Below, one piece after another: positions 1-64,000 of a DNA stretch of 64,000 nt. Where the stretch lies: NCBI RefSeq assembly GCF_964194025.1, contig NC_134473.1:63116001-63180000 (forward strand), in the 5' to 3' direction. Under the pieces are notes generated by a model. That model saw nothing but the letters and a program-made list of their open reading frames with translations. It did not search any database and had not been told where the DNA came from. How positions within the stretch are numbered: position 1 is the stretch's first letter; the number at the start of each line of letters is the position of its first letter. A program made the position numbers and the translations under genes. The DNA is from Convolutriloba macropyga (lineage: Eukaryota).

Positions 1-430
1 ATTGAACTGGGCACATTTCTTGAGAGCAAGGAGTTGTCTGCAATGAAAGGAGTGCTGCGACCACCGCGCACAACAAACTACGTGCTAGATTAACATCTGC
101 TCATCAGCGAATCTGTATCCAACTGACAAATAGAAAAACGCGAGCAGCTTTCCAGCGAGCAGCTCGAGCTCAGGACTTTTTTCTCTACTTGGAAGACGTA
201 AACCTGCCGCGTTTGACGTGACGTTTACCTCTCTTCGGCGCACACTTTTTGTGCACATACAAGAACAATTTACGCTCTCGATGAAGCAGAGCAGGATTAT
301 ATGGACTTCAGGAAATCAAATGTACAGGAGTAGGAAAACCTATTGTCAGAATTGCAGTTGAAGAAATTGTGCGCTTTTCCTTACTCGTGAAAACTTGAGG
401 AGATTGATTGTGCTCGCTGACAACAAGCGC
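1..430 (+). mobile_element. Possible degenerate LINE ORF2 fragment (end of endonuclease / linker)
   Basis: Frame 1 reads ...VLRPPRTTNYVLD*, and DYMDFRKSN occurs further on. These loosely resemble the PT..N.LD and DF.KAN motifs around the end of the APE domain. Many stops. Confidence 0.3.
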
Positions 431-436
431 TTCCTA

Positions 437-3400
437 CATGAAGGATTGACTGTCGTTTATTAAAATTAGCGCAGTCGATATCTGTTGTTGCAATTCGATA
501 GACCACACCATTCCTCGTTGCTATGGCGAAATGAGCTTCAACTTTTTCAAACTTCGGCTCAATAAACCGGACGGGAGTTGTTGTGACTGACTTAGTATCG
601 TCCGATGAGTGAGGACAATTTCAGTACTAGGTTAAGTTAAGGTTTGGCTAACCAAGAGGGTTAACCAATAGGGCAAATTTTTACGATCTGATTCTGTGAA
701 GCATGTTTTGTTTCAAAACCATGTGTGTCAGCAGCACAGAAGATTTGAGCTTGAAAGCTGATATCATGAGAAGAATGTGGAAACAAATTTTTAATTGATA
801 TCATTGCTGCGCATGAATAGTTAATAGAAAAAAAATTGAAAAATTTTATTGAACAACTCAATACACAATTAAAATCACTTTTTACGTTTTCCATAAAGGA
901 TTGCGCAAAACAGTAACCCGTCGATTTTTCGATTTTATAATTTACACGATCAGCTCTTTATCCTGAAATATTTTCAAGATTCCTAAAAAATAGAGTCGAG
1001 CTCACTCTCCAACAATCCGAAGCAGCCAAGTATGTATATATATTCCAAAATCATAAGAAACACACAAGTTCTTTCTTTGTCATCCACAAGACGTTTTCTC
1101 GCAGTAATTGTATTTCTATTAGATTCTTCCAAAGTTTTCTAGACATTTTTTAATTACACCGCGCGCTAACTTGGCATTTACACTGATGTTTAAAAATTTG
1201 TGAACTCATACACAACAAATTCATGTATCGCGAAAATGTGATTTTTGCCATAATTGCAGCAATTGAATATGTTCTTCTAACAGCAAAAACTGTTCGAAAA
1301 TATTAAAATTTCAAAATTTTATTCAACAGTTTTTGAACAGTTTCCATATAATAAAATCCCCTATTGAATGCACGATTTTAATTAACAATTTAAACAAAAC
1401 AAAGATATGGTCTCTTATTAAGTCTCTCGTTTTCGTCCAAACCATAACGCCTTTTCGTGGATTTTTGCTGCACAAAAAAATGTTTTCCAAAACAGTTTTT
1501 TTATTCATAAATGATAAGAATTAGGTATTTAACAGACTCCACTTTTCAATTTTAAACTTCCAGTTTTGTTTTTTGTTCCCGACGACAAATATGTCGTTTT
1601 TGCTGGTTTATTAGAGCGTTCATTTTAAAAAAAGACTTTTTTAGACGTCTTCATTGCAGATGGAAAAAAGATTTCGAACAGGTTTCCCACTATAAACACT
1701 GCAATGCCCGAAAATAAGAAAGTAAATATTTTGGCAACTTTGAGTAAATAATTGATGTTTATATTCAACAACAAGGTCACAAAAATGATCCCTGTGGTAC
1801 CGCACAAAAATTTTTCATTCATTGGGTTGATGCCAATAATTTGTACTCAAGAATCGAGCTTACAAAATTAATAATTAATTAACTGCAAGAATTTGCACCT
1901 TTTTCCATAAGCGTTGAAGTTTCTTTAGAAGCAGTTTTAAGTTCAAGGTATCAAAAAATTTTTATATATATTTTGATGTCATTACTTTCTTTTGTGTTGA
2001 TTTCAATCTCTTTAAGGATCTCATTAATAGCATCAACAGTACTTGTTTCTGTTTAAGTCCATTTTGTTTTGGTTACCACAGTTTGCTTTTATCTACGAAA
2101 AGTTGTAATATTCAAGCGTGGATTTCTCTTTCAAAAACTCTATTACCTGTTGCCAAAAACAATACTGAAGGAGTGACTCTCTTATTTTTAAAATTAGCTC
2201 AGTCGATATCTGCTATTGCAAATTGAGAGACCACATCATTCCGCTTTGCTCTGGCGTCATGAGTATTGAATTTTCTAGTTTTGAGCCCCATAAACTGGAT
2301 GAGTGTTGTTGTGGCTGACTTAACGTCGTCTGATGAGTGAGGACATTTTCAGTAACAGGTTAAGTTAAAGTTTGGCTAAACAAGAGAGTTAACTAATAGA
2401 GCAAATCTGACGATCTGATTTGTGTGAAGCATGTTTTTCTCAAATCAAAAACCTGTGTATCAGCAGCACAGAAGATTTCAACTTGATAGATGATATCATG
2501 AGAAGAATGTGGAGTCAAATCTTTGATTGATTTTTTTGCTGAGCATTAATAATTAATAAAATCAATAAAATAATTTTAATTGAACAAACCAGGACAAAAT
2601 TATTATCACTCTTTACATTTTACCATGAAGGAAGGTGCAAAACAGTAAACCGTTAACATGAAAATTTACACGATCTACTCCGCATCCTGAACTATTTTTA
2701 GGATTTTTGAAAATCAGATTCATCAGTCAAACTTATTCGTAAAACAAGTATGTATTTATCCCATTAGTTAAGCAAAAAGCTAACAAGTTCTCTGTTTGTC
2801 TTCCACAGGATGTTTTCTTGCAGTGATTCGGCTTCTATTAGATTCGTCCAAAACTTTGTAGACCTTAATAAAACGGGACGCTAACTTGGCATTTCCAATG
2901 ATGTTTAAAACACGTTTAGGTTTAAGACGCATAAAGTATTTTGTCTCCTCTGATCTTTTTTTTAGAAAAAACTAAAGTTAACAATTCTAGGATTTTCAAA
3001 TCGAAATTGCGTTGCCAGTAACTTTATCAACTCATACACATGAAATTCATGTACGAAAAAAAAAGATTTTTTGCCTTGATTGCACCAATTGAATTTGTTT
3101 TTCTGACAGCAAAAATTGTTCGAAAATTTATGGTAATTTCAAAGTTTCATTCAATTTTACTGTTGAACTGTTTCATGTGATAAAATCCCATATTGAATGC
3201 ACGATTTTAATATTAGTTATAAGGAAAACGGATGTGTTTTCTTACTAAGAGATCTCTTATTTTTCGATTGTTAAAGCCCTTTTTTGAACGTTTACTACAC
3301 AGAAACAAAAATGTTTCTCCTAAACTGATTTTTTTTTTCATATATGATAAGAACCAGGTATTTAGCAGATTCCACTTTTCAATTACTTACTTCCGTTTTT

Positions 3401-5797
3401 GTTTTTTGTTCTCGACGACAAATATGTTGCTTTTGCTGGTTTAATAAAGCGTTCATTTGAAAAACGGACTTCTCTAGACGTTTTCAGTCCATATGGAAAA
3501 AGCTTTCGAGCAGTTTTCCCCCTATAACCGCTGCAACGTCCAAATAGGTAAGTCTTACATATTTTGGCAAACTTGTGTAATTAATTGATGTTTATATTCA
3601 ACAACAAGATCACAAAATTGATCCCTGTTGTACCCCACAAAGTTTTTTCATTCAAGGGGTTGATGCCAATACTTGTACGAAAGGATCGAGCACACAAAAT
3701 TAATAATTCATTAATTGCAAGAATTTGCACCTTTTTCCATAAGCGTTGAAGTTTCTTTAGAAGCAGTTTTAAGTTCACTGTATCAAGAAATGTTTAGATC
3801 TTTTTTGATGCCATTACTTTTTGTTTTGTTGATTTCAATCTCTTCAAAGATCTCATTAATAGCATCAACAGGAGCTGTTTCTGTCTAAGAACGTAATGTT
3901 TTGGTTACCACAGTTTGCTTTTATCTACAAAAAGTTGTAACATTCTAGCGTGGGTTATTATTTTATAAACTCTGCTAACTACGAACTGCCAACAACGATA
4001 CTGAAGGAGTGACTCTCTTTTTTGTGAAATTAGCTCAAAGGATATCTGTTGTAGCAAATTGAGAGACCACATCATTGCGCTTTGCTCTGGCGACATAAGT
4101 CTTCATTTTTAAATTTGAGCCCAATAACTGGATGAGGTTTTTTTGGCTGACTTAACGTCATCTGATGAGCGACGGCATTTTCAGTAACAGGTTAAGTTAA
4201 AGTTCAGCTAAACAAGAGAGTTAACCAATAGTTCAAATTTGACGATCTGATTGTGTGAAGCATGTTTTTTTTAAATCAGAAACCTGTTTATCAGCAGCTC
4301 AGAAGATTTGAACCTGGTAGATTATATCATGAGAAGATTGTGGAGTCGCCTCTTTGATTGATCTCATTGCTGCGGATTGATACTTAGTAAAAAATAATAA
4401 TAAATAATTTTTATTGAACAAATCAGGAAAAAATTTGAAGGAAGGTACAAAACAGTAAACCGTTGATTTGATGATTTACACGATCTACTCTTCATCTTGA
4501 ACTGTTTTTAGGATTTTTGGAAATCAGATTCATCAGTCAAACTCGTTCGTAAAACAAGTATGTATTTATCCCATTAGTTACACAAAAAGCTAACAAGTTC
4601 TCATCTACAGGATGTTTTCTCGCAGTAATTCGGCTTCTATTAGATTCTTCCAAAGTTTTCTAGACATTAATAACAAGGAACTCTAACTTGGCATTTCCAA
4701 TGATGTTTAGAACGCGCTGAGGTTTAAGATGCGTAATGTATTTTGCCTCCTCTGATCTTTTTGTATAAAACTAAAGATAACAAATCTAGGATTTGCAACA
4801 TGAATTTGTGTTGCCAGTAACATTGTCAACACATAGACATTAAATTCATGTACTGAAAAACGCTTGCACCAATTGAACTTGTTCTTCTGGCAACAAAAAC
4901 TGTTCGAAGAATTTTTTTGTAAATTTGAAATCTCATTCATTTTTTGAACTGTTTCTTATGATAAAATCCCATATTCAATGCGCAATTTAAATAACAGTTA
5001 TAAAAAAGACGATTGTGTTCTTTTACTTAGAGATCTCTTATCTTTCGAATCATACCACCCTTTCGTAAATTTTTACTGCACAGAAACAAAAATTGTTCTC
5101 TTTAACTGATTTTTTAAAAAATGATAGGGACCAGATATTTAGCAGATTCCACTTTTCAGTTACGAGTTGATCTATTGAAACATACTTCCCAACTTTGCTT
5201 TTTATTCTGAACGACAAATGTGTTGTTTCTACTGGTTTAAAAAAAGCTTTCATTTAATAAAAAGGTCATTTCTAGACGTTTTCAATACTTTTAGGTCAAA
5301 ACTTTGAGCAGTTTTTCCCTCTATAACCACTGCATCGTCCGCAGAAGAGTTAGTTGTACATAGTTTGACAACCTTGGGTATATAATTGATGTATATAATG
5401 AACAATAATGTTGCAAAATTGACCACTGTGGCACCCAAAGACCTTTTTTCTTTCATAGAGTTGACGTCAATCACTTGTACAAATTGATCGTGTACACGAA
5501 GGTGATAATTCAGTAACTGCAACAATTTGCGCCATTTTTCACAGCGTTGAAATTTCTTTAGAAGCAGTTTTAAATTAGCGATATCAAAATATTTTTAGAT
5601 CTGGAATGATGGCATCACTTTCTTTTTGGTTGATATTCATCTCCTCAAGCACTTCAATAATAGCATCAACAGTATTTCTTTTTTTTACATCCGTATTGTT
5701 TTGGGTACCACTCTTTGTTTTTATCTACCAAAAATTGTAGCATTTTAGTGTGAATTACTCTTTAAAAATCTCTGCTAACGGTTGCTAACAGCAATAT
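437..5797. repeat. Diverged tandem triplication, unit about 1.73-1.83 kb (about 437-2164, 2165-3998, 3999-5797)
   Basis: The marker gatgag...ttcagta..aggttaagttaa recurs at about 604, 2333 and 4164, and the junction gaaggagtgactc recurs at about 440, 2167 and 4002. Each unit carries the RT core and 3' end of the adjacent minus-strand LINE. Confidence 0.9.
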
Positions 5798-7300
5798 CGT
5801 TTGACAATTGCTATAGCTTTTTTGCTCTCTTTCTTGTAATTTGGCACAACTGGCATTTTTGAAACATTCTTGAAGCAATTGATGTTCAGAATTCATATTG
5901 ATTAAAGGTGTAGCGATACAAAATCTGTTATCAATATTCTCGTGCCCCGTAAATGGTTAAATTTTGAGAAACGATTTTCTTCCAAAGTTTCCAGTTGATT
6001 CGGTGGTAAGTAAAAAAAATGGAATTGAGTTCAGAATTAACAACTTTTTTTAAAGTGAGCAATCCACTCTAGCGAAGAATATTTTCATGTCTGAAACCTT
6101 TTCGCCGACATCATCCGGCAGTTTGGGCTTGTTGTCTTTGCGCAGTTTATTATAATAGATTTTGTATAAATTCTGTCCAGTTCCACTTATTGTATTTGAT
6201 TGCTTCTTTTCTTCCAAAACAAGTCTGTTCCTTTTGTTGGGTTGCATTCTATATATTTGTCGAAGACTGCAGTGTTCATTTTTTCCCGCTCGATGGCTTG
6301 GTCTCCCCGCTTCATCTTTTTTAAGAAACTTTCTTGGTTCGAAGTCGTGGTGATTTTTAATCTTAACATTCGTTAGTGAACGGAAATGATCCTGGCATTA
6401 ACCACGAAGTTTGAGGAAACTCTCTAATGAAAAATGATATCTGATAAGTTCATTGCAAACATGATGAGTTTCAGCCATGAGCAGAGTCGTGGTTTAGTCA
6501 TAGATCTCTCCCATTTCTTGAATTATCGTGCTTCTGCAGTTTTTTTTTCTTTTTTAAAACTTTGCATTCATTCAGAAATTGTAAAGAAATTGCAAAATCT
6601 ATATTGTGATCAGATATTAGGTCATCTTTTGTTGTAACATTTTCAGCCATATTGCTTGCGATGGGATCAAGGTCGGTCGAACAATTGTTTGTCGCTCTGG
6701 TAGGAAGAGTGAAACTTATTTTGTTTGGCTCGAGTAAAATTGAGGAAACTGCTGTACCTTCTACAGTTCTCAACTTTTTCGTTTACATCAATATTTAAAT
6801 GGCCTCAATATTTTTTTTTGAGTTTTTATCTATAGAGTTAGACTTTTTTTCAAGACTGAGAATATAATTTTTTTTCAAAAGATTACTTTTTGTAGTTTAT
6901 ATGTTATCTTTAGGTTTATATGTTATCGTTATTTGTTGATCATGCTTTGTTCTGAGTTATCTCAAAAGTTCCAATTCTTGTAAATTATATATTACCCTTG
7001 TTTTGATTCTTTTATTGCTATACAATGCCCTTACTAGCCCTATGGTATTACATCCATTTTTTATAATCACAATAAACTGTTGTTTTTCCTTACGGCCTTC
7101 GATGTAGTTTTTAATGCCGTAAAAATCTTGATAAAATGACTTGCTAATAATAACTGTCAACTTCATTTGAGAAAAGGTTTGGAATATTGGAAAATTGCAG
7201 ACATTCATTCGTTTTTATTTTCTGAGAACCAATTGAGAATCACCTAATTTATAATTGTTATCAGAAAATTTTTTTGCAAACTGTGGCAATTTTTGTGGAT
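4200..7300 (-). mobile_element. Degenerate LINE (CR1/L2-like) ORF2: APE endonuclease plus RT
   Basis: The minus strand gives APE motifs LPTRATNNCSTDLD...LISDH (6498-6773). It also gives RT motifs KQYG..TVDAI, LLLKK, LLFIIYIN and SADD (5250-5700), and C-terminal KLWKNL. Frameshifted. Confidence 0.85.
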
Positions 7301-9792
7301 TTGCTTTTTCTGATCTTTATTTCACTACTCTACGAAAACTTGAATTTGGAGAACTTTCAATCGCTTTTTTTTGGATCCCGTTGTTCCAATTGCGTTCAAG
7401 CTTTTAGCATAGTTGAAAGTAGTTGACAAAGTTTATCCTTGAATACAACTCGCCAATATAATTCAAATCAAGCAACGGGTGTGCTTTTGTTCCTTTTTGA
7501 CTTTGGGGTTCACTTTCATTTGTGGCACAGAATTCATTGGAGATCTTACACAACCCAAACCTCGAGTATAATTTAATAGATCCGAATCTGCCTTTGTAAG
7601 TCGCTCCTTTTTGTATATTGGCTTTTTGTAATAGTGTTACTCTTAAGCTGATGATTAATCTTGAGCTAATATTTGAGCGCCCAAAGGCTGTCCTTGGTGT
7701 AAAAATGAAGAACCTTTATAATTACACTGGGTGTTTTTTTCGAAATCAACATAGAACCCAAGAGGACAACACGCCTGCAGATCAGCCTCATTTACTCTAA
7801 TGCCGAGGTAGTGTCGCAGAACTAATATAATATCACTAACATAACAGTTTCCAGAAATCAGATTTGAAAATTTGAATTAATCAGGCCATTTTTGCAGTTA
7901 TATCTTGTTCATTAACTTTTTACGAAGTTATATGAAATTCAGAATCTTGCAGTCGCAATTTCTCAATGATTAACTTAAGATCTCACAAATTATGGATCAG
8001 TTTTCAATATTTTCAAAATCTATATCTCAAATTAATCATCTTTGCATAAATGTCAGCCATTTTGATAAGCGTTTGCTCTTTTTAATGTCTAAATGGTTCT
8101 CTCAACAACCGCCTGTCTCTCAGCTGTTCATTTCGTTCTTTTGATTTTGTTTGATGACCGAGGGTGATTGATTTTTTTGGGTTGAAAAAATGAATTTTTA
8201 ACTGAAGTTATAGCCTGCGCAAAACGTTTTTGAAGTTGTTTTGTATGTCATTTTTGAAAATATTAAAAATGATCGCATCAAAATTCAATTGGAAATTACT
8301 GGAAACCTTTTATTGGACCTTTTACGTAAAATTAAATGAAGTATCTTTCTCATCGCTATATTTCACAGTTCGTCCGTCTCTGGCTAAACTGTTAGCAGTT
8401 GAAGATATTACCTGTACTGATTTTTCAAATTCACTATCTGCATTGGTTAACCAGTTATTTTAAAATTTGATTAGGGTACTTTGATAAGTAATAATAATGA
8501 ACTGAAGCCGTCTAGCTGCCAAATTACTGAAATCAAGATTGCTGATGGACGGAATTTTCCATAAAATCTTTTAAAATTTAATTCAAATCAGCCTCAACGA
8601 ATAAGGGCTATTTGACATCTTCTGGAGTTCTCGAGTGGAAAAGTTTAACAGGTCTGGTCTTATCTCTTATCGGGAACTGATCCCAATAGTTTTTCCGCCT
8701 ACTACTGCTTGTCATTTAGTGACATAATCTCATCATACAAAGAGGATCATTCAAGGAGGATTAATATATGCTTAAACTCCTTTTATGATCTGCGTCTATG
8801 TCAAGAATTCGACGATTTCATCAAAAAAAATATTAGTTTCTGTTCATGATAAAAAAAGGTTTATTAAGCATCATAAGAAGAGTATAAAAATATCAAAAAA
8901 ATGTGAATTTGATCTAGCACTGATTTGCTTTCTGGTTTAACACGGACGGGTGTGAACGACCTTTCATACGTGTGCATATTCTATTATAAAAAAGCTTGCT
9001 TCAGTATTTTAAATGGTTGTAATTATTACTATAACTAGCCATTGAAAATAAATAGTAATTTGTTTTTTCTTTTTTGATCGTATTTGAATTGGTTGCAGTT
9101 GGTGTTGAGGGTTTTGTGATATCAATTTGATTGAGAACTTTTAAAAAAACTGAAATTTTTGAAAACAAATAGTGTAAGATCGGGGCCAACAAAAGTTATT
9201 AAAATAATGAGCTGAAAAGTGGGCAGACTTCTCCCATTTCCATCACATTTCAGCGCACTTTGGACACATTTTCAGCGCACTTAACCAAAATTTTTTTGCG
9301 CAAGTAGTTTTACGAATGCTTCGACCCGTATCCCATTATTCAATTCCCTAAGTTTTACCATTAATAAAAAGTTAATCGTAGATCCTATATGAAATTACTA
9401 TATGATTATATTGAGATAATACTACATAATATGCAGGTAATCATAAAAGAATTGATTTTCAGCCCGGTTGAGGTATTTTTTGGAGGGGGTTTTAATAGGT
9501 ATGTAAAAATTGCGGTAGATACCGTGAGTCTGGGAAAATCAGACTGGATGTTGTTAGAAACTATAAAAATAAAAAAAAACAAAATTTTACTATGCTCAAC
9601 CAAAACTTTTTGTTAGATTTTTGCGTTAAAAACGGCCCACATTTAGCTGCCATTTACTGCTCATCTTTAATATTTTTGAAATTATAATCTTCAACCTTGG
9701 AAGCAAGACCTGAAATTAGTGAAGAAGGAGTTAAGGAGCAGCAAGTGCGGATTTGATTGGATCGTTAGGTGGATTGGTGGAAGTGGGTGGAT

Positions 9793-9959
9793 ATGGAAGT
9801 GAAATGGACGACAAAGTTTGAGGTGGAAAAGGCTGAGACAGAGGATCAGTTGTCGAGGAGGGTGGAGGTGGCTAGGAAGAAGTACATTGTGGAGTCGAGA
9901 GCTGACATGATTGAGGAACTGAGTGAGAAGATATACAATGCCACTGAGATGCCACCCAG
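9793..9959 (+). CDS. Host orphan gene, putative coding exon 1 (MEVKWTTKFEVEKAETEDQ...MPP)
   Basis: Purine-rich, GC-elevated island with ATG at 9793. The best phase-compatible donor is AG|GCCAGT at 9960 (phase 2), matching the acceptor at 15377. Confidence 0.6.
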
Positions 9960-12289
9960 GCCAGTACAATCTCGTTCCCTCTCCAAGAACTCCACTTTTT
10001 TTCGGTTGCATAAATCTGCTTAAAAAAATTGGTGTTTGTGAACTAATAATGGCTTGTATAGCCTTACAAGAAGCAGGCTAGCAATTAAAATGAATACACT
10101 CTTACAATAGTGTTCTTGATTTTAATTCTAAAGATAGAGGATGGTCGTTGACCTGTTTGATATGACTATTTGGCAAAAATTTGGGCTACATTTTTGAAAA
10201 TTCAGCCTATTCTATCAAAATTAGCACATGATATGCTTCTTTAGCTCACTTTGTCCAAGTTTAACGAATGTACAGACCGAACAACTACTGACACAATTTT
10301 CTGAACTTATATTTAATCATACATCGTATAGAATGTTCTAGAACAAAAGTTTTTCCAGCCTTTCGGTAACTTAAATTATTATTTAAGTGCATGATTTTTT
10401 TTCAAAAACTTTTCTGCTATCATAAAAATTGCGCTAAAATTCAAAGCAGTTAGGTGTTCCTGCTAACGCGAAGAATTTCAAGGGTCATTTGCAATGAGAA
10501 AGAAATCAGATGGTGTCTTTGGGTCTTTTTGAAATGTTTTTTTTTGCAGTTTTTGTTTTTATGTCTTTTACATCTAAGTAAGTAAGATATCATATCAGCG
10601 CTCAATTATTGATGGGTCACTTTTACGTTCAAAACAAATAAACATATGAAACAAAATCACGCTTTCAGACAAAAAATTTCATGAATTTTATGGCTTTGAC
10701 TAAATGTATTTGCAATGTTTCAATGATTTCCTTTTTTGCTTTTCTTGTTCATTTTGGTAGTCTTCAGACCTAACTTCACTAATCTAAGGTCCAAATGACT
10801 TCCTCGAAAGTTACATTTGAACCTATCTATTGGTTTCACTTCATACGTACTGGCTCTTGTTACTATATTTTTGAACTTAAAAAAACTGTGAATTTTTGAA
10901 CTTTGCTTCTTTCTTCATCTTGGTTTATCTATCAATTAATGGTTTTTTGACATTGATAAAACAATTTTTCACAACAATTTTACGATTGCTGAATGTTTGC
11001 TCATAATTGAATTTTTTGTGTGTCTGGCCACATAATCAGAACAATTACAGGTCCCATTTGCTTCGGTCGGAGGCCTAATGGAGCATGTTCTGAGTAATGA
11101 CAGTTCTCGTAGGTTTCCTTCGGAGTTATAAATAAACTTATCTCATGCCATCAGTTGATAGCAAATGGTTTTAATCACGCTGAACTTACTTGTTTTACAA
11201 AAAATCGTTGGTTTTGAATTTCGCCACCTTTTGTTCTTTTTTTGTCAACTTGTGCATCATGGTGTCATTGATGACGCGTCCAATTCACTTTGTTATGAAA
11301 CAAACGTTAATTTCTCCGTTGATTTTAAATTTTAACTAATGACTTTATTCCGTTGACACTATGCATTTATGTAAAAATGTGTTGTGTTTTTGATAATTTT
11401 GTTACAAGGTTTTCAAAACTCTCACTTGAAATATTTCGAAAATTAAGTAATTTTTTGAATCTTTCCAACCTCTTCTTCAATTGATAGACAGCACTGGCGT
11501 TGATTGTTTGAGCAGCCCAACCAGTCGCATTTCGAAGGATTTTGCATAATTCTTGTGTTTAAAAATTATCTTGCAAAAAAATTTCAAAAATTAAGGTATT
11601 GCAGTCAAGATGAAAGATCTCGACGCTTTTTGCGAGATAGCGAATTACAAATCTTCATTTAAAAAGCCGCAATTTTAACTCTGACCATTGAATGAACACC
11701 TATTTTAATGCCATGCGGACATTGACTGTTACAGAAGAGCACTAATTGGTTACATTTATCAGCGACAACGTGACGAAAAAACCCAATTCCAAAAAACGGT
11801 TCCGATAACCCTCTTACTTTTAATCGAACTGCTGTGTTAATCAACATCCCCAAATGTCTTACAACACAGCCGATAATACCGTTTTCTAGAAATCCGAATC
11901 TGAAAATCGACAAATATTTTAAGTTTTATTCTTTTCCGTTTAAGATCTTCTATTTGCAGCTAAAAACGTAATATAAAATTAATTAGTAGTATTTGAAATA
12001 TTTCTATACACATTTATTAGAATTAAGTCTACGCCTATTTTGTCTGACTAAAAACTTTGCCCAATTCTAGTGCTAGTTTCTCTGATCACTTCTTTCATTC
12101 CATGTTTTCTAAAACTGCTCTCGTTTTATGGTCTTTTACTTATGGTCTTCGCCATGTATAGTGATATACTGAGTTTTCTCGTCAAATATCTACTGTACTG
12201 TTGCAATATCTGGCTTTATTACATTCCATAATAGGGCGCATCTATTGATCATCAAATTATTCTTGCTCTTTAAGTTTTGTTTTGTTTTA

Positions 12290-13130
12290 GTTTCAAAAAT
12301 TGTATAAATACTTTAATTTTCTCTATTAACGTTAACGATTTGAGTAATCGAATCAATAATCAAGGCAACGTTATCCAATTCGCAGATGATGCCTTAGCTT
12401 ACGCTTCCAATATAGATTTTGACACAGCGAACAAAAACTTGAACGATTCTGTAGAAACAATAGCCGGCTACTTCGATAGATATAACCTAAATCTGAACAG
12501 ATCAATAACAGATTTCGTTGATATTTGCAAAAAGTCCAAAAATTATTTTTTCAACACGTGTTCCATAATTGTTTCATGTAAAAAGTTGACAACGAAATAC
12601 GCAGTGAAATACTTAGGAGTTGTTCTCGACAGGAACCTGAACTAACAAAAAGAAGTGAAATAAGTACTATAAAAATGGTGTGTGGAATGAACGCTGTTTA
12701 TGCAATCGATAGCTTCCTCAATTCATATCAGAACTAAACCTATGAATGTTCTAGTTGTTTGTCATTTCTACTATAGTACTGTTCTATTGAGTTGATAAAA
12801 TCGTTCTCTCCTAACTTCACTTGAGAAATCATTAAACTAGGCAGCTTCAAAAGCCTCAAATTTCTTGCTGCAACAGAAAAACAGGACACATCTCATGATT
12901 TAAGGATACATAATGAAATACGTCCATTTCAAAACTTTTTAAGAAAATTAGAAGTCACTTACTTGCACAGAAATTTATTGAAAAAAGCCCCAGTTATGCA
13001 CAGCAGTACGAAAAACACACGCGAACAAATTTCCTCCATTTCGACATTTCCATAAGAACTGCTTCTTTGCCAGTGCTATAGAATCTTGAAATGACCTCAT
13101 CATATCTAATTCAAACAGTACTAATCTTAA
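12290..13130 (+). mobile_element. 5'-truncated degenerate LINE RT fragment in intron 1
   Basis: IFSINVNDL, QFADD and VKYLGVVLDRNL in ORF 12277-12645, with degenerate C-terminal sequence beyond. Confidence 0.85.
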
Positions 13131-13249
13131 GTTTCAATCTGTGAAAAAAGGCCCAATTGTTTCACCAATTTCAAACTTCTCGTAGCCTAAATTAATCTCA
13201 ATTAATCTCCCATTTAATCAGTTTCGAACTGACGTCACGTTTTTTGCAA

Positions 13250-14000
13250 GATTTAATTGATTTTTCCGACCATTTATTGAGCTACATGTTTTGGTACTGC
13301 CAATTTGATATCAATTTTTGTATTTTAAAAAAAGTCTTGTCTTTTATGAGTTTTCCCAGCCTCCGGGACTAGCAAAACTCATCTAGGGTCGGATAATAGG
13401 TTACTGCATAGTTTCTAGTGGCAATTGACTGTTTTCAAAATTTTAATGACAACAATTGTAGCAGCTTTTTTGGTTAAACTTGCAATTAATTTAAAATTAA
13501 TTGGAAAATAGGTAATTTTTTTTGAGTTTTTCCATTCTGATGGCCATTAAACATACTCTAGTGTTTGACTTTATGTTAGTGCACAGTTCTTAGTGGCAAT
13601 GGAATGGTTTTACGCATTTTAATTTCACGAACTTTAGTTACTTTTTCATAAAATTTTCCTTTTTTTCTAGATTTTACCAGGTATTTGTCTTTTGTTGTTT
13701 TTCTTGCCTCAGCGGCAAGGCAATTTCCCCTAGGGTTGGAAAGTTTGTTTCACCATGGTTACTAGGGTTGATGGAATTATTTTGCACAATTTTTTGATTT
13801 TTTTCCAAAATTGTGGACAATTATTGTCATGTTCATATTTTATCGATCCTTACGAGTCAATGAAACTTTTAATACTTGAATTTGGGTCATTGAATAGCCC
13901 CTGGAGACAATGAAATGATTTTAAATAATACCGCGAATTTTAGCATCTTTTCATTAAAATTTTAATTTGTTTTCAATTTTTGTCATGAAGACAATTTCTT
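13250..14000 (-). repeat. Dispersed repeat with diverged internal subrepeats; inverted homolog at about 41900-42800
   Basis: gagctacatgttttggtac (about 13279) closely matches the reverse complement of gtaccaaaacatatagctc (about 42719). tgcatagtttctagtggcaat corresponds to attgccactagaaactatgca (about 42365). Confidence 0.65.
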
Positions 14001-14582
14001 GTCTTGAAAATGTGTTACTGGACAGATTGCAGAGAAAAAGTTGTTTCGAACACTTTAATTTAGCGAAATAAAGAAACTTTCAATAAATATTGCAATGTTC
14101 AATTTTTAATTATTTGTCATATTTCTCGATTCTTTTCTATCTTTATTGGCCAATAAACCTCTTTCAAGTCTTGTGCGTGGGTTAATTGGTATATATACAT
14201 GGATCAAATTTGGCCTTCAGTGAACAAGCTTCAAGAGTTTTAGAAACGATTATAATTATTTCAGGACTTTTTCTATGTTTTTTTCAAATTGATACCTCTC
14301 CCAAATTTTTGCCGGTTTCTCTTGATTTTATTCTTACAAACTGTCTCGGTTTTCCTTCCAAAACCTGCTGTACGTTGTCGTAATATTCCCATATAAAAAT
14401 TGATTCCTAGCCCATTGTTGAAATCTGCAAATCTGATGTACTAAGTTTAAATCACTGACTTAAATTTACATGTTTACAGCGTACAACCGTTTGAGGCTGC
14501 CTTTTAGCCGCAACACACATATAAGCATTAGTCAGTCATATAACAGTCACCGTCGCTGGGGTCTAGCAAGGTTCAGCTTAAA

Positions 14583-14843
14583 CCGTACCTAACGTTCAGT
14601 GAGTATCAAAACTGAATCAGAGTATTTTCAGAGAAACTTTAGTTTTCAGAGCTGAATCAAAGATTTCAGAACAATTCTTAATTTTCCTGAATCAGAGCAA
14701 AATTCAGAACCTATCTCTGAATTCTTTTGAAGCAGAGGACGCTAAGAATGATTTTTATGATTTGGCTCTGAGAAAATTTGGTGCAAAATAAGACCTGAAA
14801 CAGCTTCTGAATCAGTATTGAATTTGCTTTCGATTAGGTACGG
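14583..14843. mobile_element. MITE-like element
   Basis: TIRs ccgtacctaa ... ttaggtacgg, with internal ctgaatca(g) repeats. No convincing TSD. Confidence 0.55.
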
Positions 14844-15377
14844 GAACGAGCAGCCGTACGACCACGTTATCACATGGTCAAAATGTGATTGCATGAAAGT
14901 TTAATTATTATAGATGTTAACTCATAATTGTAGATAGCTGTTCAAATTTCTGGAAGTGATGCTATATTTTATATTTTTTTTTACCCGGGACGAGGTTTTA
15001 TGAGAAATAATGTAAGAATTGCGATAGATAGCGGTCAAAAAATTGTTCATCGCAAAGTGCTCACATCTTCTAGCGCTGAATCAGGTGAAATTTCATACAT
15101 GAGTTGCAATAGTTAACGATTAAACCTTAATTTGCACTGTTTTCACCGCAATTCTTACAATTTCTAGTGCTTTTTTCAGCGGTGACACTTTGTGAACTTC
15201 CGCCACCATATGGCTTACAAATTACTTAGCACGATATGGCTTACAATTTTCGCTCTAAACATGCTATGTTAGATAAAAAGTACTGGAGAATTATGATTCT
15301 GTGACTCGATGCAAAATTTTTCGTGGGCGTTCAAAATTTTTCTCAAAACCATGAAATGAAATTCATCCTGCTCTTAG

Positions 15378-15656
15378 ATTTCGCCTGAACAAGAGAACGA
15401 AGGAGCCAGAGGCCAAAGCGGAGAGGCCGGACAAACTGGAACGGGCACTTGAGATGAGAAGAAGAAGTTCCAACTTGTCGATAGCCTCTATGCCCGAGTT
15501 GTGTCGGAGGGTGTCAAAGGATGTGCAGCAGTATTTGGAGGGGAGGAGGTTTTCCCTTCAGTCTGCTCTGCAAGCGAGGAAAAAGTCAACTGATGATCAA
15601 GTTAATCAGCTACAAGAGTATTCATATGAACAGTCAAATGTACTCACCCAACCCGA
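15378..15656 (+). CDS. Host orphan gene, exon 2 (FRLNKRTKEPEAKAERPDKLERALEMRRRSSNLS...); 3' boundary uncertain
   Basis: Acceptor ctcttag| at 15377, open frame and exon-like composition. A phase-2 donor is needed; candidates are ga|gttagc (15657), ca|gtcaaa (15633) and ga|gtattc (15618). Confidence 0.7.
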
Positions 15657-16644
15657 GTTAGCATTAATTCTAGAATTTCTTTCCGTCCCCTTGATTTTTT
15701 TTTGTTTTCTTAACCCCACTTGACAATAACGCAATTATAAGTCGAGTAAAAAGTCGGACGTCACATTTTGGGTCGAGCAGAAATCCAGCGTGACAAAATG
15801 AGTCTATAACCACAACCCAGCTCTCCACTAAAGTCGACTTAAAGTCTTTTCATACATTGTACGGCCTTTACCGTAACGCTTTCGGTCGGGAATGAGCACT
15901 TCATGAGCCGAGACCAAATCTAGGGCCAACAAAAACGATCTAATATTGGCTAAAGCATCGTCGATATAAAAAAGAGTCAAAATCTTCACCTATTGACTCT
16001 TTCTTATGTTCTGAGTCTAGAAAACTTCAGTACGTTCAGTTTAAAAAGATTCGGCATGAAGTTTAGTTTCAACACTTAAACCTCTCGTGTATTTGGTAAC
16101 AAATAATTAGTAAATAATACATGTTTTTGCTCTGATGATGGATTTTTGAATTGCATAGTACGAAAAAAATATATCAATTACAAAAAGAATTAGCCATCAG
16201 TGCTGATTGTCCAACTAACTCAAACCGAGTATTTGAAAACGTAATCCCATCGTCGAAAGCAATTCGCGACCTGGGATAATTTTGTACGGTGTCAGGACAA
16301 TATACCCAATACCATAATACCCAATGCCATAATACCCAATTCCAAAATACCCAATGTGCCAAAATACCCAATGCCAAAATACCCAATGCCAAATTACCCA
16401 ATGCCATTATACCCAATTAAATTATACCCAATGCCAAACTACCCTATTTATAATTTAATAGTTATAATCTTGAAATTAAGGTATAATCCCACAATTAGAG
16501 TACCAGTCTACCATTAAATTCAAATTAACTAATTAGACGCAATTTAAGTAAACAAGACGCAAAATTATCACAGAAACTGAATTGTTCAAAGAAACTTGAC
16601 TCGTTATTCTAGTCTTTAAACTTGGCCAAATATAGACGCTAAAC

Positions 16645-17097
16645 ATGAGCGAAATAACTTGGGGTACGTCCCAACAGAACCGATTAACTTTAATCCTTGA
16701 TGGACATGAGTTTCAAAAGAAGTTAGAAACAAAAACTACTACGCATTGGAAATGCTCAAAATGGAGCTCTTATAAATGTAAAGTTACGGCCATTACCACT
16801 GGAAAACAATTACTATCCAAGAAAAACGAGCACAACCACGAAATTGTTCCGGGACATGTACAAGCAAAACAGATCATTGGTCAAATGAAGGAGACAGCGA
16901 GAACGGAACAGAACCCAGTAAATAACATGATAATTGCCAGCAGTCTGTTACCAATCGGGTCCGATATTGCAACGCAGCTGTCTTTGCCAACCAGATCTCC
17001 CCATGCACTCCCATGCACTCCCAACACCACCCATAGCTGGTATCGGCAGGTTTTCCTGACTTCTTCCCAGTTCTTTAGTTTCCAATCTTTTTATTAA
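16645..17097 (+). pseudogene. Truncated MULE transposase N-terminus (FLYWCH zinc finger)
   Basis: LILDGHEF...HWKCSKWSSYKCK...EHNHE fits the FLYWCH pattern. Homology ends near 16995 (LSLPT); no DDE domain. Confidence 0.85.
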
Positions 17098-17132
17098 GTC
17101 AACTTTTAATTTTTCGTGAAAATTTTTTAATC

Positions 17133-17194
17133 GCCGGAATTCGAACCTCCGCCGTGTTTTTTGTTGCATGCATTAACTGCCGCGCCAATTCCGC
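17133..17194 (-). other. tRNA-like Pol III head (degenerate) inside the MULE
   Basis: Minus strand has A-box-like TGGCGCGGCAGTTAATGC and B-box GGTTCGAATTCC. No intact cloverleaf. Confidence 0.55.
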
Positions 17195-17252
17195 TTTGAT
17201 GTTTGCAGTGATATTTTTGTTATCTTTTATGTGTTAAGTTTAAACAAATTTA

Positions 17253-17350
17253 ACCTAAAAGGCGATTTGACCTAAAAGGCGGTTTGACCTAAAAGGCGGT
17301 TTGACCTAAAAGGCGGTTTGACCTAAAAGGCGGTTTAACCTAAAAGCGGC
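17253..17350. repeat. 17-bp minisatellite (acctaaaaggcggtttg) x about 5.7
   Basis: Direct tandem copies visible, with no spacers. Confidence 0.95.
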
Positions 17351-19163
17351 ATTTCAATTGTCAAGTTGTTTGTTCTCTTTTATGTTTTTCTGTGCAAGCG
17401 TTCTAAAAGTTGACGTCATTTCTTTAAAGCACAATTAGGCCATACCATTTCGCCTTTGAACTTAAAATGAGCATTCTTTATCAAAGTTAGCATCAAAATG
17501 ATTATTGTTATTATTACGATTGGGTATATTGGCATTGGGTATTTTGGCATTGGGTATATTGGCATATTGGGTATAATGGCATTGGGTATTTTGGCATTGG
17601 GTAGAATGGCATTGGGTATATTGTCATGTAACCATTTTGTACTACAATGGACATCAGGCGGTGCTGCTGCGCTTAATTTATCGTGACTTCTCGGCGTCCA
17701 TAACGGCGCTGAGACATCAAGTAACTTGATTGAAGCGACGTTCTTCACAAAGAACATTGGTGCAATTATCTGTTGAGATGTCGGTTTCCATATTTGGCTT
17801 TCAAAAAGGCATTCAAAAGGAATGGCCATACTTATAGTAGAAGCTATCAATTGTTATTGTTTCTATCATTTGTTATTGCTTTTCACAAACTAGTGCAATT
17901 ACTCACTGTAGTTTGCTTTCGTTGATCTGCTGTGATGGATCTAGCTTGAAACGTGTCCGCTGATTTTTAAAAACTCCGATCCTATCTATATAGAGTCGTA
18001 TGCAGCTCAACCTCACCCATAGGAAAGGAAGGGCCAGTAGTCCTTCTTCAAATGAGATTAACTCAATTTGCAGGTAGCTAAACATCCATACAGGGTTTTG
18101 CACTTTGATTACATCACCGAAAATGGGAAATTGAATTGACTGACTGGTAAGTTAACTGACTGGTCAGTGTTGGCTGAATTATATATTGAACTATGTTAAA
18201 ATTAACAGACATTGTTAATATAGGAAATTCGATTTGTAAAAAAATATTTTTTGAAAAAGAACCATTACAGATGTAGAAATATCGTTTAGGTGGTATAGCT
18301 ATCAGCATGTTTTACTTTTGAAGAAACACTGTCACAACGCTCAATATCCCCTGCCATAAACTATGTGGTTTCAAATTACCTTATTTAAGTCAATTCTGCG
18401 CGAGATAAATGTTGAAATTACCTCATAATTGCTGCAATCTTGTTCGCAAGCAAATGAGTTGGAAACTTACACATTTGTGGTCTTTCTTATCACAATTACC
18501 AAGCAAAACTTAGCTTTTAAGTCGGTTTGGACTGTCACTTCCAAATTTATGAAAAAGTTATCGGGGATGTTTTTTGTTCCCTCCCCCCCAAATGGGTGCA
18601 TATTAACACAATCAAACTCTTTAATGGCATGATCTCTGTAGGTGGAAAGTGCACAAATGGAACAATCTTTTGTCTGCACACACGACAAATCCCATGACAT
18701 AATAAAGGCTGTATAGTTTTATGTAAAAAGAGCAAATTCTGTTATTTTTTGTTAAGTATGCTTTATTGCAGCTTTGCATTTATAAGCAACGAATTTTTAT
18801 TCCTTTGGAAAACATTCTTGAGAAATGGATGGTTGCGTTGACTATTGACGGAGTGCGTTATCAAAGAAATCCCGGATTAAAGTCTGATCGAAGAGTATTG
18901 CTAAAAACGATAATTTGCGGTTAATGCTGCAAATTTTTTAAATTTTCACCGCAAAAAATGCTGTTCCCGGCGAAAGTTTGACCAACGACATGATCATGAA
19001 GTGTCCTGGGTCGAGAAATTTTCCAAAAATAATGTAGGAAATACATTGAATACGCTTTCAGTTGTACAGTAAAGGATTACAGGAGTTAGATTAAGGGTGA
19101 AATCTAGTCCACGGAGGTACGTTTGCAGCTGCTTTGTTTTCTAATACTCTTGTTTTTTGTTAG

Positions 19164-19483
19164 CATGAGGCGTGCAAAATCCCGCCCACGCAGGATGTCA
19201 ATCCAGGAGGATTGTGTGGCCAGACTGAAGCGGATGAACACGGAGGAAGGTGGAAGTGGAAAAGACGGAGGCAGGAATCACCTTCCAGTGCAGCCACCCA
19301 AATGCAAAATGAACAAGGAGAGACTTGAAGCTCTTTCGTGTCCCCGGCAGGCACTGGTTCTCAACGTGAACAATGGGACAGAGTTTTGCAAGTTTACCAA
19401 GAGCACTTTGACCCACAAACAACTGAGGAATATTGATAGGAACCACCTCAGTACAGTCTACAATTTCTCATTAGATGAGTATG
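19164..19483 (+). CDS. Host orphan gene, exon 3 (MRRAKSRPRRMSIQEDC...FSLDEY)
   Basis: Branch-like ctaat, polypyrimidine tract and ttag| acceptor at 19163. Canonical donor G|GTGAGT at 19484, phase 1. Confidence 0.85.
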
Positions 19484-19789
19484 GTGAGTTCTGCCAAATT
19501 GGATCTTGATCCCAACCCACCTTCTCCCCCATTCGGTAAGGAACACCAGATAAATTATGCTTTACTATAAAGCAAGCTACTATGTAAGAATTATCTCGTG
19601 TTGTGCTTTTATGGATCTGTTTTGCCTCCCCGGAGGGGGCATATCGACCATTAAAAAGCAGATCTTACTAAACTTATGGTTTTCTGAAGTTTTGAGAGGA
19701 AAATTTTGAAGGAATTGAAATTGGCAGTTAACCAAACAAACCGACTAACGACAGGCGGGGAAATTTTTTGGGTGAAAAACTGGTATCTG

Positions 19790-20050
19790 ATAGTGGCTGG
19801 AATCTGATGCGGCAGTCCTTGTATTACCGGCAGGAAACGAACTTACCCAATCCTCAACACGTTTCGTGCTTCTAGTTGATCCCCTATCTCTAAATAAGTT
19901 CAGTTCACTTGAGTGATGGCTAAATAACGGACAATTATCCCACAACTCCGCCTCGTTTAATTTAGCTGCGGCAACGCGCTGGCGATGATCCTCCTCTAAT
20001 TCCTGAATTGGCATCTGCTCTAATTGCATTTGTATTTCAAGGGCAACCAC
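19790..20050 (-). pseudogene. Inverted BEL/Pao gag N-terminal fragment
   Basis: LEQMPIQELEEDHRQRVAAAKLNEAEL...VEDWV resembles the coiled-coil gag N-terminus of BEL/Pao. It abuts the forward element head-to-head. Confidence 0.55.
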
Positions 20051-20059
20051 CGGCTGTGG

Positions 20060-23000
20060 GAATGCCGTGTCTTCAAGGAAAAGACACCCTGAGGCAAAGC
20101 TCTGTTTCTATTGCTTGCGTGATAAACACATGTTTAGGCAATGCCCAAGTCCCCGTAAGTGTAGGAAAGATGGCTGCAACAGCTCCCATAACACCTTAAT
20201 TCACGGAGCTGAAAGGGTTTTTCCAGCTAAATCCTCAAATGACAACATCAATAATTCGAAGTCGAATGCAGGTACTAGTAGGCCAACTACTGGTCAACAG
20301 CAACCAAGCAAAACGACCACTTTGTCTTCTGTCACTGATGTCAAAGGACTCCTTCAGGTGACGGAACTGAAACTCACTAATTGTTCTTGTACTAGTACTA
20401 CGGCGTTGGTTTTATGCGATACCGCTTGCAGTAACTCTTGGGTGTCCAATAGTCTCGCAGCTAGACTCGGTTTGCAAGGTACAGCATTAAAACACCGTCA
20501 AGGGTATAAACACAGAAGAAATCATCGACACAAAGGTGGTTCAATTGACCGTGACACCTCATAGAGATCGAGAATTCGAAGAATTTACTGTACGTCCCTA
20601 TGTGAGGGAAACATCAAACGTAGGTTCCGACATCATTATCGTTAAAAACATGCAAGAAACTTACCCACATCTGGCAGTCCTAGATCCAGTAAGAGATAGA
20701 TATGGAGACATTGAGATGATACTAGGACAGGATGTCTACCATGCCATCCGCCCGTTAGAGTATTTTGCAGCCGACGAAAGTGCTCACTGTTCGTTGTCCG
20801 CTTGCCCATAGGTTGGGTTCTAAGCGGCCCACTCCCGTCAAGTTCAAGTTTAGTCTCGACATGCTTGAAAGCCAATATTGAACATGATTATCAACTGGCT
20901 TGTCAAGTTAAGTCATGGTACGATATGGAATCGTACGGCGCGTACAAGCAGGTTGACCCACGATCCGCAGCAGATGCTCGCGCGCAGGAAAAACTTCAAA
21001 CAACAACCTTTCATAACGGCGAAAGATACGGTGTCGGTATGTTATGGGCTGATGACAACATTCAGCTCCCCAATAACTACTTTTTGTCACTGGTGCAACT
21101 TAAATCTCTCGAGAAGCGGCTCTCGAGAGACACAACGTTGAAAGAAAATTACGCTAAGACTATCAGTGAAGACCTGGGAAAAGGTTACGTAATTAAAATC
21201 CCTGATGCTCATATGGTCGCACAGCTGTCGGATAAAGAAAGGTACCTACCACATCATACTGTAATCAACCCGAACAGACCGGGGAAAAGGCGTAGGGTAA
21301 TGAATGGTTCAGCAAAGTTCCACGGTACTTCTTTGAATAAATCTTTGCTCACTGACCCCGACCTACTCCCAAACCTAATCCATGTGCTACTTAGGTTCCG
21401 TCAACATCAATTCACTGTGTCTGCAGATATCGAGGGCATGTTCCTCCAAATGGGTGTCCCTGACTGTGACCAGCCATCACTGCGTTTTTTGTGGCGGGAG
21501 GACCCTGAAACTAATGTTGCAGTGTATCAATACACGCGCCAAATATTTGGGGCTAAAGACTTGCCCACATGCGCCAACTATGCATTGCAACGCACGGCCC
21601 GAGACAACATAGGTCAGTACCCAGAGACAACACTTGCCGTCCTAGAAAACTTTTTACATGGACGATTACTTGGATTCGATGGAATCGCCTGAGGGCTCTC
21701 AATAGATTGAAGAAATTGGTGCATCTTCTCCATTTAGGTGGGTTCAAGCTTACTAAGTTTAAGCAATGTACCAAATCTGGCTGATGAAATTAATGGGTCA
21801 CCTCAGTCCACCGAACCAAAAGTAATCGCCTCATCTAAGGAGGAATCTTCGCATGTGCTTGGGTTGAAATGGGATCACAACAAAGATACTCTAGTTGTGA
21901 GTCGGGGTACCTCCAGTACAGTAAATAAGTCTCTAACACAACGCTTGGTATTGAGCATAGTGTCTAAGGTATTTGATCCCATCGACCTAGTGGCACCATT
22001 TACCGTTGGTTCCCGATTGTTACTAAAGGACGTCTGGCGTGTCGGCGGGCAGCACTGAGATGAAGAATTAACAAAAGACACTGTTGAAAGGTTCCTGGAA
22101 TGGAGTGTAGAACTACCCAAGCATGCCAAAATCACTATATCAAGGAGTGGGCTTCTAGTGGGCTAAAAACAGCTTGCATGTCCTGGGTAAGCTCGCGTAG
22201 CACCTATGAAGGTGATGAAAATTCCAAAGCTAGAGCTGCAAGCTGCCCTACTGGCCGCTCGGTTGAAACAAGACATCTGTCGAGCCCTTACTGTGCATGT
22301 TAACAAAGTTTTTATGTGGACCGATAGCATTACTGTCTTGCAGCGGCTTAACTCCCCAAGCAAGCAGCCAATATTTATTGCAAACCGTGCATGCGAGATT
22401 TTAGAACACACTAGCGTTGATGAATGGAACCACGCTGCCTCAAGCGATAATCCGGCAGATGCCGGTACTCGTGGTATGTCCGCTGAGGTCTTGCAATCAA
22501 GTAGCCGGGTGAGGGGTCCAGATTTCTTAATAACCAAAGAATTCCCGTTCGGTCCAAGCACCGAAGTAGTTAAAATCATCAAACTTGGTATTGTAACTAA
22601 GGAAATTGATGAAACGAATACATCATTGGCCGCATCTGTAACCAAGTCAGATAAGGAGCCACCCCAGCAACTTCCCTTCGATAAGTACAGTTCTTATGAA
22701 AAGTTGCTACGGATAACAGCGCACGCACTCCGCCTGTTACCTTCTCACGAATGTTACCGTAATGCCGATGGTAGCATCGTAGACACCACTGAGCGTGAAG
22801 CCGAACGTCATCTTCAGTACCTCGTGCAAGGGAGCCATTCAATGCGGAGAGAAAAGATCTCCTCGAAAGCAAATCCGTTAAACGGACTAGCCGTATTGCT
22901 CCGTTTTCTCCCTTTATTGGACCAAATTGTCTAATCCGATCGGTCGGTCGCATCAAACGGTTGGTCGAAGTTGACTTTGATGTGAAAGATCCTATCGTTC

Positions 23001-24378
23001 TCGACGCACGCCATGTATTTGTAACGCTGTTCCTTGGGCACACCCACGTTAAACATCATCACCAAGGTATTGACTACCTGCGGGCTAAAAAAACAAGAAC
23101 GTTATATCATCCTCAAATTACGATCCTCACTGCGTTCAATTAAATCCAACTGCGTCACGTGCAAAAAGTTCCGAGCTGCCACTATTCAAACCATCATGCT
23201 GATCTCCCAGTAGAAAGACTCGCATACCAGTCTCCTCCCTTCACGAACACCGGGGTCGACTACTTCGGCCCGTTTTACGTTACTTTACGTAGGACTACCG
23301 AAAAGAGATGGGGTTTCCTCTTCACATGCTTAACTACTTGTGCCGTTCATGTTGAGATCGTTCCGTCCATGGACGCCAGTTTGTGTGTAATGGGAGTGGA
23401 GCGGTTCGTTTCCCGTCGGGTACACCTGCCATTATTTGGTCAGACAATGGCACGAACTTTGTTGGCGCCGATAAATAACTACGCGAGAATATCGAAAAGT
23501 GGAACACCATCAACATCGCCGTCGAACTTGCCCACAAAGGCGTTAAGTGGAGGTTCAATCCGCCCAGTGCGCCACACCAAGCTGGCATCTGGGAGAGGCT
23601 GGTACGTAGTTTTAAGCGAATACTTTACACCATCTTCGGTACTCGTCGCCTCACTGAACGAAGTTTTGAACTCTATTCTTGTCTCGTCGAATATGCAAAT
23701 AACTCAAGCCCATAAGCGCCGACCCGTCCGAGCTAGGCGCAATAACACCTAATCATTTCCTACTCGGTTACCAAGCAACACCAATTCCGTCAATCGTTGG
23801 CGTCGACGAATTCGATCATCGTAAACGGTACGCCCGCGCTCACTCGCATGCTAACACTGTTTGGGCACGTTGGATCAAAGAGTATGTGCAGGCGCTGAAC
23901 CGACGTTCCAAGTGGCAGACGCCTGCCGAGCAACACCTTAAGACTGGCTACTTGGTCTGGGTAGTTGAAGAGACCAACCCAAGGGGTTACTACCCTACTG
24001 CTCGGATCACTGAACTGCGTTACGGTTCCGACAGCGTCGCACGCTCCGTATTGAGCACGTCCACCGGATCACTCGTCCGCCTGCTTGTAAAATTGTTGCC
24101 GATTCTCCCAACATCTTCTCCTGGGCCGGAGGATGTTACTGAGTAAACGAATAATATATCAAAATGCGTCATTTTATAAGCCAATCAGATTTAAGTATAT
24201 AAATTGCGTGCGGAATTGCGTCTAATATGCATAGAAATTTCCAAAAAAAGTTCGTATAACCTAATTTTAAGTAATTAATATCATGATATGCATCAAATAA
24301 GGTGGTTTTCGGCTTAATATTTTCAGGTCCTTTAGACGATTGTTGATCGAATATGAACCGATTCTGATATCAATAACA
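20060..24378 (+). mobile_element. BEL/Pao LTR retrotransposon relic (gag zinc knuckles, protease, RT, RNase H, integrase, partial 3' LTR) in intron 3
   Basis: Gag: CFYCLRDKHMFRQC..C...C..SHNTLIH. Protease: LCDTACS. RT: YLPHH, LLRFRQH, ADIEGMFLQ, LRFLWR, YMDD (about 21655). RNase H region: PKLELQAA, DNPADAGTRG. Integrase: GVDYFGP, FTCLTT.AVH, SDNGTNFVG, WERLV. PPT-like gggccggagga is followed by TGTTA at 24134, with a possible TAACA end at 24378. Frameshifts and an RNase H deletion; no 5' LTR. Confidence 0.97.
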
Positions 24379-25384
24379 TCAGACGAAAAACCAGTAAGAG
24401 CGCAAAAAAACCTTGCCGTCTAAACGCTCACTTGTTGTTATGATCGTACCAATCTTAATACGTTGCTTAATGTTAACGAGGCTCACTGTTGAATACGTTT
24501 TCGCTTATGAGTTAATTATACGAAAGAGTGTTGTTTTGTTACACCTTTAATATATTTGATATGGGCTGGAACCAGCAACCTCCAGGATAGCAGTCACACA
24601 TCGTAAACATAATTGCTTAGAACTTCGTTCGAGAGCAACTAATAAGACTGAAAATACGGAAGAGTCTCTTCTTTATTTCCCGCTGAAGAGAACGTTTTCC
24701 AGATAGCTCTGAAACTTTTCTGTCATTTTGACTAGACGTCTGATCACACAATTGACCAACCAAATAAACCTCTCACTATCCTAAAATTCTTGATTTTATG
24801 GGCACATGAAACCTATGATTTCGAGCATCAAAACTGGACAGCTAAAAATGAATACTTGTAAATTGAACAGGTGCGTCATTTTTGTTTGGGATAGCCGACA
24901 CTCGGTTAAAACATTCTTTTTATCAAAATCAACAGGTTAATGGGACGATGGGGAAGGAGGATTAATGGAAAACTTCGTCCCCAGATTTGAAAAAATGACT
25001 TTCCAAAATTGAAAATTAAAATTATAACCAGAAGACTAAACATAATTGAAAGCGAAAAAGTATTATGAATTATACACTCATCCATTTGTTTCGCACAATG
25101 AACTCTAACTTTCAAATTAATTAAAATAATGAATGTTGTTTTCTTCCAAAAATTAAGAATAACTTTTGAACGCTCCTAAGTTGCTAAATAAAGAAAAGTT
25201 TATATGAGCCATAAAACGTTGATTAATTTTTGAACATTTTTTTGTTGCTCTTACCTTATTAAAGTGAAGACAACACTAGCTTGAATGTCTTTAAATGATT
25301 GTCAAAAATGTGCTTTATAATTTACCTGTTATGCATAAGTAAGTTTCTCGATTTGAATAATTTTGTGCTTTTTTTGTCTAATAG

Positions 25385-25770
25385 ACAAGAAAATGTCAAT
25401 GGTGGATCGGAGGCTGAACAGAGCGAGGTCAACTGCAGGGGTCACGAGAGAGGGGGAGGAGGTGGCATCCTATTTAGACAAGAGGATGGGACGGGACAGG
25501 ACTGGTGGACGTGCTTCGGAAAAAGCACAACTTATCGAGGGTATGAGACGGCTGGAGGAGGCGGAATACGGATACAACATTGCCAAATGCCACCTGTGGT
25601 TGAGCACTACGACAGTAGCCGGACTAATTCCACCGGCGCAGAAACGGGGAGGTCACAGCAACGCAAAATTGCCACAAGATGAAGATGCAGAAAGCGATAC
25701 AGATACTACAGAAAGTAGCAGTCAAAAAGACGTGAGACCCGTAACTGTTCGGGCTCCAAGAATAAATTAG
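25385..25770 (+). CDS. Host orphan gene, terminal exon 4 (KKMSMVDRRLNRARSTAG...RAPRIN*)
   Basis: T-rich tract plus ctaatag| acceptor at 25384. Phase 1 exactly completes exon 3 (G+AC = Asp). AATAAA at 25761 and 25984. Confidence 0.85.
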
Positions 25771-25809
25771 CAAATTGCTCAGTTTTTGAGCACATGATCA
25801 AATTTATGA

Positions 25810-26074
25810 GAACCTTTTCCGTTTGCCCCCCCCCCCGTTTAGTGATTTGCACAGAAAAAAACAGCTCTTCACTCCAAGTGTCAGGCTTTTTGTGCCCGTG
25901 CGATATCTACTATTGATGTTATAATTTGTTTATCGTAAACAAATTATTATTATGTTATTTGCACCCCAAAGCCCATATTTATAAATAAAGTGTTACTATA
26001 TAATGGCATCTGCTTTGTAACTGAGGGTAGGGGAGGGGGGTGCATAATGCAGTGAGGCCACAAACGGAAAAATC
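25810..26074. mobile_element. Degenerate copy of the ggatcttttccgtttgtgccc MITE family
   Basis: ttttccgtttgcccccc ... cacaaacggaaaaatcc termini. The internal ttactatataatggca is shared with the 28007 copy. Confidence 0.6.
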
Positions 26075-26466
26075 CCTTTCTGACTGGCATACTAAATTTA
26101 GAATTCGTAATAATTGAGTCAATAAGCGAAAATTAATTAACGCTAATTATCGTATATTTACATCTCTTTTATTTAGAACCAAAGATGTGTAACGATTTTG
26201 GATTGGTTTTTACCTAATTCCTTCAAACAGAATGGTGATTTCCTCTTGGTCTTCGCTGAATGAAAGAATCATTTTGGGGCATGCTAAAAATCGATCAATT
26301 AACGGTGAAAGCATTTTCTACTATTTTCACCGATTTATAATGGTGTACACCTCAACCTTGCACACTTCAAATCTATGAAGCTCTAAACAACGCTAACCAG
26401 CCATATGAAAAAATCCACGTGCACTGACGAAGTCTGGCGCGTTCTAAGATAATCGGGCTCTATAGA

Positions 26467-26575
26467 CGGGGTTTCCCATTAAAACCCCCACGAAATTATA
26501 GCCCCCTTATGGCTGTTTACTATGATGGGAGATACAGGTTATCTGACGGGGTGGGGGATAATGGGAAATACCCCC
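26467..26575. repeat. Small inverted-repeat element (MITE-like)
   Basis: ggggtttcccatta...taatgggaaatacccc inverted ends. Confidence 0.4.
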
Positions 26576-26868
26576 TAGGTTTCATCAGTAGTAGTAAATA
26601 GCTCTAATGGTACTTCAATAACTTTGCGGTTATCTATCTAAGGTGAGTACTATAAGAAAGATACAAACGACTTTCAGCAACTTCTTCAGTGAAGTTATCA
26701 ACCTCTCTCGTTTCTATTGCCTTTTAAGTTTAATGTGTGCTTTCAAGCATCACGTCCGGACAAAATGAATGAGATTTAGATCTGTATAGTTTCGTGGAAA
26801 GCAAATATTCCCATGACTTTTCTCCAACTTACGTGTCAACTTTTTTAACATTTGAACATAAACCTTTG

Positions 26869-27150
26869 AACATAAACCGACCAACGTCGGAAGAATTGCT
26901 CTCGAACGAACGGCTGCCGAGGCAATCAGTTTAAAAAGAAGCAAAAGTTCGCGAAACTTATCGGCTTCGCAATTTATTTTAGCAACAGACTGAACTTTTA
27001 AATGCGTGCAATTGAAATCACTGAAAAATCAAAGTTGAGCGCGAAAGACAACCCACAAGTGAAACCGAATTCTCTAGACGAAAACGGTCAAGCGACAACT
27101 TTGCATGCAAAAAGATATATTTACAATAATTGCTTCATTCAATAACATTG
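26869..27150 (-). mobile_element. Non-autonomous Helentron-like element (HINE), copy B
   Basis: aacataaa + hairpin ccgac-caac-gtcgg + subTIR aattgctctcgaacg. Shared body ttagcaacagac...cggtcaagc...tttacaataattgc. Confidence 0.75.
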
Positions 27151-27420
27151 AAAAAGCAAACAAAAACTGTTGCCCTGCCTCAATTCCCAAATCAATAATC
27201 ACTTAAATTTCTTATTTTGGCATAGCCAAGTAGTTCTAGATCTATTTTTTTCGATAAAACCCGGCATAGTTTAAATAGTTTTCAAAAAATAACTCATTAT
27301 GCAATTACCGTAGGCAAATGTCGACAAACCATTTCAAAGAATTATGCATACTGAACATCAAAGTAATTTAGCACCCCATAGTTTAAGTAATTTTGTGGCG
27401 CAATATTACTTCGCATTATA

Positions 27421-27847
27421 AAAATAACCGACTAACGTCGGGCGAATTGATCTCAAACGACCGGCGAGCGGTTGGCTTCGTCAGTAGCTAGGTACGGTTT
27501 AGTGAGGCTAGCTTTAGTTTAATTGAAGGTGCGTAAGTGAGCGCAGCGAGGGGGGGGGGTGCACCGGGGTGCTGATGGGGCGGCAACAGTGGGGGGGGGG
27601 GTCAATCTCTAAGTACCGCCCTTCGCACCATGAGTATGTCTCCAAAGCAGTTTCTGTGAATCGCATGCTGGGAGACTAGAGGGCTGAAAGGCTCTAATAG
27701 CACTTAATGCCCACTGGGCGCTACCTTTTTATCCCGTTTTTAGGGACGAAAAGTCAAATGCGTCAGACGAAAAATTCGTTAAGCGAAAAATCGCATAAAA
27801 GATCCACAGGACTATAATTGCTACAAACTTCGTTTGAGAGCAATTAA
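27421..27847 (-). mobile_element. HINE copy C
   Basis: Hairpin ccgactaacgtcgg plus subTIR aattgatctcaaacga. The inverted partner tcgtttgagagcaatt lies at 27830-27845. Confidence 0.8.
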
Positions 27848-28006
27848 TAACTTTTCGAGAACATTTTCTCATACCACCGATCCCTACAATAGTGTTCTGG
27901 CCTAGCTATAAGTCAAATAAACGTAGTTGTAACACACCAAAAATCCCAACGTAAATTTTCAATTTAAAAAGAAATTTGTCACGAAATCACATCTTATTCA
28001 AAATTT

Positions 28007-28155
28007 TGATCTTTTCTGTTGATTCCCCCCAGCTTAGTGGACGCATCCCCCGACGCACGTGCCATATTTTTACATGATTTACTATATAATGGCACGTGCT
28101 CTGTAACAGGGGGCGCATACCGTACTGGGGTGGGGGGGGGGGACGTAAAAGATCC
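28007..28155. mobile_element. MITE, inverted copy of the 30366 element
   Basis: gatcttttc...ccccccagcttagtgg ... aaaagatcc. The interior is a diverged reverse complement of 30366-30536. Confidence 0.8.
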
Positions 28156-29829
28156 CAAATTTTTTTCTCCAATGTTTGACGCAAATGCAAATTCTATCAT
28201 AGCTGTACAAGCGTAAAAGCATGTCACATTTTGAGACGACTTTCCTTTTCTGGTGAAACTTGGATCGAGTTCATGAACTTCTAATTGTGTTATCTGAAAA
28301 GCTACCATTGCGTCTTATTTCAACTTTAATATGAGAACGTTCACTTTTCAGTTTCTTATCTGACTGTAATTTGTTTACTCTTTGGTTGTTTTCCAAAGAT
28401 AAAATATTCTTTTGCAATCAAATCTGCGCTTTGCATGATTCGGTTCTAATAATGGAAAATTCTTCGTTTAGTCGAAAAGTTTTGAACTATTTTCCGTAGT
28501 TTCCTCAGAAGTCACCACAAAATGGCTGTTTCAGAAGTCACTGTTTTGTGTATTTAGATGGATAGTCCAAAACAGTTATTGAACTACTTTTGAAGTCTCA
28601 GTCATAAGTCGGACTTAATTTACACCTAGCTTTGCCACGTCTGAATTTTGCTCGGTACGCTCAATTCCTAAAATTTAATGAGTTGGTAACACTGCTAAAT
28701 GTCCAATAAACTGTACCTTTTTGTATACGTTTATAGACATGTATTAGGTATGTATTATAGGCATGTTTATATCATGTATTAGTTATTATAATACAGTTCC
28801 TGGAAGCCTAAGGCAAATACAATTCCAAGCCGAGGTCACTAGCATCCGAGTTGAGCTCAATTTGCCGTAACTTTTTTAAAACTTATATAGACCCAAATCG
28901 TTTCTTTTGTTCCTTGACGTATATGAAGACAAAATGTTGAAAACTGTGACACTAAAAAAGCAGACAACAAAACGTGTTTAACTGATTCTCCATACTTGAC
29001 ATAGTCGTGCAGTTTGTTTGTTTGTAGACGCAGTAAGGTATTCAAGTCTGCTTCTGTTTTACAAAATAATAAGTGTAAAAAATTGAACAGTGCACGGTCT
29101 TAGCAAAATGGGGATATCTTCTTATGGTGAAAAAAAATAGCAAGAACATAATCGAGATGTTCGTCCATTAATGCACGCCTTAATTTCTTATCATGGCCTT
29201 GTTAATACACGCTCGAAATGCATAGGTCACATCTAACCATCTCGTCACTGTTTTGAACCCTGCATAGGAAAATCAATCGCATTGGGCTAAGATGACATGT
29301 TTAATCTTGATCAGTTTCAACGAATGTCGTTTCTCTTTGAACACGCGCCGCTTTTGAAAGTTCAGACATTCAATTATCTTTAACTATTTACTAACTAACA
29401 AGCTCAGCATTAAGCAAATTTATTAGTTTTAGTATGCTCCGAGTATCTAGCGATAGCCAGCGTCATTTCTGTACAATGATCATGGCGGATTCAAATATCT
29501 AAACGTTGATAAGGCCTATGTTGCTCAGTCAAACACAGCATGGGGTTGAAATAAACCCGATTCCTCCAAAATGCTCAGGAAGGGTAGCGAAATAATGATG
29601 AAAAAATTACAAATCAATGGTCAACTAGTTATGTAGGCTAAATTACAAACTGGAGATAAAATCCTATAACAGCACCAGAATACAAATGATAAAATAGTAC
29701 AAAGAACAGTTGCAGGACAACCCCTGTCACTTGCACCAAAACCTGCACACTGAAAAATCTCAATTCATCTGATAATTTTTTGTTCACTATGGTTCCCGTC
29801 AATTTGATCACAATTTTGCTAGCATATTT

Positions 29830-30247
29830 AAACATAAGCGACCAAACGTCGGAACAATTAATCTCGAACGACTAGTGGGAGCTCTAATCAAATCAATTGC
29901 AGCCTGCTTCAGTGGGGGGGGGGGGGGGGGGGAGGTTAGGGGGAACCTAAATGGGACTAAGAAGTTCAATTATGGGCTTCAAATAACCACATTAGGGGTT
30001 AACATATACCACTATTGCACCAAGTGAAAAATTGCACCAGTTTCGGCGCACTTTTCGTTTGACTTTTAGTATTAAATTGCCGCCAATTGAGTTCAGCTAT
30101 TGAAATTGTGATTGAGAGAGAATTTTAGATCACGCGAAAAACAAAAAGTCAAGGGCGTAAAAGTCACTCGAAAAGTCAAAACGGTCAAGCAAAAATTTTG
30201 CATAAAAAAGACGTTTACAATAATTGCTTCTCTACGAGAGCAATTAA
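29830..30247 (-). mobile_element. HINE copy D
   Basis: aaacataagcgaccaaacgtcggaacaattaatctcgaacg ... cggtcaagcaaaaattttgcat...tttacaataattgc...cgagagcaatt. Confidence 0.75.
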
Positions 30248-30365
30248 AAACTAATAGCGAAAAATAACAAACTCCAACTTAGAATCAACGAGAAATAACT
30301 AACGCTGTGATATTAACAAATTTAATCTTCAGCAACGTTTTCAATTAGCTTTTCTTAAGCAAATT

Positions 30366-30536
30366 GGATCTTTTCCGTTTGTGCCCCCCCCCAGTACGTT
30401 ATGCTCCCCCCAGTGACAGAGCACGTGTCATTACATAGTAAATCTTTATGTAAAAATATTGCACGTGCGTCTGGGGGTTGCAAATAATATGCACCCACTA
30501 AGCTGGGGGGGGGGGGGGCACAAACGGAAAAGATCC
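30366..30536. mobile_element. 171-bp MITE with about 28-bp TIRs and 8-bp TSD
   Basis: TIR ggatcttttccgtttgtgcccccccc. TSD agcaaatt at 30358-30365 and 30537-30544. Confidence 0.92.
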
Positions 30537-30860
30537 AGCAAATTTTGTAGTCTTTACCTTTTTTCTTAAAAAATCAGATCTTAGCAAAAGGAAGTCATCT
30601 ATCTCTAGAAACAATTATTGTTATTTTGATATGTAAAATGTCATAGCCCGGCGAACAGACACCTAGTTGATTAAGTTAGTTTGCTATTTAACCGTTGTCT
30701 AGAACAGTATCACGTTAAAATGAGGAAAAACCAAGCTATTAGCCCTGCAACTGTTCAATTATGTTAAAACTTAAGAATCAATTAGAGTAAATAATTGATC
30801 ACAAGGTCCAGGGCAGTTCAAAATCAATCAACAAAAATCCCAAACAAACATTACTGAAGT

Positions 30861-30866
30861 TTTATT
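30861..30866 (-). promoter_or_regulatory. Putative polyadenylation signal of the adducin-like gene
   Basis: AATAAA on the minus strand, about 67 nt after the stop at 30933. Confidence 0.6.
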
Positions 30867-30932
30867 GATAGCGGTTCTAATCAATATATGGGCCTGAAGA
30901 CTCTTTGGATAACTGCCCTCTTCAATCACCGA

Positions 30933-31595
30933 TTATCGTGATGAGTTTGTTTTCGTCCTTTTATAAGCAGTAGAGTAAATGTGATCAAAAGTTCTCCTAT
31001 AGTCATCGTCAACTCGCTGTTTAGCTTTTGCGACCGATACATCAATGCCTCCTTTCTTCTTATCGCTGTTAGGAGACGCAACACTTGGACTGTTGTTTCT
31101 CTTTACACGCTTTGACGGAGAGGAGAATTTTGTTAAATCATTTGGCGATATTTTATGGTAATCATCAGCAACTTTCTCCACATTCGAAACGAGCTCCGTA
31201 GCACTTATGCTCATTTTGAGGTTGCCACTGTTGTTCTCAGAATACGACCAAATAGCAGCTTTATTATATTCAGAGTAGTCAGGTTGGTCGAATCTCAAAT
31301 GTTGCCCATCAAAGGCGGGAGACGCGAGCCGACTAAAATCCAAATCACCCTCTTCAGCCGATTGAAAACCTCTCCTTAAGGCCGAATCCTCCAGTGATGA
31401 GATGTCACTACGAAAAAAGCGGTCACTAGTATTGATATCTTTATTTTCTGATATCTTTGACGTCCGGGTGGAATCTTTATCCGCGGCAGATACGTGTGCA
31501 CCTCCACTATCCCGATTGAGCTTCGGCGTTGATAGACTTAGAAGTTGCAAATACCATTCGCAGAGCTGCTCGAACAGCTCACAATTTCTCAACGC
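30933..31595 (-). CDS. Adducin-like / class II aldolase-fold protein, exon 2 (220 aa)
   Basis: Acceptor tttcag|GCG at 31596, phase 0. ALRNCELFEQLCEWYLQLLS continues the aldolase-II terminal helix. GDLDFSRL...DGQHLRFDQPDY resembles the adducin GE.EFEA.MR.LD..GYRTGY segment. Ser/Pro-rich basic tail. Confidence 0.85.
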   Translation of the reverse strand, partial: ALRNCELFEQLCEWYLQLLSLSTPKLNRDSGGAHVSAADKDSTRTSKISENKDINTSDRFFRSDISSLEDSALRRGFQSAEEGDLDFSRLASPAFDGQHLRFDQPDYSEYNKAAIWSYSENNSGNLKMSISATELVSNVEKVADDYHKISPNDLTKFSSPSKRVKRNNSPSVASPNSDKKKGGIDVSVAKAKQRVDDDYRRTFDHIYSTAYKRTKTNSSR

Positions 31596-32096
31596 CTGAA
31601 ACAGTTTTTTTTCGATTAACTCGAAATGAAGTGCAAACAGCATGCTAGCCTTTCTCTATGTATACGTTAGAACATAACCTTAGCAGCCCAAATGGACTTA
31701 GGACACCGACACGATATCGTTTGCATCGGAGTGCAGGGTAAAATCCTAGGGGCTATAATTTATATTCTTTATACATCTCGGAGAGATAAAGGGTACAAAA
31801 AGATATATTGCATAATTGAAATTAAGCGTACAATTGTGTAGATTATTGAATGAGATTTTTTCAATTTTTCAAATTATTTCGTTTTTAGGCCCTTTCCAGT
31901 AATTTTGGTAGTTTGTTCTCAATTTCGAAGTCTTTCTCCGTTGACCATTTCTCAAAAGTGTCAACGGAAATTGTACCCAAAATTGTACGCTTTCAATTTT
32001 TTATGCTTTCAATCGTTTTATTATCAGTATTAAAACCACATTTGGTAGAATCTTCAATAAAATTGACTTCTGGCTCCGATATTTGGTTCATATGGT

Positions 32097-32411
32097 GTCC
32101 GGTTTTTTCACCCCTGAATATTTAGCCCCCAATAATTTCACCGATTTATCCACCTCCTCTATTATTTCACCAGGATTTTAATATTTTATAAAATTAGGAC
32201 TAATAAATTAGCAAACTAATAACTTGATCACGCCTCAGCGGCCGGGGTACTTGATATTAAACTGTCACAACCGAACATGGGATTAACTATCCACTTAATT
32301 ATGAAAAAATGCTTTTAATGTCGACTGATAATTGGCGGTGTGGAGTGATAGAGGGGTTAAAAGATGAAAAGATACGTGGTTAAGATATTCGGGGTGAAAA
32401 GAAGTAGATCC
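32097..32411. mobile_element. Degenerate MITE-like inverted-repeat element
   Basis: ttttcacccctgaatat ... atattcggggtgaaaa inverted ends. Confidence 0.5.
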
Positions 32412-32619
32412 GCTCTATGATGAGGAAAAATGCTTTGATAAGCATTAAATTCAAAAGACAACGTAAAATAACATAGCCGGAATAGCTGCGAAATAGACTT
32501 GCGTGCCGTAAAATACAGATGGAAAAAGATAGAAGTTAGTTGACAGAAGTTATCGCCGCCGCCTATAAAACTTACAAGTTTAATTCAAAGGAGGTTGTTT
32601 TTGGGTGCAAAATGTTTCA

Positions 32620-32687
32620 GTGCCGCGGTTCCAACGTCCGATCTCCTGATTAATAGCCAGTCGCCTTAACCACTCGGCTGTCGGACC
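32620..32687 (-). other. tRNA-like sequence (pseudo-tRNA or SINE head), followed by HINE body sequence at about 32718-32880
   Basis: Minus strand GGTCCGACAGCCGAGTGGTTAAGGCG-ACTGG-CTATTAA-TCAGG-AGATC... has a good A box and an anticodon-like arm, but a broken B box and acceptor stem. Confidence 0.6.
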
Positions 32688-32914
32688 ATACCATCTTTCT
32701 TCTTACAATCAACTTTGTTTTAGCAACAGACAACTTCTGAATAACCGCAGTTTAGGTCACACAGAAAGCGTGAAATCAAGCGCGAAAAAACCATTTAAGC
32801 AGTGACGAGACAGAATGTTCTAGAGCAAATGTAAAACGAAAATGGAGCGTCAGACGACGAAACAAAAAAAACCAAGAGCACCGCAATATAGCTACGCTCA
32901 CCTTACAGCTATAA

Positions 32915-33375
32915 ATAAAACATAGCTGACATATTGCCCGAAAATAGCCGCAATAGATTCGTAGATCAGCGGTCTAAAAAAAAACAGAAAAAAAGACAGA
33001 CCAAAAAAATTCGTCTTTTCATTGAAAGCTGATCTGTTATATTATGATTAAAAATCTGTATAAGTTATTTCTGCCTCTATTAGCTGATCTCTAACAACCT
33101 TAATTTAGAGTGGCACACACCCATTTGGCCTTATCTCTTTGAATTAAAGTAAATAAAAGTCAATTTCAAAGTGAGGAAGTAATTTTTGAGAGTGGGGTAA
33201 GTCAAGTGTGACCAAAAATTTAATCACGCGCATTAACAAAAAAGCTCGCTCCACTAAGAGCGAGAAATGACGTCACACATGCAATTCAGTTGAAATTGCA
33301 TGAACGAATGAACAAAAAGTGGCTGTGACGTCATATGGTCGTAACAAAATGGTCGTAACAAGACGACGAAATAAA
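32915..33375 (+). repeat. About 460-bp dispersed duplication, second copy at 41021-41465
   Basis: Colinear high similarity from aaacatagctg through catatggtcgtaacaaaa. Confidence 0.9.
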
Positions 33376-33427
33376 AAAAAACCAAGAGAAGGCCAATAAT
33401 AGCCCCAGCTATCGCTGTGCGGTTATT

Positions 33428-33769
33428 AAACATAAACCGACTAATGTCGGAAGAATTGCTCTCGAACGACAGGCAGGTGGAAAGCATTACTCCCACCGGG
33501 ATTATAACCATTGACCTCCCGCTCCATAACCGGATGCACTGACCACTCCACCCTTCTTTTTGCTATGCTGCAACCGATTTTATATTAGCAACAAGCTTTA
33601 CTTCGGAGTGCGAGCAATAGATATCACTGAAAAATGAAGAACGAAAGCGCGAAAAAATCATTTGAGAAGTCAAAGAATTCTAGAATAAAAGCGCAAAAAC
33701 AGTCAAGCAAAAAATTTGCATCAAAAAGAGACCAGCACGTTTACAATAATTTCGTTCAAGCGCAATTAA
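33428..33769 (-). mobile_element. HINE copy E carrying a tRNA-like segment (33490-33553)
   Basis: aaacataaaccgactaatgtcggaagaattgctctcgaacg ... ttcgttcaagcgcaatt. The minus-strand cargo reads GGTGGAGTGGTCAGTGCATCCGGTTATGGAGCGGGAGGTCAATGGTTATAATCCCGG. Confidence 0.8.
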
Positions 33770-34839
33770 TGAGGATTAGCTTTTTTTAATTAGTCAACAT
33801 TTGAGGCATAGAGAGCAGCTCTTGGCAGAGAATTCCGCAAATGGTTATGAAAACTAGTGAAACTAACATGAGCTATAAAAGACGTATTTCATCTTCATCA
33901 ATTAACAACCGCATTTTTGATTTAATTGTAATTGCGCTAACACAAAATGCTTCATGCCTCAGCCCCAACAGCGCCTTGATAATTTCATCACGTTCTCTTT
34001 GATAGTAAATGGTCTTATGCAGCAAGCTACTTCAATTACCCGGTAGTTTTTAATGTTGCTTATGCGTAACTTTGATCCATAAGCGTCTAAACACCTGCTC
34101 TCAGAGAATGACCGCTCCATAACTTAGACAACTCACAGTCCACTTAAATACCTATTTCTTTTATAACATGTTCAACTTTTTACCAGTAAGAAAAATGTGG
34201 AAACACTAATTTCTCATGGACTTGGGATTCGTGCGACAGTACTTTTGCAGTCTCCAGGAATCAAGAGGAAATACTAATTAGAGGTGACTTTAACCCCAAT
34301 TATCTGTTACAATCTCCAATAGTTGTTTAGGATGCTAATATCCATTAGCTGGTTTTTCAATGATATATAATAGCAAGCACGAGAAGGCGCTATCTAAAAA
34401 AATGGCATCACAATTTCGCTTTTTGCCCATATTGATCAGAAGTAATTTTTATTTCTATGAGTGAATAAACTCCCTTCAGTATTGCAAAGTTCGCGAGACA
34501 GATTGGACATAAAATCCTCACTCATTTTCACAATTTCAGAGTTTTTCGGTTCAAACTCGCAATCCATAAATTCCATGAGCAAATACAATTGACATTCTTG
34601 CCCTAAAATTTTAATGGAAAAGAATTCTTAAAGACTACGTCTATAAAATTTTCACCAAAATTAGGAGGTTATTGTTTGGATGATGGAACATGTGTGGTAC
34701 CCTGGATTCTTCAGTAACTTTCTGCTGAGATTTTACTCCGGTAGTTTGAGAAAAAGAACTTTATTGTTAATTTAAATACCGCAGAAACTGTGTTGCTGTT
34801 GTTTTAATCACTACTGTCAAATCGTCGTTAACAGGAGGT

Positions 34840-36060
34840 GAATCTGTCGGGCGGGTTCCTTCTACGGGTTCCTCGCCGGGGTCAAGACGGTTTCCGTAAC
34901 TGTTGAGAACGAGCGGGTATCCTCCACGGAGTTGTGCCAATTTGCACCTGGTTTTCCTATCCAACTTTCGCTTTTCGGTGTTGATATTTGTAGGAGGCTA
35001 ATTTAACAGTTTCGAGTGGAGAGCCTTCAATCCCTTGCCTTCCTTGGTGTACAGGTCTTTAATGCCAGATTTATATGACTTTCAGTCGGTATAGTTGGTC
35101 GATACGTCAATGTAGAGTTGGACGTCCTTGGAGAATCTTGATTTCAGCGTAACCCTTACATTTCGGCAAGTTGAAGTCACATTTGTGTGATGGTCTACGA
35201 GTTCTGGCATTATGCTTCCTTGGAGAAACCGCATGGAGAGGAGTTTGTTATGCTCCAGGACTAGCAACACCTGAGTCTCTTGGTGTAGGTGGTTCGTCGG
35301 CATTATCAAAACACAGCCAGTGCCAGCAGTTCTTAGGGCTGCATTTTGTTTATTTTTAGGTTTGTGTTACTCGTTCCGGGGTGCCATATCGGTGCAGCAT
35401 AATTTAGAACACTTCTTCCTATGGCCATTTAAATGGTGACGAGGGTCTCCTTGCTGCAACCCCAGCTGATACCAGCGATTTTCTTCATTAAGTTGTTTCT
35501 GGCTTGAAGTTTCTCACATGCCGTATGACAGTGAGGACCGTATTGCAGAATATTATCCAGATGGACTCCCAGGATTTAAGGACACTTTGTAACAGGTAAG
35601 GTTTGACCGTTGATTGACACTTCGGGTTGCAAACTGACTTCGTTGGACCATGTCCAATACTGTGACTGTCAATTTCTCTGCTGAAGGGGTGAGGCTTTGC
35701 TCTTTCAGACAGGAACTCAGCTTCTCCAGGTATAGGTTCATCTGAGATGGAAGACCTTCAACGACTGGGCCCGAGGTCATCAAGGTCAGGTCATCAGCAT
35801 CGGTACCAATGCTGACGTGAGGTGGGTCGTCTTTTCGTCTCTTCGACTTGGTTTCGTTGTGTTCTGTGTATGTGAACCTCCTTTGCAGACATGAGAGCAT
35901 CCACCTCTTGACGAATCCAGGAAGTTGTCTTTCCGAAAGGTCATGGAACAGCCCACTATGATCAATGGTGTCCAAAGCAGCCGTCAGGTCCACACCAGGT
36001 CCACTAGGAACCACACCAGCAATATCACGCCGGCCCAAGTTCCATCCGCTCGAAAGCTGT
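34840..36060 (-). mobile_element. Degenerate non-LTR retrotransposon (probably I/Jockey-group) in the adducin-like intron
   Basis: VDLTAALDTIDH, VKRWM, ADDLT, and C-terminal KLAQLRGGY..LNSY..RLDP. Confidence 0.85.
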
Positions 36061-36349
36061 CTGGGTTCTATGGATGGACGCTTCTACGCAGCGGAACCAC
36101 TGGGGTCATTTAGACTCTCTTCTTCACGAGCAAGTAATCACAAAAAGGAATTAACTACAGAACTTCCTAAAAAAGGGCCTTTTGATATTGCAGGACAAGA
36201 TTACCTAAACGTTTTAACGATAACCATCAATTGAGTTCAACTACATGAAGTTGAAAACTAAATGCATCAGATTTCAGTCAAATGAAGATGGGTGACTAAC
36301 CATTGGACAATACTAACTACGTGTAGTGAATGCTACTTTAGAAAAATGT

Positions 36350-36400
36350 AAACATAAACCGACTAACGTCAGATTAATTGCTCTCGAGCGATAGGCAGGG
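36350..36400 (-). mobile_element. HINE terminus only, copy F
   Basis: aaacataaaccgactaacgtcagattaattgctctcgagcgataggcagg. Confidence 0.7.
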
Positions 36401-36511
36401 GCAATTCAGTTAAGAGGGGTTGTAGTTTTCAACAGCTCCCAATCAATTTCAGCAACGAACTTGATTTCAGAACGAGAGGAACTTAGATAAATCAAAAATG
36501 TAATAAATTAC

Positions 36512-37501
36512 CTCTTCCAAAGTCTCACCAATCACAATCAATCCACTATTGGCCACTAAGCATGCTTTCTTTTCCCCTGAATCGAAACACTGAGCAATAC
36601 ATTCCGGTGATGATAATTTGTCGAGCCTACACACCTTGATATCATCGGGAGACAAACTGCTGCAGAGAAAATGAAAATGCGGAATGCACTCATCCAGGCA
36701 AGATAAAATTGATGCACTTTTGGTTGAAGCAAAAATTCCAACATTAATAGACACAGGAAGGCTGTTTAGAAGTTGCCGCATCCAGTCTTTCGAAAATGGA
36801 CATTCCAAATTCTCGGTGCTGTCTCTCGCCACAGCTTTTTTACTGTCTTCATGAAAGCCATTCATTTGCTTACCATTCTCACTGACCGCTTTAGATTGGA
36901 ACACTTCAGTTGGCCAGTGAGTATCACGGCAGTTTTCAGCGTACAGAACAATGTTTCTATCTGTCGGCATTCTGGCACAAACTTTGATTAACAGCATATA
37001 GTTTAGCTTTTGGGAAAGCTTCAAAACGCAGGAGTCAAGCTTTCTTTGAAATAAATGCTCGCCATTTCGTCTCAGAGTAATAGAGAACAATTCTACTTTA
37101 CCAATGAGACATTTCTCCATTAATCCGTGCAGCTCTGCATCTGTCAATGATTGTCTACAAGCTCTGATAAACTCCAAGGTTAGCTTTGCTACGGTCTCTG
37201 CGGTTTCGAAACATTCCGCAATCTCACTTTCCGAAAAGTGTTCAGAAAATAAACAAAGAACCAAAGTTTCATCAGGCTTCAAACTACAAACCAATTCGGA
37301 GTGCAGTTCAACAAGATCGGACCGTTTGTTGTAGATAGCTTGGCAGTTTGATAAACATATAACATGATGAACAATTTCATCGTTTTCATTTCTGTGTCTG
37401 AATTCATCTGCTGTTCTGAAGAAATTCACTGAATGATGATTGCACTCTGCTATTTTTTGCGCATTAATAACATTCAAGATCACATTTCGAAATAATACCA
37501 T
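36512..37501 (-). CDS. Adducin-like / class II aldolase-fold protein, coding exon 1 (330 aa)
   Basis: Long uninterrupted ORF. KACLVANSGLIVIGETLEE matches the class II aldolase/adducin L.NHG....G...EE motif. Canonical donor GAG|GTAATT at 36511, phase 0, in frame with exon 2. Confidence 0.85.
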
Positions 37502-37629
37502 TTCACGAATTCATTATATCTGAAGATAATAATTCAACTGATGAAAATTTGAACTTCATGAATTCAGATGAAAATTTTTCCAACCTCAATGCTCAAATTC
37601 CGTTAGAATTGAAAATATATATTTAAGAA

Positions 37630-39440
37630 AATATCATTTTAGGCGCTCAATCATTTTTATTGTTTTAACGTTTAACAGTTGTAGCGATTTAGGTAAACTG
37701 TTCCATTTATTTACTGTTGAGTGGAAAAAAGTTTTGTTGAGATAATTTGTCAAGCAGAGATCTTGGAAGATGAGTTTCTTTCTTCGATTATGTATGTGGT
37801 AATTTGCACTTGGAAGCTTCAAGTTACCTTTGAGCGCTAGCTTTTGATTGATGATGTAGACAAAAAAAATTAAGCATATGTCAATTCGATGTGGAATACT
37901 TAAAACGTTTTTGTTGATTCTCACATCTATTAACCTTTTATATTTAGAAAAAAGTTGTCTTCAATCCCCAGTTCAATTTCCGTTCCACCGAGATTATTAT
38001 CTCCTTAACTTTGACCATTAACAAAAATCTATCAGCCGAGTAATCTATAAGCGATAACACAATCGTTGAAATTAGTTTCTAAAGTTTTTGTTGGGAGCTG
38101 AATCTTTATTGTTTGTATGGTTTTAATTTCTGCTACCATGCTCTAAAGATTTTTTTTTGACTTTCAAAACTGAGAGTTCAAACTGTAGTTTGTTATCAAT
38201 TAGTATACTGAGCTACTTGCATTCGCTTTTTTCAATAAGTTTTATTGTCGACCATTAAAATTTCCAAATCATTGATTTTATTCCTACAACTTGGCTTATA
38301 ATTGATATATTCCGTTTTCTCTGCGTTCATATTTAGTTGACGGCTTTTAAAGCTTGAACTCACCCTGCTAAAACTTTCTGATAAATCTTTTTGTGTTAAG
38401 TGGTCAATATCTGAAGAAAATAAAAAGCAGTCATCTGCATGTTTTGCATAGGGTTCAATGAATTTTTGAGGTCGTAAACGTATAAATTATGCGGCAATGA
38501 AACGAGCACCGTCCCGTGGGGCACGCCTTGTTTCACTTGGTGCCTACTGAAGTAGACATCATTGACACCGACTCGTTGATACCTATTAACTTTATTAGCG
38601 AGAGTTTAAATCCCATTTCCTTCAGTTTAAGTAAGAGCATGAGAAATAGATTCAAATGCTTTTTATAAGTCCAGTAAAGCCTCGAGTGTATATGTTTTCT
38701 CATCATTTTTTTCGAATTGACTCGGTTAATAAGAGTAAGGCATCGCTAATTGAAACTTCTTTCTCAGTGCAAAATGCTCTTCACTCTTTACGTTATGCGT
38801 CAAAGATAATCTGAAATTTGTTTATAAATTATTTTATCAAAAATTTCGGAAAACGCATTAGTGATTGATATAGTATGTAGTCAAAAACATTTAGCGGATC
38901 ATCCTTTTGAAGGAGTTGTTACCTTTGCAAATTTCAACGGTCTGGGAAATTTTGTTCTCTCCAACTTTTGTTGGGTATGTAAGATTAATGAGGAGCGATT
39001 ACGTGCATGGTCCTAAGGGCAAAAACGTCAATTAGTTTATTGTGATTTAGTTTATCAAATGGTGCATTCAAAATTTGCAGTAAAATTGCACGGTTGGCCT
39101 TTGTCTACTGCAGCCATCAGGATATCGGCCACCTCTATCAGCGGTTTCTGTCGAATGGCTGTTCTTGTATCCCAATTGATAATTGAACAAGAAAATTATG
39201 GCTTTCAAGATTTGCTGGTAGCTGGATAAGAACGGTTTTCTCAAATCGTTCTTGGAAAAGCATTAGATTAGTGCTCGGCTTATAGTTGTCTAGCGCGGGC
39301 TTCTTATGAAGTCTAGCAGGGACCTTTTTATAAAATAAATTAGCTACTGCTACTAAATGGAACAAATTTTCAAAGACTCTTGAGATTAACTGAAAGAATT
39401 CTATTGAGATTACCTGAAAGAATTTTATTTTGGTCAAAAT
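37630..39440 (-). mobile_element. Degenerate LINE RT fragment(s) (CR1/L2-like)
   Basis: KWNSLP, KYL.ILID.KL.F, GVPHGTVL, KAFESISH and NYKP..NL...FEK.VLIQL motifs on the minus strand. Confidence 0.8.
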
Positions 39441-39899
39441 TAGTACGCAGGCCTAGTACCCTATTTTTTAAATCGATATATTCTGAAATTAACACTTTTT
39501 ACGCTTTTCGGCGAGCTAAAGTAACACATGCAAATATTAATAAAATTAACCAAATATGAGTCGTTAGTTTATCTTGACAAATGCACATTAGATTATTGTT
39601 TTTTGACATAGTTGATACAGATTTGAGTAGTTGATACAGTTAGCCATGCAATCAACCCCAACATTTCAGTACCTTATCTACCCCAGTAAAATAAAACGTT
39701 CCATTCCATAGAAAAAACACTGCTCGTCTGAGTCTTATGCGCTTAGCAAAAAATGTTCCAACGCACCTAAGTTTATCGAAAATATATATCGGTAAAAAAA
39801 TATATAGAATACGTATTCTTGAATTATACTGCAGCAAACAGTAAAAGTATCCTTTGAAGAAAATTTCAGGAGTCATTTTGGACAAAAAGCAAAGATAAC

Positions 39900-42800
39900 G
39901 CTCCTAACAACAAAACCATTGAAAGATTACCTCAACAGATATTATAGGACTCAGACTCCTTTTTTTCGCAGGAAGTAATCCATAAACGTATGAAAAACCA
40001 GGCGAAATAGTTATGATGAATCCAACTTATTTGATATCCATATGACAGCGGGTAAAAATACCAACTCATTTCATAGCCTCACTGAAGAAACTAAAGAAGG
40101 CTGGCTTTTCCTAACTGACAAGGCAGACAACAGATCTGTTCTTCAGATATTACATGAGAAACACCCGAATCAAGCAAACGCTGATCTCAGTTACTTACTC
40201 TGGAATGACAAACCAAATTTGCCCTACCATCACTCAAAATTTGTCGAAGTAAATGTCTCGTCCATAAGAATCTCAGCTATGAAGGAGCATGGAAGCCATG
40301 ACCAATCGCGGCTAAACGCCAAAGAATGCTGCTCTCAACATAAAACAAAGCGACATAAGAATTTTGCAAAACAATTGGTGAAGTAGCAAAATGCGTAGGA
40401 ACTAACAATTTCACATTCCTTATTCCCTATAACACATGTAGGTTGATAGCTCTCGAAAAGTCTGGCGGAGTCCGGCCAACCGAAGTAGGCGAAGTCTCAA
40501 GACATATCATTGTGAGAGGAATCGTGTAATTTGCTATAAAAGATGGAGGAATTTTTCACACAATTCATTCATTGTGAGCAGGTTTTCAAAATAGAGTCGA
40601 AAGCCATCTGTCTTATTGATGCAAAAATTGATTTCATTAGCGTGACCGAAGATCTTGCATTTAAAATGAGTTTAAAACCTTCCTTCCCTTGCTCTGTTCA
40701 ATTCATTTCGTGAGACATCAATTTTACGAGTCCATAGATTTTAGGAACGATTCTATATCAAAAATATATCACAAAAGGCAATCCACTAGCAAATTAAATT
40801 TATGGGAATGCTATAACTGCCTTAATTTTATTTCCAGATATCCCCGCCCGCGTACTTAAAACATCGGAAAATATCCCCACCACTTGTAAGGGTTGAAGTT
40901 TAGACAATCTTTAGACCTTATGGTCCCTTTGTTGAGTACAAGTGATTATTTGAAGACCCTTATCTCTATCAGCAACACAAAATGAGATAAAGCAACAGAA
41001 GAAGCTTCGAATACAAACAAACATAGCTGGCAGATTGCCAGAAAATAGCCGCAATAGATTCGTAGATCGGCAGTCTAAAAAAAAACACTAAAAAAGACAG
41101 ACCAAAAAAATTTGTCTTTTCATTGAAGGCTGATCTGTTAAGTTTTGATTTAAAATCTGTATAAGTTATTGCTCCCTCTATTAGCTGCTCTCTAACAACC
41201 TTCATTTAGAGTGACACACACCCATTTGACCTTATCTCTTTGAATTAAAGTAAATAAAAGTCAACATCAAAGTGAGGAAGTCATTTTTGAGAGTGGGGTG
41301 AGTCAAGTGTGACCAAAAATTTAATCAGGCGAATGAACAAAAAACTAGCTCCACTAAGAACGAAAAATGACGTCACGCATGCAATTCAGTTGGAATTGCA
41401 TGAACGAATGAACAAAAAGTGGCTGTGACTTCATATGGTCGTAACAAAAACCATGACGACGAAATAAAAAACATAGCAGGACAAGTCCTGAAATACAATC
41501 GAAAGAATTGAATGAAAAACAAACCTAATGAACCTTACCAGCAGATCAATTGAACAATCCCAACCATGAAGACAAAAAGTTGAGAACCCAAAAGAATCAA
41601 ACAAACTAAACAAAAAAAATCATTGCTAAAACTCTTGGAGCCTTTAACCTGAAGGCCATAGATGACACAGTTCAAAATTATCATTAATTCACGGACAAGC
41701 TTTGCAAGAGATTATTTTGCCACTGAATGTAGATAAACTCGAGAGCTTCAAAAAAACTGAGAAAAGCAAAATTTAAAGAAAGTTTCTATATGTCGCTTGA
41801 AAAAAAGTTAAAAACCAATCATTTTTATCTTTGGAATTCTGTCAGGTAACACATCTGCAAGACTTAGAAAAGCTTCAAGGGACAAAAAAGGTCGTTAAAC
41901 TCAGAAAATGAATTCTAAGAATTCTAAACATTTAAAAAAAATGTTTTTCAGAAAAATTCAAGAAAATTTTAACAAAGTCTTGCTAAAAACGTGATATTGT
42001 AATCTTCAGAACTCTTTCATTGTCTCCGGAGACCATCCATTGAACCTTTTGCAAGCGTTGAATAGCTTCACTGGCTCAAAAAGGTCCACAAAATTGTAAC
42101 ATGATAAAAATTTTTAGAAAATTTTAAAAAATTGTAATTTTATCAAGATATTGCTGAAATTCGTGTTGTTAGTCTATTGATATGCATTCCTTTACCTCTA
42201 TCAACTATGCAGTAACTGATTATCAAACTGTGGAGGAGTTCCCTGGGCTGTGGTGCAGGAAAAACTCAAAAATTTTCAATACGTTAAAAAAACTTGAAAA
42301 ATAGCAAGTTTTATTTTTAAAAACCTGCTAAAATTTGTGATTTTAAAAAGTTGACAACAATTTTATTGCCACTAGAAACTATGCAGCAACAAACTTGAAA
42401 ACCTCATAGAAGGTTCCCTGGCCAGTGAGAAAAAATACTAAATTTACAGAAATTTAAAAAAATGCAGTTTTTCTTTTAAAAAATCGCTAAATTCGAAATA
42501 CTAAAATCTTGAAACACATTCCCCATTACAAATAAAGCTATGCAGTAAATTGACTATGCAATAAAACCACTCCACTACCACTAGAAATTATGCAATAAAC
42601 TATTATTAAAACCAAGAGGAGGCTTCTTGAAACCAGGGGCTGAAAAACCCCAAAAATTGTCAAAAACCTTGAAAAATTTTTTTAAGAATTTGTATAAATT
42701 TGGGCGTTTACGTTTGGAGTACCAAAACATATAGCTCTTAAAATGGCCATAAAACGTAATTACTTCACGTCAAACACCATTATGAAGCTTCACAAAGCTC

Positions 42801-43490
42801 AATATCGGACTGGTCCAACAAAAAAATTGGAAAAACGACGAAAAAATGCAAAAATTTGCAACAATTTGAGCTCAAAAACTCCTAAAATTGACCTTATAAC
42901 CTTGAATTACGGCCTTCCCAGTAGCTTCAACACTCTAAGCACATGAAGGACACCTAAAGCCCGCTGAGCTTCACCTGTTTATCCCTTTTTGAAAGCTCAA
43001 AGTTATGAAAAGATGTGAAAACATCTTGCAAAAATAATAAAAAAAGAAAATTGAGCATCAAGTTGGCTGAGAGGAATGCCACTAACGATACCATTTTGTC
43101 ATTAAAAAGCGAATTTGGTGATGATACTGCCTGAAGTTAATGCTGTAATTCAACTGTGTGTTTGCCTGCAGAGATGATACAACGTTAGACTTTCACGCTA
43201 ATGTTTTTGTCACGCTAATCATTGTTTAGCATACCTTTTTTTCGGCCGCAGAATTTTCAGTTTGTTGCCAAAAAAAACTCCACTATCAAAGGATGAATTA
43301 TGTTAGAAAGCATTTTCATGCCCTCTTCCGCTTCCGTTCGATCGCACTGGTGGATCTTACTTTTAACCATCGAAGGTGATTAAAGATTTAGCCTGAAAGT
43401 AGTAGTAGTTCAGGATTTAGGGTCTTCCCAGGGGTGCTTCGGGGACTCCCTTGCTTTCGTGTCGAATTTTTAACCGAACTTCGTTAGCGG
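39900..43490 (+). mobile_element. Degenerate CRE-like (restriction-like endonuclease) non-LTR retrotransposon, interrupted at 41021-43046
   Basis: LQILHEKHP and CRLIALEKSGGVRP.EVGEV.RHII appear before the interruption. After it come ASSWL.GMPL..YHF, CAC and a VEIFN-like RLE segment near 43460. Confidence 0.75.
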
Positions 43491-43556
43491 GTTGCACAGC
43501 CCACACTATTATAAGTTACCTGCTAACAAGACTAGTCAATAATAATTAATTAATTA

Positions 43557-43593
43557 CAACAAACGTTTTCGCTTAACTAGCATCATCAGGTTA
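43557..43593 (-). ncRNA. Minimal type I hammerhead ribozyme, copy 1
   Basis: Minus strand reads UAAC-CUGAUGA-U-GCU(AGUUA)AGC-GAA-AACGUU-U-GUUG. This gives the core boxes, a 3-bp stem II, a palindromic stem III and stem I UAAC/GUUG. Confidence 0.8.
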
Positions 43594-45087
43594 GGAAATT
43601 TTAACAACCTAAAGTTGGAGTGTTTACAACTAAAATGATTTGAACTTATCATTTGAGTTTGTCACGATTTCATATGTTCAAACTCTGAAATTTGAATTGA
43701 ACGAAGTTTTTCTCTCAATTGCATCCAGTTTTGCAAAATTTTTGCTGTTTTTCATTCATTTTCTTTGAACTTTTTTATTTCATTTCCTTGAATGGCACTA
43801 TTTTTCAAACTTTCACAATCATTTGGTATTCGATTTCATCAGCATGTAATTTTTGAAAGAAATTTTGAAACTTGTAAACTAATATTTGAGTGTTAGCTCT
43901 CTGCTCCTGTAATCGTGCCGCGTGTTAAGTGCCGGCTTCCGCTGCGCAAAGTAAATGGCTTCCAGTGTCATTAGTTATTGCGAGTCGTTGCACTAATCAA
44001 TGACACGCCATTCAAAAGCTCGCGAAGTGCCACAACGTTTACAAAATGTACAACTGGGAAGTCTGTTTTTTGATGCTCCGAAATCCTTGTGGCGATATGT
44101 CTGCAGATCTGCCCGACACATGGTATCCAATTAAAACAGAAGAGGCTAATTGAGAAACTGCAAAAAGACGCCACCAAATGGATATGCTTGTCTGAATCTG
44201 AATACACAAAGCGCTTCATAGAAACGGAACTGTTACCAGTGTCACTCTACGCAAAACTCCAAAGCTTTTTTTATTGTACTGCTCGGTTATTGTTGGAAGA
44301 TACGACATCGAAATTACAATTTTATCATATCAAGGCAAACGAGAGAACGAGACAAAATATCTTCACCACTTGTAAGGTTTTAAGTTTAGACAATTGTTAG
44401 ACCTTAAGAATCCTTTGTTGAGTACAAGTGATTATTTGAATACCCTTATCTCTATCAGCAACAAAAAATGAGATAAAGCAAAAGAAGAAGCTTCGAATAC
44501 AAACAAAAACGACAGATATATTATGGATGAATTTATTAAAATTGAGTATCGCCCACTTGATTTCACTTTTGAAAATTGAACATCAAGTTGGCTGAGAGGA
44601 ATGCCACTAACGATACCATTTTGTCATTAAAAAGCGAATTTGGTGATGATACAGCCTGAAGTTAATGCTGTAATTCGACTGTGTTTGTGCCTGCAGAGAT
44701 GATACAACGTAAGACTTTCACGTTGATGTTTTTATTACGCTAATCATTGTTTAGCATACTTTTTTTGGCCGCAGAAATTGCAATCTACTGCCAAAAAAGT
44801 ATTTCCACTATCAAAGGATGAATTATGTCAGAAAGCATTCTCATGCCCTCTTCCGCTTCCGTTTGATCGCACTGATGGATTTTATTTTTAACCATCGAAG
44901 GTGATTAAAGAATTAACCTGAAAGTAGCAGTAGTTCCGGCTTTAGGGACTTCCCAGGCGTGCTTTGAGCTTTGAGACTACCTTGCTTTCGTGTCGAATTT
45001 TTAACCAAATTTCGTTAGTGGGTTGCACAGCCCACACTATTATAATTTATTTGCTAACAGGACTAGTCAATAATAATTAATTAATTA

Positions 45088-45124
45088 CAACAAACGTTTT
45101 CGCATAACTAGCATCATCAGGTTA
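45088..45124 (-). ncRNA. Minimal type I hammerhead ribozyme, copy 2 (stem II variant)
   Basis: Same motif, but stem II is GCUAGUUAUGC (third pair lost). Confidence 0.65.
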
Positions 45125-46610
45125 GGAAATTTTAACAACCTAAAGTTGGAGTATTTACAACTAAAATGATTTGAATTTATCATGTGAGTTTGTCACGATT
45201 TCATATATACAAAATCTGAAAATTAAATTGAACGAAATTTTTCTCTCAATTGGATCCAGTTTTGCAAAATTTTTGCTGTTTTTCATTCCTTTTCTTTTAA
45301 CTTTTTTATTTCATTTCCTTGAATGGCACTCTTTTTCAAAATTTCGCAGTCATTTGGAATTCGATCTCATCAATGGGTAAATTTTGAAAGGAATTGTGAA
45401 ACATGTAAACCAATATTTGAGTGTTAGCTCTCTGCTCCTGTAATCATGCCGCGTGATAAGTGCCGGCTTCCGCTGCGCAAAGTAAATGGCTTCCAGTGTC
45501 ATTAGTTATTGCGAGTCCTTGCACTAATCAATGACACGCCATTCAAAAGCTCGCGAAGTGCCACAACGTTTACAAAATGTACAACTGGGAAGTCTGTATT
45601 TTGATGCTCCGAAATCCTTGTGGCGATATGTCTGCAGGTCTGCCAAACATATGGTATCCAATTAAAACAGAAGAGGCTAATTGAGAAACTGCAAAAAAGA
45701 CGCCAACAAATGGATATGCTGGTCTGAATCTGATTACACAAAGCGCTTCATAGAAACGGAACTGTTACCAGGGTCACTCTAAGCAAAACTGCAAAGCTTT
45801 TTTATTGTACTGCTTGGTTATTGTTGGAAGGTACGACATCGAAATTACAGTTTTATCATATCAAGGCAAACGAGAGAACGAGACAAAATATCGTCACCAC
45901 CTGTAAGGGTTGAAGTTTAGACAGTCTTTAGACCTTATGAATCCTTTGTTGAATACAATTGATTACTTAAAGACCCTTATCTCTATCAGCAACAAAAAAT
46001 GAGATAATGCAACAGAAGGAGCTTCGAATACAAACAAAAACGACAGATATATTATGGATGAATTAATTAAAATTGAATATCGCCCACTTGATTTCACTTT
46101 TGAAAATTGAGCATCAATTTGGCTGAGAGAATGCCACTAACGATACCATTTTGTCATTTAAAAGCGAATTTGGTGATGATACTGCCTGAAGTTAATGCTG
46201 TAATTCGACTGTGTGTGTGCCTGCAGAACTGATACAACGTTAGATTTTCACGCTAATGTTTTTGTCACGCTAATCATTGTTTAGCATAGCTTTTTTTCGG
46301 CCGCAGCATTTGCAGTCTACTGCCAAAAAAAATTCCACTATCAAAGGATGAATTATGTCAAAAAGCATTCTTATGCCCTCTTCAGCTTCCGTTCGATCGC
46401 ACTGTTGGATCTCACTTTTAACCATCGAAGGTGATTAAAGATTTAGCCTGAAAGTAGTAGTAGTTCAGGATTTAGGGTCTTCCCTGGCGTGCTTTGAGAC
46501 TCCCTTGCTTTCGTGTAGAATTTTTAACCAAATTTCGTTAGTGTGTTGCACAGCCCACACTATTATAATTTATTTGCTAACAGGACTAGTCAATAATAAT
46601 TAATTAATTA

Positions 46611-46647
46611 CAACAAACGTTTTCGCATAACTAGCATCATCAGGTTA
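46611..46647 (-). ncRNA. Minimal type I hammerhead ribozyme, copy 3 (stem II variant)
   Basis: Identical to copy 2. Confidence 0.65.
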
Positions 46648-48135
46648 GGAAATTTTAACAACCTAAAGTTGGAGTATTTACAACTAAAATGATTTGAATT
46701 TATCATGTGAGTTTGTCACGATTTCATATATACAAAATCTGAAAATTAAATTGAACGAAATTTTTCTCTCAATTGGATCCAGTTTTGCAAAATTTTTGCT
46801 GTTTTTCATTCCTTTTCTTTTAACTTTTTTATTTCATTTCCTTGAATGGCACTCTTTTTCAAAATTTCGCAGTCATTTGGAATTCGATCTCATCAATGGG
46901 TAAATTTTGAAAGGAATTGTGAAACATGTAAACCAATATTTGAGTGTTAGCTCTCTGCTCCTGTAATCATGCCGCGTGATAAGTGCCGGCTTCCGCTGCG
47001 CAAAGTAAATGGCTTCCAGTGTCATTAGTTATTGCGAGTCCTTGCACTAATCAATGACACGCCATTCAAAAGCTCGCAAAGTGCCACAACGTTTACAGAT
47101 TGTACAACTGGGAAGTCTGTTTTTTGATGCTCCGAAATCCTTTTGGCGATATTTCCGCAGATCTGCCCGACACATGGTATCCAATTAGAACCGAAGAGGC
47201 TAATTGAGAAACTGCAAAAAGACGCCACCAAATGGATATGCTTGTCTGAATCTGAATACACAAAGCGCTTCATAGAAACGGAACTCTTACCAGGGGCACT
47301 CTAAGCAAAACTGCAAAGCTTTTTTATTGTACTGCTTGGTTATTGTTGGAAGGTACGACATCGAAATTACAGTTTTATCATATCAAGGCAAACGAGAGAA
47401 CGAGACAAAATATCGTCACCACCTGTAAGGGTTGAAGTTTAAACAATCTTTAGACCTTATGAATCCTTTGTTGAGTACAATTGATTATTTAAAGACCCTT
47501 ATCTCTATCAGCAACAAAAAAATGAGATAAAGCAACAGAAGAAGCTTCGAATACAAAAAAAAACGACAGATATTTTATGGATGAATTAATTAAAATTGAA
47601 TATCGCCCACTTGATTTCACTTTTGGAAATTGAGCATCAAGTTGGCTGAGAGGAATGCCACTAACGATATCATTTTGTCATTAAAAAGCGAATTTGGTGA
47701 TGATACTGCCTGAAGTTAATGCTGTAATTCGACTGTGTGTGTGCCTGCAGAGATGATACAACGTTAGACTTTCACGCTAATGTTTTTGTCACGCTAATCA
47801 TTGTTTATCATACCTTTTTTTCGGCCGCAGAAATTGCAATCTACTGGCAGAAAGTATTTCCACTATCAAAGGATGAATTATGTCAGAAAGCATTCTCATG
47901 CGCTCTTCGGCTTCCGTTTGATCGCACTGGTGGATCTTACTCTTGACAATCGAAGGTGATTAAAGGTCTAGCCTGAAAGTAGCAGTAGTTCAGACTTTAG
48001 GGACTTCCCAGGCGTGTTTTGAGACTCCCTTGTTTTCGTGTCGAATTTTTAACCGAACTTCGTTAGCGGGTTGCACAGCCCACACTATTATAAATTACCT
48101 GCTAACAGGACTAGTCAATAATAATTAATTAATTA

Positions 48136-48172
48136 CAACAAACGTTTTCGCTTAACTAGCATCATCAGGTTA
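48136..48172 (-). ncRNA. Minimal type I hammerhead ribozyme, copy 4
   Basis: Identical to copy 1. Confidence 0.8.
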
Positions 48173-49658
48173 GGAAATTTTAACAACCTAAAGTTGGAGT
48201 ATTTACAACTAAAATGATTTGAATTTATCATGTGAGTTTGTCACGATTTCATATATACAAAATCTGAAATTTAAATTGAACGAAATTTTTCTCTCAATTG
48301 CATCCAGTTTTGCAAAATTTTTGCCGTTTTCATTCCTTTTCTTTTAACTTCTTTATTTCATTTCCTTGAATGGCACTCTTTTTCAAAATTTCGCAATCAT
48401 TTGAAATTCGATTTCATCAACATGTAGATTTTGAAAGAAATTTTGAAACATGTAAACTAATATTTGAGTGTTAGCTCTCTGCTCCTGTAATCATAACGCG
48501 TGTTAAGTGCCGGCTTCCGCTGCGCAAGGTAAATGGCTTCCAGTGTCATTAGTTATTGCGAGTCCTTGCACTAATCAATGACACGCCATTCAAAAGCTCG
48601 CAAAGTGCCACAACGTTTACAGATTGTACAACTGGGAAGTCTGTTTTTTGATGCTCCGAAATCCTTTTGGCGATATTTCCGCAGATCTGCCCGACACATG
48701 GTATCCAATTAAAACCGAAGAGGCTAATTGAGAAACTGCAAAAAGACGCCACCAAATGGATATGCTTGTCTGAATCTGAATACACAAAGCGCTTCATAGA
48801 AACGGAACTGTTACCAGGGTCACTCTAAGCAAAACTGCAAAGCTTTTTTATTGTACTGCTTGGTTATTGTTGGAAGGTACGACATCGAAATTACAGTTTT
48901 ATCATATCAAGGCAAACGAGAGAACGAGACAAAATATCGTCACCACCTGTAAGGGTTGAAGTTTAGACAATCTTTAGACCTTATGAATCCTTTGTTGAGT
49001 ACAATTGATTATTTAAAGACCCTTATCTCCATCAGCAACAAAAAAAATGAGATAAAGCAACAGAAGAAGCTTCGAATACAAAAAAACGACAGATATATTA
49101 TGGATGAATTTATTAAAATTGTATATCGCCCACTTGATTTCACTTTTGAAAATTGAGCATCAAGTTGGCTGAAAGGACTGCCACTAACGATACCATTTTG
49201 TCATTAAAAAGCGAATTTGGTGATGATACTGCCTGAAGTTAATGCTGTAATTCGACTGTGTGTGTGCCTGCAGAGATGATACAACGTTAGACTTTCACGC
49301 TAATGTTTTTGTCACGCTAATCATTGTTTATCATACCTTTTTTTCGGCCGCAGAAATTGCAATCTGCTGCCAGAAAGTATTTCCACTATCAAAGGATGAA
49401 TTATGTCAGAAGGCATTCTCATGCGCTCTTCGGCTTCCGTTTGATCGCACTGGTGGATCTTACTCTTGGCCATCGAAGGTGATTAAAGGCTTAGCCTGAA
49501 AGTAGCAGTAGTTCAGGCTTTAGGGACTTCCCAGGCGTGTTTTGGGACTCCCTTGTTTTCGTGTCGAATTTTTAACCGAACTTCGTTAGCGGGTTGCACA
49601 GCCCACACTATTATAAGTTACCTGCTAACAAGACTAGTCAATAATAATTAATTAATTA

Positions 49659-49695
49659 CAACAAACGTTTTCGCTTAACTAGCATCATCAGGTTA
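49659..49695 (-). ncRNA. Minimal type I hammerhead ribozyme, copy 5
   Basis: Identical to copy 1. Confidence 0.8.
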
Positions 49696-51181
49696 GGAAA
49701 TTTTAACAACCTAAAGTTGGAGTGTTTACAACTAAAATGATTTGAACTTTTCATCTGAGTTTGTCATGATTTCATATATACAAAATCTGAAATTTAAATT
49801 GAACGAAATTTTTCTCTCAATTGCATCCAGTTTTGCAAAATTTTTGCCGTTTTCATTCCTTTTCTTTTAACTTCTTAATTTCATTTCCTTGAATGGCACT
49901 CTTTCTCAAAATTTTGCAATCTTTTGAAATTCGATTTCATCAACATGTAAATTTTGAAAGAAATTTTGAAACATGTAAACTAATATTTGAGTGTTAGCTC
50001 TCTGCTCCTGTAATCATACCGCGTGTTAAGTGCCGGCTTCCGCTGCGCAATGTAAATGGCTTCCAGTGTCATTAGTTTTTGCGAGTCGTTGCACTAATCA
50101 ATGACACGCCATTCAAAAGCTCGCGAAGTGCCACAACGTTTACAAGTTGTACAATTGGGAAGTCTGTATTTTGATGCTCCGAAATCCTTGTGGCGATATG
50201 TCTGCAGGTCTGCCAAACATATGGTATCCAATTAAAACAGAAGAAGCTAACTGAGAAACTGCAAAAAGACGCCACCAAATGGATATGCTTGTCTGAATCT
50301 GAATACACAAAGCGCTTCATAGAAACGGAACTGTTACCAGGGTCACTCTAAGCAAAACTGCAAAGCTTTTTTATTGTACTGCTTGGTTATTGTTGGAAGG
50401 TGCGACATCGAAATTACAGTTTTATCATATCAAGGCAAACGAGAGAACGAGACAAAATATCGTCACCACCTGTAAGGGTTGAAGTTTAGACAATCTTTAG
50501 ACCTTATGAATCCTTTGTTGAGTACAATTGATTATTTAAAGACCCTTATCTCCATCAGCAACAAAAAAAATGAGATAAAGCAACAGAAGAAGCTTCGAAT
50601 ACAAAAAAACGACAGATATATTATGGATGATTTTATTAAAATTGTATATCGCCCACTTGATTTCACTTTTGAAAATTGAGCATCAAGTTGGCTGAAAGGA
50701 CTGCCACTAACGATACCATTTTTTCATTAAAAAGCGAATTTGGTGATGATACTGCCTGAAGTTAATGCTGTAATTCGACTGTGTGTGTGCCTGCAGAGAT
50801 GATACAACGTTAGACTTTCACGCTCATGTTTTTGTCACGCTAATCATTGTTTATCATACCTTTTTATCGGCCGCAGAAATTGCAATCTGCTGCCAGAAAG
50901 TATTTCCACTATCAAAGGATGAATTATGTCAGAAGGCATTCTCATGCGCTCTTCGGCTTCCGTTTGATCGCACTGGTGGATCTTACTCTTGACCATCGAA
51001 GGTGATTAAAGGCTTAGCCTGAAAGTAGCAGTAGTTCAGGCTTTAGGGACTTCCCAGGCGTGTTTTGGGACTCCCTTGTTTTCGTGTCGAATTTTTAACC
51101 GAACTTCGTTAGCGGGTTGCACAGCCCACACTATTATAAGTTACCTGCTAACAAGACTAGTCAATAATAATTAATTAATTA

Positions 51182-51218
51182 CAACAAACGTTTTCGCTTA
51201 ACTAGCATCATCAGGTTA
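51182..51218 (-). ncRNA. Minimal type I hammerhead ribozyme, copy 6
   Basis: Identical to copy 1. Confidence 0.8.
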
Positions 51219-52706
51219 GGAAATTTTAACAACCTAAAGTTGGAGTGTTTACAACTAAAATGATTTGAAATTTCATCTGAGTTTGTCATGATTTCATATA
51301 TACAAAATCTGAAATTTAAATTGAACGAAATTTTTCTCTCAATTGCATCCAGTTTTGCAAAGTTTTTGCCGTTTTCATTCCTTTTCTTTTAACTTCTTAA
51401 TTTCATTTCCTTGAATGGCACTCTTTCTCAAAATTTTGCAATCATTTGAAATTCGATTTCATCAACATGTAAATTTTGAAAGAAATTTTGAAACATGTAA
51501 ACTAATATTTGAGTGTTAGCTCTCTGCTCCTGTAATCATACCGCGTGTTAAGTGCCGGCTTCCGCTGCGCAAGGTAAATGGCTTCCAGTGTCATTAGTTT
51601 TTGCGAGTCGTTGCACTAATCAATGACACGCCATTCAAAAGCTCGCGAAGTGCCACAACGTTTACAAGTTGTACAATTGGGAAGTCTGTATTTTGATGCT
51701 CCGAAATCCTTGTGGCGATATGTCTGCAGGTCTGCCAAACATATGGTATCCAATTAAAACAGAAGAAGCTAACTGAGAAACTGCAAAAAGACGCCACCAA
51801 ATGGATATGCTTGTCTGAATCTGAATACACAAAGCGCTTCATAGAAACGGAACTGTTACCAGGGTCACTCTAAGCAAAACTGCAAAGCTTTTTTATTGTA
51901 CTGCTTGGTTATTGTTGGAAGGTACGACATCGAAATTACAGTTTTATCATATCAAGGCAAACGAGAGAACGAGACAAAATATCGTCACCACCTGTAAGGG
52001 TTGAAGTTTAGACAATCTTTAGACCTTATGAATCCTTTGTTGAGTACAATTGATTATTTAAAGACCCTTATCTCTATCAGCAACAAAAAAAATGAGATAA
52101 AGCAACAGAAGAAGCTTCGAGTACAAAAAAAAACGACAGATATATTATGGATGAATTTATTAAAATTGTATATCGCCCACTTGATTTCACTTTTGAAAAT
52201 TGAGCATCAAGTTGGCTGAAAGGACTGCCACTAACGATACCATTTTGTCATTAAAAAGCGAATTTGGTGATGATACTGCCTGAAGTTAATGCTGTAATTC
52301 GACTGTGTGTGTGCCTGCAGAGATGATACAACGTTAGACTTTCACGCTAATGTTTTTGTCACGCTAATCATTGTTTATCATACCTTTTTTTTCGGCCGCA
52401 GAAATTGCAATCTGCTGCCAGAAAGTATTTCCACTATCAAAGGATGAATTATGTCAGAAGGCATCCTCATGCGCTCTTCGGCTTCCGTTTGATCGCACTG
52501 GTGGATCTTACTCTTGACCATCGAAGGTGATTAAAGGCTTAGCCTGAAAGTAGCAGTAGTTCAGGCTTTAGGGACTTCCCAGGCGTGTTTTGGGACTCCC
52601 TTGTTTTCGTGTCGAATTTTTAACCGAACTTCGTTAGCGGGTTGCACAGCCCACACTATTATAAGTTACCTGCTAACAAGACTAGTCAATAATAACTAAT
52701 TAATTA

Positions 52707-52743
52707 CAACAAACGTTTTCGCTTAACTAGCATCATCAGGTTA
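52707..52743 (-). ncRNA. Minimal type I hammerhead ribozyme, copy 7 (in the parent Penelope 3' end)
   Basis: Identical to copy 1. Lies about 285 nt downstream of the GIY-YIG stop, on the Penelope sense strand. Confidence 0.8.
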
Positions 52744-53271
52744 GGAAATTTTAACAACCTAAAGTTGGAGTGTTTACAACTAAAATGATTTGAACTTTTC
52801 ATCTGAGTTTGTCATGATTTCATATATACAAAATCTGAAATTTAAATTGAACGAAATTTTTCTCTCAATTGCATCCAGTTTTGCAAAATTTTTGCCGTTT
52901 TCATTCCTTTTCTTTTAACTTCTTAATTTCATTTCCTTGAATGGCACTCTTTTTCAAAATTTCGCAATCATTTGAAATTCGATTTCAGCAACATGTAAAT
53001 TTTGAAAGAAATTTTGAAACATGTAAACTAATATTTGAGTGTTAGCTCTCTGCTCCTGTAATCATACCGCGTGTTAAGTGCCGGCTTCCGCTGCGCAAGG
53101 TAAATGGCTTCCAGTGTCATTAGTTTTTGCGAGTCGTTGCACTAATCAATGACACGCCATTCAAAAGCTCGCGAAGTGCCACAACGTTTACAAGTTGTAC
53201 AATTGGGAAGTCTGTTTTTTGATGCTCCGAAATCCTTGTGGCGATATGTCTGCAGGTCTGCCAAACATATG

Positions 53272-53686
53272 GTATCCAATTAAAACAGAAGAAGCTAACT
53301 GAGAAACTGCAAAAAGACGCCACGAAATGGATATGCTGGTCTGAATCTGATTACACAAAGCGCGACATAGAAACGGAACTGTTACCAGTGTCATTCTACG
53401 CAAAACTCCAATGTTTTTTTATTCTACTGCTCGGTTATTGTTGGAAGATACGACATTGAAATTAGCAAATTTTATCATATTAAGGCAAACGAGAGAACGA
53501 GACAAAGCACCAACAATGAGATTGTAAGACATATGAGTATAACTAATGCACCTGGAGAATATTCTGTTTTTGTAGAAATCGCGACCCGCACAACAAACTC
53601 ATTGTCCACTGAAGATACAAAAGGGGTACTTGCAACAGCCCCGGCATGAGGTCGCAAACCTGACCTACTACTGCTACTACTACAAC
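53272..53686 (+). mobile_element. 5'-truncated LINE 3' end inserted in the Penelope GIY-YIG, 8-bp TSD
   Basis: TSD aacatatg at 53264-53271 and 53687-53694. EKLQKDATKWI...YTKR.IETELLPVS is a LINE ORF2 C-terminal motif. (TAC)n-like tail. Confidence 0.9.
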
Positions 53687-55504
53687 AACATATGTGGAAT
53701 AACATTCAGTACAGGTTATCTGGTAAACCACATGAGACCTCAGATGCTTCTCAAAACCCCGATTTCAAGTTGGTAAGCATGTCTTAAGTTTGCGGGTTGT
53801 GAAGATCACCTTTACTTCTGCTGCAGTTATTAGTATTTCCTCAAGCTTTAGGCTAACATTACATCTGTATTGCAGAAACAACGATGGTATTTCATTGTTA
53901 TTTTTCCTTGATTATTCATTTGAATTGTTTTCTGTGACAAGCTTTTTCAGTTTCTTTGGTTCTATTAAAGCTTTCTTAAAGTTTCATATAATACTTTTGG
54001 AGACCAACTCTCTGGATTTTGACTTTTTAACCAAATTTTCTCGTTCACTTTTAATGCTTCGTCAAAGTTTTTCCAATTAATCTGGCAGCGCACTAGCTTA
54101 TACAATTATGCTTTCAAAAATGTTCTTCTTGTGTTGAAGGGGAGCAAAACTTTGGAAATTAAGGATAATACCAGTGTCTGTTGGCTTTTGGTACCATTTC
54201 GATTAAAAATTTATAATTCCTTGTTCATTAACGTGCACTGCCATATCCAACAGCGCTAATTCGCGCTTCTCATTTAAAATTCAAGAGTTAATTCTAATAA
54301 TTGCTTATTAATGCAAATAGTTGACACCGCTAAACAATTTATGGTGGTTATCTTTTACGGTACAAATAATGGCATCTATATATCTGACATAGTTTCCGCT
54401 GACAAAATGTCATCAAATAAATGACATCGTTTCCGTTTTCTGTTGTAGTCACCTACTGGCATTTTTTTTTGCAGTTGAGACATATACAAACGAAACCTCC
54501 AAAATTTTCGTATTGCTCTTTTTCTGTATTTTGACATTTAATATGGTACCAGTTCTCGCATTTTTTACAATCAAGCAATTTTTCCGAGCAATTTTTCGGT
54601 GGCACTCTGGACATTAATCTTTGGGATCTTTATTTCTCATACTCGATGTTTGGCTGTCGTCACTCACTTTTTTTCAAAAGACTTTATCCAAATGTTAGCT
54701 AAGACAACTGCTAGGGATACTCCCATTGCCAGGCCGCCTTTCTCATAGTACCAGTTATGGTTACTTTTGAAATGAATATTGGTAACTGCCATTTTCAGTA
54801 AGCGCTTGAGTGTGGATCGTTCGATGTCAGGAGCGTTGTCATTTGAATATAAAGGTCACAGAGCTATTTCATTGGCCTTAGAAGCTGGTACATTTGTATC
54901 CAGGTTTTTCAGATTCAAAGAAAATACTTGCCTGTTTTTTTGAACTTCAATTTTTTCAAGTTTTACTCTCGCTGGACACCAGGACGTTTCGATGTTTTCA
55001 CCGGGCACTCGTTGAAAGAGTGGTGTTAAAAATTTATTCAACTTTTGGTACGGACTTCCTGGAAATGACAGAAAAGTGTGCAATGGTGTGTCTTTCTTGT
55101 GCCCTTTAGCCAGACCATAAAATCTGGTTTGTTGTGCGCCAGTTGAACTCAACATTTGATAAATTTTCTCACTGATCAAGTCCTGTTTTCTCATTTCCAA
55201 TTGACATAAGACTCTCCAGGTGTCACTCAGTTTTTTTGCTTGATGGTTGTGTTAATTTGGAAGGAACTTCAGAAAAATATTGTAAATTAGTTTGGTTCTG
55301 TGCAGGAAGTTTTAGCAAGCTTCTTAGACGATTTTTTGTTATTTTTAATTCCCCCTCTTTCGCTGTGTCTGGTCTTTTAGAAGTTTTGTATCCGAAGTAT
55401 GCGGGTGAAATTGTATGTGGGTGAATTGCTTTTATGTCATGTAGTTTCAATCGCACCAGTTTTTGATTCCTTCCACGCTCTATTTCTAATTTTTTGGACA
55501 ATGC

Positions 55505-55612
55505 GTTATTAACCTCGACTCACTGTTTTTAAGGTAGATTTCGTTAAACTTTGACAAATTCCCCCAATTTTGAATAGCTCCAGCTTTTTAATTAGCTTGC
55601 TGTGGGGACTTA
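55505..55612 (-). mobile_element. Short LINE RT fragment next to the gap
   Basis: PHSKLIKKLELFKIGG resembles the RT motif VPH..LL.KL...GI.G. Confidence 0.5.
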
Positions 55613-55755
55613 NNNNNNNNNNNNNNNNNNNNNNNNNNNNNNNNNNNNNNNNNNNNNNNNNNNNNNNNNNNNNNNNNNNNNNNNNNNNNNNNNNNNNNNN
55701 NNNNNNNNNNNNNNNNNNNNNNNNNNNNNNNNNNNNNNNNNNNNNNNNNNNNNNN
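55613..55755. other. Assembly gap (143 N)
   Basis: Run of n. Confidence 1.
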
Positions 55756-56858
55756 NTGTGGTTATGGCTGTCAGTAATCAGCACTAGTGTAAATCTATGG
55801 CCATGTTCGCAAAAATTAGCAAAATTGATGTTAAAACTTTGTTATACCATTCACTAATCGCAAATTTTAACGCATAGTTTTTTTTGCAAATTGGACAATA
55901 TTGGACAAAAATTTTCTAAATGCCCAATGTCAATTTGAAATTTATAACGTTGACCTTAATTTGCAATTAATTTACGTCTCTCATTATAATTTGCAAGTTT
56001 TTTACAATTTTGAAAGAATAAGGCAAAAAAACGCTGAAGTCGCAATTAACTCTAGCTGGTTGGTCAACATTCAAGCCAAAAAAGCCCTGAATTGAAAGTT
56101 TTGCAGCACCGACAATTCCTGCGCACATATATTTTTTGAAATACTCAATCGATGTAAATCATATTCAAGTTGACATCCTTCTCTGCTTTTCAGCACTCTC
56201 GAAAATTTTTTAAGATCACTTTCCAGAGAAGTGATAGCACATGCTGAGGAAGACGTTTGTATTCGGCACATCTAGTGAATCAAACTGGATAGACCATGAC
56301 TGAAGACAAATCACGCGAAAAGTAATCTGATGCAGAGAAATCAAACCTGTCTAGCAAACTTGAGTAACACATGGACGGATGCCATGTCATGTACAGAAAG
56401 TGTTAGATTGTATATGAATTCATTTGTGCTAGAATTATAATGAAACGGGTACTGATGTACCACTTTTCCCCTTTACAAAAACAAAACTTAAGCAAAGCGT
56501 ATTTTCTTTTCGTTAAATGGTTCAAGAAATTAAAAAGCAATTGTTAAACAACAAACAAAAAGTGTGGGTTTTAATGCAGCTTTATTGTTGTATTTTTATA
56601 TCCAATTTACAAGCTGCCTAAGTTTGAGTTTTTGACTTCCGGAACTCTTCGAGCACGCTCATCGAAATTGGCCGAGATGTATTCCTGAACCCCTGTTGGC
56701 AATTGTGGCAAAACTGTGTCTAGTTTGGTGAATCAGGGGCGATGGCTTTCGCTACAAAAGTGTCTGTATCCCTTTGACAAATGGTACCTCGCGGTGCAAC
56801 TGGGGTAAATGCAGATGGGTTTTTTTGGATAGATGGAGTAGAATGAACTTGTGGCTGT

Positions 56859-59800
56859 GTTACTGCGGCGGGCGGGGGTTATGTTGCAGCAAAACTATGG
56901 TTGCAGGACACAACCGATCTATCTATGTTGTCTTTTCTATGTCCTTTGCGGCTCATATCTTTGGCATGCTTTTGCATTTTGTCCTCGTTGGTTTTGCCTG
57001 CTGGTTCTATTGGGCGCATTTCCGCAGTTATTGGCCAAAGTTTGTCTTGGATTTTGCACCTCATTTTTTTGGCGTGATAGCCGAGAGGTAAGGTGTGTGG
57101 TTAACGCACCAATGATTGAGAGTTCAATCCCCTGCCTCCGTGAAGCTGCCTGTGTAAGGATGAGCTCTTACTTAACCATAGCTTCAGGTTGACCATAGCC
57201 TGACCAATGTTGGCTGCAATGATGGTACCACGTGAAAGTTTCAGATGCAAAAAAAAGTGACTATAGTCACCAAAAAAAGAGCAATGCGGCTCATAAAAAG
57301 ATCAGTCTGAAATGTGGGGAATAATAAGAAAAAGGGCAGCTGAAAAGAGGCTACTGTAGGCCTAATGCTGTTCCGCTGCGATTACGCAGAAACCACAATT
57401 ATTATTATTATACCCGACTTCCTTACGGTTACGTCTAGTTTTCGCGGAGCCTTTGTTTTCAAAGTGTAGACTTCCTCCTTCAATGCTGTATAACCTGGTT
57501 CAAGAACTTCGTAGATCCCCTGCAAGTCTTTTTCCCCGTTTGTGAGCAGGTATTCTTTGTGCTACAATATAATTACGGGACGCCACCCTTCAGGGCGCTG
57601 GGCGGCCAAGTTCTTCGATTTTAATTAGGCGTGATTCGCCTCGCTAACTTTTTCACTGTCCTTCTGCTGCCTCCGTCATAGCGTTTGATCGTCTATTTTG
57701 ATTTCCTTATTGCTTTTGCTCCTGTTATCAAATTTGGTCATTGCGGAATTTTTTCCGTTCATTTCACTGTCTCTTAGTCAGAAAAATTATTCAAAACGTT
57801 TTCATACGAGCAGTTTGTTAGATTAAATTTTGTTCTAAGGTTGCTTAATGGTGTATTTGATCTTCGTTTAAAATTTGCTTGGAATGATGTCATTTTTTTT
57901 ATTACAGAACCGCAATTGGCAAATTCGTCAGCTTGCGGGAGGAGAATATGGATTGCGTCACTGTTTGCCTCTTTGATCCCGTTTGGAATCGAAGGCTTCT
58001 CATCGACCCAGATAAAACCCGATATGATGTACAGGTTTTTCCTGAATCCGTGAATGTACGTAGGCAGTGATGTGTTTGCAGCCCTCTTCTTTGCCTGTTA
58101 ACACGCAGTCGTTCACATTTTAGCACCGCTTCCTTAATAGTGAGGCTGGCCCACAGTCTTTTAGTGAGGATCTTCAACAAAGCGAAGCTTCCGCATACAA
58201 TTTTATTGATATACTGGGAGAAGAGTCGGGTGAGTGTTTAGTATCAGTATTTGGTGTTTCTGGTGCTCTCTCTAATTCATAACTGAATCTCAATTTGTTG
58301 GGGTTGATTGCATAGCGGTTTTTGGAATTTCTATAATTCTAGCGAAAAGCTGTACCATTTTTCAAATTTACCTGATGGATCAACAGAATAAGTTGAACTA
58401 AGTATATTGATTGAATGAACAACTTTTCTCGAGTGGGTTAGTGACTCCTTCTACGTAATTAAAGATTTTCATTGGCGTCAAAATCTGCTGTGGCGTGCAT
58501 TCTTTGGATCGCGTAGTTTCCGGCGCAAATCTAGCTGGCAAACTGGTTTCTGAGTCTCTTTCAGGATTCGCTAATAATTTTGGGTTACTGCGGTGGGGGG
58601 GGGGGGTTGTGTTGCAGCAAAACTGTGGTTGCAGGACACAATCGATCTATCTATGTTGTCTTTTCTATGTCCTTTGCGGCTCATATCGTTGGCATGCTTT
58701 TGCATTTTGTCCTCGTTGGTTTTGCCAGCTTATTCCATTGGACGCATTTCCGCAGATATTGGCCAAAGTTTGTCTTGGACTTTGCGCCTCATTTTTTGAT
58801 ATCCAACTTCCTTACGGTTATGTCTAGTTTTCGCGGATCCTTTGCTTTCAAAGTGTAGACTACCTCCTTCAACGCTGTATAACCTGGTTCAAGAACTTCG
58901 TATAGTCTTTTTTTCCCGTTTGTGAGCAGGTATTCTTTCTGCTACAAACATATTACGGGACGCCACGCTTCAGGGCGATAAGTTCTTCGATTTCAATTAG
59001 GCGTGATTCAGCTCGCTAACTTTTTCACTGTCCTTCTGCTGCCTCCGTCATAGCGCTTGATCGTCTATTTTGATTTCCTTATTGCTTTTGCTCCTGTTAT
59101 CAAATTTGGTCATTGCGGAATTTTTTCCGTTCATTTCACTGTCTCTTAGTCAGAAAAGTTATTCAAAACGTTTTCAAACGAGCAGTTTGTTAGATTAAAT
59201 TTTGTTCTAAGGTTGCTTAATGGTGAATTTGATCTTCGTTTAAAATTTGCTTCGAATGATGTCATTTTTTTATTACAGAACCGCAACTGGCATATTCGTC
59301 AGCTTGCGGGAGGAGAATAGAATTGCGTCACTGTTTGCCTCTTTGATCCCGTTTGGAATCGAAGGCTTCTCATCGACACAGATAAAACCCGATATGATGT
59401 ACAGATTTTTCCTGAATCCGTGAATGTACGTAGGCACTGATGTGTTTGCAGCCCTTTTCTTTGCCTTTTAACAAGCAGTCGTTCACATTTTAGCACCGCT
59501 TCCTTAATAGTGAGGCTGGCCCACAGTCTTTTAGTGAGGATCTTCAACAAAGCGAAGCTTCCGCATACAATTTTATTGATATACTGGGAGAAGAGTCGGG
59601 TGAGTGTTTAGTATCAGTATTTGGTGTTTCTGGTGTTCTCTCTAATTCATAACTGAATCTCAATTTGTTGGGGTTGATTGCATAGCGGTTTTTGGAATTT
59701 CTATAATTCTAGCGAAAAGCTGTACTATTTTTCAAATTTACCTGATGGATCAACAGAATAAGTTGAACTAAGTATTTTGATTGAATGAACTACTATTCTC

Positions 59801-61327
59801 GAGTGGGTTAGTGACTCCTTCTACGTAATTAAAGATTTTCATTGGCGTCAAAATCTGCTGTGGCGTGCATTCTTTGGATCGCGTAGTTTCCGGCGCAAAT
59901 CTAGCTTGCAAACTGTTTTCTGAGTCTCTTTCAGGATTCGCTAATAATTTTGGGTTACTGCGGCGGGGGGGGGGGGGGTTGTGTTGCAACAAAACTCGGG
60001 TTGCAGGACACAATCGATCTATCTATGTTGTCTTTTCTATGTCCTTTGCGGCTCATATCGTTGGCATGCTTTTGCATTTTGTCCTCGTTGGTTTTGCCAG
60101 CTTATTCCATTGGACGCATTTCCGCAATTATTGGCCAAAGTTTGTCTTGGACTTTGCGCCTCATTTTTTGATACCCAACTTCCTTACGGTTATGTCTAGT
60201 TTTCGCGGATCCTTTGCTTTCAAAGTGTAGACTACCTCCTTCAACGCTGTATAACCTGGTTCAAGAACTTCGTATAGTCTTTCTTTCCCGTTTGTGAGCA
60301 GGTATTCTTTCTGCTACAAACATATTACGGGACGCCACGCTTCAGGGCGATAAGTTCTTCGATTTCAATTAGGCGTGATTCAGCTCGCTAACTTTTTCAC
60401 TGTCCTTCTGCTGCCTCCGTCATAGCGTTTGATCGTCTATTTTGATTTCCTTATTGCTTTTGCTCCTGTTATCAAATTTGGTCATTGCGGAATTTTTTCC
60501 GTTCATTTCACTGTCAGAAAAGTATTCAAAACGTTTTCGTACGAGCAGTTTGTTAGATTAAATTTTGTTCTAAGGTTGTTTAAAGGTGTATTTGATCTTC
60601 GTTTAAAATTTGCTTCGAATGATGTCATTTTCTTATTTTATTACAGAACCGCAATTGGCAAATTCGTCAGGTTTCGGGGTGGGTACTATGGATTGCGTCA
60701 CTGTTTGTCTCTTTGATCTCGTTTGGAATCGAAGTCTTCTCATCGACACAGATAAAACCCGCTATGATGTACAGGTTTTTCCTGAATCCGTGAATGTTCT
60801 TAGGCACTGATGTGTTTGCAGCCCTCTTCTTTGCCTGTTAACAAGCAGTCGTTCACATTTTAGCACCGCTTCCTTAATAGTAAGGCTGGCCCACAGTCTT
60901 TTAGTGAGGATCTTCAACAAAGCGAAGCTTCCGCATACAATTTTTTTGATATACTGGGAGAAGAGTCGGTTGAGTGTTTAGTATCAGTATTTCGTGTTTC
61001 TGGTGCTCTCTCTAATTCATAACTGAATCTCAATTTGTTGGGGTTGATTGCATAGGGTTTTTTGGAAATTCTATAATTCTAGCGAAAAGCTAAACCATTT
61101 TTCAAATTTACCTGATGGATCAACAGAATAAGTTGAACTAAGTATATTGATTGAATGAACTACTATTCTCGAGTGGGTTAGTGACTCCTTCTACGTAATT
61201 AAAAATATTCATTGGTGTCAACATCTGCTGCGGCGTTCATTCTTTGGATCGCGTAGTTTCCCGGCGCGAATCTAGCTTGCAAACTGGTTTCTGAGTCTTT
61301 TTCAGGGTTCGTTAATAATTCTGGGTT
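56859..61327. repeat. Tandem triplication, unit about 1.37 kb, internal to the Gypsy relic (56859-58583, 58584-59953, 59954-61327)
   Basis: gttactgcgg at 56859, 58584 and 59954; ccttacggtta at 57421, 58810 and 60182; gtt microhomology at the junction. Confidence 0.95.
57071..57411 (+). mobile_element. tRNA-derived SINE (about 340 bp)
   Basis: Starts GGCGTGATAGCCGAGAGG (A box), has GAGTTCAATCCC (B box) and ends in (ATT)n. Absent from the equivalent site of the other two units. Confidence 0.88.
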
Positions 61328-64000
61328 GTTTGGCCATGCAAATTCATGGTGATTGTTTATATCAAATAAAAAAAAACGTTTCGCAATGCGATGTATTAAG
61401 TCGATTTTACCAACTACGGTCTTGTCGTTGTTAGAGTTCTAAGCAGTACGTTGGTACAGTTCGCGCAATATATAATTATTAAAGCCCCATATAGAAGCTC
61501 TATTTTAAAATCAAATGGAAACAGTCCATCGACCCATCGCTTTAATCTACTGTTGTATGATTTATTAGATCTCCGCTCTTTCATGGTCGAAAGTAAGGCT
61601 CAGTGGTTGGTGATTACAGCAAAGTATTTAAATAGTTCTTGAAGCAGTCAACAGCCTATACAAATCCCAGAAGCTCTAACTAATAAACGCTGCATCTAGT
61701 TTTAGCATAGTTTAAAGATAGATACGCAAAAGCAACAATTTTTCGGCCTCCAAGTTCGAATTTTTCGTGCTCGAGATTGAACAGAACATGGCGTGAGAGG
61801 TCAGATGTCATAATAAAAATCCAGATATGGACTGGAATGATTGTTCTCAGTTTTTTTGTCAATTGTTGACATTATTGCATTGAAAAGATTCGCATGTTCT
61901 TCAGTACCTCGGAATGTTTCAAAAATTGTCATAGTGTATGGCATAATTGAATTAAATTAGATAAAAAATTTCGAAGGTGATGAACTGATCCAAGAATTTG
62001 CTTTTGGGCCGCTGAAATTCAGAATTGCTTCTATTTTCATTTCCGGTGGTTTTATGCCAGTTTTTGATAATTATAACCCTGCCAATCAATTTCCTTTTCT
62101 GCGAAGTGAAATTTTGACAACAAGTGAAATTCTGCTTGAGTTTTTGTCTCTTAGCTTCTTTAAGCACTTCCTAAATAGCAAAAGATCCAAACTAGCGTAC
62201 CATTCCTTACTATTGAAACGTCATCCAGAACACAGGCATTAGTTAGTCCAAACAGGCATGACTTCGTTGGTTTATTGGAATTCTGCTGGCAGAATTGCGA
62301 GCCCGTAGAAACCGGTTTTAAATCTGAATGTGTCGTTCATATCACCACTCGGAGTATTGAATTAGCAAGTATCGGGATGAAGATTTAGTTGCATATCAGT
62401 TAGTTGCATATCAGGCTATATTAGTTTTTCATATCAAAAGTTGTGAAATAAGCTGTGTCTTGCTCCGCGTTTGCACTGAGTTTTCGAGAAATGTGTTAAA
62501 TCATGCAATTATCGATTCGCATTTGATATTTGTTTTTATGAATTAATTGTATAGGATCTTAAAATCAAATGCAGGCTTTATCAAATCGTCGTTTTTAACT
62601 GTAATTATTATCAATCAGATAAAATTTTCATCGAAACATGAATTTAGTTAATCAAAATCCAACCTTTTTGGTGGCGTGCTTAGTAGTTTTTAATTGAGAT
62701 TTAAAATCATGGTTTTTTAATTGCAAGGACGGCTGATTAATTCGGGGAATTCTTTTGCGATTTGTTGTTTTATCTGTTTCGGTGACTCAATGCAGTTTTT
62801 TCAGTTGCTTGACTTGTGTGCTATGCGTGATCCAAAGCTTCAAATAGGTCACCTTCGATGAGTGATTGAGGGCCAATATCAACAATTTAGGCGTTGTCTG
62901 TAGACCAAATATTTCTTTCTATTGGATCAATCCGTGTTCCCAGTGCTTTGACTGGCTCATTTGAGAATGTTTTGACTTTTCTTGATTTTATTCTATTGGC
63001 ATCTTTACGATTTCCAATGGCAGTATCTGCATGTACTTGTGTTTCGATTGAGCATGAATCTACTAGCATTACAGTTTGAACACTTCCAATCTTCACATGC
63101 GTATTTTCTGGAGTGATTTCGTTGAATCCGTCATTTGTTATAAAGGCGGAGCAGTTCTCATCTGATGAATTGCAATCTGATTTAAAAATTGTATTGTAGT
63201 TGTCAATATTATTCACTGAGTTCTCCTCTTTTGGTTCTTCTTCGCTTTCAATATTCTGTATCGTCTAAAATTCTTTTTGTTTCACATGTGTTTTCCTATA
63301 CAATTTTACGAAGTGGTTTAATAGCCTGCAAGTGTTACATTTTTTCCCATTGCAATCTATTGCGCTCTGCAATTTGGCTGCTATGCTTGAATACAGTTTC
63401 TAGATTTGTTTCTTCGGTCTTGCTTTTCAAAGCTTTGATTGTTCGTTTGGTATTAATCGGTGGAGCAAAATCCAATAATATTTCCAACACTTTTTGTGTT
63501 GTTTATCGCACTATCAATTCAAAATTGCTTATTGTCCCTTTTCCATATTCATGGCCAGTTTTAAAGCTATTTTGTGCTTCTTTTATTGCGAAGCAATTTG
63601 CGTTTTTTAAATCGTAATGGACATATTTGTTATGAATATGTCTGATTCACCTATTCTTCACACTCTTTGAAGTTAGAATTCTCAGGAAGTTATTTCAGAT
63701 TGCTGAAAAACTGTTCAATATTCTTTCTCCCTTCTTTTTTTCACCCTCCATTTTTTACCACTATTCTAATGTTTGCAATTCGTTGGTTGTAGTGTGATGG
63801 AGGGTATTTTTTGTTTAAAATTCGCTGTGAAATACTTAGGTATAAAAGTGAGACTCGTTTTTGCTCGCATGGACTCCATGGGTTCTCGCAACAAGAAAAA
63901 ATTCTATACTAGCTTTAGTTTTGCATTTAATGTTGTACTGTCTCTCTATATTGCCTCCGTTAAGACTTCTAATGCTTGTTCGTGAACTGATTCGGTGGAA

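What the first reader, a model, noticed from the sequence alone, without database searches (positions are those of the whole stretch)
40868..53506. Seven hammerhead ribozymes spaced about 1.52 kb apart: a Penelope-derived, giant retrozyme-like tandem array
Seen in the sequence: every unit carries on the minus strand UAAC-CUGAUGA-U-GCU(AGUUA)AGC-GAA-AACGUU-U-GUUG, at 43557, 45088, 46611, 48136, 49659, 51182 and 52707. The core boxes and the palindromic stem III are invariant in all 7 copies. Established: minimal type I hammerheads with a tiny palindromic stem III occur in Penelope pLTRs and metazoan non-LTR retrozymes, and self-cleave mainly as dimers; described animal retrozyme monomers are only a few hundred nt. 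Inference: tandem amplification puts partner ribozymes in cis, so a minus-strand read-through transcript could be cut into about 1.52-kb monomers, possibly circularised and copied by a Penelope RT in trans. This would be a route from transposon junk to an unusually large, chimeric retrozyme. Caveats: the predicted cleavage triplet is UUU (suboptimal), and the invariance may only reflect recent amplification.
Basis: partly seen in the sequence, partly recalled or inferred. Interest (0 to 1): 0.82.

Follow-up and report, generated by a model that had tools for sequence, protein, structure and literature searches.

The report
Hammerhead motifs copied in a local duplication
Seven copies of a small self-cutting-RNA motif are really there, but they are passengers in a stretch of old transposon debris that was duplicated seven times on the spot, not a new giant mobile ribozyme element.

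Summary
Seven hammerhead-like motifs lie on the minus strand about 1,524 nt apart, inside a tandem array at 40868-53506. One correction: two of the seven carry a change that breaks a stem II pair.

The motif is the usual minimal type I hammerhead of a Penelope-like element (PLE) family of this genome. It has the bulged base after A9, the G10.1-C11.1 pair and a palindromic AACGUU helix III. Across PLE subfamilies, stem II changes by compensatory swaps.

The 'giant retrozyme' reading is not supported:
- Only 597 nt of each unit is PLE, namely a 5'-truncated 3' end. The rest is a LINE fragment, a 107-nt repeat and 567 nt found nowhere else in the 1.18-Gb genome.
- The array is exactly 7.0 units long.
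- Its upper edge cuts through the LINE fragment, which continues into the flank. The segment was therefore duplicated in place as DNA.
- Stem II in the array has 3 or 2 pairs, against 4 in the family.
- The motif's invariance is not unusual: 8.6% of equal-sized windows vary as little.
- No RNA data exist for this organism, so transcription and cleavage are untested.

The scan's first readers noted similar PLE hammerheads elsewhere in this genome. Verdict: ordinary, low interest.

The parts
40868..53506 (-). Tandem array of exactly 7.0 units of about 1,524 nt, interrupted by one later insertion
   Evidence: Unit BLAST against the window; repeat families with 1522-1531 nt spacing. Length less the 2,023-nt insert plus about 60 deleted nt, divided by 1,524, gives 7.0.
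43557..43593 (-). Hammerhead motif 1 (stem II GCU/AGC, 3 bp)
45088..45124 (-). Hammerhead motif 2 (stem II 3' strand UGC, leaving only 2 bp)
46611..46647 (-). Hammerhead motif 3 (stem II 3' strand UGC, leaving only 2 bp)
48136..48172 (-). Hammerhead motif 4
49659..49695 (-). Hammerhead motif 5
51182..51218 (-). Hammerhead motif 6
52707..52743 (-). Hammerhead motif 7
48100..48696 (-). Segment B of the unit (example unit): the 597-nt 5'-truncated 3' end of a Penelope-like element. It starts inside the GIY-YIG motif (CVGQ..RISEHQK), carries the hammerhead, then has a ~40-nt tail.
   Evidence: More than 40 dispersed genome copies at 74-83% identity all cover this part and stop ~40 nt after the cleavage site. 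The protein match to a PLE endonuclease ORF in L048 has E=4e-7. Relatives of the ORF just upstream in that L048 PLE copy carry RVT_1 and GIY-YIG domains.
48697..48933 (+). Segment A of the unit (example unit): a 237-nt internal fragment of a LINE-like element, from the ORF2 C-terminal region, oriented on the plus strand
   Evidence: Dispersed copies at 74-84% identity lie at loci different from those of B. RT ORFs lie nearby in L043 and L044.
49501..49607 (-). Segment D of the unit (example unit): a 107-nt piece of another dispersed repeat
   Evidence: More than 30 genome copies at about 80% identity
48934..49500 (-). Unique 567-nt segment of the unit (example unit), present only in this array
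   Evidence: The genome search gave 8 candidates, all 8 were scored and all lie inside the array.
53507..53685 (+). Continuation of the same LINE-like copy beyond the array edge, in its original context
   Evidence: Alignments to L039-L044 and L047 run unbroken from 53268 to 53531 across the edge at 53506, then resume at 53533-53685.
41023..43045 (+). Later 2,023-bp insertion of a very abundant repeat into the last unit, with about 60 nt of the unit lost
   Evidence: 11,588 first-look candidates

Best explanation
This is a local, DNA-level tandem duplication of a 1.52-kb patch of dead transposon fragments, seven units long and of macrosatellite type. On the minus strand the patch holds, in order: a LINE fragment, the 597-nt 3' end of a 5'-truncated Penelope-like element, a 107-nt repeat piece and 567 nt of unique DNA. 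The PLE piece brought its family's ordinary minimal type I hammerhead motif, so each duplication copied the motif along with everything else. Inferred history: a first duplication joined the end of the unique part to a point inside the LINE fragment, at a junction sharing TTT. Unequal crossing-over then expanded the array stepwise; units are 93-99% identical and neighbours are the most alike. Later an abundant repeat inserted into the last unit. The hammerheads are passengers. If a minus-strand read-through RNA exists, neighbouring motifs could in principle pair through AACGUU, but nothing here shows that they do.
For: (1) The unit is a mosaic: A, B and D belong to three unrelated dispersed families found at different loci. 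(2) The 567-nt unique part occurs only in the array; all 8 candidates in 1.18 Gb were scored and all lie in the array. (3) The array is 7.0 units; it begins at unit position 727 and ends at 729. (4) LINE homology runs unbroken across the upper edge 53506 into the flank, so the first unit sits in its original context and the edge is a breakpoint inside an older element. (5) The junctions share TTT. (6) Unit identities run from 99.1% between neighbours to 93%. (7) There is no sign of constraint: 12.3% of columns vary, the hammerhead window has 1 variable column in 41, and 8.6% of all such windows do as well. That one change breaks a stem II pair. (8) Family copies have a 4-bp stem II, GCUA/UAGC; the array has lost one base, leaving 3 or 2 bp. 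(9) A contig from another sample bridges the 53506 edge.
Against: Transcription and cleavage were not tested, since no RNA run of this organism is on record. Tandem arrays carrying this PLE hammerhead recur in the genome. There is a ~1.1-kb-period array on C7, and an unchecked first-reader note (s1-244489) describes another such array with captured host DNA. A PLE-linked way of forming arrays is therefore not excluded. The array motif has GUUG where the family has GUUU, which adds a U-G pair to stem I.
Confidence: 0.8

Rival explanations
1. One reading: the array arose as DNA, but a minus-strand read-through transcript is cut by paired hammerheads into ~1.52-kb monomers, possibly circularised. 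That would be an accidental long retrozyme-like RNA without mobility.
For: Seven same-strand motifs have an intact CUGAUGA/GAAA core, the bulged U, G10.1-C11.1 and palindromic AACGUU. Dimeric action of such motifs is documented (PMC4209133, PMC7229834). Stem I gains a U-G pair compared with the family.
Against: PLE minimal hammerheads cleave poorly even as dimers (PMC4209133). The Anolis PLE hammerhead cleaved only when protein was added, and no RNA-seq reads ended at its cut site (PMC11167929). Stem II here is cut to 3 or 2 bp. The double-hammerhead fold scores -5.7 and -4.1 kcal/mol, against -12.9 and -14.1 for the best folds. The partner motifs are 1.5 kb apart. No promoter or RNA evidence exists.
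Confidence: 0.1
2. One reading: the unit is a mobile, chimeric giant retrozyme, amplified through circular RNA and rolling-circle reverse transcription by a PLE enzyme.
For: The layout is tandem with one hammerhead per unit. Active-looking PLE copies with RT and endonuclease ORFs exist in the genome. A PLE origin for animal retrozymes has been proposed (bioRxiv 10.64898/2026.07.22.740005).
Against: There are no dispersed copies of the unit. The array edge lies inside a LINE copy that continues into the flank. The number of units is an integer, and the edges are not at the PLE 3' end, where PLE reverse transcription would be expected to start (my inference from PMC11167929). The unit is 3 to 10 times the 150-450 bp of described monomers (PMC7229834).
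Confidence: 0.03
3. PLE 3' ends, or their hammerheads, promote long-period tandem arrays in this genome, so the array is a by-product of PLE biology rather than of ordinary unequal exchange.
For: PLE copies here commonly sit in 2.1-3.3-kb tandem arrays. A run of more than 33 kb with ~1.1-kb period carries the same motif on C7. The unchecked note s1-244489 reports another hammerhead array with host DNA. PLEs are known to insert as tandems (PMC8557442, PMC11167929).
Against: This array's breakpoints lie in a LINE fragment and in unique DNA, far from the PLE ends. The genome also has long-period arrays noted without any hammerhead (unchecked note s1-217419). No enrichment test was possible.
Confidence: 0.05
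4. The array is an assembly artefact, a collapsed or over-expanded repeat.
For: Long, near-identical repeats are prone to misassembly. The runs that hold the sequence all come from one study, which may be the assembly's own source.
Against: The units differ by 1-7% in an ordered gradient, and one carries a private insertion. Contigs from three samples fit at 99% or better, many at only one place, and one bridges the edge.
Confidence: 0.02

Closest known systems
Minimal type I hammerheads of Penelope-like elements (Cervera and De la Pena 2014, PMC4209133)
   Same: The CUGAUGA and GAAA cores, an unpaired base between positions 9 and 10.1, G10.1-C11.1, a palindromic helix III with no real stem, and a short (4-bp) helix I. 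The motif lies in the non-coding 3' part of a PLE, downstream of the GIY-YIG domain, followed by a ~40-nt tail (PMC8557442).
   Different: Helix II is short: 4 bp in this family and 3 or 2 bp in the array, against 6-8 bp in the schistosome and fly examples. The cleavage triplet is UUU. Here the motif sits in a dead, 5'-truncated fragment that was multiplied by DNA duplication.
Metazoan non-LTR retrozymes (Cervera and De la Pena 2020, PMC7229834; PLE origin proposed in bioRxiv 10.64898/2026.07.22.740005)
   Same: Head-to-tail repeats with low GC content and one type I hammerhead per monomer, all on one strand. There is sequence kinship to PLE terminal regions.
   Different: The monomer is 1,524 nt rather than 150-450 bp. 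The hammerhead is the minimal PLE variant without loop 1-loop 2 contacts. The unit is a mosaic that includes unique DNA, occurs at a single locus, shows no sign of mobility, and has no RNA evidence.
Ordinary long-period tandem duplications (macrosatellites) expanded by unequal crossing-over
   Same: An integer number of units, breakpoints at arbitrary points in pre-existing sequence, a short shared junction (TTT), neighbouring units the most alike, and later private insertions.
   Different: Nothing essential. The only special feature is that the duplicated segment happens to contain a ribozyme motif.

Membership tests
Penelope-type minimal hammerhead | Conserved core: C3-U-G-A-N-G-A9 and G12-A-A14, with an NUH cleavage site | tested here: met
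   CUGAUGA, GAA and UUU followed by the cut site are present in all 7 copies. N7 varies (U, A, C) across subfamilies, as the core allows.
Penelope-type minimal hammerhead | An unpaired base between A9 and G10.1, plus a G10.1-C11.1 pair | tested here: met
   A bulged U followed by G...C is present in all array copies. In the 73 genome matches the bulged base is nearly always present, and G10.1-C11.1 holds in most; a few decayed copies depart from it.
Penelope-type minimal hammerhead | Palindromic positions around helix III, which allow a double hammerhead | tested here: met
   AACGUU is invariant in the array.
Penelope-type minimal hammerhead | Helix II supported by compensatory changes | tested here: met
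   At family level, GCUA/UAGC, GAAC/GUUC and GGCU/AGCC all keep pairing. In the array itself helix II is reduced to 3 or 2 bp.
Penelope-type minimal hammerhead | Location in the terminal non-coding region of an RT plus GIY-YIG element | tested here: met
   There is an endonuclease remnant upstream on the same strand. Family copies have RT ORFs, and relatives carry PF00078 and PF01541.
Penelope-type minimal hammerhead | Self-cleavage | not testable with these tools
   This needs in vitro transcription or RNA end mapping. Rfam models miss even the intact family copies.
Non-LTR retrozyme | Tandem repeats with one type I hammerhead per monomer | tested here: met
Non-LTR retrozyme | Short monomer (150-450 bp) with a canonical hammerhead that has loop 1-loop 2 contacts | tested here: not met
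   The monomer is 1,523-1,531 nt. The motif is minimal, with no closed loop 1.
Non-LTR retrozyme | Mobile: the same repeat found at many loci | tested here: not met
   The unique part of the unit is found only in this array. No hit spans the A/B or B/D junctions elsewhere.
Non-LTR retrozyme | Expressed as linear and circular monomer RNAs | not testable with these tools
   No RNA run is on record for this organism.

The most novel reading that the evidence does not exclude
A DNA-level duplication has by accident placed seven weak Penelope hammerheads in cis. A minus-strand read-through RNA is cut, through double hammerheads, into ~1.5-kb linear or circular RNAs. This could be part of a wider habit of this genome, in which PLE 3' ends seed long-period arrays that capture host DNA (the ~1.1-kb array on C7; note s1-244489).
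Probability: 0.06. Interest if true: 0.6.

Novelty: new member of a known kind. Interest (0 to 1): 0.2.

Why it matters
As it stands this matters little. It adds one more PLE family with the known minimal hammerhead, and it shows that tandem ribozyme motifs can arise by plain segmental duplication. It is a useful caution: regular spacing and invariance of ribozyme motifs in an array do not by themselves indicate a retrozyme. Breakpoints, flanks and dispersed copies have to be checked first. If the array RNA were in fact cleaved, it would show how a retrozyme-like RNA could be born from junk. No evidence here points that way.

Tried and rejected
- Rfam at gathering threshold and at E<=10, including a 121-nt stretch, gave no hammerhead match. 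It also gave none on intact family copies, so the negative is uninformative.
- TRF cannot see the array because its longest period is 500.
- Pfam on the repeated 82-aa ORF found nothing meaningful. Pfam also missed GIY-YIG in the L048 endonuclease ORF. PLE identity was established through BLASTP and through the domains of homologues.
- Conservation of the hammerhead among 30 dispersed copies is 0.88 against a mean of 0.84, ranking 127 of 561 windows. This shows no special constraint, as expected for dead copies.
- Thermodynamic folding does not favour the double-hammerhead fold in either the array or the family copies. This is not discriminating.
- Two RNA run searches found no RNA run. The runs that were laid hold contigs totalling about the genome's size, so they are probably DNA; they say nothing about expression. 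Depth ratios were not used as copy numbers.
- The flank below 40868 and the 2-kb insert show no homology to the LINE family.
Full report
**Observation.** The 28-nt core pattern occurs exactly seven times, all on the minus strand, with none in 100 shuffles. Read on the minus strand, each site gives UAAC-CUGAUGA-U-GCU-AGUUA-AGC-GAA-AACGUU-U-GUUG.
- Two copies (low ends 45093 and 46616) read UGC instead of AGC, which removes one stem II pair.
- BLAST of one unit against the window shows head-to-tail units of about 1,524 nt from 53506 down to 43046. A foreign 2,023-bp block follows at 41023-43045, then the rest of the last unit at 41022-40868.
- After removing the insert and adding back about 60 lost bases, the array is 7.0 units. 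It begins at unit position 727 and ends at 729.

**Is it a hammerhead?** No Rfam model matches at any threshold. The same models also miss better-formed relatives elsewhere in the genome, so this says nothing about this minimal type.
- The motif has every trait listed for minimal hammerheads of Penelope-like elements in PMC4209133: the two core boxes, an unpaired base between A9 and G10.1, the G10.1-C11.1 pair, a palindromic helix III region and a 4-bp helix I.
- A genome-wide pattern search finds 73 such motifs, against 0 for the reversed control.
- Among the matches, stem II appears as GCUA/UAGC, GAAC/GUUC and GGCU/AGCC. These are double compensatory changes at three pairs with G10.1-C11.1 fixed, and N7 varies freely.
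- At family level the hammerhead call is therefore sound.

**What the unit is made of.** Genome searches with parts of the unit show four pieces. Unit coordinates below take position 1 as window 49659, read on the minus strand.
- **Segment B** (unit 964 to 36 of the next unit, 597 nt) matches more than 40 dispersed copies at 74-83% identity.
  - It begins inside a GIY-YIG endonuclease motif. The array's 82-aa ORF aligns to a PLE endonuclease ORF in L048 (E=4e-7).
  - Neighbouring ORFs in those copies are reverse transcriptase, and their relatives carry PF00078 and PF01541.
  - B ends about 40 nt after the cleavage site. This fits the published picture of hammerheads near PLE 3' ends followed by a 30-40-bp tail (PMC8557442).
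- **Segment A** (unit 727-963) belongs to a different family found at different loci. It is a LINE-like ORF2 C-terminal fragment oriented on the plus strand.
- **Segment D** (unit 53-159) is a 107-nt piece of a third repeat.
- **The remaining 567 nt** occur nowhere else: 8 candidates in 1.18 Gb, all scored, all inside this array.

Only 39% of the unit is Penelope-derived, and the chimeric unit has no dispersed copy.

**How the array arose.**
- The LINE-like homology does not stop at the array's upper edge. Alignments to seven independent copies run unbroken from 53268 to 53531, across 53506, and resume at 53533-53685. The first unit is therefore still joined to its original neighbour, and the unit boundary is a breakpoint inside an older element.
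- The internal junctions, the upper edge and the lower edge share only TTT, plus a patchy CTTACA..GGTG resemblance.
- An integer number of units, breakpoints at arbitrary places and short junction homology are the marks of a duplication in place, later expanded by unequal exchange.
- Unit identities fit this: 99.1% between units 5 and 6, 97-98% for the next neighbours, and about 93% for the lowest full unit.
- A multimeric cDNA inserted from a circular RNA would not be continuous with the flank. If PLE reverse transcription starts near the element's 3' end, as PMC11167929 suggests, its edge should also lie near the PLE 3' end. That last step is my inference.

**Is the motif under constraint here?** No.
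- Of the alignment columns, 12.3% vary among the six full monomers. The hammerhead window has one variable column in 41, and 8.6% of all windows of that size vary as little.
- That one change breaks a stem II pair.
- The source family's stem II has 4 bp with a GUUA loop. The array copies have lost one base, giving 3 bp or 2 bp.
- One change goes the other way: the array has GUUG where the family has GUUU, adding a U-G pair to helix I.
- Predicted energies do not favour the double-hammerhead fold in any version: -5.7 and -4.1 kcal/mol for the array and -7.3 for a family copy, against -12.9 to -15.3 for the best folds. Such models ignore tertiary contacts, so this is weak evidence.
- Published PLE hammerheads cleave poorly even as dimers (PMC4209133). 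The Anolis one needed protein and left no read ends at its site (PMC11167929).

**RNA and assembly.**
- No RNA run of this organism is on record.
- The runs that hold the sequence have contig totals close to the genome's size, so they are probably DNA. They show array-specific contigs in three samples and one contig bridging 53506. This argues against an assembly artefact but says nothing about expression.

**Comparison and verdict.**
- The motif is a member of the known Penelope-type minimal hammerheads.
- The array resembles non-LTR retrozymes only in layout. It fails on monomer size (150-450 bp in PMC7229834), hammerhead type and mobility. Expression is untested.
- The idea that animal retrozymes descend from PLE termini is already published (bioRxiv 10.64898/2026.07.22.740005).
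- The most likely reading (0.8) is an ordinary segmental tandem duplication with ribozyme motifs as passengers.
- There is one residual lead. Arrays carrying this hammerhead recur in the genome, in a run of more than 33 kb with ~1.1-kb period on C7 and in 2-3-kb PLE arrays. The scan's first readers noted similar motifs and one hammerhead array with host DNA elsewhere in this genome. Those notes are unchecked.

Noticed in passing
G000:C7:50391329-50424202 (outside the window): At least 17 exact copies of the same Penelope-type hammerhead (loop variant GAUA) lie on one strand, spaced ~1.1 kb or multiples of it. This is an array of more than 33 kb with ~1.1-kb period, and a better retrozyme-like candidate than the finding.
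   Followed up: no
L045 (G000:C16:22733000-22742900); L048 and L049 (G000:C7:47057000-47076800): Penelope-like copies with RT and GIY-YIG ORF pieces, plus a PHD-like CxxC..H..C stretch, sit in tandem arrays of 2.1-3.3-kb units that are 84-99% identical.
   Followed up: partly
window 41023-43045: A 2,023-bp insertion of a very abundant composite repeat (11,588 first-look candidates). Sub-parts 1-487, 1-634 and 1-920 recur separately at 84-95% identity.
   Followed up: partly
window 48549-48797 (-) and the equivalent in most units: An 82-aa ORF recurs in five of the units (79 aa in another). It is a chance read-through from the LINE fragment into the dead GIY-YIG remnant, with no meaningful Pfam match.
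   Followed up: yes
window 16645-17097 (+); 20067-23752 (+); 36467-37501 (-): A FLYWCH zinc-finger ORF (E=5e-12), BEL/Pao-type retrotransposon remnants (Peptidase_A17), and an ORF with a class II aldolase/adducin domain. The surroundings are repeat-rich.
   Followed up: no
window 55613-55756: A run of 144 N, either an assembly gap or masked. It was left as it is.
   Followed up: no
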